Assembly (NCBI GenBank): GCA_024137785.1
Contig: JAHRHZ010000282.1
Coordinates: 557,138 to 621,137 of the forward strand
Direction of reading: 5' to 3'
From: Ginglymostoma cirratum
Taxonomy: Eukaryota
Length of the DNA: 64,000 nt
A program made the translations under genes and the position numbers. Numbering within the stretch: position 1 is the first letter of the stretch; each line of letters begins with the position of its first letter. The notes beneath the pieces are model-generated. The model saw only the letters and a list, made by a program, of their open reading frames with translations, made no database searches and was not told where the DNA came from. Shown one piece after another: positions 1 to 64,000 of the stretch.

Positions 1-1359
1 TAATTGCCTTTGTTTCTACCTATTACTATTCTGTCTCTTCCTCGATATGACTTGCTTTCCCTCAAACTGAATGCATTTACTGTTGATGAAACAATCTTTC
101 CGCTAACAAAGTTGAAACCATAAGTACCTTAAAATATGCCTAATTTTCAGTTCACGAGAAATGCCTTCAAGTTTATGCATGTCATCAACTATTACTGTGT
201 GAAATTCCATGCTCATTATGGGATGTCACACAATTCAAAACTGCGATTTTTTTTATCGATTACTCTTTCATGGTACATAAGTATCACTGACAAGCAAAGA
301 ACCTGATTCCAATTTCTAATTTTCATTGATCTGTTTTGCTCACTATCCTATTTCAGAGGACAGTTTACAGTCAGGTACATTCCCGTGAATTGGTGTCACA
401 TACAGACCAGGCCAGCTAAGGAGGCATTTTCCTTTCGTATTGTTGAACGATTCATTGAACGATTTTGTAAAATTACTACAATCGATAATTGTCATCATGG
501 TCACCGTTCCTGGGCCTATCTTTCATTTTAATAATGATTATATAAGGTAAACTGGTGCACCGTTTCCATTGGGTCTCATCTTGTCCCGTTGAAAGGCTGA
601 CATCAACAGTTACAATTTTACTCAAGAAGACTGAACACTAGGAAATTTAGTAGAGCGACTGAAATAAAACAGACTTGTTATCAGGGAGATAAACAGTCAT
701 GAAGACCTTCACCCTCATGGTTTCAGCCTGAACACCATGAAAAGAAAAAAGACAATGATCAGCATCTGTCCAGGCCTGGAAATGGAGAAGTTAAAAAAGA
801 AGTGGGATATTATTGACTGCCTCGGCACCAATTGCATTTTTTACATTTTCAGACAGTCGTAATTTGTAGAAGAGTTTCCTGATCTTTATTAAGTGATCAG
901 GGAGTACATTCGCGTGATCCCAGTGACTTGAGCCAGATGTTGTAGTCTGCCAGTCGTTGACCAGAATGCGGGATGGGGAGGGATTTGCTTGGCAACTTTG
1001 ATTCCTGCTCATTCTTCATCACTTCTTTTCTTTCCCTCTACGTTCATTTTTATGGAAATGATGGAGACAAGTTCATCGTGGATATGGGGGAAATGAGCCA
1101 GGCATTGTTCTGGACATTGGAGAAACACAATGCTCGGGCATCTGGACTTATAGAGGGTCTGCGAGGAGACCATTGTGATTGCTTTGAAGGCGGGTTACTC
1201 TGTACTGGCTATGAGATGCAATGTATTGGATATAAGAGGAAGTCATTTATTTGTTGGAATAAATGGAGCTGCAGAAAAAAAAAACTAATGGTGTTCAAAA
1301 GTCCTGAAGGTAATGAAGGCTGATAAACTGTTTTTTTAAAAATATAAGTCAGATCATTC

Positions 1360-1985
1360 ATTTGAGTGGAACGTGTTTGGTGAAAATAGACAAATCCGCC
1401 ATAGTCGGCTGAAATTTTCGATTTAGTGAGCAGGTCTGTCGATTAGGGCAATGCAATTGACATAGACTACGTGGGTTTTAGCAAGCCACTTAAAACGTCC
1501 CTGCATGGGTGACGGATAGCAACGGTAACAGCCCATGGAATTCAAGGAAATTTGACTGTTTGGATCTGAAATTGGGTGAGGGACAGAAAGCATAGGTAAC
1601 GGTCTGGACTATTGTATTAACTGTGAGCTTGCTTTCAGTAGAGTTCCGCCTGTATCTGTGGTGGGAAACTTCTATTTGTGGCTTATATAAATGACATAAG
1701 CATGAATGTTAGGAGTGTAGATCAGTAAATTCGTAGATGAGATGAAAGCTTGTGTTGCAATAATTACTGTGGAAGATAATGTTAGATTACAGGAGGAGAT
1801 AAACGGGATTGTCAGATCGGCTGATCGGAGGTAAATCGTATTGAACCAGACAAGTATGAAGTAATACACATGAGCAGGAACAAACAAGACAAAGAACACA
1901 TGGTGAACCATAGGACACTGGAAAGCACTGAGGAACAGAGGGACCCTTGGTGTGCATATTCACTTGTTTGTTAGGGTGGCGGGGT
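1360..1985 (+). mobile_element. CR1-type LINE RT fragment
   Basis: Degenerate motifs DFSKAF.KV.HG, WI.NW, SKFVD..K. Confidence 0.7.
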
Positions 1986-2387
1986 AGGTTATGAGCATTA
2001 CAACTTCACCTCGACAACATAACTTTTTTAAAGTGATAGCATCGTCGCATGTGAATTTTTATTCAGCCAGCAGGTTGTCGAAACCTGAAAGTCACTATCT
2101 TCGAGGGCGGTACAGGCGAGAATCCGATAATATTTCAGAATTGTTAAGACATGTACTTGCAATGTCAAGTCACACAAGAATTTGGCCATGTGCTGGAGAT
2201 GAGATTAGAATAATTAAATGCTTGTTATTGAATGGCAAAACTTCAATGTCCCACTGGTCATTTTCTTGACCTATCGAAGTGTGTGATTCTATGACGCTGC
2301 ATTCCAAAGTGCATATCTCTAGGATTGTATGTCTGGTTGTGCATTATCCTGTTATTGTGTGCTTATTTGTGGGTACGAATGTGCGCA

Positions 2388-2390
<3 letters not shown>

Positions 2391-2425
<35 letters not shown>
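2391..2425 (+). repeat. (GT)n microsatellite
   Basis: Direct observation. Confidence 0.95.
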
Positions 2426-2427
<2 letters not shown>

Positions 2428-4131
2428 AGTGTGTGCACTTCTGCGCGCACGTTCGCGTTTGTATTTGTATGCCTATTTTCCTGTCCATATATGTTTTGGT
2501 GTCCCTGTGAGTATGTTACCGTGTGTGTGTGTTCCTCCATATCGTGTTGTCAGTCTGTCTCAGTATTCAGTTAGATACAAGTTCAGGATCAGAACTGTCC
2601 TTCTGGAGCGTACTTTAAATGATCTAAATTCTTTCCAGAAAAAAATGTTGGCAGCTTCAGTGGGAGATATATTGCCTGGAGGCATTATAATGAATTAATG
2701 AGGATCACTGTCTCTTGCCCTGATTCCTTCGCCTTATGATTCATGTTACATAGTGCCAAAATCTGATAGCATATCTTTGCAACTGCACTAGTGCGGGTTG
2801 AAAGTCACTAGCATTTCGATCAGAGAACAATTTAAATTGACAGCAGCATCAACTCATACACATGTCCAATGTGCAGTCTTTATTGTCACTCCTGGAAAAA
2901 AAAAACTGCCGGACTTTTATATGATGGAAGCTCTTCCATAGAAAAACAAAACACGTCAGGTTATGAAAAAGTGAACTGAAATGTCTTTACAAACTCGGAA
3001 GTTAGAAGAAACAGCTTTTTGAGAAGGTCTGAAGCTATTTAACATTGTAATGTTAACATGCTGTACTTTTGCTACTTGCAGAGCAGATAAAAAGCGGATA
3101 GAACAAAACCCTGTGGGATATCTGGCGTTGTTTGTTCCTCCTTCTTCTGCATTACATTTCAAAATCTTCATTCGAAAAGGGAAGAGAACAGAACAAGATG
3201 ATCATTGACCAAGTTTCTTCAGATTTGTATTTACAAGAATACTGGTGTACATTATGGTGAATTTAAAAGCAGAATATTCAAGAATGTGCAATCTAATCAA
3301 GCAGAGTCAGCAGAGCTACACTAAGGGAAAAAGTTGCCTCGCAAATTTCGTTGGATTCTTTTGGGAGAGAGCAAGCCGGATAGCTAAAACAGATGTCTAG
3401 AAGATGCAATATATTTGCATTTCTAGAAGATGTTTGAGAAGTTACCACACATTGGGTTACTTAATAATATAACAGCCAATGTTTTGGAGGCAGTACATTA
3501 GCGTGGAGAGCTGGTTTCCTAACTAATTGAAAATTAATGACACAATAATAACGACGCCGTCCGTTGGGATCTCTATCCTTCGTCATATCCTTTCACAGCC
3601 CGCCCTCTAGATTAGTGTAATCGCTGAATGCATGGTTTTATTACGAAACTCCATATAAGGTACTGCCACAATTAAATCATGCTCAGATTCTGCAATGACA
3701 TCCGTGTAGAAAGGATTTTATTACATGATGATTAACAATTAATCCTACAATGGACTAAAACGCTCGACTTCATTTCAATGAACTGGAATAGAATGTAACC
3801 TGTGACATAATTACTGTTTAATGTTCATGCTTAGTCATTCATCACAATTTGTAGTTCAGCGTCACATAGACATTCTTACATAAATACACAATATGCAAAA
3901 TTCAAGAACAGCTTGACTTTGACTAGAATAAAATTTGAAGTAATGCATGATTATTTTCCATAGCACAGATAATATCCAATAATGTCATACATGCTTTGGA
4001 GACCGGTTGAAGTCCCTTAAAATCAAAGCATTGCATGTTGTAAAAATTCTGCTGAATTCTGAAAGGGAAATGAGTGCATTTTTGGAAAATTACGAATACG
4101 AAAGAGATTTTCTTGAGCATCAGTGACTTAC

Positions 4132-4202
4132 CAGGAGCTGTAATAGCAGTGAGAATTGAATAGCAAATGATAGAAAAGAGGGGAAATGGCTGGCCCGAGC
4201 AT
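4132..4202 (-). pseudogene. Orphan GPR139-like exon 1 (frameshifted)
   Basis: MLGPAIS/LFSIICYSILTAITAP then GTAAGT donor, 71 nt against 70 nt for the homologous exon at 26609-26678. No exon 2 recognised. Confidence 0.55.
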
Positions 4203-7200
4203 CTTCGTTCAGAAACTGCAGGACGTTGTCATTGTTGTCATTGTGGAAGTTGGATTTTGCAACACATTTAAATGGGCCCTCATTTATTCTGCATGATGTG
4301 CTTGAGAGGGACAATTGCATTACAACATACAACTTACTTACAGCTCGATAGACAAAGAGATTAACTCACTTTATCACGTTTTTCAACAAGAAGAATGATT
4401 AAATTTGACTTTTGGAACTGCTTCGTTGTAATTTCCTTGGGTCATCCAACTGCACGAAAAATGGTGTTGAGTCTTTATCAATGGATCCACTGTTCGTAGA
4501 CACTGAGATGAGACCCCGTTTCAAAACTTTATTTTCCGTTTGTTAGTTCTGCCATCTGCATGTTTAATTTTGATTTCAAGCGTTAACTTACTTCAGCTTT
4601 TCCATTCGTTCTTATGTGTTTTCATCCTTAAAATTTTAACTTTGTTTGGACATTTCCGTAAATTTACAGCTGAACTATTGGAAAGCATTGTTTGCAAATA
4701 TGGGCGATTAATATGGTGGGGGCTATGAAATTAACTTTTGGTCCCGTTGAATCTGAAAAATCCTTCATTTATTCAGATTAATCACAAGTGCAGGAAGGTA
4801 TTCAATTGTTGAAGTTTTTGTTCAGAGCTTCTGTTGCAGGAACAATTGACCAATGCCAATGTTTGATATAACTAGAGAAACGTCAGTTTAATAAGTAACT
4901 TGAAGATGGCTTAAAAATATACTGCCAAGTGCATCAGCAACTAAGACTTGTTTGATGTAATGCAGAAAAGTTCGTATTTTAGTATGATAGCAAATGAGAC
5001 AAAGCCAACTACAGTGTTCTCAGGGACAGACGTTGTGAAACACGAAAAGCGACATATAACATTTCCGTAACAGTTAATACAGCTCAATGTGCAAGATGAA
5101 CCAGGGCACGGTCGAAACCAGTAAATAACATGTGATTGTATAGTGCCACCGACACGGTCTAGGCAAAAAGCAAATAAGATAGAGCCCAGTTTAATACAAG
5201 CAGAGACATGGTGTAGCTTATTGTAAACAAAGACAGGGTGTAGCATAATATAAGTGAAATAAGATAGAAATGATAAAGTGACGTGAAACATAAACAATGA
5301 TGCATATGCTACCGCATTAATTTATGCAGACTTCTGTCTCACGGAAATAAACAGATGGACATTTTGAGTGAAAACTCTGAAATGCCATAAGATGTGACAG
5401 AAACAGAGATAGAAGCTGATTCAGTAATCATTGTGATTTGATCAGTCGTTAGATAACCATTAATTTCTAAAGCCATTAATAAAATCATGTACATTTATTA
5501 AACGCGTGTTCAGTCTGCTCATCAAGGAGGCATGGACTAGTTCAGTAACAATCATGGCCTGGCGAAACAGTAAGAGGGACAGAGAAAACTTAAATATATA
5601 GTAAGTTAGATGGTGCACAACCACAGTTTGGATCCATTCAACGTTCTAACCCTGGCATTAACATTAATTCCAATAAGGAATTACAATTGTGAAAGAGATA
5701 GAGTTCGTACTATAATATTTAGTACAATGGAACATACGAACGAAGGCTCAGACGTAAAAACATATTAACGTGCTAGGCATTAGCAAAATAAAAATGAGTT
5801 CTGGTAACTCACTAACTAAGAAACAGCCACATGTATAATTCAAATAATTTGCGTTTGTTCCCAAAAGTATCAAGATCGATTCATATGCTAGGTGAAACTC
5901 ATCACGTTCAAATGTTCTCCAATTTTGCAGTGCATCATGTAGATTGTGCATATTCCTATTATTGAGTGTCTGTTATGAAGAGAGTGATCTTTTCTGTGTG
6001 CGGTGAACGTCGAGGTAACTGCTTTAAACAAAATGGCATCGAATGTCTTGAGTCTCATTGGAGTTCAATTCATTCAGGGAAGTGGGGACATTACATTAGC
6101 TACAAGAAGTTCAACAACTATTAAACGAATTGGCAGAGCCGGCTCGAGGTTGTAATGTATATCCGTATTTATAATTTTTAAGATAGTGCATGGTTCATTC
6201 TCCAACTGCAAAAAGGACCAGCAGCTATTAAGATCTTTCTAAAGAATTTGAAACCGTTGTATCGCTGTTCTTGAGAAAGCACGGAATGTGGAGGTGCCTG
6301 AATTTAAACGTTTTATATGATACACGGATTAAGTGAAGCAAATTCTGAAAATCGTTATTCTGCGTGACTGCACGACATAGAGCTCTCAATACCGAAGGTC
6401 GCCAAAAGAACATGAAGACATATTAAGAAAAATGTACTCATCCAAAGGGACATTATAACAGAAAACAACAACTGATATATGGAGAGGGTGGAACAGGGAT
6501 AATACTGTATGGAGAAAGGAATAAATGGGTACATGTCTCCAAATTGTTAATATATCACTATACGTAGAGCAGAGAGAGGCTCATGTGATGTATAAAAATA
6601 AGTGCTGTCAAATTTGGCAAATATCCTGTTCCTGTTCTGAACTAATGTATAATATGGAGTTCAGAGAAAGCTAGGCCCGTAGAACACGGGAGAGAATCAA
6701 ACAATGGATTGGAGGGAATTTCAGCTGTCAGAGACGCTGAGAAGGCAGTTCCCAGTGAGTAACAGTAAAACCACAGTGGAGCCTGCACAAACTGAGATCA
6801 ACTGACAGCTGAGAGACTTTGGGACAAGCTCCCACGGTGGCACAAACCACAAACAGAACATAGTAATTGTAGAAATACAATGAAATGAACTGTGGAATTC
6901 CAATTAATTTGAAATCAATGATGTCGAGCCTACTAATGGCTGAAAATAGAGAAAAAAACTGAAACACGAAAAGAACATTTCGTAAAGTTTTATTCTGTCA
7001 GAAGTATCTGTTTCTGATAGTCAGTGTTCAATTTAATGAATTTATGCTTTTGGCAAGATCTTCCTGGGAGCAGTGATAGAACGCAACTTGGTCATTCCTG
7101 GAAACATGATTCTGGAAATTAAATGTCTCGCCGATGTGGGAATGCTTACTTGAATTTTCTTTCTTAAACAAATAAGAAGTGAAAATTAAAATCATGAAAT

Positions 7201-7641
7201 CATACTACACAGAGCAATTTTATTCAGCTATGCATCTGTACCATTCCCATAAAAGTGGAAACCAATCAGTCCCCAAACCCTTGCTGTTTCTCAATAGTGC
7301 AACACAGATTGCCTGTTCCAATATTTATCCAATTAAAATACAAACGTTATTGATGAATATGCTCATAATACCCATCTCTTGTGTAAAATGTAACGCGCCA
7401 TCTTTACTGATTAATTTACATTAATAGTGTGTAAAGTCGTAGCAACATATATAAGACGTTAGTTTACAAGAAACACAGAATTCTTCCTATGAATAAGACG
7501 CTTATTCTATAGACAGTGGATTGCTAAACAATAGTTGCCATTTACTCACGGAGAGTTTGGCGTCAACCGATCCCGAACACCCTCCATCCGCAATCCACAA
7601 ACCCTGGCCTCAAAGTCCAGCTCTACAAACCTCTGCAAATA

Positions 7642-7984
7642 TGGTTTTGTACAGATCCTTCTGTGTCACTATTTCTGCAATCCCTACCATGTTCAGGTTC
7701 TTGTACAGATCTCTCCGTGGTCTGTACCACTGTGTGTCTGCAATTACACCATAATCTTTTTTTTTTTTAATACAACTCTCTCCCAGTTCTGTCTCACTGC
7801 ATTGGTAATCCCCACCATGCTCAGGTTCTTGTACAGCACACTCGTGGTCTGTATTACTGTGTGTCTGCAATCCCACCATAATCAAACTTTTATACAGCAC
7901 TCTGCCAGTTCTGTATCACTGCATTGGTAATCCCCACCATGTTCACGTTTTTGTACTGTTCTCTCCGTGCTCTCTATCTCTGTG
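7642..7984 (-). repeat. Tandem array of about 6 RSS-containing units (~60-65 bp period, alternating A/B types)
   Basis: RSS-like units at 7946-7984, 7885-7923, 7824-7861, 7763-7801, 7696-7734 and 7642-7673, separated by related ~21-28 bp linkers containing AATCCC(C)ACCAT. Confidence 0.85.
7946..7984 (-). other. 23-RSS of the supporting V-delta
   Basis: CACAGAG-ATAGAGAGCACGGAGAGAACAGT(23)-ACAAAAACG. Confidence 0.92.
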
Positions 7985-8294
7985 TGTGCCGAGATCCGAA
8001 TACTTGCGCAGTAATAAACAGCAGAATCAGCGTGTTGAATTTGAGAGATCATTAACCGATAGATTTTCGCCCCAGGATCAATAGATGCAGACACCCGTCC
8101 CCTCGCAGCATTTTCTTTATTCTTCTCTCCTGCAGTGTCTCTTTGAAGGAGATACTTCAGAGCCTGTCCTGGGGTTTGACTGTACCAGTAGAGTGAGTAC
8201 TGACAGAATCCTGAATATGTACAGCTTAGAGTAACGGTGTCACCAGCAGCAGAAGTTTGTACAGGCAGACCCTGGGACACCAGGGAACTGGAAT
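7985..8294 (-). CDS. Leaderless supporting TCR-delta V exon of NAR-TCR
   Basis: Acceptor CCCACAG at 8295. The phase-1 frame DSSSLVSQGLPVQTSAAGDTVTLSCTYSGFCQYSLYWYSQTPGQALKYLLQR...DSAVYYCASIRISA has canonical C/W/C plus a CDR1 Cys and is in frame with the J donor. No intact leader lies upstream. Confidence 0.93.
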
Positions 8295-8743
8295 CTGTGG
8301 GACGACACTGAACATTATTAATTATTCAGATACAGTTTACACAGGGAAATTGTAGTTAACCAAAAAATCGTTCTGATTTCTTTGACAGTTAACTTTGTCT
8401 ATAGTCCATTTGAACCTGTCCTCTTTTATCGAACCATAAACTGCTGAAGAGATAAGGTGACATTTTCTTTCATAAGTTGCCTTCGTATGATATGGAATGA
8501 ACTGCCAATACGATTGGTTGGAACTGATTGAACAATAAAATGGGTAATGGACAACAGATGAACAGGCAGAAAACGCAGGGCTATGGGGAGATAACAAATA
8601 CAGTAGAATCAGTTGAAATGAACTCTAAAGAGAACTGTAACCACACGACTGCTGAATGCTATCCTATATGATTCTGTGGTGTACTTTATATTTCTTGTTC
8701 TATTTACTGTGGTGAAACGCTAACCCGAGGGAACTTCTCATAC

Positions 8744-8803
8744 TCGTTGAGACTATTTACAAAAACAGCTGTCCAAAAGTAACCCAACAGAGATGTGCCT
8801 CAA
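8744..8803 (-). pseudogene. Probable decayed leader exon upstream of the supporting V-delta
   Basis: TTG in place of ATG, then RHISVGLL, a +1 frameshift, WTAVFVNSLN and a GTATGA donor-like site. It resembles the leader at 61454-61514 (VIGLFWTA). Confidence 0.45.
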
Positions 8804-10785
8804 TGCACACTAAGATCCAATATGAACGAAGTAATTGATCAGAACCAATTAGGTCAATCGTTTTCTAAACTTTCCTCTGTACATGAAATTCTACTAGATT
8901 TTCGATCTACTTGTTTGCTTTGTTTCTTTTTTTAAAATCAGATCCATTTGTTTTATGTTTGCTTCTAACGGTAATTATTTCAATTTAGTATTATTTTATT
9001 TCTGCATTTTCTTCGCCCCTTTTTCTTTTCTGGCGATCGTAGATACCTATCCCAGATGTCTCTCAATACTCGGTTGGGATCAGACTGCACTAATTGTATG
9101 TTTTTTTTTTGTTGCTCATTGGGAATCCACTTCCAGCTCTCTCTCAATTACAATTCCTCGCATCAATTTATTGACTCCTGGATATTCTGGATGGAGATCT
9201 TTATAGTTTTCTCGGAAAGCTGAAGATAAGGATAGTTCATTCTACCCAACCGATTTATGGCTGTGTATATAACTCAACGTCCACTCCCACGCGAACTCTA
9301 ATCAGCGTTATCTATTCCGTACGTTGAGTAGATGTATTTGGTTCTTCTTCAGTTTTCTGAAAACTCCATAAATGACTCAATGCATTGTTACATATTTAGT
9401 CTGTTTCGCGGCAAGTTCCACATTCCACCACGCTTATTGTTCACTTGTTCAAGTTCGTGAGTTGATTTGTTTCGTTAGTGAACATGATGTAATAATGGCC
9501 CTTTGCTCGTGGTTCAGTCTCATCCATCCCATTCACTAGATCATGGTATATAAGATTTCTATGAAGCCACATTGCACTTCTCTGTTTCTCTGGCAAGACA
9601 GCCAACTTTTAAACCCCCACTGTTTTCTGAGGTCCAGAATGCCACAGACTCAAAGCAATTGTTTGATTGAATTATTTGCTCTCATCCCAATTCTATGTCC
9701 TAAGCCTTAATCTCTAAGTGTGGCCACTGTATGGACGTTTTATTCTCGAGTATATTGCCCCAGATGCCTATCCCTTAATAATCGTATATGTTCAAATTAG
9801 ATCACTTTTCCTTCTTCTAAGCGCTATGTTATGTAGCTTAGACTTCACAATCGCTTCACAAAGGACAACAACTTTATCTCAGGAGATTGCCTGATGAATC
9901 TTAGCTGCACTTGTTCCAAAAAAAATCGATTAGAGAGGAGACGTTTATCCACCATTTCCTTCTCTATATAAAGCTCACTCTGGTGAGGATTGTCTCTTCG
10001 ACAATGCCCCAGAAATTGTGACATATTCCTCTCCCTTTTGATGTATCACTTCTTGCTGGTTCTAAATGGGCATTCTCCCAGTTTGCATCTTTTCCCTTAA
10101 GCAGTTACCTTACAACAAATTGATACCTCAAAACATCTACATTTTAAAAAAGTGCTTACAATTGCACATTTAGGTCTGAGTTTGGAAAAGTGAGAAAATG
10201 GTTCGTTATATCAAGACATATATGAAAGTTGTGTAAAGAAATGTCAAGCCAATCATTCTTATCACAGGTTCCCCAAAAAGGAAACTTCATCAAGGCATAC
10301 AATTGGATCTGTTAGAATTGACTTTCGATGAATGATGCTTCCAAATTTCTGGTCAGACAAAAATTTTTTTGTAACTTTTCAATTCCGGGGCCTTATCTGG
10401 ACTTCAAGATTTGCTCGGTACAGTACTTTGTGTGCCTCTTCCCGTGACCTAAGCAGTCCTCAGTCACTGGTAAAGTCTTGAATTACCTGGTGTCGTTAGT
10501 GTTCCTAGTGTCGGCACTCTCCACCATATTGATGGGGTCCCACTACTGACCTGTAAAAAATGTCCCAGGTGCATTGACACTGCCGACTTTGAGCCCGGCG
10601 TGACAATACTTTCTTCGGGACAAATCAGGACTCGACTTCCCTATTCTGCAAACTATTTGGAAACTGTGACAGAGCCGATTACTTCCAAAAGTTTTGTTTC
10701 AATTTCTTTGCAACTGAAGGTCATAATAATAAACTGAACATTAACTGACACAGTCTATAACAAGGTGAAGTGAAGATTCACTTAC

Positions 10786-10874
10786 CAGCTGTGACAGTCA
10801 CCACCGTCCCGGATCCATCTACATAGTAATAATATCACAGTATTGCTCCTGTCAGCTTCCACTGAACAAGAACC
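10786..10874 (-). CDS. NAR-TCR J segment (coding 10835-10786, YYYYVDGSGTVVTVTA) with 5' 23-RSS
   Basis: GGTTCTTGT-23bp-TACTGTG, then a GxGTxVTV motif and a phase-1 GTAAGT donor at 10785. Confidence 0.93.
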
Positions 10875-11187
10875 AATGGGACCTCAAAGTGTTGAGAAAT
10901 TATTTGCACGCTGCATTATCAATCCAATTATTCAGGATATTTACATAAGTATCAACATTCGCTGTCTCCAAGTTTTCTTTGGTTCAAGTTCACCCCCTGA
11001 TTTTCTTTTCTGTCAAATGTTGAAAGAGCACGGGGGTGCATATCTTCACTTCATATACGGGGAGAAAAATCAAACAATGAAATTAATGGCTATTGGATAG
11101 TCAAAAGATCAACCCATACCACAGCGAAGGGAACTTCAAGCTGGCTATTGACTATTGGGCCGGAGATCTTATTTTTTATTCGGCAGA

Positions 11188-11259
11188 GGTATTTGGTAGG
11201 GCTCCTTTAACTGTGCCTTCTCCCAAAATTACACAGCATTACAAGTCTGTGTAAAACAT
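11188..11259 (-). other. NAR-TCR D segment (core 11216-11231, TAATTTTGGGAGAAGG) with 12-bp RSS on both sides
   Basis: Minus strand reads ATGTTTTAC-12bp-TGCTGTG [16-nt D] CACAGTT-12bp-CCAAATACC. It lies between a 23-RSS V and a 23-RSS J, as the 12/23 rule requires. Confidence 0.85.
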
Positions 11260-11575
11260 CCCTGGACTAGGTGAGATTTGGGACTTCACAGATGGACTGG
11301 AATTCCTAATTCCAATTTGCAGAACAGGATCACAACTCACGTCAGTGTCCTTTAACTGTAATCAGTCTTTCTTAACTTCCATTCACCCACGCCAATCTCG
11401 ACAAAGTCATCACCGTCCAAACACACTTGTCTTCTGTGAAAATCAAGATGCTGTTGACAATAATGCAGTCGAATTATAAACTGGACTGTGAGTCAGAAGC
11501 TGTGAAGCAGAACTGTGTGAATTTCCGGCAGATTAACTCGGTTTTCAATTTGTTTTTGTAATAATCTCCAGAGAG

Positions 11576-11614
11576 AGTTTTTTGAACAGCGAGAATCTGA
11601 GGCCTATCACTGTG
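11576..11614 (-). other. 22/23-bp-spacer RSS of the NAR V
   Basis: CACAGTG (11614-11608) + ATAGGCCTCAGATTCTCGCTGTT + CAAAAAACT (or a 22-bp spacer with TCAAAAAAC). Confidence 0.9.
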
Positions 11615-11910
11615 TATGTTATACCAGTACTGAGCTTTACAGTAATAGGTCGCGGTGTCTTTAACTTTGACGTCACGAATTTCCAACGAAAATGTCTTTT
11701 CCCCTTTATTTGTGGACATAATAAATCTCCCACCGCCAGAGATCCGCTCCCATTCCGTCGTTCCCTGTATTTGTCTGAAGAATTGACCACTCTCAAAATA
11801 ATAGTCATAGAAAAAATGGTAATCATTAAAAACACAGGTGATTGTGAGCGATTGACATTCCTTCCTGGTCACTGTTGTTGGGCTTTGTGTCACTGACTGA
11901 CAGAAAGAAC
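11615..11910 (-). CDS. IgNAR-like V exon of NAR-TCR (membrane-distal V)
   Basis: Open frame QSVTQSPTTVTRKECQSLTITCVF...FFRQIQGTTEWERISGGGRFIMSTNKGEKTFSLEIRDVKVKDTATYYCKAQYWYNI. It has both canonical Cys, the IgNAR-type FR2/CDR2 deletion, an extra FR1 Cys (RKEC), and a following RSS. Confidence 0.93.
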
Positions 11911-12041
11911 CTGGAAATTAAAGAGAGAGACGTGAGTGGGCATCATCAGTGACCTACACTACGCGATTAAAGTTCTGATGAACTCGGGCAACAGTATAGT
12001 TTTAAATCCACACAATGTTGATTGCTGTGATCGGTACTCAC

Positions 12042-12084
12042 AGGGTAAACAAACGCACAAGATCAAAACAAGGAAGGTTTCCAT
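12042..12084 (-). CDS. Leader exon of the NAR-TCR V segment (METFLVLILCVCLP)
   Basis: ATG at 12084, hydrophobic 14 codons plus 1 nt, then GTGAGT donor. The phase-1 splice to the acceptor TTTCCAG at 11911 gives an in-frame METFLVLILCVCLPCSFCQSVTQSP. Confidence 0.93.
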
Positions 12085-12274
12085 CGTTCACTTATCCAGA
12101 GATGATGGATTAGACGACGTGTAACTGCAGACTACTCTGGGACACTGGGCTGTGAGCTGGGCTGAAACATTTCAGAAGGATCGAGGTATTTGCAGGGGGA
12201 AGCTTCCGTGAGGTGACTGACAGACTAAATGGATCCAGGGTCTGTGGGTATGCTTTATCTGAATAAACGGTAGG

Positions 12275-12306
12275 TTTAAATAGGGAGCCTGCAGTGTTAT
12301 GTCACT
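12275..12306 (-). promoter_or_regulatory. Candidate NAR-TCR V promoter: CRE-like decamer plus TATA-like box
   Basis: AGTGACATAA (12306-12297) matches the TCR V-beta decamer AGTGAYRTCA at 9/10. It is 14 bp upstream of TATTTAAA (12282-12275), about 190 bp before the ATG. Confidence 0.5.
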
Positions 12307-15300
12307 TCACCAACATTGTCAGCTGGTAATGAAATCCCCTCCCACAGTCGCCAATTGGACAGGGGTAGAGTGGGGATGAAGGTGGGGGCATGTCTGTCAG
12401 AAATCGCTGAAATCCTCCTTGGCCCTGCAGTAACGAGTTGGGCTCTCAGCCTGTGTTTCTATTAGTTGGTATGTGTTGATCAAAGAATGGGAGGGTGTGA
12501 TGCTGGAAGAACCCAAAAATAACATTCCACATTCCACCATCCTCACCAAGACTTTCTCTTAATCCCTGCCCCGCCCCGCCCCGATCTCATTGCAATTCAC
12601 CAGTACTGGTGATTATTTAATGCTGAGCAGGTCAGAGGGACCTCGGTCAAATATCTGTTCAGGAAAACTGAACCTCAAAGCCAATGGTTTCACCCAGTCT
12701 TGCAACTGAGGAGCAGGTTACAAGATGATATAGACCTGTAAGAATGTTGTGGTGAATATACCTAATTTACATTCTCACACACTTAAACAATCAGTTTCTG
12801 CAACGGCTCTTTCTGACTGTTATTATCTAACCCTAAAAAGTATTCTATGTTTTAATCAGATCATCGCCCATTCTTCAAAACTGTACAAAACACAGTCTAA
12901 GCCTCCTGTAGGACAATCTGACCATTCCAAAAATTAGTCTGATGAATCATTGTCACTCTCCCTCTCTGTAATCTGGGTTAGTGCTGGTATTGGGAAGTGT
13001 TTGTTCAGAAGGAGACTCATCTAAGGCGTTACCACGAACTAACGATGTGCAACGTGCAGTGAATGTTCCCATGTCTGCTCTTCTAATTTTACAATGTTAC
13101 TGATTTTTTGTTTTTTCCCCCTCAGCTAAAACTTGTTCTGGATGTAACACTGAGACCAAGAAGGTTTTAAGTCTGTTAAAGTTAATTCCCTATCCATTAC
13201 ACGGGAAGATTATACTGGCACTCAGCTTGTATGATATCAATAAACAAGAAACTTTCAACACTTTTATTAAAAGAGGAAGTGCTGGAGAAACTCAGCAGCA
13301 CTGGCAGCATCTACAGAAATTGCAACAGTTAATGCTCCGATTCTATTTACTCTCTTTTGAAATGTGTTTGACAGATCTGCTAGAAATGATGAATTTCTCC
13401 AACACTTTAATACCGTTATTTCAGATCTCCAGTATCTGCATCATTTTGGGCTATGGACCCACGTATATTGAGCACCATTTCCGGACACACTTTATCACTG
13501 ATTTTAAATGCTCTACCGTTGGTGACCGTACCTTGAGCTGCTTGGAACCTTAAATCTGGAATTTCCTCCTGAAATATTTGAAAGCATTTTTAACTTCCTT
13601 TTCGTACTTGCAAACACTCCTTGTAACCAATCACCCTGGTCAAGCTTTTGATCAGGTAGTTTAATATACTTTAAGTCCTGTGAAACTCCGAGGCACTTTG
13701 CTACGTTTAAACTCTCGTCTTTAAATTGTTGTTATTAAGTGAGACCTGATTACTGACTGAGTGAAACAGGCTGTACCAGTGTAACTCCCAAGAGACAGCT
13801 TGTTATAACAGAGCAAGGAACAAGTGAGCACTGAATCTACTGTATTATCCCTGTTCTCTGTATCGGGTCACTGTCCTCTCTTTGTATTATTGCAGAGCTA
13901 AGAGCCATTGGATCCCTTGTATTACCCCTGTTGTCAAGGTCATGTAACAATACTTTTGATGAAGAGCGAGGTGAGACAGTAGAATCTGAGGAGTGATGGG
14001 TAAGCAATGGAGGAGTAACACAGACAGGGCAGTTACCTAATGCTCCCTTTCATTACTGAGACCAAACTGTGGTTTTGTAAGAAGAATATTACATGCTGTT
14101 TGGAGCCTGCAAACATGACTGCGTTGTGAAGGTGTTCTCTTTCCCAGAACGGATTCAGACCTCGTTCTGAAGAAGGACCACTGGAATTGAAACATTGACC
14201 GTGCTGGAAAAAAGCTCGCTCTAACATCTATTCCATCAGGTAAGTGTCTCTCTGGTTAACATACCCTCTAATAGAAAAAAGCGAGACAACAACAATGTCA
14301 TTGCGAAAAGGTGCACCCTCTTCATTTTTTACCTGGGGTCTACAGGTTAGGATTTGGCTCTCGCGCTGATAGATTTGCTTCGATCAACAAGGCAGGATTT
14401 ACAATGTAATGGAGTCACCCAATATATCACAAATGGAATGTGATCAGATTTTGAATGTGGAAGTAAAAAACACTATCCACAGTAGAGCGAAACTGTGCCT
14501 GTGTTGTGTGTCTGGACAAGGCCACAGTCAGTCATCAGACCATTCCGCCAACACATTTCACCTAATCATAGACCCCATATCACCCAATTAACTTCTTTTC
14601 TGCTCTGGCTCACTATCAACAATCGTTCATCTGCCTTATTTTATTTCTGTCTCTTTCAACAGGAAAGGCTCCAGCTGCACTCATCTGCTCACTCCACCAC
14701 TCCCCCTAAACCATCAACATAAATAAAACGTTTTCACTAAATAAAACAAAGAATTACAGATGCTGAAGATTTGAAACTCAATAGCTCTGGCAGTCTCTGT
14801 GGAGCGAAAGCAGAGGTAACGTTCCAAGTGAAGTGACTGTTGTTCAGAATTTCCTGACTGCTTCCAGTTCCAATTTTAAGTATAGAAAGTTTCTCCTTCT
14901 CTAGCACTGGATGTTAGAAATAAAGGGCAGTAGTTGATTTGGAGGGAAATCTGGTGATACCTGCTGCCCTGGTCCTTCCAGGTGATGGAGCTGGATGGGT
15001 TAGGAGATTCTATCAAATTTCCGATGCTATTGTAGAAATATAAAACCTCTCTCATTTTCCGTCTGCCTCTCCTATCTCTATTTTTCCTCAGATAGATGTC
15101 AGTGTATTGTGCAGATTCTTCTGCATCGCCGATCCAATTCCCTGAAGAATATTAGTGATAGAGTCTGGATTCAACGATAATATGACAGATTTTCTTGGAC
15201 ACACTTTCCCCGCATTGTCCCTAGAAATTATCAGATTCCTTCAACTCAATTTCACAATCTGCCTTTGTGATTTGAATGCTCGCTCTCAGATGTTCTTTTT

Positions 15301-15999
15301 CTGTTTAAAACCATTTGGGCAGGCAATGAGAAGGGGAAGACTGAGAACATACCGATCGATGGAAAATTGAACAAAATATTTCATCAGAACCAGGTGAATC
15401 TGTTCAATTTATTATTGTTTGACTATCATTGCTTTTGGAAAATAAATGGAAAAAGCCCCTTCACAGTGGAGAGAAACTATAAATGTGTTCCTTGTGTGGT
15501 CAAAGCTTCAGCCAAACTTCTGATCTATCAGAACAGACAATAAAGGATATTCTATTCTGAAATGCATTCCAAATGCGGGAAAATGGTGAAGTATGTAACT
15601 ATGGACTGAATTACCGTTCTGTGCAGAAAACACATTGGTAGTGGCAAACAGGGAAGACGCTGTTCATCTGGTCGGACTGTGGGATGAGATTCACTTGGTC
15701 ATCTACCTTGCTAAAACATCAGCAAATTCAAAATGGGAAGAAGTTGCTGATCTACCCTCCTGTACAGTCAAAAATCCATCAATTGTCCTCCTTTCTTCAG
15801 AACTGAAGAACAGTAATTTTGGATTAGATACGTTTCTATTTCACAGACACTGCTAGACATACTGAGTTTCTATAGCACTTTCTGTTTTTATTTTGGGTCT
15901 TCAACATCCTCAATATTTTGCTTTTGTGTACAGGAGATATCCAGAAAGTGGCAGAATGGTTGGTCACAGAGGAATGTTTCCAGCATTATCTTTAAGGAG

Positions 16000-17200
16000 A
16001 AAGGTCAGAAATCAGACGACACCAGGTTATAGTCCAACAGATTTGCTTGAAAACACAACCTTTCGGAGCCTCGCTTCTTCTTGAGATGTAAGTGATACAG
16101 ATAGTATCAGACTCAGAATTTAAGATTAAAAGATCAAAGTGTCACACCATTGATGAGAATGCACTAAATAAACCCAAGATGTTGAATCTTTAGTCAGCCA
16201 GAAGATTTTAAATGATTAATATGTGTGTGCAAATTCCTGAATTCCATTGAAGGCCCCGTGCTATGAGGACTAAAGCTTTTATCAGTGTAAAGAAGAAATG
16301 ATATTTTAGATGAGACAATGCATGGTAAGTGTGAGAACGTGTTTATAATCTGTTTGTGAGTTGGTTTGGGGTAAGACTGGTTTTATTTCGAAAGTAGCAA
16401 TTTATAAAATGCCACATTGTCTGACTGACGATAAATTCTGTGCTTATTGAACAAAATAGAATGCATCTGCAAATAGAAGTTCACNNNNNNNNNNNNNNNN
16501 NNNNNNNNNNNNNNNNNNNNNNNNNNNNNNNNNNNNNNNNNNNNNNNNNNNNNNNNNNNNNNNNNNNNNNNNNNNNNNNNNNNNNNNNNNNNNNNNNNNN
16601 NNNNNNNNNNNNNNNNNNNNNNNNNNNNNNNNNNNNNNNNNNNNNNNAAAGAGAGAGTGGGAGACAACGTGTGTGTGTGTGCATGTGTGTGAGAAAGAGA
16701 CCATGTATAGTGTGGGATAGAGAGTGTATGTGAGAATGTGAGTGTGTGTGTGTGGGGAGATCGAGTCAGAGGTAGAGAGAGTGTGTGCGTGTATGTGTGT
16801 GTGTCTGTGTTTCTGTGAGCGAACGAGAGGGAGAGTGCTTGAAAAACAATGTGTGTAATGGAGAGGATCAGCGCAGTTTGTGTATGTGAGAGAGAGGGAG
16901 AGAAACAGACTGTGTTTATGAAAATAGACGGTACATGTAATGAAGAGGATCTGCGTGAGAATTTGTGCGTGTGAATATGTTTGTGTAAATGAGTGTGTGT
17001 GTGTGAGTGTTTAGCGTGGAGGGGCCACTTGCAGTGCGACATGAACCCAAGATCCCGGTTCAGGCCAGTCCTCATGGTTTGCAAACTTGGCTATCAGCCT
17101 CTGCTTGACGACTCTGCATTGTTGTGTATAACGACTTCCGCCTTGGAGAAAGTTTACCAAAGATCCACGATGAACGTCCTTGACTTTAAGGTCGAAAACA
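16000..17200 (-). mobile_element. Penelope-like element 3' fragment with internal CA-rich tract (spans the assembly gap)
   Basis: GIY-YIG C-terminus LQGG..TQQ..QRLIAKF/GLNRDLGFMSH. Its 3' end is homologous to 52730-53240. Confidence 0.75.
16485..16647. other. Assembly gap (N run)
   Basis: Continuous run of N. Confidence 0.99.
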
Positions 17201-17879
17201 GTGTAGAGAGCATGAACATTTAAGGAGGAAATTCTAGAGCTTATGTCACATGCAACTGAAAGAATGACCACCAATCGCGAAGTAATTTAAATCAGGAATG
17301 CGTAAGAGGCCTGAATAAGATGAGTGCTTAAAGTTTAGAAGGTTCTGATTCTGCAGGATATTACAGAGACAGGAATGATTATAATCGTGGAGCAAGACAA
17401 GAATGTAAATTTTAAAACGTAGAAGCTTCCTAACCCAGAACGTTTATAGTTTTGGCCATACATATATACATTTAAGGACTATGTAAAGTAAACTAAAACA
17501 AAGGGAATTATTAGGGTACTTTCACGATCATTGATTTTGTGAAAATTTGTCGACAATGCAAGTGAACTTCTAAATTCTTCTTAACTACTTTTGTTGGTTT
17601 CAGATTCTACCATCCTTAAAGGCAATGAATTGGAGATTCCTAGGTCCCTTGTTTATTTTTTCCCTCATGACCCCCTCAACCTCCAGACTCCTACCAATAA
17701 ATGAGTGCCTTGGTGATCGATACGGGCAGTAAAATCAAATCAAATCAAATCTATTCAAATCACATCAAATAAGGGGGGATATCTTTCCTGGTGACAACTC
17801 TCAAGCGACGACATTGGGAATCGTAGTCTGCAGCAGTCGAACGTGCGGTGTCGTTCTGACAGTTTCGATGTCTCTGTGA

Positions 17880-18870
17880 CCACGATCTCAATGTTAATAC
17901 CTGACCAATCTGAAAATAGACCTTCAAATTGCAAACTGTTTGATTCATTGTCTGCCCTTTGACCTACGACAATGCGACATGAGGTATGAAATGGATGTCA
18001 TTTGTGAATTTGTTGGTGTATGACCGGGGTGGATGACTAAATGAAACCTTTCCCACCATTCAGGGAAGGCCAAGGGCTTCATTCCAGCGTGAGCTCGCTG
18101 GAGTATGAGCAGCGCAGGTGATTTAGTGAATCTCTTCCCCCACTCAAGACAAGATAGTGATGTATTGACAAAACGAATCGCTGGTGTGCCAAACGGCTGG
18201 ATGAAATGGTAGATATTTTCCCATATTCAGGGCAGAAGAATTGCGTGTCGCCAGTGTGAGTTCAGATGATCGCTTGAACCAATGTGCCATTGTGAGAGCA
18301 CAAAAACAGTCATTATGAGCACGTTGATAAAGAATCTGGAAATTCTTGCAGTTTGGACATTTTAAACGTCTCTACTTAATGTAAACCCACTGGTGTTTTA
18401 ACAGGATTATATAAATGACCAAATGCCTTCCCACACTATGGACAGGAAAACGAATTCTCTCCCAGGTGAATACACTGATGTACAGTAAGATTAGATAATC
18501 ACTTGAACCCAGTCCAACAGTGAGAGCGCACAAAACGTCTCTCATCAGAGTAAATATGCTGATGAGACATCAAATCCCTGGAAATTTCATTGAACTTCTT
18601 GCAGTTTGAACGTTTGAATGTTCTCTTATCTGTGTGAACAGATGTGTCAGCAGGTGTGATGACTGAGTGAATCCCTTTCCACACTCAGAACAAATTAATG
18701 GCCTCTCCTCAGTGTGACTACTTCAATGAATTTCCAACTCTGACTAGTATTTGAGCCCTTTCCCATAATACCCAAATTTCCATGGATTCTCATTGGCAAC
18801 GGCGAAATTGAATTCTCCCGGTTGGATGACCTATTGAGGCTTCTCCAAACAAAACACATGTTCATTTTAT
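17880..18870 (-). pseudogene. Decayed C2H2 zinc-finger array
   Basis: Repeated degenerate HTGERPF-C..CGK.F-like units on the minus strand (e.g. [21 protein letters not shown]) with many stops and frameshifts. Confidence 0.8.
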
Positions 18871-21503
18871 CCCACTTTTAATAGTGATGTGACAATTGCA
18901 GATATTTTGATTCATGTCTATATTAGCTTCTGCCTTCTGTCTATACTTTTGTTCTGTTTCTTATATTTGCAAATTTAATTTTCTGAGAAGACTCCAAATT
19001 CAGCGCCGTTGGCATTGAACTATCAACCTCATGTTTGTCAAAAATGCATTTTCCTTTTCTATGTTAATATATTTCTCTATATTGGCATCAAGGTAAATTT
19101 GGACTTGCGACCACTGTCTTCAGCCTTCATCGGAATATACCTTGATAGTGTCGGAGCTATTTCTGCTTAAAAGCAATACAGTGTTAACTTGTCGTTTTAA
19201 TTTCAATTTATCTGGGTCAGATCCAATCACACTCGTTGAAGTTGGCTTCCTATAATTAATACTCCTATTCTGAGCTGCAGTATTTGCCTACATATAGAAG
19301 AAACAGATATTTGTCTTCCAAACTGAGAGCAAAGTGATTTTGAGATATTGATGTTTTAAGTTACTCTGTCAGATCTTGATGTGACATATGACCTCAGCTT
19401 CTCAGCTGTCAATTGTATGCTTCCAATACACTGTAGAAAAAACAGTGACAAAAGTCTTCAACACCGGTTCAGACTAGAAATTCAGAAATGATAAATATAC
19501 CCCTTGAGTAAATACATAATACTGCAATGCTGGAGATCCTAAATGGAAAGTGAAAATTAAGGAGAAACTTAACAGATCCAGCAGCATTTGTGGAGAGCAA
19601 ATCAGAATTAATATTTCAAGTTCAGCCACTCTTATACATTATTTTTCACTCTAAACATGTTGCCAGACTTGAGTATTTTCACACTTCCTGCCTTCCTTTA
19701 ATATTGCTATTGGTTTGAATTTCCCGTGACTAAAAACCCCTGCAAAAAGATTTTATAAACTCCACCTCAGTCCATCTTCGAGAAACATTTGCAAATTTCC
19801 TCTTCCCGCCAAGTATTATCGAGCATGCGCCCTGTCCCCTAATGCTCCAACAAAGATAGCAACCATTACTTCGGGCTTGTAAACAAGACATGCAGCGTCG
19901 CAGTTTCTATCTAATTGACTGTCAATGCGGGATATGAGTGTCTTATTCTGGGTTTGAGTTCTGCAGTCAGTGTTGATGAAATCTCCCCACTCACTCTACC
20001 GCCTCCAACGACCCTTGTGCATTCTACTTTCTTTCATAGTTGACTGGGACCAAATAACCACAATTCTGCAGCTGGTGCAGCCCCATTGTGCATGTGCCCC
20101 TCACAATATCTATGGTGCATGGTCAAGTCGGGAATGCACTGTTCATGATCCTATCGCTAAAGATCCGGACATGGACAGGAGTTCTTGCAGTGCATACGCA
20201 GAATTTGTGTTAATGAACAGCGAATCAATATCGATTAAAATCACGGCTTGCAGTCTTGCGCGCTGACACTGTTTCTGAAATAATAAAACGCAACATAATA
20301 AGGCTGGACGGATGGCGCATGAAATGAATGAGTTGTCAGAGAAAGTGTTGGAGGCTTGTACAATCACGACAGTTAAGATCCATTTGGATGGTTACATGAA
20401 TAGGAAGGATTTAGCGGGATATGGGTCAATGGGTCAACTGCTGTCAAAAGGGGCTCAATCAGTTTTTGATACATAGTCTGCATGCGCGAGTTGAGCTGAA
20501 GGGTCTGTTTTTGTGCTGTATAACTCGATGAATCTATTTCTTTTTAATAAAGGTGTTTTCAACTTTTATGTCCAATATAAGCTTTTTTTTCATATCAAAT
20601 ATGCCTTCATTTTTAGCAGTCTATTTTCAATGTAGTTTCCCACGTATTGCGACCTGTTGTAGAGGCTGTGAAAGCAAAGAGTGAAAGGTTTGTTGCTGCT
20701 GTACGAAGGTCTATTTAGTTTACTCAGGAAGCTCTAGGTGTACGTCTGCAAAAGGCACTTATAGCGGATCAATATTCACATCGAAAGTGCTCGAGATTTT
20801 TGAAATTAAGAGCTGTCAATCGGATGAATTGGGCACTATTCACTTCACTGTTAACTTCATGTCCACGTCCAACTTACCAGAGGCAGTTATTGTTTGTACA
20901 GATGACCTGTGATTTAATAACATATGTTATTAGTGGGTGTTCCCAAACCTATCACTCGAATATGACCCTCATAGGGTACAGCTGTTTTTTTATTTTTAAA
21001 CTTAATGCTTAATTGGCTCAAGAATTGCTTTCCATGTTCTGTGAATATTTATACTTCTCCTCTTTCTTTATTCTCACGCATTCATTTCAAGTTCGATAGG
21101 AATAATGAGGAAAGGCAGGATAAGCTGCAGAGTGACCGGCGAATGTTATGATAACAGCATAGCCAGAATGAACAAAACACTCTCTCTCTCTGTTGTTATC
21201 GTTCATTATTTTCACACCAAGTATAAAGATATTAATTTACATGTTGTAATTGTAGTGGAATTATTATGCTGATGTATTAGATATTCCATTTCGAATTCTA
21301 AGCTTTTACAATCCTTTGTGGGAAAAAATATCTCCTCACTTATGTCCTAAAAGATGGGCATATTATCCGGAGAATGTGAGCTCAGTTCTAGACATTCCAG
21401 CCCAGAGGAAAAGCCTCTTAGCAGCTGTACTCTCGACCTGTCTCCGAACTTCGACTTTTCAAAAAGTGGACATGGAAATGAGAGAGATGTACGGTCAGAG
21501 AGG

Positions 21504-21504
<1 letters not shown>

Positions 21505-21541
<37 letters not shown>
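21505..21541 (+). repeat. (TG)n microsatellite
   Basis: Direct observation. Confidence 0.95.
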
Positions 21542-21543
<2 letters not shown>

Positions 21544-24500
21544 CCGTCTCTGTAACTGTGTTCGTCAGTCTCTCTATGCCTGATTACTGACGATCTCTGT
21601 GTGTTTGTAAGTATGCATCGATGTGTTTAATATGTATTGATGTGTGTTTCTACGTCTTTGTATATCTCTGTGTCTGTATCTCCGCGCAATCGAGTCTTTG
21701 TTATTTTAGATGTTGAACCAGAGAAATGGGTCACACATTCTCGCCCTTTGTCAGTCTCTCTTGTCGTTATGAACAAAAGGCTCAGACTCTCTCTCGCTGT
21801 CTGGTGCCTGATCTTCCTGTTTTTAAAGTGATACAACGCCCTTCTCTTCTGGCTTCCCCACGCTACTGCTTTGTGTTTGCCTTTATTCAGATTGCTCCAG
21901 TGTTCCATTAATAGAATCATGTGATAGTTAAATGTCTCTCAAACGAGTCCTGCAGGTCACTGCTTCACTGGAGGATTTTACTGGGCCTAAATCAGCTGCT
22001 GCATTTTCTGAAACACCCCATCTTTGTAACAGTGAAACACTTTTAGACTTCTGAGAAAGGCACGACTTCAATTTTATTTCATTCACTAAACTGATGACAA
22101 TAGGTCATTTCAGGGATATACTTATAATGATTAAAGCTTAGTGTTACAATGGAAAGTGCGAGATATCACTGCGAATTTGGAGACCATGTCAGTTTTCCGT
22201 CTCTGGGACTCTGAAGGAAGTAATACACTGTGGAGTCTTTCAGTTCTGTTTTAACAGTTTCAGCTTGAGGAAGTGGTTCATTTGACCAAACTCCGAGGAA
22301 GATAAATCTCCTAGAAAACACTTCCTGTTGTCACTCCAAAGTCGGCATTTATTGCACTTCCTTAAATACCCTTGAACTAAGTGCGTTGCAAAATATATTC
22401 AGAGGTCAGTCAAGAATTAACCGCACTGTCAGGTAAATTTGGCAATATGCTTTCTCTAAATGAAAGTGAAATATGTTTTCAATTAAACATATCGATTGAT
22501 TACCATTTCACGTGCACCATTACTGGAACTAACTAATTCCAGGTGACGCATGAACTGAATTTACATTCCACTAATTACACTGTGAAGAACATTAGTCGGT
22601 GCAATTTTTTTAAAAAAGCTATTTGGCTTCTCAGTTAGAAAAGTGCACCATGAAATATTGTCAGCAAAATTCAGAGGAAATTTCAGCACAAATATTTGAA
22701 TCTTTGATTTTCGAATGATAGACTAACTACAACTTTGTACAATCTTGATCTAGAAAATTAACGCTTAAAGAAAAATTTGAAACTCGGAGAATGAACTGGA
22801 ATAATTAATGCAAAAGACTTCATAGTTTTAAGCAGAACATTGCTTGAAAGTACATCAAAAATAAAGGAAACTTAACACCATGTTTTAACTTACTTTAGTA
22901 TCCCGCAGAGAGCCATAATTACATTAAAGTGTTTTCCGTAAATGATACTTTCAGCCGAGGCTTTAAATTTATGCAACTCTAGTTAGGTGGATTTTTGATT
23001 GACAAGGAAACTAATGGTTACGGGATGAAGACATACAACTGAAAGTGAGAGAACAACCAGACTAGACATGGCCCTGTTGATTATTGAAGCATGATTGAAT
23101 GGAAAAATGTGCGAGCCCTATGACATCTGTTCCTATGCAGTAACTGGTCTAGTGTATAGACATAACTGAGGTACGATCTGATGTAACGTAATAAGAGGCA
23201 TCACTTGATGTACTCCAACTAGGTGCATGGTTTTGCTTAGTGTTATATAAATAGAGTAAGGGTCCAGACCAGATCGGTTTTTAAACAATACAAGCTATAT
23301 TTAGTATACGTAATCGTGGCTTCACTGCCATCCACAGGACAGACTTGCTATGAACAGTAGATTTGAGTTTCTGTTGCTAATATTAATCACAGGATTCTAG
23401 AAAGATTAGAACACAAACGGCAACTATTCAACTATAGCGAATGTCCTCTGAAAGAACAATTTACCCAGTGCCAATCGCCTTCCATAGACCAGACATTTTT
23501 CAACTTTTCAGATTATGCAACTCTCCATTTTTGAAAGTCTCTTTCGAGCCTGCTTCAAACAGATTCTCAGTTCGTGTACCATAAATCCTAACTTTTCGCC
23601 GTATGTATCAAAATTATCATGTCACCGTTCCTTTGTTTCCCAGTTACATGAAATGTGTATTATTGTCTGCATTTCAATCGTTACATCAATGGGAACGGTT
23701 ACCCTCCTCCAGTATGCGCAGGCTCCTCGTAATTTTGAATACCTCTACCCGATATGCATTCAATTTTTTTCTTTTTCTTCTCCAAGGCAAGTAGGCACAA
23801 CTTCTCCAATCTTTAGATGTTATTGAACTTCCTCATCTTTGGGGAAATTCCATGAATAATTTAAATAAAAACCGAAAGAACGGCAGATCCTGTAAATCAG
23901 GAACAAAAATAAAGTTTTTGTAAAATCTCATCAGGTTTGGCCGCATCTGTGAAGGAGAAAAGAGAGTTAACATTTCGGGTCCGGTGACCCTTCCTCTGTT
24001 CTGAGATACTGCCAGACATGCTGACCTTATACAGCAACTTTGTTTTTGTTCCATGAATAATTTCTTCCTTCTCTCTCAGAAGTTTGCAATAGTTATCGTC
24101 GATATAGACTGTTGGTTCCCATCTCACCCAGAAATGCAGCACCTCCAATTGTTCTGTATTTTATAATTATTGACAACAGTGAGAGCTCGAGAATGGGGCC
24201 TATATATCGCGAGTTCATAAACTTAAACACACAACATTTGTAATACAGCGTAACAGACTGAGAAACAATGATAGAAGAGCACATATGTAGGGATTTTCTG
24301 TTGAATATTTGGTCTTTTAAAGCAACTGGCAATTGAGACAAGAGGACACATCAGCAACTCCTTAATTTCCTCTCGGAACTTGTTCTGACATATCTCATAA
24401 AAGAAGACATTGTTGCAGTAACTGACTATCTGGAGCATATTTGACATCTCTGACAGGATGTATTTTCGGTCATTGAAATACAGGCCACCAAAGTAATCCT

Positions 24501-24710
24501 CTCCAGTAACCTTAACGTATAAGAATCGTCCAAACTACGTGCCCCACAGGTGGAGAAAGATGGGAGAGATGGCGAATAGTAGAAATGGACATCTTACGCT
24601 TGACCATCACATGGTCTTCAACATTCCTAAAGCCACAGAGACTTTTTCGTGCTCTGCTGACCTCTACGATATGGCTATGGTGAGAACGTTGAGCAGTAGG
24701 ATGAGATAGA

Positions 24711-25014
24711 TTCGTAGAATCCCTGCAGTGTGGAAACAGGCCCTTTGGCCCAACAAGTCCACACCGACACTTAGAGCAACCCACACCCGTATAAGCCACC
24801 TAATCTATACATCCCTGAACACTATGGCAATTTAGCATGGCCGATTCAGATAACCTGGACTGTGGGAGGAAACCGGAGCACCTGGACGAAATCAATGAAG
24901 ATACAGGGAGAATGTACAAACTCCACACAGACAGTCGCTCGAGGGCGGAATCGAATTTGGGTCCTTGGACCTGTGAGGCAGCAGTGCTAACCACTGAGCC
25001 ACTGTTTGCCCCAT
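24711..25014 (-). mobile_element. tRNA-derived V-SINE (HE1-like) inserted in the GPCR exon
   Basis: tRNA-like head TGGCTCAGTGGTTAGCAC, V-domain GCTCCGGTTTCCTCCCACAGTCC, TSD AGATAGA at 24704-24710 and 25015-25021. Confidence 0.85.
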
Positions 25015-25759
25015 AGATAGAACGGGAGAAATTGGGTTAAAATTCGGTCAAGCTAGTGGTTAGCAGACCAAGCCGGCGAGGTGTAAAAGGTGCGCTTTAT
25101 GCCACAAAACAAAAACATCCTGTCTAGTGTAAGCAAGGGTATAGAAACAAGACGCAATGTGAAGTTTTTGATGCAAAACATGGAACAGATTACTCCTGTG
25201 ACAGGCAAAGCAGTTTTTTTCGGTGCAGTATCTGATATTCAGGCTCTGTCAGCAGATGGCGAAAAAACGATCAATGGTGAAGGACACTGTCAGCCAGACT
25301 GATCCATCTAGGCTGATGTAAACTAAAACTGCACTAAACGCACACACTGGGGTCGTAGACAGGATAGTTTACCTTCGGTAAATCGAGCCAATACAATTCA
25401 GAATACACCCAGTGATAATAACAAGAAAGTCAACGATGGCTGTCGCCATCAGGTAGTAGATGATGCGCAGTGTGACTCCGCACCATCCTCGGGATAGGAT
25501 TATGAGTGCCACCAAGTTGGCTATAAGAAGTCAAAAGAGAGAGATGCTATTGCTGTGACTCCAAATGCCAGCTATTGTCTTGTCCAGCCTGTCATTGATA
25601 TCATCTAAAGAATTCCCGAATTCCCTGTCACTTGCAGGTAATGGCTCCTCTAAAAGCATAAATTCACTGTTGAATATATCATTTGGCAATACTAGAGCTA
25701 TTTAAATTTGTCTCACTAAAGTTTCTACTTTCTGGTAATATCCACTTATCCATTCAGAA

Positions 25760-26075
25760 AGTGTAGAAATATGGAATCCTTACTGTGTGTAAAGAGGCAA
25801 TTTGTCACTTTGAGTCTTTGCCACACTTCCGAAGAGCATTTCATCCATACCCATCCAGTCCTCGTAACTCCGCATTTGCCATGTCTAACCCACCTAGCCT
25901 TCATATCCCCTGGATGGTACAGCGCAATTCAGCTTGGCTAATCCACCTAATCTGAATATCTTTGGACTGTGGGAGGAAACCGGAGCACGCAGCAGAAATC
26001 TATGCAGACGCGGGGAGAACGTGCAAACTCGACAGAGACAGCCAACTAAGACTGGATTCGAACTCGGGTCTCCAG
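25760..26075 (-). mobile_element. V-SINE copy
   Basis: Homologous to 24711-25014 (TTTGGACTGTGGGAGGAAACCGGAGCAC on the plus strand). Confidence 0.75.
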
Positions 26076-27543
26076 TGTTCATAGAGTGTCAAGTTCATAA
26101 CATGTCCCAGTACACATTGAACCTAAAATGGCTCCCTACCTAGCTATGCCTTACTTTGATTAATCTCACTTCATATTTGTGAGTACAATAATTTTGCCAC
26201 TTGCATCCATATGAAATTAAATGGAACAACCTGCATCGTGACTCATATTTACTCACGTGTTACTAAGTGCTTTGAATTCACTTTGCGACATTATAATAAA
26301 ACCTATTATTCAGGTATATAACAGACTAATCATGCAATGCCAACCGTTAAAATTCATATTTTAGTCCGCAAGTTAATTATACAATAGTAACATTGCCATG
26401 CAACAAATTGACCTATATATTTTAAAGTTCGTTAATCCATGCGTGTGTAAAGTGACAGCTAAAGATATTGTCGTCCAGTTGATCTCGCTAAAACTCAAAA
26501 AGCGCCGAATTCTGGGAGGAGAAAAAATCAGCCTTGACCTGGAAGGCAAGTATTCCAAAGATTTACAGAATATAAACCAACATTGTCTATGTGTCATCTA
26601 TTATTTACCAGGTCCAACAATAACAGCGACAACGAAGTAGGCAATTCCTAAGAAGAGTCCCTTTGCTGGCCCACGCATCGTTTTTCAGGAACTAAAGCAA
26701 TTGAAAAAAACTAAGCTCTGCCACACGTCCAAAGAGTGCCACATTTATTCTTATTTGGAGTCTCGGAGAAACAATTAAGTTGGATCATGCACCTCAGTTG
26801 CAGCTCTGTGAACAAACAAATTAACTGCTGGTTTGATGCCTTCCATTTGTAACATTGGCAATGCAGGTGCTGTCATCACTTAGACGGGAGAATTCCTGAC
26901 ATAAATGTCTACTGTTCTCCTCCTCACGAACCATGGTTTTCTATCTACCTACATGTCCTATTGCCATATTATTAAATCTAAAATTGATCTTTCTTATCGG
27001 TTTTACTTTTCAAATACTTTTTTTTCATACTACCGTTCAGATTGGTTCTTTTGTTTAATTTGTTAATCAGGGCAGTCTTCCTTATTGCCATGACGTGGCC
27101 TGAATAGTTGAACTTTTTGAAATCACAAACAATGGTGCGCATCTAAGTTCATGTCCCATGCAAATTCTTCACAATGGAAAACTGCAGAATGATTCGTTTC
27201 TCCTGGTGATCCAGAAATACAGGCAGGTATTCAACATTTCAACTTCTGCTTCGAATGTCAAGTGCTCTAATTATTGGGGAATGGTCTGCTACGTTAAAAG
27301 TAAGGACGTGTCCAGTTGAAATAACAACTTTTATTTTGATTAGAAATATAGCATCAAAGACACTGTCAACCACAGATACTATCGATATAAAGGAACAGGG
27401 ATAGGAATAATGTGATAGAAATAATCAACACAGCCTTGTGCGTGAACCATCATGATTGAACCTGATTCATTCAGCAACATTATTTCTACTCACCAGCATT
27501 GACTCCAATACTGACAACAGCCCCTCTTTTTACTTTTAAATGT

Positions 27544-27830
27544 ACGTACAATCTTGGCCAAATGTAGTATTTAACATGTAGTCGAACAGGGGCATGGCCG
27601 TGGCCTCGTGCAATGCAAACTGAATTAAGGCCTCGTTCAATACAAATAATAACATCGACAGGCCAAGTACTTATTGGGCATGACCTAGAGCAGGTCAGTG
27701 TCAACAGGGAAAGAGTCTCAAGACTTAGGCTTAGAGTCATACGTACAATCATGGTCAAATGCAATATTGAACATGTAGTCTGACAGGGGCATGGGCATGG
27801 CCTCGTGAAATGCAAACTGAATTATGGCCT
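27544..27830. repeat. Imperfect ~90-bp direct repeat (27544-27632 and 27741-27830)
   Basis: CGTACAATC.TGG.CAAATG...ACAGGGGCATGG...GGCCTCGTG.AATGCAAACTGAATTA.GGCCT occurs twice. Confidence 0.8.
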
Positions 27831-28894
27831 TATTTCAGAGAAACGTGTCCTTCTGCCCAACTCATCCATGTTGCTCTAGTTCAGTTTAATAAGTCGTCCA
27901 GTGCAGTAACAAATGAGATTTGGCCTGGTGGGATATAAGCATAGACATAGTCGAGCTTAATGTACACTAAACTGACCTCATCGAAAATATACAGCACGCA
28001 GATCTACTGCGCCATATCAAATGACAGTACTTAGTGCAATATAAACAGCACCAAACTCAATTAATTATAATTAATTACATAGCTTTATGTAATACATAGC
28101 GACCAAAAGTCTATAATAAGAAAAAAGGACATGGATTTGTGCACTGAGAGCTGTGAAAGGGCATTATATTGCATGATTGAATACGTGAGCTATTGTTGTA
28201 ATAATTGATTCTCCGTGAATTGTTTTAGAATAGTATAGAGGATTTTGTTCAGTTAATATTTGCATGGGATCTTTACACTGATGAAGGCGCTATAGACATG
28301 TACGACAATATTTAGAACTTGCTGAATCAAGAGATACACGCCATTGAGGCAGCCATTGATATTAAGATAACGAGTGCCTACAGGAACAGTACTGCATGCA
28401 GCAGAGGGAGTAGAGCAGTGTTATCAGTCGCCGAGTAGTAATAAAATTCCACCACAGAAGATGGTGAATTTGAAATCAGTGAACATCGGAAATAAATTTT
28501 TGAGTAATGCAATCACTATTAAACCTCAAACCGGTTCTCAAAAGTGCTTTAGAGAAGGAAATCGGCCATTCAAACTTAGTATAACCAACGTGTGACTCCA
28601 GATGCACCGGCAATGCTTTGACTATTAGCTTTCCTTTGAAATGGCGTAGCAAATCATTTAGTTAAATCAAATCAAGCCTGATGATGGAAACTTAGTCCAG
28701 TCAGTCCTGAAAATCCTCGTTACAAACAATTGGAAGCTGGTGCCAAAATTGTGAAAGATGACCCAAAGATAAAACAAACAATAACGTGACATAGTCAAAC
28801 ACATTGAATCATATTCATTAGAGAATGACCCAGATATCTTCATCATAATCATCCCTGGCTACATCCCAGTAGAGGTATCAGAACAGAATCGGAA

Positions 28895-29205
28895 AGCTGT
28901 TGTGTGGCATAGGAGTTCAGTGGCTGCATCACAGAGACCTGGGTTCCATTCCAGTCTCAGGCAACTCTCTGTATGGAGTTTGCACATTCTCCCCGTATCT
29001 GGGTCAGTTTCCTGAAATTGTTCTGGTTTCCTCCCACAGTCCAAAGTTGTGCATGTTAGGTGGATTGTGTAAATTGCCCGTAGTGTCTACAGTGGGAAAT
29101 GGAGGGATACAGTGAGTCTCTTTGAATATCTACAGGGATACTCTTTTGAGGGGTGGTGTGGACTCGAAGGGTAGAATATCCTGCTTCCACACTTTAGGGA
29201 TTCTA
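28895..29205 (+). mobile_element. V-SINE copy
   Basis: GGAGTTTGCACATTCTCCCCGT...GGTTTCCTCCCACAGTCCAAAG core. Confidence 0.75.
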
Positions 29206-29529
29206 CATGTTGCCCTAGATTCCTCAGATTGACTCTAATATCCATGATCTTCACTGGCATCAAGGCAAACGTAGGATTTTTTTTTGCTTACAAGCTCTAC
29301 CCTCGTTTCTCAGATCGTCCCTGTTGATAAATCCATGTCGAAAAGCAGTTTGGGCACGAGCTGAGATGCGCAATTATCAGAATGTACTCTGGATTATGCT
29401 TCCAATATTTGTAGTTCAAGCTATTAGTTTCCTGGCCAAGTAGTTCCATTTCAGATTCAACACTGACATCTGTCTGAAAACATGTAAAATTGCCCAAATT
29501 CGTTTTGTACACAATAATAAGGACAAATC

Positions 29530-30640
29530 CAATCTGAACAATTAATGTCCCACCAGTCTACTTTCTATCACCAGCAAGGAGTTGGATAGCTTGTCGACAG
29601 TGTCATCAGGCTGTGCTTGCGCAGATCATTGATGCTTATCTTGGGTGCCGCTGGGATCACTCAGGTTCTGATGTAATTACAGCCTTCGTTCAAACATGGA
29701 AACAAGATGCAAGCTCCAGGTAAGAGAAGAGAATGACTGCCCGTGACCTTTAGGCAGTATTTGACTAATATAGCATCAAGGATCCCTATCAATTGATAGC
29801 AATTTGGAGACAAATTTTCCGTTATCTGACATAAAGGAAGATGATAGTTTTGTTGCGAGCCAGTCTTCTAAGCCTCAGGAAACTTCTTCAGGAGTTATTC
29901 GGATTAATATTCTTGCTCCAACAGTCAACATATGCTTCATCAATGGCCTTATAATGTCAACAGTGGGATTAATTGATGATGATTGCACAATGTTCTGAAC
30001 CAGTCGCCACTCCTCAGATATTGAAGTAGTTCGTCTTCATGATGATATGGAAGATCTGGACAACACACAAACTTAACAGATAAGTGAAACTAACATTTTG
30101 CATCTGCCAATTTCCATGCAGCAACCATTTCGAACAACAAATGTTCTCATCATTGCGCCGAGAGTTTCAATGGCGCTAACATCGCTGCATCTCTGACTGT
30201 CCACAACCTCAAGCATTAGCATAAATCAGGTGCCTAACTTCGTTAATTATATAAATATTGTAGCCCCAATGATAAGTGAGAAGCTAAGTTTACTGTGCCA
30301 AGTGGCTCATTCCCTGTCTTCTCAATGCCTGTCCACCAGCTCGAAGGTAGAAGTCTGGAGTGTGATGAAATACTCCCCACCTATCTGGAACAATGAAGCT
30401 CGACAATATCAATGACAAAGTAACCTGATTAACAGGCATTCCATCTTCCTCCTGAAACATTCACGATTGAAGCACTAGAGACAGCAATATGCACGATCCA
30501 CAAAATACACTGCGGTTACTCACCAAGTGTCCTCCAGCAGCATCTCTACATCCCACGACATCTGTCATCTCGAAGGACAAATGGAACAGAGGCATTGGAA
30601 CTCTCCTTACGGCCAGGCTCCCAATCTACATCTCAGCGTC
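29530..30640 (+). mobile_element. Decayed LINE (CR1/L2 clade) RT fragment
   Basis: Degenerate SGVI..NILAPTVNICFINGL, DDCTMF and VWSVMKYSP motifs. Confidence 0.55.
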
Positions 30641-30654
30641 ATCTGGTTATGAGA

Positions 30655-31065
30655 CCCCTGGGTTTATCATTTACATAAATGATTTAATTGAGAATGTAGA
30701 AGGTATGATTAGTAAGTTTGTGGATGACACCAAAATTAGTGGTATAGTGGACAGTGAAGAAGGTAATCTAAGATTATAAAAAAAACTTCTCGAGAAATTG
30801 GGTGCATTAGCTGAGGAGTGGCAGAGATAGTTCAATTTGGATACATCTGAGGTATTGCATTTGGGTAAAACAAACAAGGGTGGCATTTATTCGGTTAATT
30901 GTAGGGCCCTGGGTATTGTTTTTGAGCAATGATACCTTGGCGTTCTTTGAAAATTGCATCACCCGTACACAGGACGATTAAGAAGGTATTTAGCACGCTT
31001 GCCCTTATTCCTCAGACATTTGGCTATGGGAATTGAGACATTATGTGGAAGCTGTAGAGGATGCT
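30655..31065 (+). mobile_element. CR1 LINE fragment
   Basis: FIIYINDLIENVEGMISKFVDDTKI. Confidence 0.8.
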
Positions 31066-31300
31066 AAATAAAAAACACAAGAACTGCGGATGTTGTAAAT
31101 CAGGAACAAAAACAAAGTTGCTGGAAAAGCTCAGCAGGTCTGGCAGCATCTATGGAGGAGAAAACAGAGTTAACGTTTCGGATCCGGTGACCCTTCCTCA
31201 GAACTGAGGAAGGGTCACCAACCCAAAACGTTAACTCTGATTCGTCCTCCACAGATGCTGCCAGGCCATCTGAGCTTTTCCAGCAACGTTGTTTTTGTTT
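31066..31300. mobile_element. Palindromic non-autonomous element with 14-bp target-site duplication
   Basis: Inverted arms centred near 31202 (GGTGACCCTTCCTCAG-AA-CTGAGGAAGGGTCACC). Flanks CTGTAGAGGATGCT (31052-31065) and CTGTACAGGATGCT (31301-31314). Related copies near 13270-13450, 14740-14850, 19515-19690, 23865-24050, 40945-41085 and 54450-54600. Confidence 0.8.
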
Positions 31301-31314
31301 CTGTACAGGATGCT

Positions 31315-34300
31315 GTTGAGGAAGAAAAGCAGAAAGAGAAGTTCTTGAGCAGAGGAAAGACAGAAATACAGAATATCTGTCTCAGGAGAAAAGGGGCAAG
31401 AGAAAGCTTTTTGAACTCCAGACGTTGCAACTGCGGAGTCAAAGTGGACTTAAATTGGCGGAGGTGCACCTGAATTGTAGGGACAGTGATGAAGACAGTG
31501 ATGGACAGCAATTCTACCTTCGATAAAGCCTTGGTGGAGATCCGTTAAATATGCACAAGCGTTGCCAAGGTTTGACGAGAAGGATGTAGAAGACCTTTTC
31601 ATTTTATTCGAGAAAGTTAAACAAATTAAATGCCCAGTGACAATGTGGGTATTGTTGATCCAAGCAATGTTGGTCGGTAGAGCAAGTACTGTATTTGCAA
31701 CGCTATGAGAGGAGATACATGGGGAGTCTGACGAGGCTAAACAGCTATCTTTGGTTTGTATATGTGCATACCAGGACACTACAGACAAAGTTTTTGGAAT
31801 CTGAGGAGGGAACCTGTTTAAACGTACATAGAGTTAGAGTGGATCAAACAAAACAGTTTTGATTTGTAGATAATGGCATTGAAAATTGATCAAACATACG
31901 ATGCGCTTAGAGATATGATGATGCCACGATTATTTTGGAGGAGTTCAAAAATTCATTTCTGGCAGTGCTGAGAACTATCGTGAAAGAACAGAGGTTTAAG
32001 ACTGAAAGATTAGCAGTGGAAATGACAGATGGTTATTAATTCGTCCAAAGTTTGGCTTCCAGCTTCAAATTCAATCTGTGAGGGATATAAATTTGGGAGA
32101 GGAGAAATTCTCGCTTGTTAAGCAAAAAGGGGATGTCATTGAAGATAGTGAGGATAGTTTACTGCAGGGTAAAAGAAAATATTAAGGGGAAATAGAAACA
32201 AAAATGCTCTGTTGTTTACACTGTAATAAAGTAACCAACGTGAAGCTGAAGTGTTGGTGGTTTATGAAAATAATTGGGAAGATGGATGCGTGAAGTTAGG
32301 ATAAACCAGCAGTTTTGTTGAAGTGATAAAGGAAAGCATAGTGGAAGGTAAAAAGCTGAAAGAAATCTGCAACATGTTCAGGTTTGGTTGAAAAGGAAAT
32401 TCCAGATCTCTTTCAAAGAGTTAAATTACGCTCGTAAGGTTTACTCATGTATATCGGCGGAGTAGGTGAAGAAATTAAAATTTTAAGAGACATGGGAGCA
32501 AGTCAGTCTTTGAGGGTGGGAGATGTGGAGCTTGTAATTCAGGAGTATTTCCAGAAAAGAAAGCGGTGAAATGTGAAATTCATGGCGAGAAGTGCAAGAT
32601 TTAGTGAAGTCAGAGAGTCCGGTGAAAGCTGGTGAAGTTGTGATGTCAATAGTTGAGAAATTCCCGGTTCCAGTAATACAGTTTATTTTTAGTAACGATA
32701 TAAGTTAATCACAGGGTGGATTGATGCCTACCGTGATTGAAAAGCCAGTGGAAAATCAGGAAACTTAGGTGTTACATGCCCGGGGAGTTTTCCTGAGTGT
32801 TTGGTAACAAGGTCATCATGCCACATATTGAAGCAGGAGGAGAAATCAAAGAGTGAAGATAAGGAAGTCGAAGCTGATTTATCAGAGACTATGCTTGATC
32901 AAATGTTTGATAAAACAAGATCAGTTGGAGAACAAAGCAGATATTTTTAGTTTACAGAAATTCGCTGAATTTGAATGGAAACATGAAAAACTAAAACAGT
33001 TATATCACAAAGTGTACAAAGAAGAAGAATCTGAGTGTATTCTAGAATGTTACTGCTCGAAAGATGATGTGTTTAGGTGGAAATAGTGACCATTACATAT
33101 TCAAGCAGATGATGTATGAACAGGAGCTCATCAAATGGTTTTACCTGTGAGTTATTGAAAGGAGGTGTTGAGGACGACACATGAATTGGTAGTAGGAGGT
33201 CATTTGAGAGTTAGATAAAATTAAGCCAAAATGCAAAATAATCTTTTATTGGCCTGGACTGCATAAGGATGTGGATGAAAACTTCCAGACATGTTATACG
33301 TGTCAGGTATTTGGAAAACCTCGGGCAGTGATAAAACCAACACCCTTAATACGCATTCGTGCATTTGAGGAACCTTTTACAAAAGCCTTAATTGATTGCA
33401 TAGCACCCCTACTGAAAAAAATAAAGTGGGAATCCAATGGAGGTCGATATCAGATTTCCGATGAGCATTTCATTATGCAATATCATGACTAGAAAGATTG
33501 TGAAAAAGTTGATTCTTTTTTAAGTAGATATAGCCTACCCACAAAGATGTGTTTCGATCAAAATTATTCATTGAAGGTATGGATAGCTTAAGAATGAAAT
33601 GGTTCAAATCAACTGCGTACAATTCAGAATCACAGAGAGCATTAGAACAGAGGCATTTAACTTTAAAAATCATGTTGAGGGCTTATTGTCAAGACAATAC
33701 AATCTGTTTGAACCTTTTTCAATTCGGGATTCACCTCATGAATCAACTAAATACAATCCATTTTAATTAGTATGTGAGAATGAGGTGAGAGGACAACTAA
33801 AATTAATTAAGAAGGAATTGTTAAATCAGTATTCAGAGACCACAAGTTTGGACAACTGGTCAAATTCTAGGGGAAGTACTAAATAGAGGAGATGATTTGG
33901 CTGGACAGCATTTGAATGTAGCATAGCACTTTCAAACTGGGGAGGTGATGGCCTAGTGGTTGAATCGCTAGATTGTTATTCCAGTGATTCTGATAATGGT
34001 GTGGGGACATGGGTTCGAATCGTGCCACGGCAGATAGTGGAATTTGAATTCCATATAGATATGAAATTAACAATCTAACGATGACCATGAATCCATTGTC
34101 AATTGTCAGGAAAAACCCATCTGGTTCACTAATGTTCTTTGGGTAAGGAAATTGCCATCCTTACCTTGTTTGGCCTACATGTGACTCCGGACCCACAGCA
34201 GTGTGGTTGCCTCTTAACTGCCCTCTGGGCAATTAGGGATGGGCAATAAATGCTACCTATCCAGCGACGCCTTCATCCTGTGAATGAATAAATAAAGAGC

Positions 34301-35725
34301 ACGATGAAACAGGAAGTTGACAGGAAATAAAAAGTGTGTAATTTTGCTTGTGGAGGTAAGTGTTACTCCCAGTGGTGGGTGAACCTTCAAAGACAAGGTT
34401 CAGCAGCCAATATCAAATTGAAAGGAAATTGAGTGTGGTGAATTGTTTTACAAGAACGCCAGATAGGAAGAAATTTCACAGAGCGTATCATGTGATTATG
34501 TTCTAAAGATATTTTGATAGCGAAGGAAAGCAAATGGAGAATGTGTTATTAGTTACAACACAGCGCGAAGAATCAAGTTCAGATGATCCGAATTTGACAT
34601 TCCTCAGATTAAATAGCATAATCAGGTAGTTCTCAAAAATTGTGATACATTATTGAGTTACTCCAGAGGAAAATCGAAATGTCCTAACTGAGTGAATACA
34701 ACCACATGGAGAGATATGTGGATATAGCTGGGAGGAATTACTCTAATACTCTAATTACACATGATATAGATACAGGGAATGTTATTTCTATTCAACCACT
34801 TCGTGACACGGAATACACTGCACCAATTTAAGGTAATGCCATTTGGAATGAAAAAAACGCCAAGTACATTTGAAACAATAACCAATATCGACGCTTCGGG
34901 ACTTCCCAATTCTGTGGTACATCGACGATCCGGTGAAGATTTGTCACACATGCAAGTAACTTTTCGAGCATCTATGAGAATTGTTTTATCAACTTCAGGA
35001 GGCAGGCTTGGTGAAAAAACTGGCTAAAAGTGAGTTTGTAAAAGCCCAATTCACGATCCCGGGGTCTTGTCATTGGAGATGGCAGATGGCCCCATGAGAT
35101 GTGAAAATAAAGTTTATTGGGGAGTTTCCCCACTCCATCAACGAAGAAGGAAGTACTACCATTCTTGGAGTTGAGTTGTTGTTCTTGTACTTTAGAATCA
35201 AATTTTAGCAATGTTGTTGCTCAACTGACGGAGTCGTTGAAGAAGTGCAAGAAATGTCCGTAGACAAATAAATATTAGAAGGCATTTGACAGCTTAAAAG
35301 TAGTGTTAATCAATACCCCAGTGTTAGACGCACCTAATTATGCATAACTATCCAAAGTGGCTATCGATGTGCGTACTGTGGTGTACAGCGTTAGTGCTGT
35401 ACTCTTGTAAAATAACGACGAGAAATTAGGAAGACCTATTGGGTACTTTTCCAGAAAATTGAATTATCGTCAACAAAAACATTCCACGATTGATAAGGAG
35501 ACATTGAGTTTGGTGTTGGCGTTGCAACATTTCATCATTTATATTGGCATTAATGTGGCTGAGACAATTGAATATATTGATTATAACTCATTAAAGTTTT
35601 GGTAAATGTAAGGATAAACATTCCAGACTGTTTAGATGGGGCGTATTATTGCAACCACTCAATTCGAAAATTATGCACGTGGTAGGACGGGAGAACGTCA
35701 TTTCCAACGCGTTGTCGCGATTGAT
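31315..35725 (+). mobile_element. Degenerate Gypsy/Gmr1-like LTR retrotransposon internal region (gag-PR-INT-RT-RNaseH)
   Basis: Gag-like LPRFDEKDVE..F..FEK (~31560), protease IKILRDMGASQSL (~32470), integrase YWPGLHKDV..CYTCQ..GKP..AFEEPF (~33250), RT FKVMPFGMK (~34830), RNase H RPIGYFSRKLN..ETLSLVLALQHF (~35430). Many stops. Confidence 0.85.
33938..34295 (+). mobile_element. Second tRNA-derived SINE family (DeuSINE/SacSINE1-like) nested in the Gypsy element
   Basis: GGGGAGGTGATGGCCTAGTGG...GGTTCGAATC A/B boxes, AAACCCATCTGGTTCACTAATG core, AATAA tail. Confidence 0.8.
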
Positions 35726-38069
35726 GAAGGAATTCGAAGGCATTTGCCTTTAAAATAAGAAAAAAAAAGTTAGGGCCTAGGCTATCTCCTTGAAACGTTT
35801 GCAAGGGTTTGCTTTGGTACACAACAGAAGGAACTGGTGCACCCGTCAGAAATCCTCACAGCCACGGGGAGAATCTGGAAACACGTTACAAACAAACACC
35901 CAAGGCAGAATCAAAGCTGGATCACTGATGCAGTGCAACAGCACTGCTCACTCCTAAGTCACAGTGCTGCCCTAATTTGGTTAACTGTAAATCTATGAAA
36001 GTATTTTTTTATTGTATCCATACAATTAACAATAATCATGTTGCCAATAAAGTAAATGCATGAATTAAACTGAGACATAATAACACAATATGACTGGTAA
36101 AGTGGCAACGATGGCAAGTGTCAATTTTAGGCTAGGCATGGATCCTCAGCTCAGCATTCGCCACCAGCAATTTCATTTGCTGCGACAGAGAAGCCTTGCT
36201 TTTTAGGGAGGAAGCAGCACAGAATTTACTGCTAGCTTTTCGCCAAAAGGATTCAACAGGCCCTCCATCTCAGTGATATATAAGCGATTTCAGAAGGGGC
36301 CGCAGAATATGGACTCTACAGTTAATCGCCATTTGGGTTGATAGTCTATCAATGTTAGGTTTTTGTCTTCTGATTTCAGCAACCCCATCAGAAGCTAGAA
36401 TTAATATTCTGGAACTTAATGTTCTGGAACTTATGCTGATTCAATCGTCTGTTACCATTTTAAAATTGCTTTCTGTGATTTTTCTGCTTGCTTCAAGGAC
36501 TGACAATGGGATCTCGATTACAAAACAATAACATGTGCGTGCATCATTAAGTGTTAACCTTCTGCGCATGTCCATGTCTGTGCTTGTGCCTGCATCTCTG
36601 CACATAATGGAAGCTATTCTATTTGGGGTGGCGTTGGGTTTGGATGAATTTTAGAAAGGCACAAACTCGCCCTGATTCTCTTGCGTTGAAAATGATACAC
36701 GGCCGCCACCCTCTTATTGGTCCCTCGACGTTACTGCACAAAAAAAAATGAAAACCACGAGGGATGAAGTCAGATGAAGGACAGCATCACACAATACCAT
36801 CAACTGACAGAAGCATCAGTCCAGCCATTGTGTCAGTATGGGAATGCAGAGGCAGTCAGTATGAATTAATGACTGTGAACTTTTCGAAGGAAGCGAAAGT
36901 GCCTGGAGAAGACAGCTCATCCGGTCCTGAAAAACCAAAAGTGTCATCATAACGAACAGTGCAGACAGGGGTCATTTAACTACAAGGTCTGATTCCCCTC
37001 CCAATCGTTACAGTAATGTTTTGTTTTGTCTGCCTGTGTCAATCTCTATGTGTGGGTAAGGGAGTCTGGTAGTGTATAATGTTTAGATGTCTAAAACATA
37101 TTCACTTGTAACAAATACTGATTCTTGTTAAGTGCAGAAACCTGGTCCATGCTTGCTGTTAACGTATGTGTAAAAGTCAGTTAAACAGGGGGAATTCTCG
37201 GTATTTTGATGAAGTATTTAACTTTTGCGATTACTCTAGAAAAAACTGTCATAGGAGACCTCGCTCTAACTCTGCATGTTTAACTCTGTCATTGAACTTA
37301 GCTTTCCCTTTTCATAAACAAGACTGGATACACTTTAAAAAATGTTCCATTCCTGGAAAACACATTAGGATACCGTCAATCAGCAAAAGCGCTTTATACA
37401 TGTCGATCCTTCAGTTGCTATGATCTTATTTAGAATAATCGGGTGCCTCGGCTCAACTGGAACCTTTTGAAAAAGTGAGTTCCCAATGATGCACAACACT
37501 CTGACAGAATTGTTCCCTACATTGCTGTCTTCAATGATGACTTCAAATTTTTAAACAATGTTTCTTAGTTTTAGCATTCCCCAAAAATCAGAAAGCAGCA
37601 CACGAGAAAAATCCCATGAAGAGCCCTCAAAATAAAATGATGCCTTCTCAAAAAACTGTCGCTTGCGCAGTAGCATTGACTCTCCAGCATTTGGTCTTAT
37701 TATCTTATTTCAATCAGAAGACAGCAATAAGGAGACACACTTTGGTATTGATTCATTCAACCTCCACCCAGGTATCTCCTAATGAGTGCATAAATAAACA
37801 CTCACACATGCATATGCACACAGACAGAAATACACAACAATAGATGTGCATATAAATAGAATCATGCACATACACAGAATCATACACACAGACTGCAATT
37901 CATCAATAGGCGCATACACCCAGACACATATATATCAACATAAATAGTAGATAGACACATACACAGACAGAAATACAAAGAAAATATCACACATACACAA
38001 TCATACAAATGCAAAGACAAAAAGAAGCACAGACAATGAAGCACTAGTATTAAACTTTTCACTTTCATG

Positions 38070-38710
38070 ATATAGCAGTTCGGAAGGCAATATCAATGTT
38101 AGCATTCGTTTTAAAAGGACGAGAATGCAAGAACTGGGATGCATTCACGAGTCTGTGTAAAGATCCAGTCAGAGACCTTGTGGAATATTCTAAACATTTT
38201 GGCCCCTTATCGATATAAGGATGTCTTGGCCTTAGAGGGCGTTTACAAGAATGATCCCAGGGATGAAAGGCTTATGAAAGGTGTTTGAGGATTCTCGGAC
38301 TGTATGCAATGGTGTTTAGAAGGATGAAGGAGGTGTGACTGAAACTTACATATTTATGACAGTCTTAGATAAAGTGGACGTGGAGAAAATATTTCCAATA
38401 GTAGAAGAGACTGGGACCCATGGGCACAGCCTCGGAGTAAAGGGACGATACTTTAGAACTGAGATGAGGGACAATTTCTTCAGCCAGTCAGTAGTGAATC
38501 TGTGGAACTCATTGTTACAAAAGGTTGTGGAGGCCAAGACATTGAGTGTATTTAAGACAGAGATAGATATGTTATTGGCCAGTAAATGAATGAAGTGTTA
38601 AAAGGAGATGGCAAGAGAATGGGGTCGAGAAACATATCAGCCAGGATCGAATAGCAGAACAGACTCGATACGTTGAATGGCCTAATTCTGCTCCTATATC
38701 TTATGGTCTT
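38070..38710 (+). mobile_element. CR1 LINE 3' fragment
   Basis: ETYIFM..LDKVD...THGHSL...FFSQSVVNLWNSL plus a typical 3' UTR. Confidence 0.8.
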
Positions 38711-39439
38711 ACCGTATTCTAATTCAGGCTCCACTCTACCCATGTCTCGAAATCTACTCCAACTTTGTTAGATTTCACTTCCTTATAATCACCACTATGA
38801 AGAATGCATTATACTCATTAGCAGAAGGAAACTTCTGAATCTATGTACGTGCGTGAGAGATGGAGGGGAAGAGAAAGTGATTGATTTCAGACAGCTCCCA
38901 CAGAATGGTTTACTGTTTTGCTCTTCCCGTGGGAATGTTGTTCATTACAGAAATAAATACTCACATCTAACTAAATATTCATATCATTCTGAGGAGGCAC
39001 GCAGTTTTAAAGTACAAATCAATCTTTTTGAATTAATGTGGAGACATTTTGATCATGACCCTGACAGTGATCACAGCATGGAATAAAGCTTTGGTTACAA
39101 TGTGGTACAAACATCTAAAATCATTGGATGCAGCGAATGAAGTTGAAATGCAGAGTCTCACCTGTGCACAGTGTTATACGGGGAAGGAGGACATAACTAT
39201 TTTCATTGAGAAGTATCCAGTGAACTGCAATTTGTGTGAGAATTTGAACATCGCAATTATTTCTACAAGCCACTAGATGGCAATGCGAACCAGTAATAAA
39301 TATTGAAGATACATGCTTGACGAAGAGTGACCTCTCAGACTGTGTGAGCAACTGTCAGTGTGAGAGGCTTATTACAGAAACAAATGCTATAACTCAGGTT
39401 CTTCTGCAACTTCAACAAGAAGGCAGCTGTGATTTAGAC

Positions 39440-39924
39440 ATGAAGGGGGCATTATTCTAGTTGTTTACTCTTATAAATATGATATCTATCTCCGGGTCAT
39501 CAACAGAGGTCTGTGGAAAATTGTTTTCATTGACCGTTCTTATTATCTGATAATATTCCAAATTTACAGTCCTCTTGCTGTTTTCCGCCCTGAACTCTTC
39601 AGTGGTGACTGGAGAAGATGAAGTAATGCAGCTTCCTCTATGGATCGTTGACAGTGAAGTGGAAGTTGTGCTTTTGAATTGCTTCATCACCACTAAATCT
39701 ATCATAATGCTTGGTACAGACAGCCCCCGAATCAGTCACACCAGCATCTGGTGATAACATAAAGAGAAGCTGATCAGCCAGACTGGATCATCATTTCAAT
39801 CAGTGGAGACTAAAAATTCAGTACCTTGACTGTGAAAGATGCCAGAATTGATGACAAAAGCCACTTACCTCTGTACCAATGAGGGGTCAGTGTCACAAAC
39901 AGAGGGAGAGTCCGTACTAAAACC
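39440..39924 (+). pseudogene. TCR alpha/delta V pseudogene (probable leader from 39440, V exon 39603-39885, RSS 39886-39924)
   Basis: VTGEDEVMQ...VVLLNC / AWYRQPPNQSHQHL...STLTVKDARIDD / ATYLC with two frameshifts and stops. The leader has a TAG. RSS is GTCAGTG-23bp-ACTAAAACC with a broken heptamer. Confidence 0.85.
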
Positions 39925-41321
39925 TGCACAGTGTGGGAGTTCCGCTGTGATGATTTTTAAGTATCAGTGTTACTCATTCCACACCCAAAAAATCCGATGT
40001 AAGTGAAAAGAAAGCAAAATACAACAGAAAATATGGAACAGCAAAAGTTAAAGATGGTCATAACTGAAAACAGTTGGATATGTGGGTGGAGGCGTAGTAA
40101 CAGTATACCTGCAATCTGGAAACGTTGAAGGAGAGAAGAGAGAGCGGAGAAATACAGTAATAATAACTGCAGAGGTCAGAATGTTAAGAAACTGTTGAAG
40201 GACAAAGGCAAGAAATTGAAAAAATAACGAGTATGACGTACAGAGGTTAATGATCAGGTTAAATTACAATTGTATGAAACAAGGAGGAAGTATAGTGGGC
40301 TTTCCTTCAACAACAATACTTATACAATCTAATCATTTCAAGAAAGCTTCATTAAAATTCATCCTTTGGTATTGGACATCCATAAATTGTTCATTTCCTG
40401 GCAGCACAAATTCCTAGACATCTGGCCAGAGGGTGAGACAATCGCACTCTTTGAAGTCGTCTATATTATTGTTTAATCGGAGATTCTTTGTGTCACTCTC
40501 ACACTTGCCTTGTCACTTATTTTGGTTTCATCTGTAAATCCTTCAGTCAGGATTTGCATGATATGTTAACGTACATCTCTGCTTTCTCAGCATTCCCATT
40601 CAGATGAGGAAGATTTTTCCACAATGTCTTTTATTTTCTTTGAGAGATCCATTGTCCTTGGATCGGCCCTGCAGTCAAGGGTGACATTCTTCTCCAGTAG
40701 TGCATGACAATGTGAGGGTGAGCCATGTTTTTGCATCTGATAGAGAGACATGAGCTACAATTGCTATGATGCAATATTAATTTAAATAAAACAGCTTTTG
40801 GCAATGCAGTATCCCTACAACCCATCCAGTCCACAAAGACCTTCCGAAAAGCATCCCACCCTATCCTATGCCTCGGCTTTCCCCGCGTCTAATCCACCTC
40901 GGCTACACATCTTTGAACTGTGGAAAAATACCAGAATACCTACGGCAGAAAAAGTAAAGAACTGCAGCTGCTGGAAATCTGAAACAAAAACGAAAATAAC
41001 TGGAGAAACTCAGCAGATCTGATATTTGTTGTGAAGAGGAAGCAGAGTCAACGTTTCAGGTCCCATGATCCTTTTTTCAGAACTTTGTTCCTTTCTCACA
41101 ACAGCCAGGATATGAAGTGTGGTTCATAGGAGCTTGAAACTGCTTCTTTGAATTGAAGAACAAAGGAGATTGAAGCTCATTGGCTGTCATCTGATGTGTT
41201 TTCCAACAATGAACTAATAAGTAGCAGATCCGGAAATTACCCAACCTGTTCCGAATTCTTGACGAAACACCTTTTAGCTTCGAACAGTTCTGCACAAATT
41301 CACCGTGATCTCTCTGCAAGC

Positions 41322-41373
41322 ATGTCACCGGGAACAGTGTGTTTATTCCTCACAGCTGCAGCGCTTTTAACCG
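41322..41373 (+). CDS. Leader exon of an intact TCR alpha/delta V (MSPGTVCLFLTAAALLT)
   Basis: ATG at 41322, hydrophobic signal peptide, phase-1 GTAGGT donor matching the acceptor at 42238. Confidence 0.88.
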
Positions 41374-41485
41374 GTAGGTTCACAACTTGTGGAACTCTCT
41401 ACGTCAGCTCTTTGCCAGAAATTACATTTACTCGACCAATTATGGCAACACAGAGGCAGCAAGATATTCTCCCTGATGAAAACCG

Positions 41486-41815
41486 GGGAGGCAATGGCCT
41501 AGTTGTATCATCACTGGACGGTTAATTCAAGACACCCAGGTAATGTCCACGACCCAGGTTCAAGTCCCGTCACGGCAGATGGTGGAATTTGAGCTCGTGC
41601 AATATACGGAGATCAGAATTTGATGATGACCATGCATCCGTTGTCGATTTTTGGGGAAAATCCCATCTGATTCACTAATGTCCTTTCGGGAGTGAAACTG
41701 TCATCCTTAACTGGTCTAGCCTATACATGACTCCAGACCCACAGCAATGTGGTTGATTTTAAACTGCCCACGGGATAATAAATATTCTGCCCAGTGAGCG
41801 ACACTCTCATTCCGT
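41486..41815 (+). mobile_element. Same SINE family within the leader-V intron of the intact V gene
   Basis: Homologous to 33938-34295 over about 330 bp. Confidence 0.8.
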
Positions 41816-42238
41816 TAGTGAGTAAAAGGGGAAAAATCTGGGTCTAAAGTTGTCTCAACAGTCTGGGAGAAATTAGCGACAGTACCTGAATGAATGACAG
41901 TGAGAGTTTGGCTGGAATCCAGACAGGACTCAGGCCACTGAGACGATGTGACAAGGGCTGCGCTTTTAAGCTCACCGAGTGCTTCCAGTTTTCCCTTCAA
42001 ATTGGGAGGCGAAACGGAAAATCACCTCGTTAGAAGGTGTGGCCTGTGTATTAGAGGAAGTTTTATTTCATCTGTCGAAGCCCTTCCCGGTCCCAGTCGT
42101 CAAGTTATATGAAATGGGTTCTTGTTTAACTTGTTTGCCTTATTTCTTTGGTTATTGTTCAAGGTGGATGGACTGATTCTGGGAGATAAGAATAATGAGG
42201 TGAGTTTTCAAATTTACTGTCTCTCCTGATTCTTACAG

Positions 42239-42545
42239 GACTTTGTCGTACAGATTCTGTCTCACAAACACCGGCCACAATCACAGTGAATGAAGGGGAA
42301 GATGGCCCGTTATTCTGTAATTACACAGCTACATCAAGCAGTAGTCCATACTTGTTCTGGTACCGTCAGCATTCCAGCGGTTCCATGGAGTATGTGCTAA
42401 AGAGAAACCAATATACCAGGAAAACAGAAAGACTTCCAGGAGACAGGTTTTCTTCGGAGTTTGATCATGTGAACCGGACTATCCAATTGAAAGTGTTGAA
42501 CACAGAACTGACAGACTCCGCAGTGTATTACTGTGCACTGTACCC
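42239..42545 (+). CDS. Intact TCR alpha/delta V exon
   Basis: Acceptor TCTTACAG, then GLCRTDSVSQTPATITVNEGEDGPLFCNYTATSSSSPYLFWYRQHSSGSMEYVLKR...DRFSSEFDHVNRTIQLKVLNTELTDSAVYYCALY with canonical C/W/C. Confidence 0.93.
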
Positions 42546-42584
42546 CACAGAGATTCAGAACTGGGCTGACCCCATACGAAAACC
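42546..42584 (+). other. 23-RSS
   Basis: CACAGAG-ATTCAGAACTGGGCTGACCCCAT(23)-ACGAAAACC. Confidence 0.92.
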
Positions 42585-43569
42585 GTCATTGAGCCACTGA
42601 ACATGACAGTGCGTAAAGAATACATGGAGATCACAGCCGGTTCTGAAGTGGTTCCCGAATTCACGCTGATACCTCATACCTCTTATTCTAACACAAAACT
42701 TTAATCATTAATAATCTGTTACTAAAATAAACTAAAGCCATCAGTTCAGTGAATGAAAAACAAATAATATATATTATGCCTTTTGAAATTTCCTGAAGTG
42801 TTTCAATTTTTCAGTGATGATATGGTGTAGAAATTGCAGCAACCAATTTAGATTAAACACACGTTTGAGAGACAATGACATGATTCTAATAATGAAACAC
42901 TTGTGCAGCTCGAACAACGTCAAACACTTTTCAGGGTTATTAAAACGGTCTCTTATCCTACTTCATATTTGCAGCCCCGGAATGGCGAGTGATCGATTCA
43001 GTAGTCGAGGGTCATGCAGACTTGGTTAAAAATTAATAAGAAATTGAGGTGCAATTCATATTTGAACAATACTAAACAACTAAAGGCATTTTATGTCGAG
43101 TGATTAACGAGTCAGAGCCGCTAGTAAAAGTCTCCATCACACGAAGGTTCTGCTGTTAGGCTGGTCGGAAATGAGCATTTTTAATCATCTACGTAAATTA
43201 GTTCATTTTTTGCCAGCAGTTCACATCTGGACCAACACCAATAACATCATAACTTCTTGTTGATTCAGTCAAGAGATTGAACCTGCAGTCGTTGTCAGTC
43301 ATGGAACAGCACAGCACAGAAGCAGGTCCTTCGGCCCATCATATTGTGCTAACTATGTGACAATGAAATTCTTTTGAATAATTGCACTCGGCTGAACTCT
43401 ACCAAAGACATTCTCTCCACTTTGTGCATTACACTTTGTTTTTTCAAGTCATTTGAAATTCCGAAAGGGTATGAATTCTATCATAAAACAATTGCTTAGT
43501 AAATAAATGTCCATATATTCAATGACTACTGTAGGTATGCCTGTATTAAAGCAGAACACATTGCCGAAA

Positions 43570-44040
43570 GAGTTACAAGGATATTGCCAGGATTGGAGGG
43601 TTTGAGCTCCATTAAGAGGCTGAATAGGCTGAGACTGTTTTCCTTGTAGTGTCGGAGAGTGAGGGGTGACCTTACCGAGGTTTATAAAATCATGAGCGGC
43701 ATGGATAGTGTGAATACAGAAGATTATTTCCCCACGATGGGGGAGTAGAAAACTAGAGGACATTGGCTTAAGTTGAGAGGGGAAAGAATTAAAAGGGACC
43801 TAAGGGGCAAATTTTAACGCAGGTGACTGGGTGCTTATGTGAGCTGTGACATGAAGTGGTGGAGGCTGGTACAATTACAACATTTAAAGTGCATTTTGAT
43901 AAGTATGTGAATAGGATTGGCTGAGCTGAATATGGGCCAAATGCTTTCAAATGGGTCTAGATTTGTTTGGGATATCTGGTCATCGTGGACGAATTAGACC
44001 AAATGGACTCTTTCCTTGCTGTACATTCCTGTGACATTAT
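43570..44040 (+). mobile_element. CR1 LINE 3' fragment
   Basis: RILPGLEG...RVRGDLTEVYKIM motifs. Confidence 0.75.
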
Positions 44041-44506
44041 GACTCGAAGTTGTCCACTTTCTCTGAATGCGGTAAAAAAAAATTATAACTGGCTGCCACC
44101 AGAGGGCAGCGATAGCATGAAAGATATAAAAGCAGCAGGAGCAACTCTGAAGGCACAGAGAGTTAACTTTTCATGACATTTAATGTCGAGTAGAATTTCA
44201 TCAATAATCATCAGAGTGCAATACAGTATAAGATGTAGGAGCAGAAGTTGGCCATTCAGTCATCTAGACTCTGTTTTTCAATAGGATTATAGTCATTTGG
44301 AGATCTTAAAATCCATCTTTCTGCCTTACTAACATGACCCTTGACTGTCTTTTTGAATAAATATCTGTCTAACTAGGTAAAATGTTAGAGGAATTGTTCG
44401 TTTAGAAATTGGGCAACCCCAGCTATTCAGCATTCATATATTTGGATGAGGCAACCTATTGCGATATTGCCAACTTTGCCTTCATTGTAAGATGCTTTGA
44501 CTAACA

Positions 44507-45028
44507 TAGAGCATAGAACAATACAGCGCAGAACAGGCCCTTCGGCCCTCGATGTTGCGCCGACCTGTGATCTAATCTAAGCCCACCCCCTACACTATCC
44601 CTTTATCATCCATATGCTTATCCAAGGACTGTTTAAATGCCCTTAATGTGGCTGAGTTAACTACATTGGCAGGCAGGGCACTCCACTCCCTTACCACTCT
44701 CTGAGTAACGAACCTGCCTCTGACATCTGTCTTAAATTTATCACCCTTCAATTTGCAGCTATGCCCCCTCGTACTAGCCGATGTCATCATCCTCGGAAAA
44801 AGACTCTCACTGTACACCCTATCTAATCCTCTGATCATTTTGTAGGTCTCTATTAAATCCCCTCTTAGCCTTCTTCTCTCCAATGAGAACAGGCCCAGGT
44901 CCCTCAGCCTTTCCTCATTAGACCTTCGCTCCAGACCAGGCAACATCCTGGTAAATCTCCTCTGCACCTTTTCCAATGCTTCCACATCCTTCCTGTAATG
45001 GGGCGACCAGAACTGTACGCAATATTCT
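44507..45028 (-). mobile_element. Young 5'-truncated CR1 LINE with open ORF2 C-terminus
   Basis: EALEKVQRRFTRMLPGLE...RLRGDLIETYKM...TRGH...TQRVVREW, followed by a 3' UTR tail. Confidence 0.88.
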
Positions 45029-46999
45029 GTATGCTCTGTCCGCTCAGCTGAGATTATGAAAAGGATTAGATTGGACTTGTTGGGCCCGGTGGCCTTGGAG
45101 GGACTGGATGAATGAAAAGGATGTACTTAGCAAAGTGATAATTATTGCCGATGACTGCTGGACAGACCATCAGTCAGCCAGTCCTCTATGTCTATCAGAT
45201 AACAAAAGTAGTAGCTGAAAACGGAGAAAAGGGTTCAAGAAGTATTCAATTTTGATGGCCTTCAAGACCCACACGGTCATGGAAAGCAAAGGTGCAAGTA
45301 CTAACTTAAACTTTGTGACCCATAATGTTAACTTGTTTTTATGTCCAATTTAAAGTACCTTAGTTTTCGCCTGTGAGGCGAATATGATAAATATGGCATG
45401 ACAGAAACACTGCGCCAGAGAGAGCAAAGAAGGGGACCTCGTTATACTGTTAATCAGTGCAGATAGACAGCACTTTCGATCGACGAAATAGAATCTGGCT
45501 AGAATCATTAGGAATGCTGGTAGAAAACTGATATACAATGAAGTCATGAAAAAGCACAGCATATTAGGAGGTCATTCTGCCCATCACATCTATGCCAGCT
45601 CTTTTCAAATAACTTACAATTTATGTGAATTTACTTATCCTTCTCCAAATCCCTTGTGTATAGCCTTTCAAATTATTGTCCAAGAGTCAAAATAAAAACT
45701 CAGAGTTGAAAACGTTGAGGAGTTTCAGTAGTCTTCGTGCACAGTGTTTGAAAATTAACAAATTTTAACAGGCACAATGGCATGCAGAGATGTATTTGGC
45801 TATTTTATGCTGTTTTTGACCTTGTAGAGTACGTCTTTAGGGAAAATATTCGCTTTGAATGTTTCAGATGAGCCTCATTGATGAGATTGATGGGTTTTCA
45901 ATGTCGAAAGTCGTCCATCCGTAGCTTGTGCCGTTACTTCCCTTCGCTCTTCACTTCATGTTCATCTCTAACATATCTGATGATGTTATTGACTGAACAG
46001 GTCGTTTGTGTCTCAACTAAATCAGCTGTCATTCGATGCTCCCACTCCTGCCTCCCAGGATTGGCCTTCATCAGGGCATGGAGAGGGCAGGGTGGAAGAG
46101 ATGGCCTCGTTGTATTATCGCTGGACTTTTAATCCAGAGAGCCAGCAATGACGACTGTAATAAAATGACGATCGCTAGCAAGTTGGCTGTGGGAAATATT
46201 ATTGAAAGCTTTTGAGTAATGACTAGATATACTTTGAATGTTTAAAATGACGACAGATCTTTAACACCTTTCTTCGAAAATATAGTGAAATCTCTGCGTA
46301 AAAAATGTCGAACACTACAATAGCGATTATTCTATATAACACCAAAAACATTAGATTGTAGTTTCCAGCATTGCATAGAATTTAATTTTATGTAGTTTGT
46401 CTGATTAACATTCAGGCAATGCCATAGATTACAATTCACATATCAATAATCTAAATAACAATTCTTCTTTAATTGCTCAGAATAGCAAATTGATTATAAT
46501 CTTGCTGCATTTTGCAAATAAGCGCAATCCAGTATAGCATAACGTATGCATATTTATATATCGGAAACTCAGCTGAAGTTTCTTCAGCTGAGACTACCAG
46601 TAAAAATAAAACACGGTCCTGAAATGGAGCGGAAAAGATTTTGGTGTATTTAAAAACAAACATTTGGAATCTTTTTTCTTGCCAAGGACACCAATAATGG
46701 CAAGATTTGGATAATTAAAGGGCATTGAAGGGGCTATTTGCTGGGGCATGCATCACTTATTATAAACTAATGAAATTCTTGAAACTCCTCAAATTAGCTA
46801 CTTGACACAAGTGAAATGTCTCTCGTTTATTTCACATCAGGGTCTCGAGAGCATCAATTAAGTTCGAACATGTCCCTTAGTTTCAGTTCAGTGAACAAAC
46901 AGAATAACTCACCGTTTCATGCTTTCTTTTTGCAACTTTGGAAAAAAGCACAATTACATGCACTTTTTTTAAATGAAAACTGTTACCTGCAAGAACGGT

Positions 47000-47285
47000 T
47001 TCTGCGTGTATAGCTGCTGCCTCACAGGATTTAGCGAGTGGGGTTAAATCCCAGCCTCAGGCGACTGTTTTTGGAGTTTTTGCTTTCTCCTTTAGTCCAA
47101 AAATGTGCCGTTTAGGTGAATGTGTTCTGGTAAATAGTCCCTAGTGTCCAGGGATCTGAGCGTTATGTGGATTAACCATGGGAAGTGCAGGGTTATACAG
47201 TAGGGGAGCAGTCCAGTGTGATGCCCTATGGACAGTCGGTGTGTATTTTTGGTCCCAATGGCCTGTTTCAACACTGCAGGGATTT
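47000..47285 (+). mobile_element. Degenerate V-SINE copy
   Basis: GCTGCTGCCTCACAG head and a 3' end TGGCCTGTTTCAACACTGCAGGGATT shared with the other copies. Confidence 0.65.
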
Positions 47286-47579
47286 TTCTTTTAAGTTCTG
47301 AAATCACCTCTCACGTGTTATGGCGTCTCCTTAACTGGAGTCCCGATAGCAAAATACGAATTCAGGCCGTATGTCTAAATAGATGGCCGTCTCAGTCATT
47401 CTCTGTGATGATGCCAATTACCTCGTGCCTTTAGGTATTAGCTGAGTTACAGATTTTCGTTCAATGGTTATCTTAACATTCATCTCTATTTACAGATCAA
47501 TTATTTGAAATAACGTTTCACCACTATAGCATGACATGTGAGGGACAGGCTAGTGCATATAAATCCTTTGGCACGTGAG

Positions 47580-48570
47580 AATAGAATACTTCTTGCACTA
47601 CAGGCTGATAAATCCCTGGACCAAATGGGCAGCACCGTAGAGTCTTGAATGAAGTGGCTGGAGAGACAATGAGTGTATTGATGGTTATCATTCGAAGCTC
47701 GATAAATTCCGAAAAAGATTCTCGGGGATTAAAAAGAAGGTTAAATAACCCGACTATTTAAGAAGGGGGATATTACAAAATGGGAAACACAGACTGTTCA
47801 ATGTCAGAAATAAGTGCATTTCAGATCATATGATAAAGGATATGACAAGTGGACACTTAGAAAAGAATAACGTATTGAGCTTAGTCAATATCGATTCAGA
47901 AAAGTAAAATAATGCTTGAAAAATTCACTGGAATTCGTTTTGCGGATTTTGATTGCAGCAACGATGAAGGAGAACCAGTGGGTGTGATGTATTCCGACAA
48001 TTGAAAGCTTTTGATAAGGCCCTACACAGAAAGACTATAAGTACTTTTAGAGAACACGATGTTGATGTTAATATGCTGTGATGAATTAGCGCGGAGAAAT
48101 CAAGTAATAGAAAGAAATGAATTTAACCCAGAATGGCCGACTGTTAGTAATGGGAGAGACTCAAGAATTTGTATTGGGGCTACAGAGCGTCACAATCTCT
48201 AAAATGATTACATTAATCAAATATTTCTAAAATTTCTGACGCCATATAACTAGTGTTATATATCAACAACAGGAGACTTCAATTGGTCCAAAGCAAGCTA
48301 ACTCTACGGGAATGAATATGGCAGATGGGACATAATATGTTAAATTGTGACGTTATCCACATTGGTTGGAAAATCAGAAGGCACAATGTTGCTCAAATGG
48401 TGAAATATGTGATGTGCATGTTTTTTGATGCATCTTGGACTCCTTGTTAATGAGTCATAAAGACTTTGCACGCTAGTGAAGGAAGTATTTAGGTCAGCAG
48501 GTCAAAGATTGGAATTCATTGCAAGACGAATTGACGATAATAGGAAAGATATCTTGCTGATGTAATATAC
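47580..48570 (+). mobile_element. Decayed CR1 LINE
   Basis: KSPGPNG.H.RVLNEVA, SQYRFRK..CL.NSLEF and KAFDK motifs. Confidence 0.7.
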
Positions 48571-51500
48571 AACCTTAATCTAATGCTGGGACCTCGGGAG
48601 AAAGCTAAGACGATTGTCCACTCTGTGCTTCTGAGTAAAGAGGTAGCAAACAGTTCAGACTTGCCATCAGCACTGATTTTTTGACCTCCTCCATTTTTGT
48701 ATACAGGAACTTTTCCTCCAGCTCCCCTATAGTCACCAGATTGAACACGATTAACCATCGATTCATGTCTGTGTTAAAAGAGCTGCAATTTTCACATCTT
48801 AAGTAACTTGTCCCTATCTGAGCGATTTATAATCAGTATGGAATATACGGGAAAAGGGACCGCAACTTTTATAACCATTTTGATACTAAACTGTGGTAAT
48901 TTAACTTGGTAATGAAATGAGGGCCCTCATTAATTTTGAGATTGTCACTGATTTAATTGCACGAATTCCCTGCACTCTTCCTGCGTTAGTTTTTCATTGG
49001 GCCCTGATTATTATTATGCAATCCTTAGTATCTGAGATTTATAGAGCATATTCTGTCTTTGCTTGAATATTAACTGGCTCTGATGATATTGTACAAATTC
49101 TGGACCGCACGATTATTCCAGAAAGCCATAATTCCATCAGTGTTCTACGAGCCCCCCATTATTATTTAACCATTCCTTACCTTTTTGATTTGTAGGTGTG
49201 GTTGTGCCAGTGTTAGTCAACTCTGATAATTATTTCACGAATCAATCTCCTTGATTATCAATTTAGCATCGTTCTGTGTTGATCTTTCAACAACTTTTTG
49301 TTAAAAGAATCTGAATAATACTACCCCCTGCCCCGCCCCCCTGCGTTATAAATATGCCTGTGCCTTGGATTGCATTCATCAAAGAGCAGGTTATATTTTT
49401 AACCGTCCCTACATCCTTGATCGTTGCAGTCGAGCTCACAGTCTGTTAATATTGCTAAATCTGCTGAAGTTCTATAGCACTTCAGCATAATTCTACTTGT
49501 CTGTCTTTCTTGATTATCGCACGAGGGACAACCTCACTTTGTGTTCATAGATCAGACAGCATGGAAACAGATCCTTAGGTCCAACCAGTTCACACAAACA
49601 TTTTCTCAAATTAAGCACTCATCTGTTTGTTCTTGTCCTATATCTCTCCGAAACTTCTGATTCATGAACTTATCCAAAAGTCATTTAAACATTGTAATTT
49701 TACCGGCATCCATTTGAGTATTTTTGAAAAAGGTCCAAGATTCCTTGATGAGTTCAATGGACGCCAGTCCAGGTTGTACTCCATGAATCGCATCGATCTT
49801 TAAAAAATTAGTAATGTCTCAAGTATTATTAAAATAGTTCCTATTTCTGCTTATGTGAAAATGCGCCAACCCACAGTTATTACAGTATGGGAACATATCA
49901 TTTTCCCCATTATGCCAGACTTTATATTATTTGAATAATAATGTTAATACTACACCATACCACGTCAATGTTAATAATTGACTTGATTTTGGCACTAATT
50001 ATGTTACTTTGGATTTTATCAGTTTAACATACGCTGGATCCTGTCTCTGTTTGCTGTCAACTCTCTGTTAATAAGTCCCTTTCTGTGAAGCCAGATTATG
50101 TCTCTGACAAAATTACACATGGTTCTGTTACTATTGTTATCACGCTGGGCTAAATTGCCGACCCTGTCTCTGTTACAGCTGCACTTCTTTAGGTCACGCC
50201 CAGAAACAACTGGACATATCGATATCCCCCGAAAGGGTTGTGGTAGTCTGGGTATTTTGAAAAGAGCCTGATTTTTTGTACAAATGATTCACATATGCAG
50301 ATAAACGAAAATGCTGTCAATTTTTTTTATATCACCCTGTCTATTTGGACCATATAATGCAATAAATCAAAATTTCCTTTCTTCGTTGCTCTTGCCCTTG
50401 TCAAAAAGTGAGGATTTTATGCATAATTCCTTTTCCTAATAAACCATCATACAAAGTGAAGTATGACATAAAGTTATTTTCTGTAATGCCCAGCTGTCAG
50501 TTAGGACACTGGTTGTCTGACAGTTCTATAAATTGTGGTTACAACGAATGTGCTTCTGTGTCATCCAGTGGAATTCCGTCCTTTTGGCATTAGTTCGATC
50601 TTTTTCTCTGAATGGTTTGATAGGGGTTATAATTTCATAATCATTCTTATTTTTATTACAACGATTATGTTATTAATGTGACTTGTGCCTTGCATTTGTT
50701 TTATTTTTATTGTTTCATTTTATTCTGAGGTAATTTGTCGGATTTTCCTGAATTGCCCAAGTTGAACTCAGAATAATGCTCTTTTACACTAGGCAAATCA
50801 CCTTCACAAGAATAATTCAATCTGAATGATCATTGCATGTTGATTTAAGAAGAAAACTGGAATTTGTCAATTTCTAATCATAAGGGCCACAATCAAAATT
50901 CAACAATTCCATGAATAAAGGCTGATTGATATTTTGCTTTTAGTATTTGTGCTCCTCGAGACTGCTGTTTCTGTCAATATTGAACATCATCAAGGCCCGA
51001 CTGTGTCAAGTAGCAGCAAGCCATGTTGGACACTGAGAACATCTCCATCTACACTCTCCTATATGAAACAATCATATACAACAAAGGAATTATATGACAT
51101 AAATCTCCAATCTTCCTCGTTCTTTTCCAAAGCCATTACACACTGCTAAAGAAGAGAACGCATCTTTCCCTGCGCTGTCACTTTAAAGAGAGGTTAGGAA
51201 CATAGAGCAGGAAACAGCAAGAGGAAGACTTCAACATCTCTGGAAAAATACAGAGACATTTTGGTTTGATCAGGGCTGATCATGTGCGAAATTGTCAAAA
51301 AATAAACTCGTTATTGTAATCAATTACAAATATTTAAAATGCACATATTTTGAAAAACATGAACATTAGCGAATAAAATTAAAACAAAGTTTCTTTAATG
51401 AGAATTCAATAGCGTCTGTGAATGCAGGTGGAATAAAAATGTCTGTCTGCGTATTTGCTTATATTTCCATCTATCTTTGCATTCTTTTGGACATAACTTT

Positions 51501-51745
51501 CAAGACATGCGAAAGCAAAGCGTTTTTCTCCTTATCATTTAACATTTTATGCAAAGCCATAGATCATTACACTTTGTAGTAATAGTCAATAAGACTTTGT
51601 GGCTTCATCTGAATCGAATATTCAGGAACAGGAAGCAAGATTTTGGAATATCTTTATCATTTGTAATAAATATCTCATGGAAAAAGTTAAATACATCAGC
51701 AGACACATGGCACCACCAAGGTATTTTACAATTCATACTTTGTCT

Positions 51746-52015
51746 TACTGTGTCTCCTTTGCAAAGGGATATATTCCAGCATTTTCGAACATGGACTCAT
51801 CCATAGAGATGATATTGGGCTTGTTTGCTCGGTCAAAGGATAACGTGTAGTGGTCTGTAGACTCATTGCCCTGGTATACGGAACCGATAAATGTCGCAGC
51901 CGCTGTCAGTGTTTTCCTGTACCAGTTTATCTTGTCTGCCATACCAACGGAGAGCTGACAGTTCAATTCAACACGCTCAACCCGTTTAACAAATGATCTA
52001 CTGTGAGCTCTGATC
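51746..52015 (-). pseudogene. 5'-truncated V pseudogene abutting a Penelope-like insertion
   Basis: ERVELNCQLSVGMADKINWYRKT...HYTLSFDRANK...ENAGIYPFAKE followed by heptamer CACAGTA. The second Cys is lost, no correctly spaced nonamer follows, and no leader is visible. Confidence 0.75.
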
Positions 52016-52019
52016 TTCA

Positions 52020-52667
52020 CAATAGACAATGCCTCATGGCATCCTTGCCTGCAGCGTATGAGATAGACAATGTTTGCCGAGTTATAAGAGATTCTGCCTT
52101 GTACGGACTCCTGAAGGTGTGGAAGGACGCCCTCATAGGAACAGGATACGATGCTCAATTCATCGATCGCCACTTCCAACGTGCCACAGCGTAAAAACAC
52201 ACTGATTTCCTTAAAAGACGAAGACAGGATAAGTCCAGTGGGGTACCTTTCATTGTTCAATCTTCCTGGGAATTTTTTTCCGCTCACACACACACTCATG
52301 CACACGTATACATACAAACATTCACTTACACATGCACACACACGCACGCACATCCTCTCACACAGATCCTCTCTTGGACAGACACTATCTCCCCAGCAAA
52401 CACAGACACTATCACCCCACCCCACAAAAACACACAAACAGACACCCTCTCTCACACACAGCACTCTCTCTCCCCACCACATATACACACTGTCGCTCCC
52501 ACACTCGTACATACACTATCTCCCACATACGCACATTCTCTCGCACGTAAACAAATTCTCTCTCACTCTCCCCCCACACGCTCACAAACTCATACACATG
52601 CACGCAAACACATTGTCTCTCCGCCTCACACACGTTCAGTCTCTCTCTCCCTTACACACACACACAA

Positions 52668-52709
<42 letters not shown>

Positions 52710-53240
52710 GCACACACGAAACTATGGGGTGAATTTGTATTTTCAGATATATTCTATTTTATTCAAAGTGCACACAATTTATAGATAGCCAGTCAATGTG
52801 ACGTTTTATAAATTCCTACTTTCGAAGCAAAAGCAGTCTGACTCCAAACCAGAACACAAATAGATTTTAAACAAGTTCTCACACCTAACATGCATTGTCT
52901 GAACGAAAATGTCTCCTCATCTTTACATTGACAAAACTTTTTGATCTCTCAGGACCGTCACTTGAAATGAATTTGGGAATTTATATATACATATTAATCA
53001 ATGAAAATTTCTAACTGATTAAAGGTTAATAACATCCTAGGTTTGTTGAAGACATCCCCATCAATGCTCTGACAGTTTGATCTTTTACATAGAAAGTCTG
53101 TGAATGATACTACCTCTCTCACTAGCACCTGAAGAAGGAGAGAGCTCCGAAAGCTTGTTTTCAAAAAAACTGTTGGACTATCTCCAGGTTTTGTGTGATT
53201 TCTGACCTTATTCACCAGAGTCGAACACCAGCACCTCCGA
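52020..53240 (+). mobile_element. Penelope-like element with an inverted 5' piece
   Basis: Plus strand LKVWKDALIGTGYDAQFIDRHFQRATA, minus strand NSANIVYLIRCRQGC (GIY-YIG). Has a CA tract and the same 3' terminus as the 16-17 kb copy. Confidence 0.75.
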
Positions 53241-56200
53241 GTGAATTATGCAGTTTATTTTCACACTTCCTCTGGGAAACAGTTGGGTGACTGTTTGACA
53301 ATGTATCCATTTGGATACGGCTGGGGGTGCGCTTGACCAGTTGACTGCTCATTGCACATTGTAGCTACATCTGTGCACGCTTCTACAACACACGCCAAAA
53401 GACAGGATCTCGACCCTCCTTGATCACTCAGAGTCCAATTTGTCTACGTATAGGGTTGTTTTCAAACGTGGCACGCCTCAGAGCATTTTAACGTTGCAGT
53501 TGAGAGGTAGAGAAATTGCTAAAACTCGTCGAGGTTTGGAGTTTGACCTGTTTTGCCTTCGCCACTGTTGTGTTCACTGCTGCTGCCAACACTTGCAGAA
53601 AATATAGCCGCTTATTGTACTGGCATATAAACAACTTAGAGACACTGCTACTTCTGCGTCAACATCTGAGCAGAATAGTTGAGTGATAGAATCGCTGGAG
53701 CATGAATACTAGGAAAAAGCAAGTGTTAACCAGAAATGAAGAGAGTGATGGGTATTCAGAATTCGGATTGAAACGATTTGGGAAATGATTTTTTTGTCAA
53801 CTATTATCTATCAGGAATGTATCAAGTTCAATGCACATAACGATTACCAAAATTGTTAATGTTAGAGGGGAGGCTGGTGCATGAAGACATCCTTTCTAAA
53901 CATCGCAATAAGTAATCTGTTTTTATTTCTTTGGATGTTGTCACCTAATTTTCGTGTGTTTCTCGTCCTGCTGCAAGACTGATGCATGGTAATCTGCCAG
54001 TTATTTAATAGAAACACCTCCAAGTGGGCAATAGTGAGCCAACTTCCATAACGAATATTTTCCCTGTTAGAGTGTCATCATCGTCAGTTTATTCTTCCAA
54101 AATCTTTGCAACAATTTGAGAAAGATCAAGAAGAGTATGTAACTTCATGTACGGATGTAACTGGCGCTTTAATACGTTTCATGGAAAACATTGAAAAGCG
54201 AGGTATCTCCAAGACACTAACAAATTTCTCACCTCATATACACCAGAGTCTCACTGGCTCACCTTTAGACACATGCATCGTCTCTAGACTGACTATAGTT
54301 CACATATCGATCTATTCCACCGATTTGTAGACACGGTGACTTGCTCCAATTCACATTCTGTGGGAGATTTTCTCCATTATTTAATCTAAGTGGGGCATTC
54401 TACAAATTATCATTTTATCTCATTCAGGAGCCCTGCAGGAACTTTAATAAAAAGAAAATACTGCAGATGCTGGAAACCTGTAATAAAAGCATTAAGAAAG
54501 TTCTTGGAATTCATCAGGTCTGACATCATCCATGGAGAGAGAAAGAGGTTTAACATTTTGAGTCCAATGACTCTTCTGGCGACCAGTTCTGTTCATTCTA
54601 TGCTTGTGCGTTGGCACTGGTTCAACAGCGGATGGAGGCATTGTATTATTTTAATCTCGAGAGGGAAAAAGAGGGGTTGTGGCATTGACACATTTAAAAA
54701 ATTCAACCTCTTAGACCAAGTTTCTTTAGTATTACCGACAGAAATGCGCACACGAATATAAACAAAGAGATAGACATTGATGGGCAAATATGTATGCATA
54801 CATGTAAAGATGCTCAAAAGTGAGCACACACACAGAGAAACAGAGAAATGCACACAGATTCACAAATATTTGTACACACGGAGAGATGTCCACACAAATA
54901 GAAGCTACAGACGTAATAACACACACAGACATACACAGAGATGCACCCAGAGCTTCACAAATGTTTACAAAATCACACAGAGACACACAATTACAGGCAT
55001 ACAAAGCTACAAGTCCTATACAGTTTCCTTTCAAAGATTCTATGAGAAACTGCACCGCTGAACAGATCTGCAGCACATTCCGGATTTTATTACATATCAA
55101 TTCTTTAAATTAACATTGTTTTCCATCATCTTTTGGAATTTGGAATGTTCCTTTTGTGGAAGCAGATATGTGTGATCTGCTGCATAAAAGTTTATCATTT
55201 GAATGAACTCAGTTCCGTTTCTTATAACTGCCTTGCTAAAATACGAATAAATTCAGTCACGTATTAAAATCCTCTGACCTAGTATCTAGAGATTTAATGA
55301 TATCCAATGCCTAGTGATTCTTTCTAAACAGCAGTTCCTTGAATTTTGAAAAGTGATTTATTAAGGCTGGCAATTATGTGGGATTAACATCAACAAAATA
55401 AGTTTAACTCTGATGATTTCCAATAAACCTATTGCTGAACAACTCTTTAAATTCGCTTTCTTCGCTCCAAGAGAAAGGTCTGACTGCCGGAACATTGCTG
55501 TTTGTGTCGTTCACCTCTCCAATCACTTGCAGACCTGTGTAATGTCAGCTCTGTGAACACAACTCAATTGGAATCGTCCCAGTGTAGAAGACAAAAAGAC
55601 AGGCTATGTAATGTCATCAGAGAAACGACAATCATTCCTCCTCCTTTCTTAATATTTGAAGACATTTGTAATTGAGTGACAGACCAGCTGTAACTCAAAC
55701 TTGAAATGCACTTTGAAGCAAAAAACTATCAGACCAGACAATTTTGCAATCCAGTCTGAGATAATCGTTTTGAAGAGGGATGAAATGCTGTTTTATTTAT
55801 TCTTAAACCGTCTTTCAGAAACTGTTCTCCACGTCCCTCAATGCCCCCTCCCGCTGTATACCGTATTGGTTGAGGACTGCAGTGATGCTGCTGCTGTGTG
55901 CGAGATATAAATTGAAAGAAGATCATTTTAATCCAATATCCTGAAGAACATTCTCTCATATTACAGGATGCCCTGAGCTAACATTATGCTCTACAAGGAG
56001 ATGTTTTAACACCTGCCTCTCGAGAATTCGCTCCCAGTGAACATAATCAAGCTCAAGCCACAATAATGCCTTCAAATCAGGAATGCTTATATTGTCTGGG
56101 ATGGTCTTGAAGCAGTTGTGCGGTTATTGTAGAGGCTAACAGTGGTTCAAGATTATCATCAGAAGACAATTAACAAATGTTGGAAAAGGCAAACAGTTGA

Positions 56201-56968
56201 GGTAAGTCTGTGCTCGAGAATGAAAATTTAAAATTCCTACTTTGTGAAACGTGCTCATTTTATAAACATGCCTCTGACGCAGAGCCCTTCTGATGAAGTA
56301 ATCTCTGTATCGTAACTGTGCACAAAGGGACCTACAGGCAGAGAGTAATGGTGGAGAAAGAAATGCACAATAAATTGCACAGGCATACAAAATGATAAAA
56401 TGAAACTAAACATACATAAATGTGCCACATATTAATTTGTAAGATGTATTGTTTGAGTAATTGCAAGTTAAGTTAAAAAGAAACGCAATTTCTCTGCCGT
56501 TTTCTTACATGTTCTTGTTGAGTGTTATGATTTTCTTTCGGATTTCTTTCATGATTCTTTGCCTCATCATGTGGTTGCATTATTGTTTCGGTTTAGCGAT
56601 GCAACAGCTTCAGGAAAAGGTGATCAACATCATTAAAGATCCGTGACACCCTAGTAATGAACTGCATCAACCTCTTCTGTCAGGCAGAAGATACAGAAGC
56701 CTGAATATACTAACAAGCAGGTTCAGGAACAGCTTCTTTCAAGCCGTTATCAGACTGTTGAATGGACACTAGTCTCGAGTAGTCTAATCTGCAATGTAAC
56801 CTGTACGCTTGCAAATCTTTTTGATCTGTACAGTCTTTGCTTGCTGTGATCAGCCTGTTCCACTTGTGATGAAAGATTTTTAGTGTATTTCAGTACACGT
56901 GACACTAAAATTAATCAATCTAATCAAAGCAAATCAATCATATCGACATCATTGGAACTCTCAGGATG

Positions 56969-57436
56969 GGTTTTTGTGCAGGGATTGCTGTATCTACAGC
57001 AGTGTGGGTGATGTGGCACAGAAATACACGGCACTGTTGTAGAGAAAAGCCATAGCAACATTTAAAGGAAACGTATTGTTTTCTTTGCACAAATTAGCAA
57101 ATTAGTCTTGAAAATCTTGAAACGTTGCTCCCCTCCCCGTTATGCATGCTTCTACTGAATATCTCGGAATTTCCCCAGGATACTGAATACACCAGAACAC
57201 AGTTCGAACAGAATTTGTCGAGTAACTGAAGTTCAGTGTTATGTTCTGTCGTTCCAGAAACATTACTTCTTGTAGATTCTGGAAAACTGTATCTTCACCA
57301 TTGGTCCCTGCAACAAAGTACAATCTATCAAATGTTTGGGAGAGAATACAACTCATGGAGCAGACAATGAACATTTAAACGTAGACTCACCACGCAGCAC
57401 AACCAGTATTATTAGTAAGGAGCAAAGGGGGCACAT
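56969..57436 (-). pseudogene. TCR alpha/delta V pseudogene (leader 57436-57391, V exon 57307-57007, RSS 57006-56969)
   Basis: Leader MCPLCSLLIILVVLR with GTGAGT donor. V reads GTNGEDTVFQ...ITLNFSY (Cys to Phe)...VFWCIQYPGE...QD*...NSAVYFCATS with an in-frame TAA. RSS is CACACTG-22bp-ACAAAAACC. Confidence 0.9.
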
Positions 57437-57984
57437 GGTGCTTCTTCTAGATTTACACAGTAATAGCAAAATCTATAAAATATGTTGACAGCCACAATCT
57501 GGCATGTAGCAGTGAAGTCAAATCAGCGCATATTTCGCTCCAGTGGAAACAGGGAGACGATTCCTAAGAAACAAAATTGGTTAATTGCTCAGACATGACA
57601 AAGGTTGGACACCAATCACTGTTGCTTCTCTGGTTGTTTCTGCGTCTCCCTGGTCTGTATTTCTTTGTATCTGCAGACTTCCTTTCTCCTGGATGCCTGT
57701 CTGACTCTTTCAGTTGTTGGGGTCCGTGAATTTGCATACTATTTCTGAAAGTATATCTCCTTCTACTGGAAATACAAAGTTCTGAAAATCCTATTTCTCC
57801 AAATATCCTATTTCAAACTGTACTGCAAAGTACTCCGTGAATGAAAGTAGTTACAATATAAAAAAAAATCATCCCACCTCTGATGCAAGATTAACATAGA
57901 AGCTACTGCACCGAAATTCTCAGTATCCAGGAAGAATGTGAATCAGGTTCTAAACTACATTGTTTATTTTTGCAATCAATGAAA

Positions 57985-59200
57985 ATAGAACACAGAGCAT
58001 AGATTAGTACACCAAAGTACAGGCGCTTCTGCCCACAATGTTGTGCCGACCTGTTATCCTACTCTAAGACCAAACTGCCCTGCATACCGCACATTTTACT
58101 ATCATCGATGTGCCTATCCAAGAGTCCCTTAAATGTGCCTAATGTATCTGACTCCACTATCACCGCTGGCAGCGCATTCCACTCACCCACCACTCTGTGG
58201 GCAAAAACCTAGCTCTTACATATGCCCTGTACCTTCTGTTAATCACCTTAAAATTATGCCCCCTTGTAATAGTCATTTATACCCTGGGAAAAAGGTCTCT
58301 GGCTATCCACTCTATATGCCTTTCATTATCTTGGACACCTCTATTCAGTCACCTTTCATCCTTCTTTGCTCCAAAGAGAAAAGCCCTAACTCCCTCAACC
58401 TTTCCTCATAAGACCTGCCCTCCAGCCAAGGCACCATCCCTTTGTGGGATCTTTGGGCTTCGACCCGAGGATCCCTCTGTTCCTCCACAATGCCAAGAAT
58501 CCGCCCATTAACCTTGTATTCTGCATTCAAATTCGACCTTCCAAAATGAATCACATCCCACTTTTCCAAGTTGAATTTCATCTGCCACTTCTTTTCCCAG
58601 CTCTGCATCCTGTCAATGTCCTGTTGCAACCGACAACAGTCCTACACACTTTCCACAACTCCACGAACCTCTGTGTCATCAGCAACCTTACTAACCCACC
58701 CTTCCAATTCCTCATCCAGTCATTTATAAAGATCACAAACAGCAGAGGTCCCAGAACAGATCCCTGCGGAACACCACTGGTCACGGAGCTCCAGGATGAA
58801 AACTTTCCATCTCCTATCACCCTCTTTCTTCTATTGGACCAACAATTTTGTATCCAGGTAGCCAAATTTTCCTGGATCCAATGTTTCCTTAATTTCTGAA
58901 TAAACCTACCATGGGGAACCTTACCAAACGCCTTTTGAAAACCCATAAACACCTCATCCACTGCTCTAACTTCGTCAATGTATTTTGTCACATCCTCAAA
59001 GAATCCACTACGACTTGTGAGGCATTACCTGTCCCTCACAAAACTATGTTGACTATTTCGAATCAAACTGTGCTTTTCCAAGTAATCATAAGTGCTATCT
59101 CGCAAAATCCTTTCCAAAAATTTGCCCAACATAGAAGTAAGACTGATTGGTCTGTAATTACCAGGGTTAACCCTATTCCCTTTCTTCAACAAGGGAATAG
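57985..59200 (-). mobile_element. CR1 LINE fragment with internal deletion
   Basis: [12 protein letters not shown]...[22 protein letters not shown]; [11 protein letters not shown]; SYEERLRELGLFSLE. Confidence 0.88.
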
Positions 59201-59984
59201 CACAGATCGGAGTTTTGTCGCGACTTTGGTGTTTTCACTTGCTTAAAACCAATATAACTTGGCAGCGATGCCTACATGATTAAGTATAAAGAAGGGGAAA
59301 ATGAGGTTTCAAATTGTAGTTGACATTATTTCTGCGTATAAATTTATTTGGAGTGAAGAATGTCATGATAGGAATCATAACAAGAAGAACGAAGTATAAT
59401 TTTAAAAATAGTTTCAGAAACTTGTCAATTTAGAGATTTTTCAGGCAAAGACTATTTCCCTCATGTTATTAGAAAAGGGAACTCCATCCTCCTATTTGTG
59501 TCTCACTTCAGATCATCACGGAAGCGTACCAGGTTAGACATCCACCCGAGATGAATTAGTAACCTGAATTCATAATCTCTATCTTGATCACAGAAATTAA
59601 GAATCCGAATTTAGTTATTTTGATAAATATCTGGAATTAGAGCCAATATTTGAAAGAAGTACGAATTGGGAATAACTCCATTTAATTCAAAATATTGCAC
59701 TGGAAAATAAACCTATTGTTCATTCTGATTTATTTTGGACTTATTACCCTCAGGTTCAAGTTGAACTGCAAGTTTCCCTCTAAATCAGCCTTTTTATTTA
59801 TGCAGTGATGAAGAACTATAAACAAACAGAATGCAGCAATTCAATTTGCTTGATGCTTCCAGGAACCTCACGTTTCGACAGCTCATTCCAATTATTCGTT
59901 TGCACAATCCGAGTGTTTTACTTTGACCCTTGAACTTTAAATAATTGAAATCTTATTATTTACTAACGGCATGGTTTTAAAAAA

Positions 59985-61514
59985 GGTTTTTATTTGGCAG
60001 AAGATTCGTGTGTCCTATTTTCTCTGTGAAAGAGAGCATTTCCTGCTGTTGCACCATATAGCACATTTTCGCACACACCAGAAAGGCAACATTAAAAATG
60101 AAGAGCTGGACAGACCTTGCTCTACCTCTACAGAGTAGAATGTGGAGAGGAATAAAAGAACCAGACGGAGCAACGTCATGATTTGGAGAGGAAGCGAAAT
60201 GGAAGAGTGCATGATGTGGAGAAAGATGGAGCAAAACACATAAGCAGAAAGACAGAGACACGGTTAAAAAAAAAACTTAGTAGGAAACAGTGCTAAACAT
60301 AAAACGGGAGCCAAACAGAAAGCGAGTGGAGTGAGGGATACGGAATATGGAGGAGAGGAAATCAGAATGCAGATATGGAAGCAAGAGGACAAAGAAAGTG
60401 GTAAACAAAAAGTGGAACACAATCCAAAACAGAAATGGTGACTTATAGAGGACCGAGATAAAGCAATAGGAAGAGAGAAAGAAACAGAAGTATAGAAATG
60501 GGTAATGTATTGGAGATGGAGAGATCGATAAATTGATATTGGGGAGACAGAAAAAGAAATATGGAGAGAAGTACAACGAAAATTGAGAGAGAAAAATAAA
60601 AAAAGATGTTTAAAGTGAAACAGATGGGTAACTGTGAAATGAAATGAAAAGTAAATGTAGCATTCAAGGAAAGAGAATGGAAGAAACAGACAGATGGAAA
60701 AAGACTGAGAGTGACTAAAAGTCGGGGTAAAGAGTTGCAGAAAGATCGAGAGAGAGAGAAAGAAAGACAACAATAGAGATAGAAATACAAAACAAAACTT
60801 GATAGTAAGAGAAGCTTTAAATCGAAGTTAAGGAGCCAGTACAATAGCAAAATGTATAAAAATTGGGAGAAAGGGTGTGACAGAGATGGCCATGAAATTA
60901 AAGTGGCCAAAGAAGACAAGAGAGAGGGAACCCAAAAAGAGATCATGAAGAGGTAGTGAAGGTAGAGGAGCGGATTGAGAAAAACAGACAGAAGAAGAAA
61001 TGGAGGGAGAAATCAGATAAATATTAATAGGTAAAGTGTAAACGAAATGGAAAAAGTCTGCAAATAGAAAGAAGTGTAACTGAGTTAACATGACGAATAG
61101 GAGCGAAAAGGGAGAAAATAGAAAAAGGTCAAGTGAAACGAAGAGCAGACTTGGTGATTTCACAAGAAGCAGATTAAATATGTTTCAATAGCTAACATTG
61201 GGATGACTTCATATCCATTCGCTGCTTTGGAAACAATTTCAGCATCGCTGTTACATAAAAGCTGTGCTGGGGTTACTTTCTGTTTTGCATGTTTCATGAC
61301 AAGTGCACAGAATGAATAAGAAGGACTAATTTCTCCCGCGTTGGAAACCTTTTTCAGTATCACTCTGTTTCTCTACGCCTTTCCTGAAGGCACTAATTGC
61401 TGAGCAAAGGAGTAATGAGCCGATTGTTTCTTTTTGCAAAGCTGTAGACTTACCATTTGATTGAATGTTGCCTTGTATCGCTGTCCAGAACAAACCAATC
61501 ACCAGAAGGACCAT
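59985..61514 (-). pseudogene. Possible highly decayed V gene (intact-looking leader 61514-61454; V split by a low-complexity block)
   Basis: Leader MVLLVIGLFWTAIQGNIQSN with GTAAGT donor. Weak FR1-like AQLLC near 61260, FR3-like RSVQLFIFNV near 60100, and CACAGAG-28bp-ATAAAAACC at 60028-59985. Confidence 0.4.
60150..61150 (+). repeat. Purine-rich (GA/AAG) low-complexity block of about 1 kb
   Basis: Strong A/G bias on the plus strand, which produces spurious F/L/S-rich ORFs on the minus strand. Confidence 0.85.
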
Positions 61515-61964
61515 GTTCAGTAAATCACCCCATCTTTTGAAGAATAACCATTTTAGGAGGATGCAATTTTGTTTCAATTCCTCCATCGTTTGTCTCGAAA
61601 CATTTTGTGGTTTATATTTTTAATTTTATGTTACCGCTGTAACTAGGTTAAACCTTAAGTTAAAAATAAGACAAGTCTATCAGTTCAGATCACCAATGTC
61701 TCATTTATTACATTTAATTAGAACATAGAAATATCCATGTATTGATCTAAATTATACGAAAGAATTGGATCTTTCCTGAACTCGTTCTTAAAATAAATGG
61801 CATATTTCAGCCGAAAGTTTTAAATGAATGACTCATGGACCGAGCCCAGCACATTGAATTCAACTTTTGATTTGATAGACACTGGACGAATTAAACTATT
61901 GACTTTCCTTTACACCACGGTATGTCTCAGTGGAGATAATGTAGAAGACAATGAAAGTGCTCTA

Positions 61965-63390
61965 AGGTTTTGGAGTAGATTTATAGCTCGAGTTGTGGAT
62001 GTTGAGTTGGTTGGCTCGGCAAGCTGGTTTCTTGTTTCGCAGTCTCTTCGTTACCATGCTGGGTAACATCCGCAGTGCAGCCTCCGATGAAGCGTCGGTG
62101 TGTTTTACCGCCTGAATTTTAAACTCTGGAGTCCATTGAGTTGGATTGCCTCATTTCCGGTTTTCCCTTGTAGTGGAATGTGTACGGGATCAAGTCCAAT
62201 GTGTTTATTAATAGCATGCTTCGTATAGTGCCAGGCTTCTAGGAATTCTCGTGCCTGTCTCTGTCTAGCTTGTGCCAGGATTTTGGTATTGTACCAGTCG
62301 AAATGGTCGTTCTCCTTGTCCATGTGGATTGAGATGAGTCAGTATTGATCGTGTCATTTTGTAGCCAGTTGTTGCTCATGTACCCTTGTTGTTAGTTTCT
62401 TTCCGTTTGTCCGATGTAGTGTTTCTCACAGTCTCTGCAGGGAATCTGGTAGATGAAATTCGTCCTGTCCATGGCGGGGAGCGGGTCTGTAGTTGTCGTA
62501 GGGTTGACGTGGGCTTGTGTGCCACTCTGATGCCCAGCAGTCGTAGGAGTCTTGTGGTGAGTTCTGATGTTTTCCTGATCTAGGGTAGTGTGATGAGTGT
62601 GTTGGGGCATGTATTATGTTCCTGGTGTTGTTCGTGTGGGCATCTTCTGACTCAGTTTTTTGGATATCCATTATCCTTGAAAACCTGGAAGAGGTATTCT
62701 TCTTCTTGGAGTAGTTCCGTGTTGCTGCAATGTGTTTTTGCCCGTTTAAATAGTGTTTGCACGCAGCTTCGTTTGTGTGTGCTGGGATGGTTGCGATTGA
62801 AGTACAGTACCTGGTCCGTGTATGTGGCTTTTCCGTGTGCTTTCGTTTGCAGTTCCCCATTTGTCTTGCGCTCTACCATGACGTCCAGGAATAGGAGCTC
62901 TTTGTTCTTCTCCCCCTCACTGGTGAATTTTATTCTGGTGAGCGTGTTGTTTATAATTATGCGTGTCTCCTCTAATTTGGTCCGTTTAATGATGACAAAG
63001 ATATCGTCCACGTAGAGTATCCATAGTTTAGTTTGGATTCGTGGAAGGGCCGTCCTTTCTTGTCTTTGCATCACTGCCTCTGCTATGAGTCCAGAGATAG
63101 GTGATCCCATGGGTGTCCCTTTGATTTGTTCGTATGCTTGGCCGTTGAAGGCGAAGTGGGTAGTGAGTCATTGGTCGAATAGTTTGAGCATGTTGTCTGT
63201 GGAGGTGATTTCACTGGGGTCTTCCTGTTGTTCCAATAGTGTTGCCATTGTTTTCCTTGCTAGTTTTATGTCTATTGAGGTAAATAGGGCAGGGACATCA
63301 AAAGATATCATGGTTTCTTCATCGTCTATCCTTATGTCTTTGATGAAGTTGAGGAATTCTTGGGCTGAATGGATTGAGTGGGGTGACTTG
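61965..63390 (-). mobile_element. Penelope-like retroelement (RT plus GIY-YIG endonuclease), 5'-truncated
   Basis: ISFDVPALFTSI; MGSPISGLIAE...YVDDIFVII; YQIPCRDCEKHYIGQT; AREFLEAWH. Frameshifted. Confidence 0.9.
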
Positions 63391-64000
63391 TCACCAGGTC
63401 TAGCCTGCATGTGACTCCAGGCTCACAACCATGTGGTTGACTTTTAACTGCCCTCTTTGCAATTAGGGTTTAGCAATAAATGCTGCCTAACCAGCAAAGC
63501 CCTAACCTTGTTAATGTATAAAGGGGAGAGAAAAAGATGCTTTGCTGTGAGATGGTTAAAATCCTAAATTTTAAATCCCAAAGGATTTTAGTGAACCAAC
63601 TGGAATTCTCCTGACAACTGTTTCGTGTTCATTATTAATTCTTAATCCGGTATGCTTTTGTTGATTTCAATTCAACCATAGCATCATTCGAATTTTTTTT
63701 CCGAGAAAGTTAGCTTGCCGCTGGATTATTAATACAGCGATAATACCACGAGGACATAGCCTCCTTTTATGGTCCTGAGAAAGTTGAAATTTATATATAT
63801 GATGTCAGAGATACTGACAGTTAAGTTTAAGGTTGAGTACAGTGATTCAAGAAATGGGATCTGAGGATATGTATTCTGAAATGGAGACTTTGTGGGGCCG
63901 TAGGGATTTTAGTGTGAAGTGGAATTAATGGACTTGTTGTGCCTGGGCAGTACGGGAGGCATTGAAATTCAATTTGAATTCTATAAATATCTGGAATTAA

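Follow-up and report, generated by a model that had tools for sequence, protein, structure and literature searches.

Tandem 23-RSS units behind the supporting V-delta of a NAR-TCR cassette in Ginglymostoma cirratum

The stretch analyzed here, 64 kb of Ginglymostoma cirratum DNA, is called the window below. Reading of motifs and ORFs revealed a complete NAR-TCR cassette with all of its features on the minus strand. The doubly rearranging NAR-TcR cassette (Criscitiello et al. 2006) is summarised in passages of PMC1845163 and PMC12227049. The following elements were assigned:

12084-12042, minus strand: NAR-TCR leader exon, from ORF and sequence reading
11910-11615, minus strand: NAR V exon, from ORF and RSS pattern
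11614-11576, minus strand: 23-RSS of the NAR V, from the RSS pattern
10874-10836, minus strand: 23-RSS of the NAR J, CACAGTA/23/ACAAGAACC
10835-10786, minus strand: NAR-TCR J, with splice donor gtaag at 10785; RNA-like contigs show its end joined to the V exon by splicing
7985-8294, minus strand: supporting (NAR-TCR-associated) V-delta exon, from sequence, ORF, homology and RNA-like contigs

The supporting V-delta is located downstream of a NAR V that carries a 23-RSS and of a J with a splice donor; the distance from the NAR J to the supporting V-delta exon is about 2.5 kb. The exon has no leader and begins at the splice acceptor cccacag/at (8300-8293). Furthermore, its CDR1 contains a cysteine (SGFCQY; LSCTYSGFCQYSLYWY). 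The missing leader and the CDR1 cysteine are named as features of NAR-TcR-associated TcR-delta V genes in a passage of PMC1845163. When compared with the NAR-TCR chains predicted for Carcharodon carcharias and Mustelus asterias, the product of the exon showed 65-70% identity to their V-delta half.

Expression of the cassette was traced in RNA-like contigs of an organism denoted B (runs X10 and X11). These contigs were at least 99% alike to the window, with coverage limited to 7995-8295 and a single mismatch, G>T at 8058. Beyond 8295 they carried the NAR J end (about 10815-10786) in reverse complement. Because the NAR J end adjoins the V exon at 8295/8294, the contigs correspond to spliced mRNA joining the NAR J to the supporting V. 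They are direct evidence that a two-V chain is transcribed and spliced from this cassette or from an allele nearly identical to it. A sequence-only reading of this DNA had already taken the V-delta for a NAR-TCR supporting V, and the lack of a leader, the CDR1 cysteine, the position downstream of the NAR V and J and the J-to-V splice all bear this out.

V segments are taught as carrying one RSS. Behind the supporting V-delta exon on the minus strand, a unit of about 61 bp, made up of a 39-bp 23-RSS and a linker of about 22 bp, is repeated head to tail 5.5 times. Two unit types, A and B, alternate and give a dimer period of 122 bp:

7642-7984, minus strand: whole ladder, from Tandem Repeats Finder (TRF), repeat search, unit profile and unit alignment
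7946-7984, minus strand: unit A1, the V-proximal 23-RSS, CACAGAG/23/ACAAAAACG, abutting the V coding end; linker 7945-7924
7885-7923, minus strand: unit B1, TGCAGTG/23/ATAAAAGTT, without CAC; linker 7884-7862
7882-7884, minus strand: TGA in the V reading frame, inside the B1 linker
7824-7861, minus strand: unit A2, CACAGTA/22/ACAAGAACC, with a spacer one base short
7763-7801, minus strand: unit B2, TGCAGTG/23/ATTAAAAAA running into a poly-A expansion, without CAC
7696-7734, minus strand: unit A3, distal, CACAGTG/23/ACAAGAACC, with a perfect heptamer
7642-7673, minus strand: unit B3, truncated, AATAGTG/16/ACAAAACCA, with 7 nt gone from the spacer

Direct reading of the minus strand agreed with every factual statement on coordinates and motifs in the sequence-only reading. 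That reading had described an array of same-orientation RSSs behind the V with CAC in the A units and none in the B units, a distal A unit whose heptamer is better than that of the V-proximal unit, and distal joins that take in the TGA at 7884-7882. The heptamer of A3 is indeed the perfect CACAGTG as against CACAGAG in A1, and A3 as a whole shows one mismatch to the consensus RSS pattern. The ORF in the V frame (7882-8280, 132 aa) passes through A1 and B1 and stops at the TGA. A1 and A2 are 123 nt apart, an in-frame distance, and A1 and A3 are 250 nt apart. Cleavage at either of the two distal A units would leave the TGA in the coding end, and the join would then be non-productive. Additionally, the heptamer and nonamer variants of the NAR J 23-RSS are exactly those of A2, and the spacers of the two signals are unrelated.

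The array was recovered by repeat statistics. TRF reported 7679-7987 with a period of 122 in 2.5 copies, 81% matches and a score of 381, together with a 61-bp sub-period. When the five full units were made into a profile and the 64 kb were searched with it (nhmmer), all five were recovered at E-values of 2e-18 to 1e-11, so that head-to-tail copies were present above chance; no other match to the ladder unit in the window had an E-value below 0.7. The 23-RSS pattern with at most three mismatches matched the window 7 times as compared to 1.0 expected, and 0 of 100 shuffles reached 7. No Rfam match was obtained on 6800-8800. One ordinary V in the same window served as a control:

42286-42545, plus strand: ordinary alpha/delta-type V with one 23-RSS at 42546-42584, CACAGAG/23/ACGAAAACC

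No array was found behind this V; its single RSS is followed by unique sequence. The heptamer of this RSS is the same as that of A1, and the start of its spacer, ATTCAGAACTGGG, resembles the spacers of the B units. A derivation of the 22-bp linker from the V coding end (YYC...) was also considered, but the linker aligned to the last 46 nt of the V no better than shuffled sequences (282-1771 of 2000), and this origin was rejected.

Several further features were observed in the window. Right after the ladder, at 7631-7544 on the minus strand, two tandem 28-nt units in J orientation have the form of 12-RSSs; they read GGTTTGTAG/12/AGGCCAG and GGTTTGTGG/12/GGGTGTT, and their heptamers are decayed. 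Next come a J-like stretch, TTCGGGATCGGT (F-G-I-G), an in-frame TGA and GTGAGT. The combination of FGxG and a donor was found twice in the window as compared to 0.07 expected. The J-like stretch looks like an unconstrained relic, since a contig of a related organism, denoted A, differs from it at 9 of about 54 nt. The spacing of about 385 bp from the V to this stretch recalls shark cluster-type loci. An ORF at 57102-57374 (minus strand) contains V-domain-like motifs (...NITLNFSY...WCIQYPGE...) and possibly represents a V fragment or a pseudogene. The minus-strand ORFs 44590-44985, 58345-58991 and 62652-63410 are reverse transcriptase- or retroelement-like and presumably belong to scattered transposon fragments. 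At about 16500-16700, an N run (an assembly gap or masked sequence) is flanked by CA/TG-rich simple sequence.

Which units RAG may cut was judged by mismatches and spacer length. A functional RSS strictly requires the CAC of the heptamer, as stated in a passage of PMC12711392. CAC is present in A1, A2 and A3; B1 and B2 (TGC) and B3 (AAT) are without it and hence cannot be cut. A1 (23, ACAAAAACG), A2 (22, ACAAGAACC) and A3 (23, ACAAGAACC) likewise have A-rich nonamers and spacers of 23 (±1) nt. The nonamer ACAAGAACC of A2 and A3 has G at position 5 and so departs from the purine-A/T-purine rule set out in a passage of PMC12711392; the identical nonamer is present in the NAR J RSS of this expressed cassette. 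Judged by their motifs, A2 and A3 are plausible RAG targets whose products would be non-productive.

Actual usage was visible only through the RNA-like contigs. The X10 and X11 contigs break at 7995, about 10 nt short of the V coding end, as expected from the junctional diversity of joins made at A1. Read-through from the V into the ladder was not found in the RNA-like contigs, which are assembled and drop rare variants. This sole evidence on usage points to A1, and it is indirect as regards RAG cleavage at that site.

The sequence-only reading had named an array confined to this copy among the outcomes that would count against it; homologous ladders were found in contigs of organism A and in a Mustelus-like ENA contig, and the array is thus not confined to this copy. 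The organism A contigs (runs X1 and X9, from different studies) were 85-95% alike to the window and colinear with the ladder. They map to 7300-7742, 7798-7869, 7843-7949 and 7925-8205 with about 93% identity; 31 of 443 and 17 of 281 bases differ, which corresponds to about 6-7%. Colinear placement of contigs from a diverged locus indicates that organism A shares both the flank and the order of the units with the window; this support comes from short-read contigs, with 7743-7797 (B2 linker and poly-A) unbridged. In organism A, an extra C behind 7842 gives A2 a spacer of 23 nt. The ladder and the V drew more organism A contigs than the unique flank (7600-7990), and loose ends of these contigs showed variant units, e.g., the nonamer ACAAAAACT followed by GAAGATGGTGGAATTA, as expected with several paralogous ladders.

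A protein search with the V-plus-ladder ORF (132 aa) matched just three proteins, namely P0001 from Carcharodon, P0002 from an ENA contig and P0003 from Mustelus. P0002 is a 219-aa ORF on a contig of 1007 nt; its V part is 89% identical to the supporting V of Mustelus asterias, and its reading continues for 100 residues past the V. When the ladder-only ORF (7613-7900, minus strand) was compared with 1.84 billion representatives by exhaustive phmmer, P0002 was the sole match (E = 7.9e-13). By BLASTP the two ladders were colinear over 79 residues, with A2-B2-A3-B3 of the window pairing with units 2-5 of P0002, which has one additional V-adjacent unit relative to the window copy. The ladder part of P0002 as a query of the protein search found only itself, and an ORF on the plus strand across the window ladder had no protein match. 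JGI metagenomes gave no match to the tandem-RSS pattern or to the V-delta alignment, a blank without weight, as shark DNA seems to be absent from these metagenomes.

Back-translations of the P0002 protein were scanned, allowing at most one impossible base per site. They contained exactly five sites compatible with CACAGTG/23/ACAAAAACC, at nt 349, 410, 471, 532 and 593, in a strict 61-nt period. Shuffles gave a mean of 0.007 sites, and 0 of 2000 reached five. The P0002 unit that matches the B type reads H-S-D (CAY AGY GAY) as compared to C-S-D/E (TGC AGT GA.) in the window. A B-type unit is thus still compatible with CAC in P0002, and the loss of CAC is specific to the lineage of the window.

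Conservation was compared between signals and the remainder of the units. The sequence-only reading had set equal substitution in signals and spacers beforehand as an outcome that counts against its proposal, and within the array this outcome was found: pairs of A units showed 0.17 differences per site in heptamer and nonamer and 0.20 in spacer and linker (p=0.68). Across all five full units the values were 0.40 in the motifs and 0.28 elsewhere (p=0.005, from pairs that are not independent). This higher motif divergence results from the shared change of CAC to TGC and from the decayed B nonamers, and its direction is opposite to constraint. Signs of decay include the two substitutions shared by B1 and B2 that turn CAC into TGC, the degradation of the B nonamers to ATAAAAGTT and poly-A, the 7-nt deletion in the B3 spacer and the 22-nt spacer of A2. 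The units differ from one another by 18-20%, as compared to a distance of about 6-7% to organism A; hence, the internal duplications predate that split, and there has been no homogenisation since.

Apparently, the array in the window is old and slowly decaying, and its distal units seem to be under no RSS-specific constraint. Some features speak against pure decay. All five units of P0002 are still compatible with CACAGTG/23/ACAAAAACC, which is more than pure decay would lead one to expect, in a comparison of little power; A3 retains a perfect heptamer and a 23-nt spacer, and the A2 spacer of organism A has the full 23 nt. A hand count of same-frame unit pairs in P0002 gave a hint of fewer motif changes, which was not significant.

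We consider it somewhat better than an even bet (roughly 55%) that the ladder goes back to an old RSS duplication that has been inherited, with A1 alone working productively at this copy and the distal units as passengers. The 23-RSS of the supporting V-delta together with 22 bp of its downstream flank would have been duplicated in tandem to give the 61-bp unit. This unit would have doubled first into the A/B dimer, and the 122-bp dimer would have been amplified afterwards. The array would then have been inherited along with the NAR-TCR cassette family; since it travels with that family, it is seen behind related supporting V genes of other cartilaginous fishes. At this copy, productive joins of V-delta to D/J would be made from A1 only, and joins at A2 or A3 would add 123 or 250 nt containing the in-frame TGA. 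This reading builds on the anatomy of the array, its homology to ladders elsewhere, the lack of excess motif conservation and the transcripts that end at the natural V end. From these we infer an origin by slippage or unequal crossing-over and no selected function. The anatomy given by the sequence-only reading was retained; among the explanations that it had put forward side by side, RAG concentration, a decoy role and serial re-rearrangement are candidates only, and neutral slippage fits this copy best.

The same array might also act as a RAG landing pad or back-up that was selected as such. Same-orientation 23-RSSs with A-rich nonamers would raise local RAG binding or the capture of scanning RAG, and the second rearrangement would go efficiently to the supporting V, in preference to the 23-RSS of the NAR V lying upstream. 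A-rich nonamers are linked in a passage of PMC12711392 to nonamer function and nucleosome repulsion, and those of the B units are still A-rich. Furthermore, the ladder is common to diverged copies and species and absent from the ordinary V in the window, and the RSS-compatible units of P0002, five out of five, keep their exact 61-nt spacing. We nevertheless regard a landing pad as rather unlikely: there is no excess motif conservation in the array, half of the units are without CAC, and inheritance with the cassette alone would account for the restriction to one family. A wider proposal, held just as tentatively, is that selection has maintained the ladder across elasmobranchs as a cis-acting device found with the doubly rearranging NAR-TCR chain alone, by which RAG would be steered or metered at the supporting V. 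Such a device could operate by capture of scanning RAG, by competition with the NAR V 23-RSS for D-delta or by fixing what share of the joins is productive.

A role of the ladder as a decoy or attenuator appears improbable. Cleavage at A2 or A3 would then lead to dead, TGA-containing joins and lower the NAR-TCR yield per cassette, for which A3 is by sequence at least as good as A1, the TGA lies in frame and the nonamer ACAAGAACC recurs in the NAR J RSS of the expressed cassette. However, the RNA-like runs contained no contig leading from the V into the ladder, the loss of CAC in the B units speaks against maintenance of signal quality, and it is difficult to see why waste should be selected for if two thirds of joins fail anyway. 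Serial re-rearrangement, in which a distal first join would leave A1 and A2 intact and a later attempt would move toward the V, is permitted by the geometry, with all units in one orientation and proximal units surviving a distal cut; it would need a fresh downstream 12-RSS as a partner, none is visible in the 64-kb window, and we think this course very unlikely. An assembly artefact or a slippage private to this copy is hardly credible. No contig bridges 7743-7797, but colinear contigs of organism A came from several studies, a homologous ladder is encoded by the unrelated ENA contig of P0002, and a unit divergence of 18-20% is unlike that of a collapsed or expanded assembly. Inherited duplication with distal passengers is the reading we prefer.

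No published description of such an array was found in full-text searches of the literature, as the sequence-only reading had also stated; an earlier mention in the primary NAR-TCR papers is possible. Compared with known systems, A1 resembles the conventional single 23-RSS of TCR alpha/delta V genes in that it adjoins the V coding end directly and has a CAC heptamer, a spacer of 23 nt and an A-rich nonamer; ordinary V genes have one such signal, whereas here the signal and 22 bp are repeated 5.5 times in the same orientation. A2 and A3 are without a coding segment, like the orphan RSSs of deleting elements (kappa-deleting element/RS, deltaRec) and the cryptic RSSs of receptor revision, and their use would likewise inactivate the locus. 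Those elements, however, occur singly, at a distance from the V, and are documented as being used, whereas the ladder consists of tandem copies of the signal that belongs to the V itself. With minisatellites that have higher-order repeats the ladder shares the head-to-tail arrangement, the dimeric A/B period, unit-specific indels and a poly-A expansion; it differs in that its unit is a functional recombination signal and in that it is old (18-20%), colinear between diverged loci and without rapid turnover. The locus otherwise agrees with the described NAR-TcR doubly rearranging cassette: it has the leader, the NAR V, the J with its splice donor and then a V-delta that lacks a leader and carries a cysteine in CDR1, and contigs showed the splice from J to V. 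A multiplied RSS behind the supporting V was not found in the descriptions of this cassette.

If the distal units are passengers only, the ladder still documents how long duplicated RSSs can survive, and it cautions annotators that the best-scoring RSS behind these V genes need not be the one in use; if a selected device proves true, it is a natural multi-RSS competition array. The oldest lineage to have V(D)J recombination would then offer a natural experiment, an RSS array passed down with a single specialised V family, on whether quality, position or scanning direction decides which of several neighbouring signals RAG picks. It would also bear on how the two-step assembly of the NAR-TCR stays orderly.

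What the first reader, a model, noticed from the sequence alone, without database searches (positions are those of the whole stretch)
7946..12084. Complete germline NAR-TCR cassette: one chain needing two V(D)J rearrangements
Seen: leader, NAR-like V, D and J within about 1.3 kb, then a 2.5-kb intron whose phase-1 donor (10785) and acceptor (8295) join ...GTVVTVTA-DSSSLVSQ... in frame to a leaderless V-delta with its own 23-RSS. All splice sites, frames and RSS look intact. Established: this matches the cartilaginous-fish NAR-TCR, a two-V-domain TCR-delta chain, so the system is known. Inference: automated annotation would probably miss the D and J.
Basis: partly seen in the sequence, partly recalled or inferred. 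Interest (0 to 1): 0.75.

Follow-up and report, generated by a model that had tools for sequence, protein, structure and literature searches.

The report
Working shark NAR-TCR gene cassette
This stretch is an intact and expressed copy of the shark NAR-TCR gene unit, a known arrangement that puts an extra antibody-like tip on a T-cell receptor delta chain, so it is a well-supported but ordinary find.

Summary
On the minus strand lie a 43-nt leader exon (12084-12042), a 131-nt intron and a NAR-type V exon (11910-11615) with a 22/23-spacer RSS. A 16-nt D (11231-11216) has 12-spacer RSSs on both sides, the 5' one weak. A J (10835-10786) has a 23-spacer RSS and a phase-1 GTAAGT donor. After a 2491-nt intron comes a leaderless V exon (8294-7985) with a 23-RSS (7984-7946).

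Public reads support the reading. One 427-letter contig of run X4 runs from the supporting V, across exactly the predicted intron, into the J. It then passes 24 junction letters holding 10 letters of the D core and enters the NAR V, in frame.

The published hallmarks of NAR-TCR are present: a Cys in the a-b loop, no Trp in the WYRK motif, and a CDR1 Cys in a leaderless delta V (PMC1845163, passages).

Two small corrections apply. The supporting V's heptamer is CACAGAG at 7984, not CACACAC at 7988. The RSS geometry is 23 / 12-12 / 23.

The system has been known since 2006. This scan has already noted at least six other NAR-TCR cassettes on other DNA of the same genome. The second rearrangement to C-delta was not seen.

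The parts
12042..12084 (-). Leader exon (43 nt, ATG at 12084, phase 1)
   Evidence: Letters read. The splice 12042/11910 is seen in an X4 contig (joint 11908-12040 with 'cut +2', skipping 131 letters). That contig is only about 95% like this copy.
11911..12041 (-). Leader intron, 131 nt, GTGAGT...TTCCAG
   Evidence: joint
11615..11910 (-). NAR-type V exon (296 nt) with a Cys in the a-b loop and Phe in place of the canonical Trp
   Evidence: Pfam V-set E 3.4e-10. Best PDB matches are VNAR domains, E 3.9e-19. Five homologs at 59-75% identity. An X4 contig with 0 differences over 11645-11791.
11576..11614 (-). RSS of the NAR V: CACAGTG, spacer 22 (or 23), TCAAAAAAC
11232..11259 (-). 5' RSS of the D: heptamer TGCTGTG (5 of 7), 12-nt spacer, weak nonamer ATGTTTTAC
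   Evidence: Its use is implied by the D core in the X4 junction.
11216..11231 (-). D segment, 16 nt
   Evidence: Flanked by two heptamers. Ten consecutive letters of it stand in the 24 junction letters of the X4 contig. The chance expectation is about 1e-4 by simple counting.
11188..11215 (-). 3' RSS of the D: CACAGTT, 12-nt spacer, CCAAATACC
10836..10874 (-). RSS of the J: GGTTCTTGT, 23-nt spacer, TACTGTG
10786..10835 (-). J segment (50 nt, encodes ...DGSGTVVTVTA, phase-1 end) followed by the donor GTAAGT
   Evidence: Present as 10786-10829 in the X4 contig.
8295..10785 (-). Intron of 2491 nt between the NAR J and the supporting V
   Evidence: Joint 8294-10786 skipping 2491 letters, ends CT..AC on the + strand, depth 32.5. 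It holds no ATG-started leader candidate with a hydrophobic core and a phase-1 donor.
7985..8294 (-). Leaderless supporting V-delta-type exon (310 nt, phase-1 acceptor, Cys in CDR1)
   Evidence: Pfam V-set E 2.4e-15. 46% identical to a Callorhinchus milii protein that keeps YSGFC. The X4 contig covers 7995-8294 with 1 other letter in 300.
7946..7984 (-). 23-RSS of the supporting V: CACAGAG, 23-nt spacer, ACAAAAACG

Best explanation
This is a functional germline NAR-TCR cassette in the V region of a shark TCR alpha/delta locus.

In a developing T cell, RAG joins the NAR-type V (23-RSS) to the single D (12-RSS on each side), and the D to the cassette's own J (23-RSS). This builds a first V domain with its own CDR3.

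The leaderless V 2.5 kb downstream is joined by a second, independent rearrangement to the D and J segments of TCR delta, which lie elsewhere in the locus.

Transcription starts before the NAR leader. Splicing removes the 131-nt leader intron and the 2491-nt intron, so the NAR J is joined in phase 1 to the supporting V. The chain then reads leader, NAR V domain, supporting V-delta domain, C-delta.

Three things are shown here: the intact germline parts, the first rearrangement using this D and J, and both splices. Three things are inferred from the intact 23-RSS and from the literature: the second rearrangement, the use of C-delta, and the proposed disulfide between the a-b loop Cys and the CDR1 Cys.
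For: - Anatomy and frames.
- RSSs at all four coding ends, obeying the 12/23 rule (V 23 to D 12; D 12 to J 23).
- First V is of NAR type: VNAR structures are the best matches; 5 of 5 homologs keep the a-b loop Cys and FF(R/K)Q.
- Supporting V: V-set, with the CDR1 Cys shared with its single homolog, from elephant shark.
- No leader candidate in the intron.
- RNA form: the X4 contig joins the supporting V, the spliced 2491-nt gap, the J, 24 junction letters with the D core, and the NAR V. It is in frame (406 nt from the ATG).
- Exon depths in X4 are 25-41, against 1-5 over the intron.
- The hallmarks match PMC1845163 (passages). The chain model matches PMC5931798 and PMC12227049 (passages).
Against: - The RNA support is one contig of one run whose library type is not on record. 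It is a de Bruijn contig, so a chimera between near-identical copies cannot be fully excluded.
- The genome holds several more cassettes (unchecked notes). X4 also has V-exon contigs 95-97% like this one, so part of the signal comes from paralogs or alleles.
- The contig ends at 7995, so no second CDR3 or C-delta was seen.
- Only 2 reads of the poly-A run X5 touched the stretch, and none of run X6 did.
- The D's 5' RSS is poor.
- No TCR constant exon is in the window.
Confidence: 0.88

Rival explanations
1. The cassette in this window is intact but silent, and the X4 contig comes from a nearly identical paralog or allele elsewhere in the locus.
For: Scan notes list at least six more cassettes in the same genome. 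X4 V-exon contigs differ from the window at 4 of 147 and 7 of 147 letters. The spliced leader joint is seen only in the 95% contig.
Against: The spliced contig differs from the window at 1 of 300 letters over the supporting V, far closer than the 3-5% seen for the other V contigs. One V contig has 0 of 147 differences. All signals of this copy are intact.
Confidence: 0.08
2. It is a decaying pseudo-cassette, like another copy in this genome that a follow-up agent called dead.
For: The D's 5' RSS is weak. A neighbouring V at 57 kb is broken. Note s1-879693 reports a dead copy elsewhere (unchecked).
Against: There is no stop or frameshift in any exon, and the splice sites are consensus. A productive in-frame VDJ transcript was found.
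Confidence: 0.03
3. It is an IgNAR-type antibody cluster or a remnant of one, not a TCR element.
For: The best solved-structure matches of the first V are IgNAR V domains.
Against: The J splices to a V exon, not a constant exon. The cassette has one D, not three. It has the a-b loop Cys and lacks the canonical Trp, which PMC1845163 gives as marks of NAR-TcR V as against IgNAR V. No Ig constant exon follows.
Confidence: 0.01

Closest known systems
NAR-TCR (NAR-TcR) of cartilaginous fish. Criscitiello, Saltis and Flajnik 2006 was not held and is known to me only through citing papers. The elephant-shark copies are in Venkatesh et al. 2007, PMC1845163.
   Same: A leader plus a NAR-type V with an a-b loop Cys and no Trp in WYRK. 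Its own D and J. The J is spliced to a leaderless V-delta with a CDR1 Cys. Two separate V(D)J rearrangements make one chain.
   Different: Nothing found. I could not compare the RSS spacer geometry (23 / 12-12 / 23), the 2.5-kb intron length or the RSS ladder with the 2006 germline figures.
IgNAR heavy-chain clusters of elasmobranchs
   Same: A related single-domain V: VNAR structures are the best PDB matches. As I recall, the V also has a 23-type RSS.
   Different: As I recall, IgNAR has three D segments with 12/23 RSSs and a J with a 12-RSS that is spliced to constant exons. Here there is one D with 12/12, a J with 23, and the splice goes to a second V. The V here lacks the canonical Trp and has the a-b loop Cys.
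TCR-mu of marsupials and monotremes (PMC3457774, passages)
   Same: It works alike: a three-domain chain with a rearranged, unpaired N-terminal V on a supporting V.
   Different: It is convergent rather than related. TCR-mu uses VH-related V genes in its own locus, and its supporting V is germline-joined or of low diversity.
Canonical TCR delta V-D-J
   Same: The supporting V has a 23-RSS like ordinary V-delta segments and sits among TCR alpha/delta-type V segments (V at 42256-42540).
   Different: It has no leader exon and a phase-1 acceptor fed by an upstream J. It has an extra Cys in CDR1.

Membership tests
NAR-TCR | N-terminal V of NAR type with its own leader peptide | tested here: met
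   The leader exon is open from the ATG at 12084 and hydrophobic. The V's best PDB matches are VNAR domains.
NAR-TCR | Cysteine in the a-b loop of the NAR-TcR V (PMC1845163) | tested here: met
   ...RKECQSLTITC... in the window. The Cys is kept in the 4 of 5 homologs that cover the region; the fifth is a fragment that starts later.
NAR-TCR | Canonical Trp of the WYRK motif is absent (PMC1845163) | tested here: met
   FFRQ here. FF(R/K)Q in 5 of 5 homologs. This position is aligned to W in VNAR 3B4.
NAR-TCR | Own D and J with RSSs, rearranged separately from the delta V | tested here: met
   RSSs. A rearranged V-D-J junction using this D core and this J in X4.
NAR-TCR | NAR J spliced at RNA level to the supporting V-delta | tested here: met
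   Joint 8294-10786 with GT..AG ends, depth 32.5, from one contig of one run.
NAR-TCR | Supporting V-delta lacks a leader | tested here: met
   Of 10 ATG-started candidates with a phase-1 GT in the 2491-nt intron, none has more than 5 hydrophobic residues in 8. No other joint into 8294 was listed.
NAR-TCR | Conserved Cys in CDR1 of the supporting V-delta (PMC1845163) | tested here: met
   CTYSGFCQYS in the window. The elephant-shark homolog P0006 has YSGFC at the same place.
NAR-TCR | Supporting V rearranges to D-delta and J-delta and is expressed with C-delta | tested here: inconclusive
   The 23-RSS is intact. The X4 contig stops at 7995, and 2 X5 reads run on into unlike letters near the V end. 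No C exon is in the window.
NAR-TCR | Lies in the TCR alpha/delta locus | tested here: inconclusive
   One intact TCR-type V-set segment with a 23-RSS lies at 42.3 kb, and there are decayed V remnants. Other cassettes nearby are known only from unchecked notes.
IgNAR cluster | J spliced to IgNAR constant exons, with three D segments (recalled) | tested here: not met
   The J is spliced to a V exon. Only one D-like element with paired heptamers lies between V and J.

The most novel reading that the evidence does not exclude
The cassette's RSS geometry is V 23, D 12 and 12, J 23. This resembles tetrapod IgH. As I recall, ordinary TCR delta and IgNAR have 23 / 12-23 / 12. The geometry may act as an insulator inside the delta locus.

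It forbids direct V-to-J joining, so a D is always included. It also stops any upstream 23-RSS V, including the supporting V of a neighbouring cassette, from joining a NAR J. That would keep the two rearrangements of one chain from being mixed up.

If this rule holds for all cassettes and is not already in the 2006 paper, it would explain how two V(D)J reactions coexist on one gene.
Probability: 0.2. Interest if true: 0.45.

Novelty: already known. Interest (0 to 1): 0.2.

Why it matters
It gives a clean, coordinate-exact and RNA-supported example of a doubly rearranging antigen receptor gene. Such an example is useful for annotating shark TCR loci, where gene callers tend to report only read-through V 'hypothetical proteins'. 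It adds no new principle. The one point that might repay a specialist's look is the 23 / 12-12 / 23 signal geometry and what it means for keeping the two rearrangements apart.

Tried and rejected
**Second D.** The 11 junction letters after the D core were searched in the window with up to 2 mismatches. This gave 7 hits against 5.7 expected, and none lies between the D and the J. I take them as N or P additions.

**Signal joint.** A loose end at 11240 in X4 looked at first like a signal joint. It resembles the germline D flank with a few changes, so I read it as a paralog.

**Alternative spacers.** By eye, I found no acceptable 12-spacer nonamer for the J and no 23-spacer nonamer for either D RSS.

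**Species.** It was not determined. The nearest proteins are only 59-75% identical.

**Papers not held.** These were Criscitiello 2006, Ott 2021, Deiss 2019 and Criscitiello 2010. The germline details in print were therefore not seen. Table S1 of PMC12227049, which gives NARTCR V coordinates in four species, is a supplement and was not opened.

The big representative search, structure prediction and the protein atlas were not used, because the family scans settled the identity. No search or fold was made with a joined (spliced) model.
Full report
**What is there.** Everything below is read on the minus strand.

- The leader exon is 43 nt (12084-12042). It encodes a hydrophobic signal peptide and ends in phase 1 before GTGAGT.
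- A 131-nt intron ends TTCCAG.
- The V exon is 296 nt (11910-11615) and is open throughout.
- Directly behind it stands CACAGTG, then a 22-nt spacer (23 in the other register) and TCAAAAAAC.
- About 380 nt further on is a 16-nt D (11231-11216). It lies between TGCTGTG (12-nt spacer, weak nonamer) and CACAGTT (12-nt spacer, CCAAATACC).
- About 370 nt further is GGTTCTTGT, a 23-nt spacer and TACTGTG. These precede a 50-nt J (10835-10786), which encodes the usual G-x-G-T-x-x-T-V motif and ends in phase 1 before GTAAGT.
- After 2491 nt the intron ends CCCACAG.
- A second V exon of 310 nt (8294-7985) follows in phase 1. Behind it stand CACAGAG, a 23-nt spacer and ACAAAAACG (7984-7946).

A whole-window RSS scan gave 38 hits against a mean of 8.95 in 20 shuffles. 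The cassette's signals sit exactly at the coding ends.

**What the two V exons are.** Both pass Pfam V-set.

The first V finds shark VNAR domains as its best solved relatives: E 3.9e-19 for the top match, and 25 of the first 26 rows are VNAR or new-antigen-receptor domains. The word search of 5.8 billion proteins found only 5 relatives, at 59-75% identity. Two of them are Chiloscyllium punctatum 'hypothetical proteins' that read through from the V exon. The four that cover the region keep the Cys before the first canonical Cys. All five have FF(R/K)Q where IgNAR V has the canonical Trp.

The second V found a single relative, a Callorhinchus milii protein at 46% identity that keeps YSGFC in CDR1.

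Venkatesh et al. 2007 give exactly these marks for NAR-TcR V and its associated delta V. For the NAR-TcR V they name a leader, an a-b loop Cys and no Trp of WYRK. For the delta V they name no leader and a CDR1 Cys (PMC1845163, passages seen).

**Is the second V really leaderless?** In the 2491-nt intron, 10 ATG-started stretches end at a phase-1 GT. None has a hydrophobic core; the best has 5 of 8 residues. A leader-like stretch near 8757-8803 ends in a phase-1 GTAAAT but has no ATG. Another note of the scan calls it a vestigial leader.

**Expression.** The look-up of sequencing runs listed 10 runs of one organism. I laid 4 of them on 7500-12400.

Run X4 is kept as contigs and its library type is not on record. 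It holds a 427-letter contig of depth 32.5 that does the following:
- It covers 7995-8294 with 1 other letter in 300.
- It jumps from 8294 to 10786, skipping 2491 letters whose ends are CT..AC on the plus strand, that is GT..AG for the gene.
- It covers 10786-10829 of the J.
- It carries 24 letters that lie on neither side.
- It goes on from 11616 in the NAR V.

Ten consecutive letters of those 24 are the core of the predicted D. By simple counting of the 105 possible placements, the chance expectation is about 1e-4. No germline source for the other junction letters lies between the D and the J.

From the ATG to the J donor this form is 406 nt, which is phase 1 and fits the acceptor. Read by hand, the junction has no stop codon.

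A second X4 contig shows the leader intron spliced out, but it is only about 95% like this copy. Other V-exon contigs differ at 0 and at 4 of 147 letters. Several related V genes or alleles are therefore expressed.

X4 depth is 25-41 over the V exons and 1-5 over the intron. X2 holds only unspliced pieces at depth 2-6. The poly-A run X5 gave 2 reads on the supporting V that run on into unlike letters near its end. X6 gave none.

**How it most likely works.** The 12/23 rule allows V (23) to D (12) and D (12) to J (23), and forbids V to J directly. The X4 junction shows that this D and this J are used.

The supporting V keeps an intact 23-RSS for a second rearrangement to D-delta and J-delta. 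RNA splicing then places the finished NAR domain on top of the V-delta domain. This is the published NAR-TCR model (PMC5931798, PMC12227049, PMC3457774 and PMC3149040, passages seen).

I did not see the second junction, C-delta or the proposed interdomain disulfide. These are inferred.

**Against, and limits.**
- The RNA evidence is one contig from one run of unrecorded library type.
- The genome has more cassettes (unchecked notes), so a paralog or allele as the source cannot be fully excluded. The 299 of 300 match argues for this copy.
- The D's 5' RSS is poor.
- No constant exon is in the window.
- The founding paper and three others were not held.
[quoted passage not shown] It is a supplement and was not opened, and it may already cover this locus.
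- No search or fold was run on a joined, spliced model. The exons were searched separately.

**Comparison and verdict.** All seven family features that could be tested were met. Two remain open: C-delta usage and locus membership. The cassette is not an IgNAR cluster, because it has one D, its J is spliced to a V, and its V lacks the canonical Trp. It works like marsupial TCR-mu but is not related to it (PMC3457774).

The system has been in print since 2006 and mapped in several genomes. The scan has already noted at least six further cassettes on other DNA of this genome. The finding is correct, well supported and ordinary.

The only point that might be new is the 23 / 12-12 / 23 signal geometry and its possible role in keeping the two rearrangements apart. 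I could not check that against the 2006 paper.

Noticed in passing
window 7621-7987: A tandem repeat of period 61/122 (2.5 copies of 122, 81% matches) lies directly behind the supporting V. Its units carry further RSS-like signals at 7861/7863 and 7734, the latter a perfect CACAGTG with ACAAGAACC. It is already noted by the scan as an RSS ladder.
   Followed up: partly
window 8757-8803 (minus strand): A leader-like stretch reads ...LRHISVGLLLDSCF and ends in a phase-1 GTAAAT donor about 460 nt before the supporting V. It has no ATG, and no spliced joint from it was listed. It may be the remnant of the V's lost leader.
   Followed up: partly
window 42256-42584 (plus strand): An intact TCR alpha/delta-type V-set segment (Pfam E 5.7e-13) has a 23-RSS at 42546 (CACAGAG, ACGAAAACC). 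It lies in the opposite orientation to the NAR-TCR cassette. I could not place a leader exon with the right phase upstream by eye.
   Followed up: partly
window 57012-57374 (minus strand): A decayed V segment has an in-frame stop and a substituted first Cys region. It still ends in ...SAVYFCAT and is followed at 57006 by CACACTG and a perfect nonamer ACAAAAACC. The first piece has no Pfam hit.
   Followed up: partly
window 51745-52512 (minus strand): A long ORF has a V-like tail (...VELNCQL...INWYRK...) embedded in Cys/Val-rich low-complexity translation. It has no Pfam hit.
   Followed up: no
window 11645-11908: Run X4 holds three different V-exon contigs: 0, 4 and 7 differences in 147 letters, at depths 13.8, 26.4 and 20.7. 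Several NAR-TCR V genes, alleles or mutated forms are therefore expressed together.
   Followed up: no
window 16485-16647: An assembly gap of 163 N sits inside CA/TG-rich low-complexity sequence. It was left untouched.
   Followed up: no
window 58581-58991 and 62655-63110 (minus strand): Reverse-transcriptase fragments of retroelements (Pfam RVT_1, E 1.4e-10 and 2.4e-4; only the first passes the curated cut-off).
   Followed up: no
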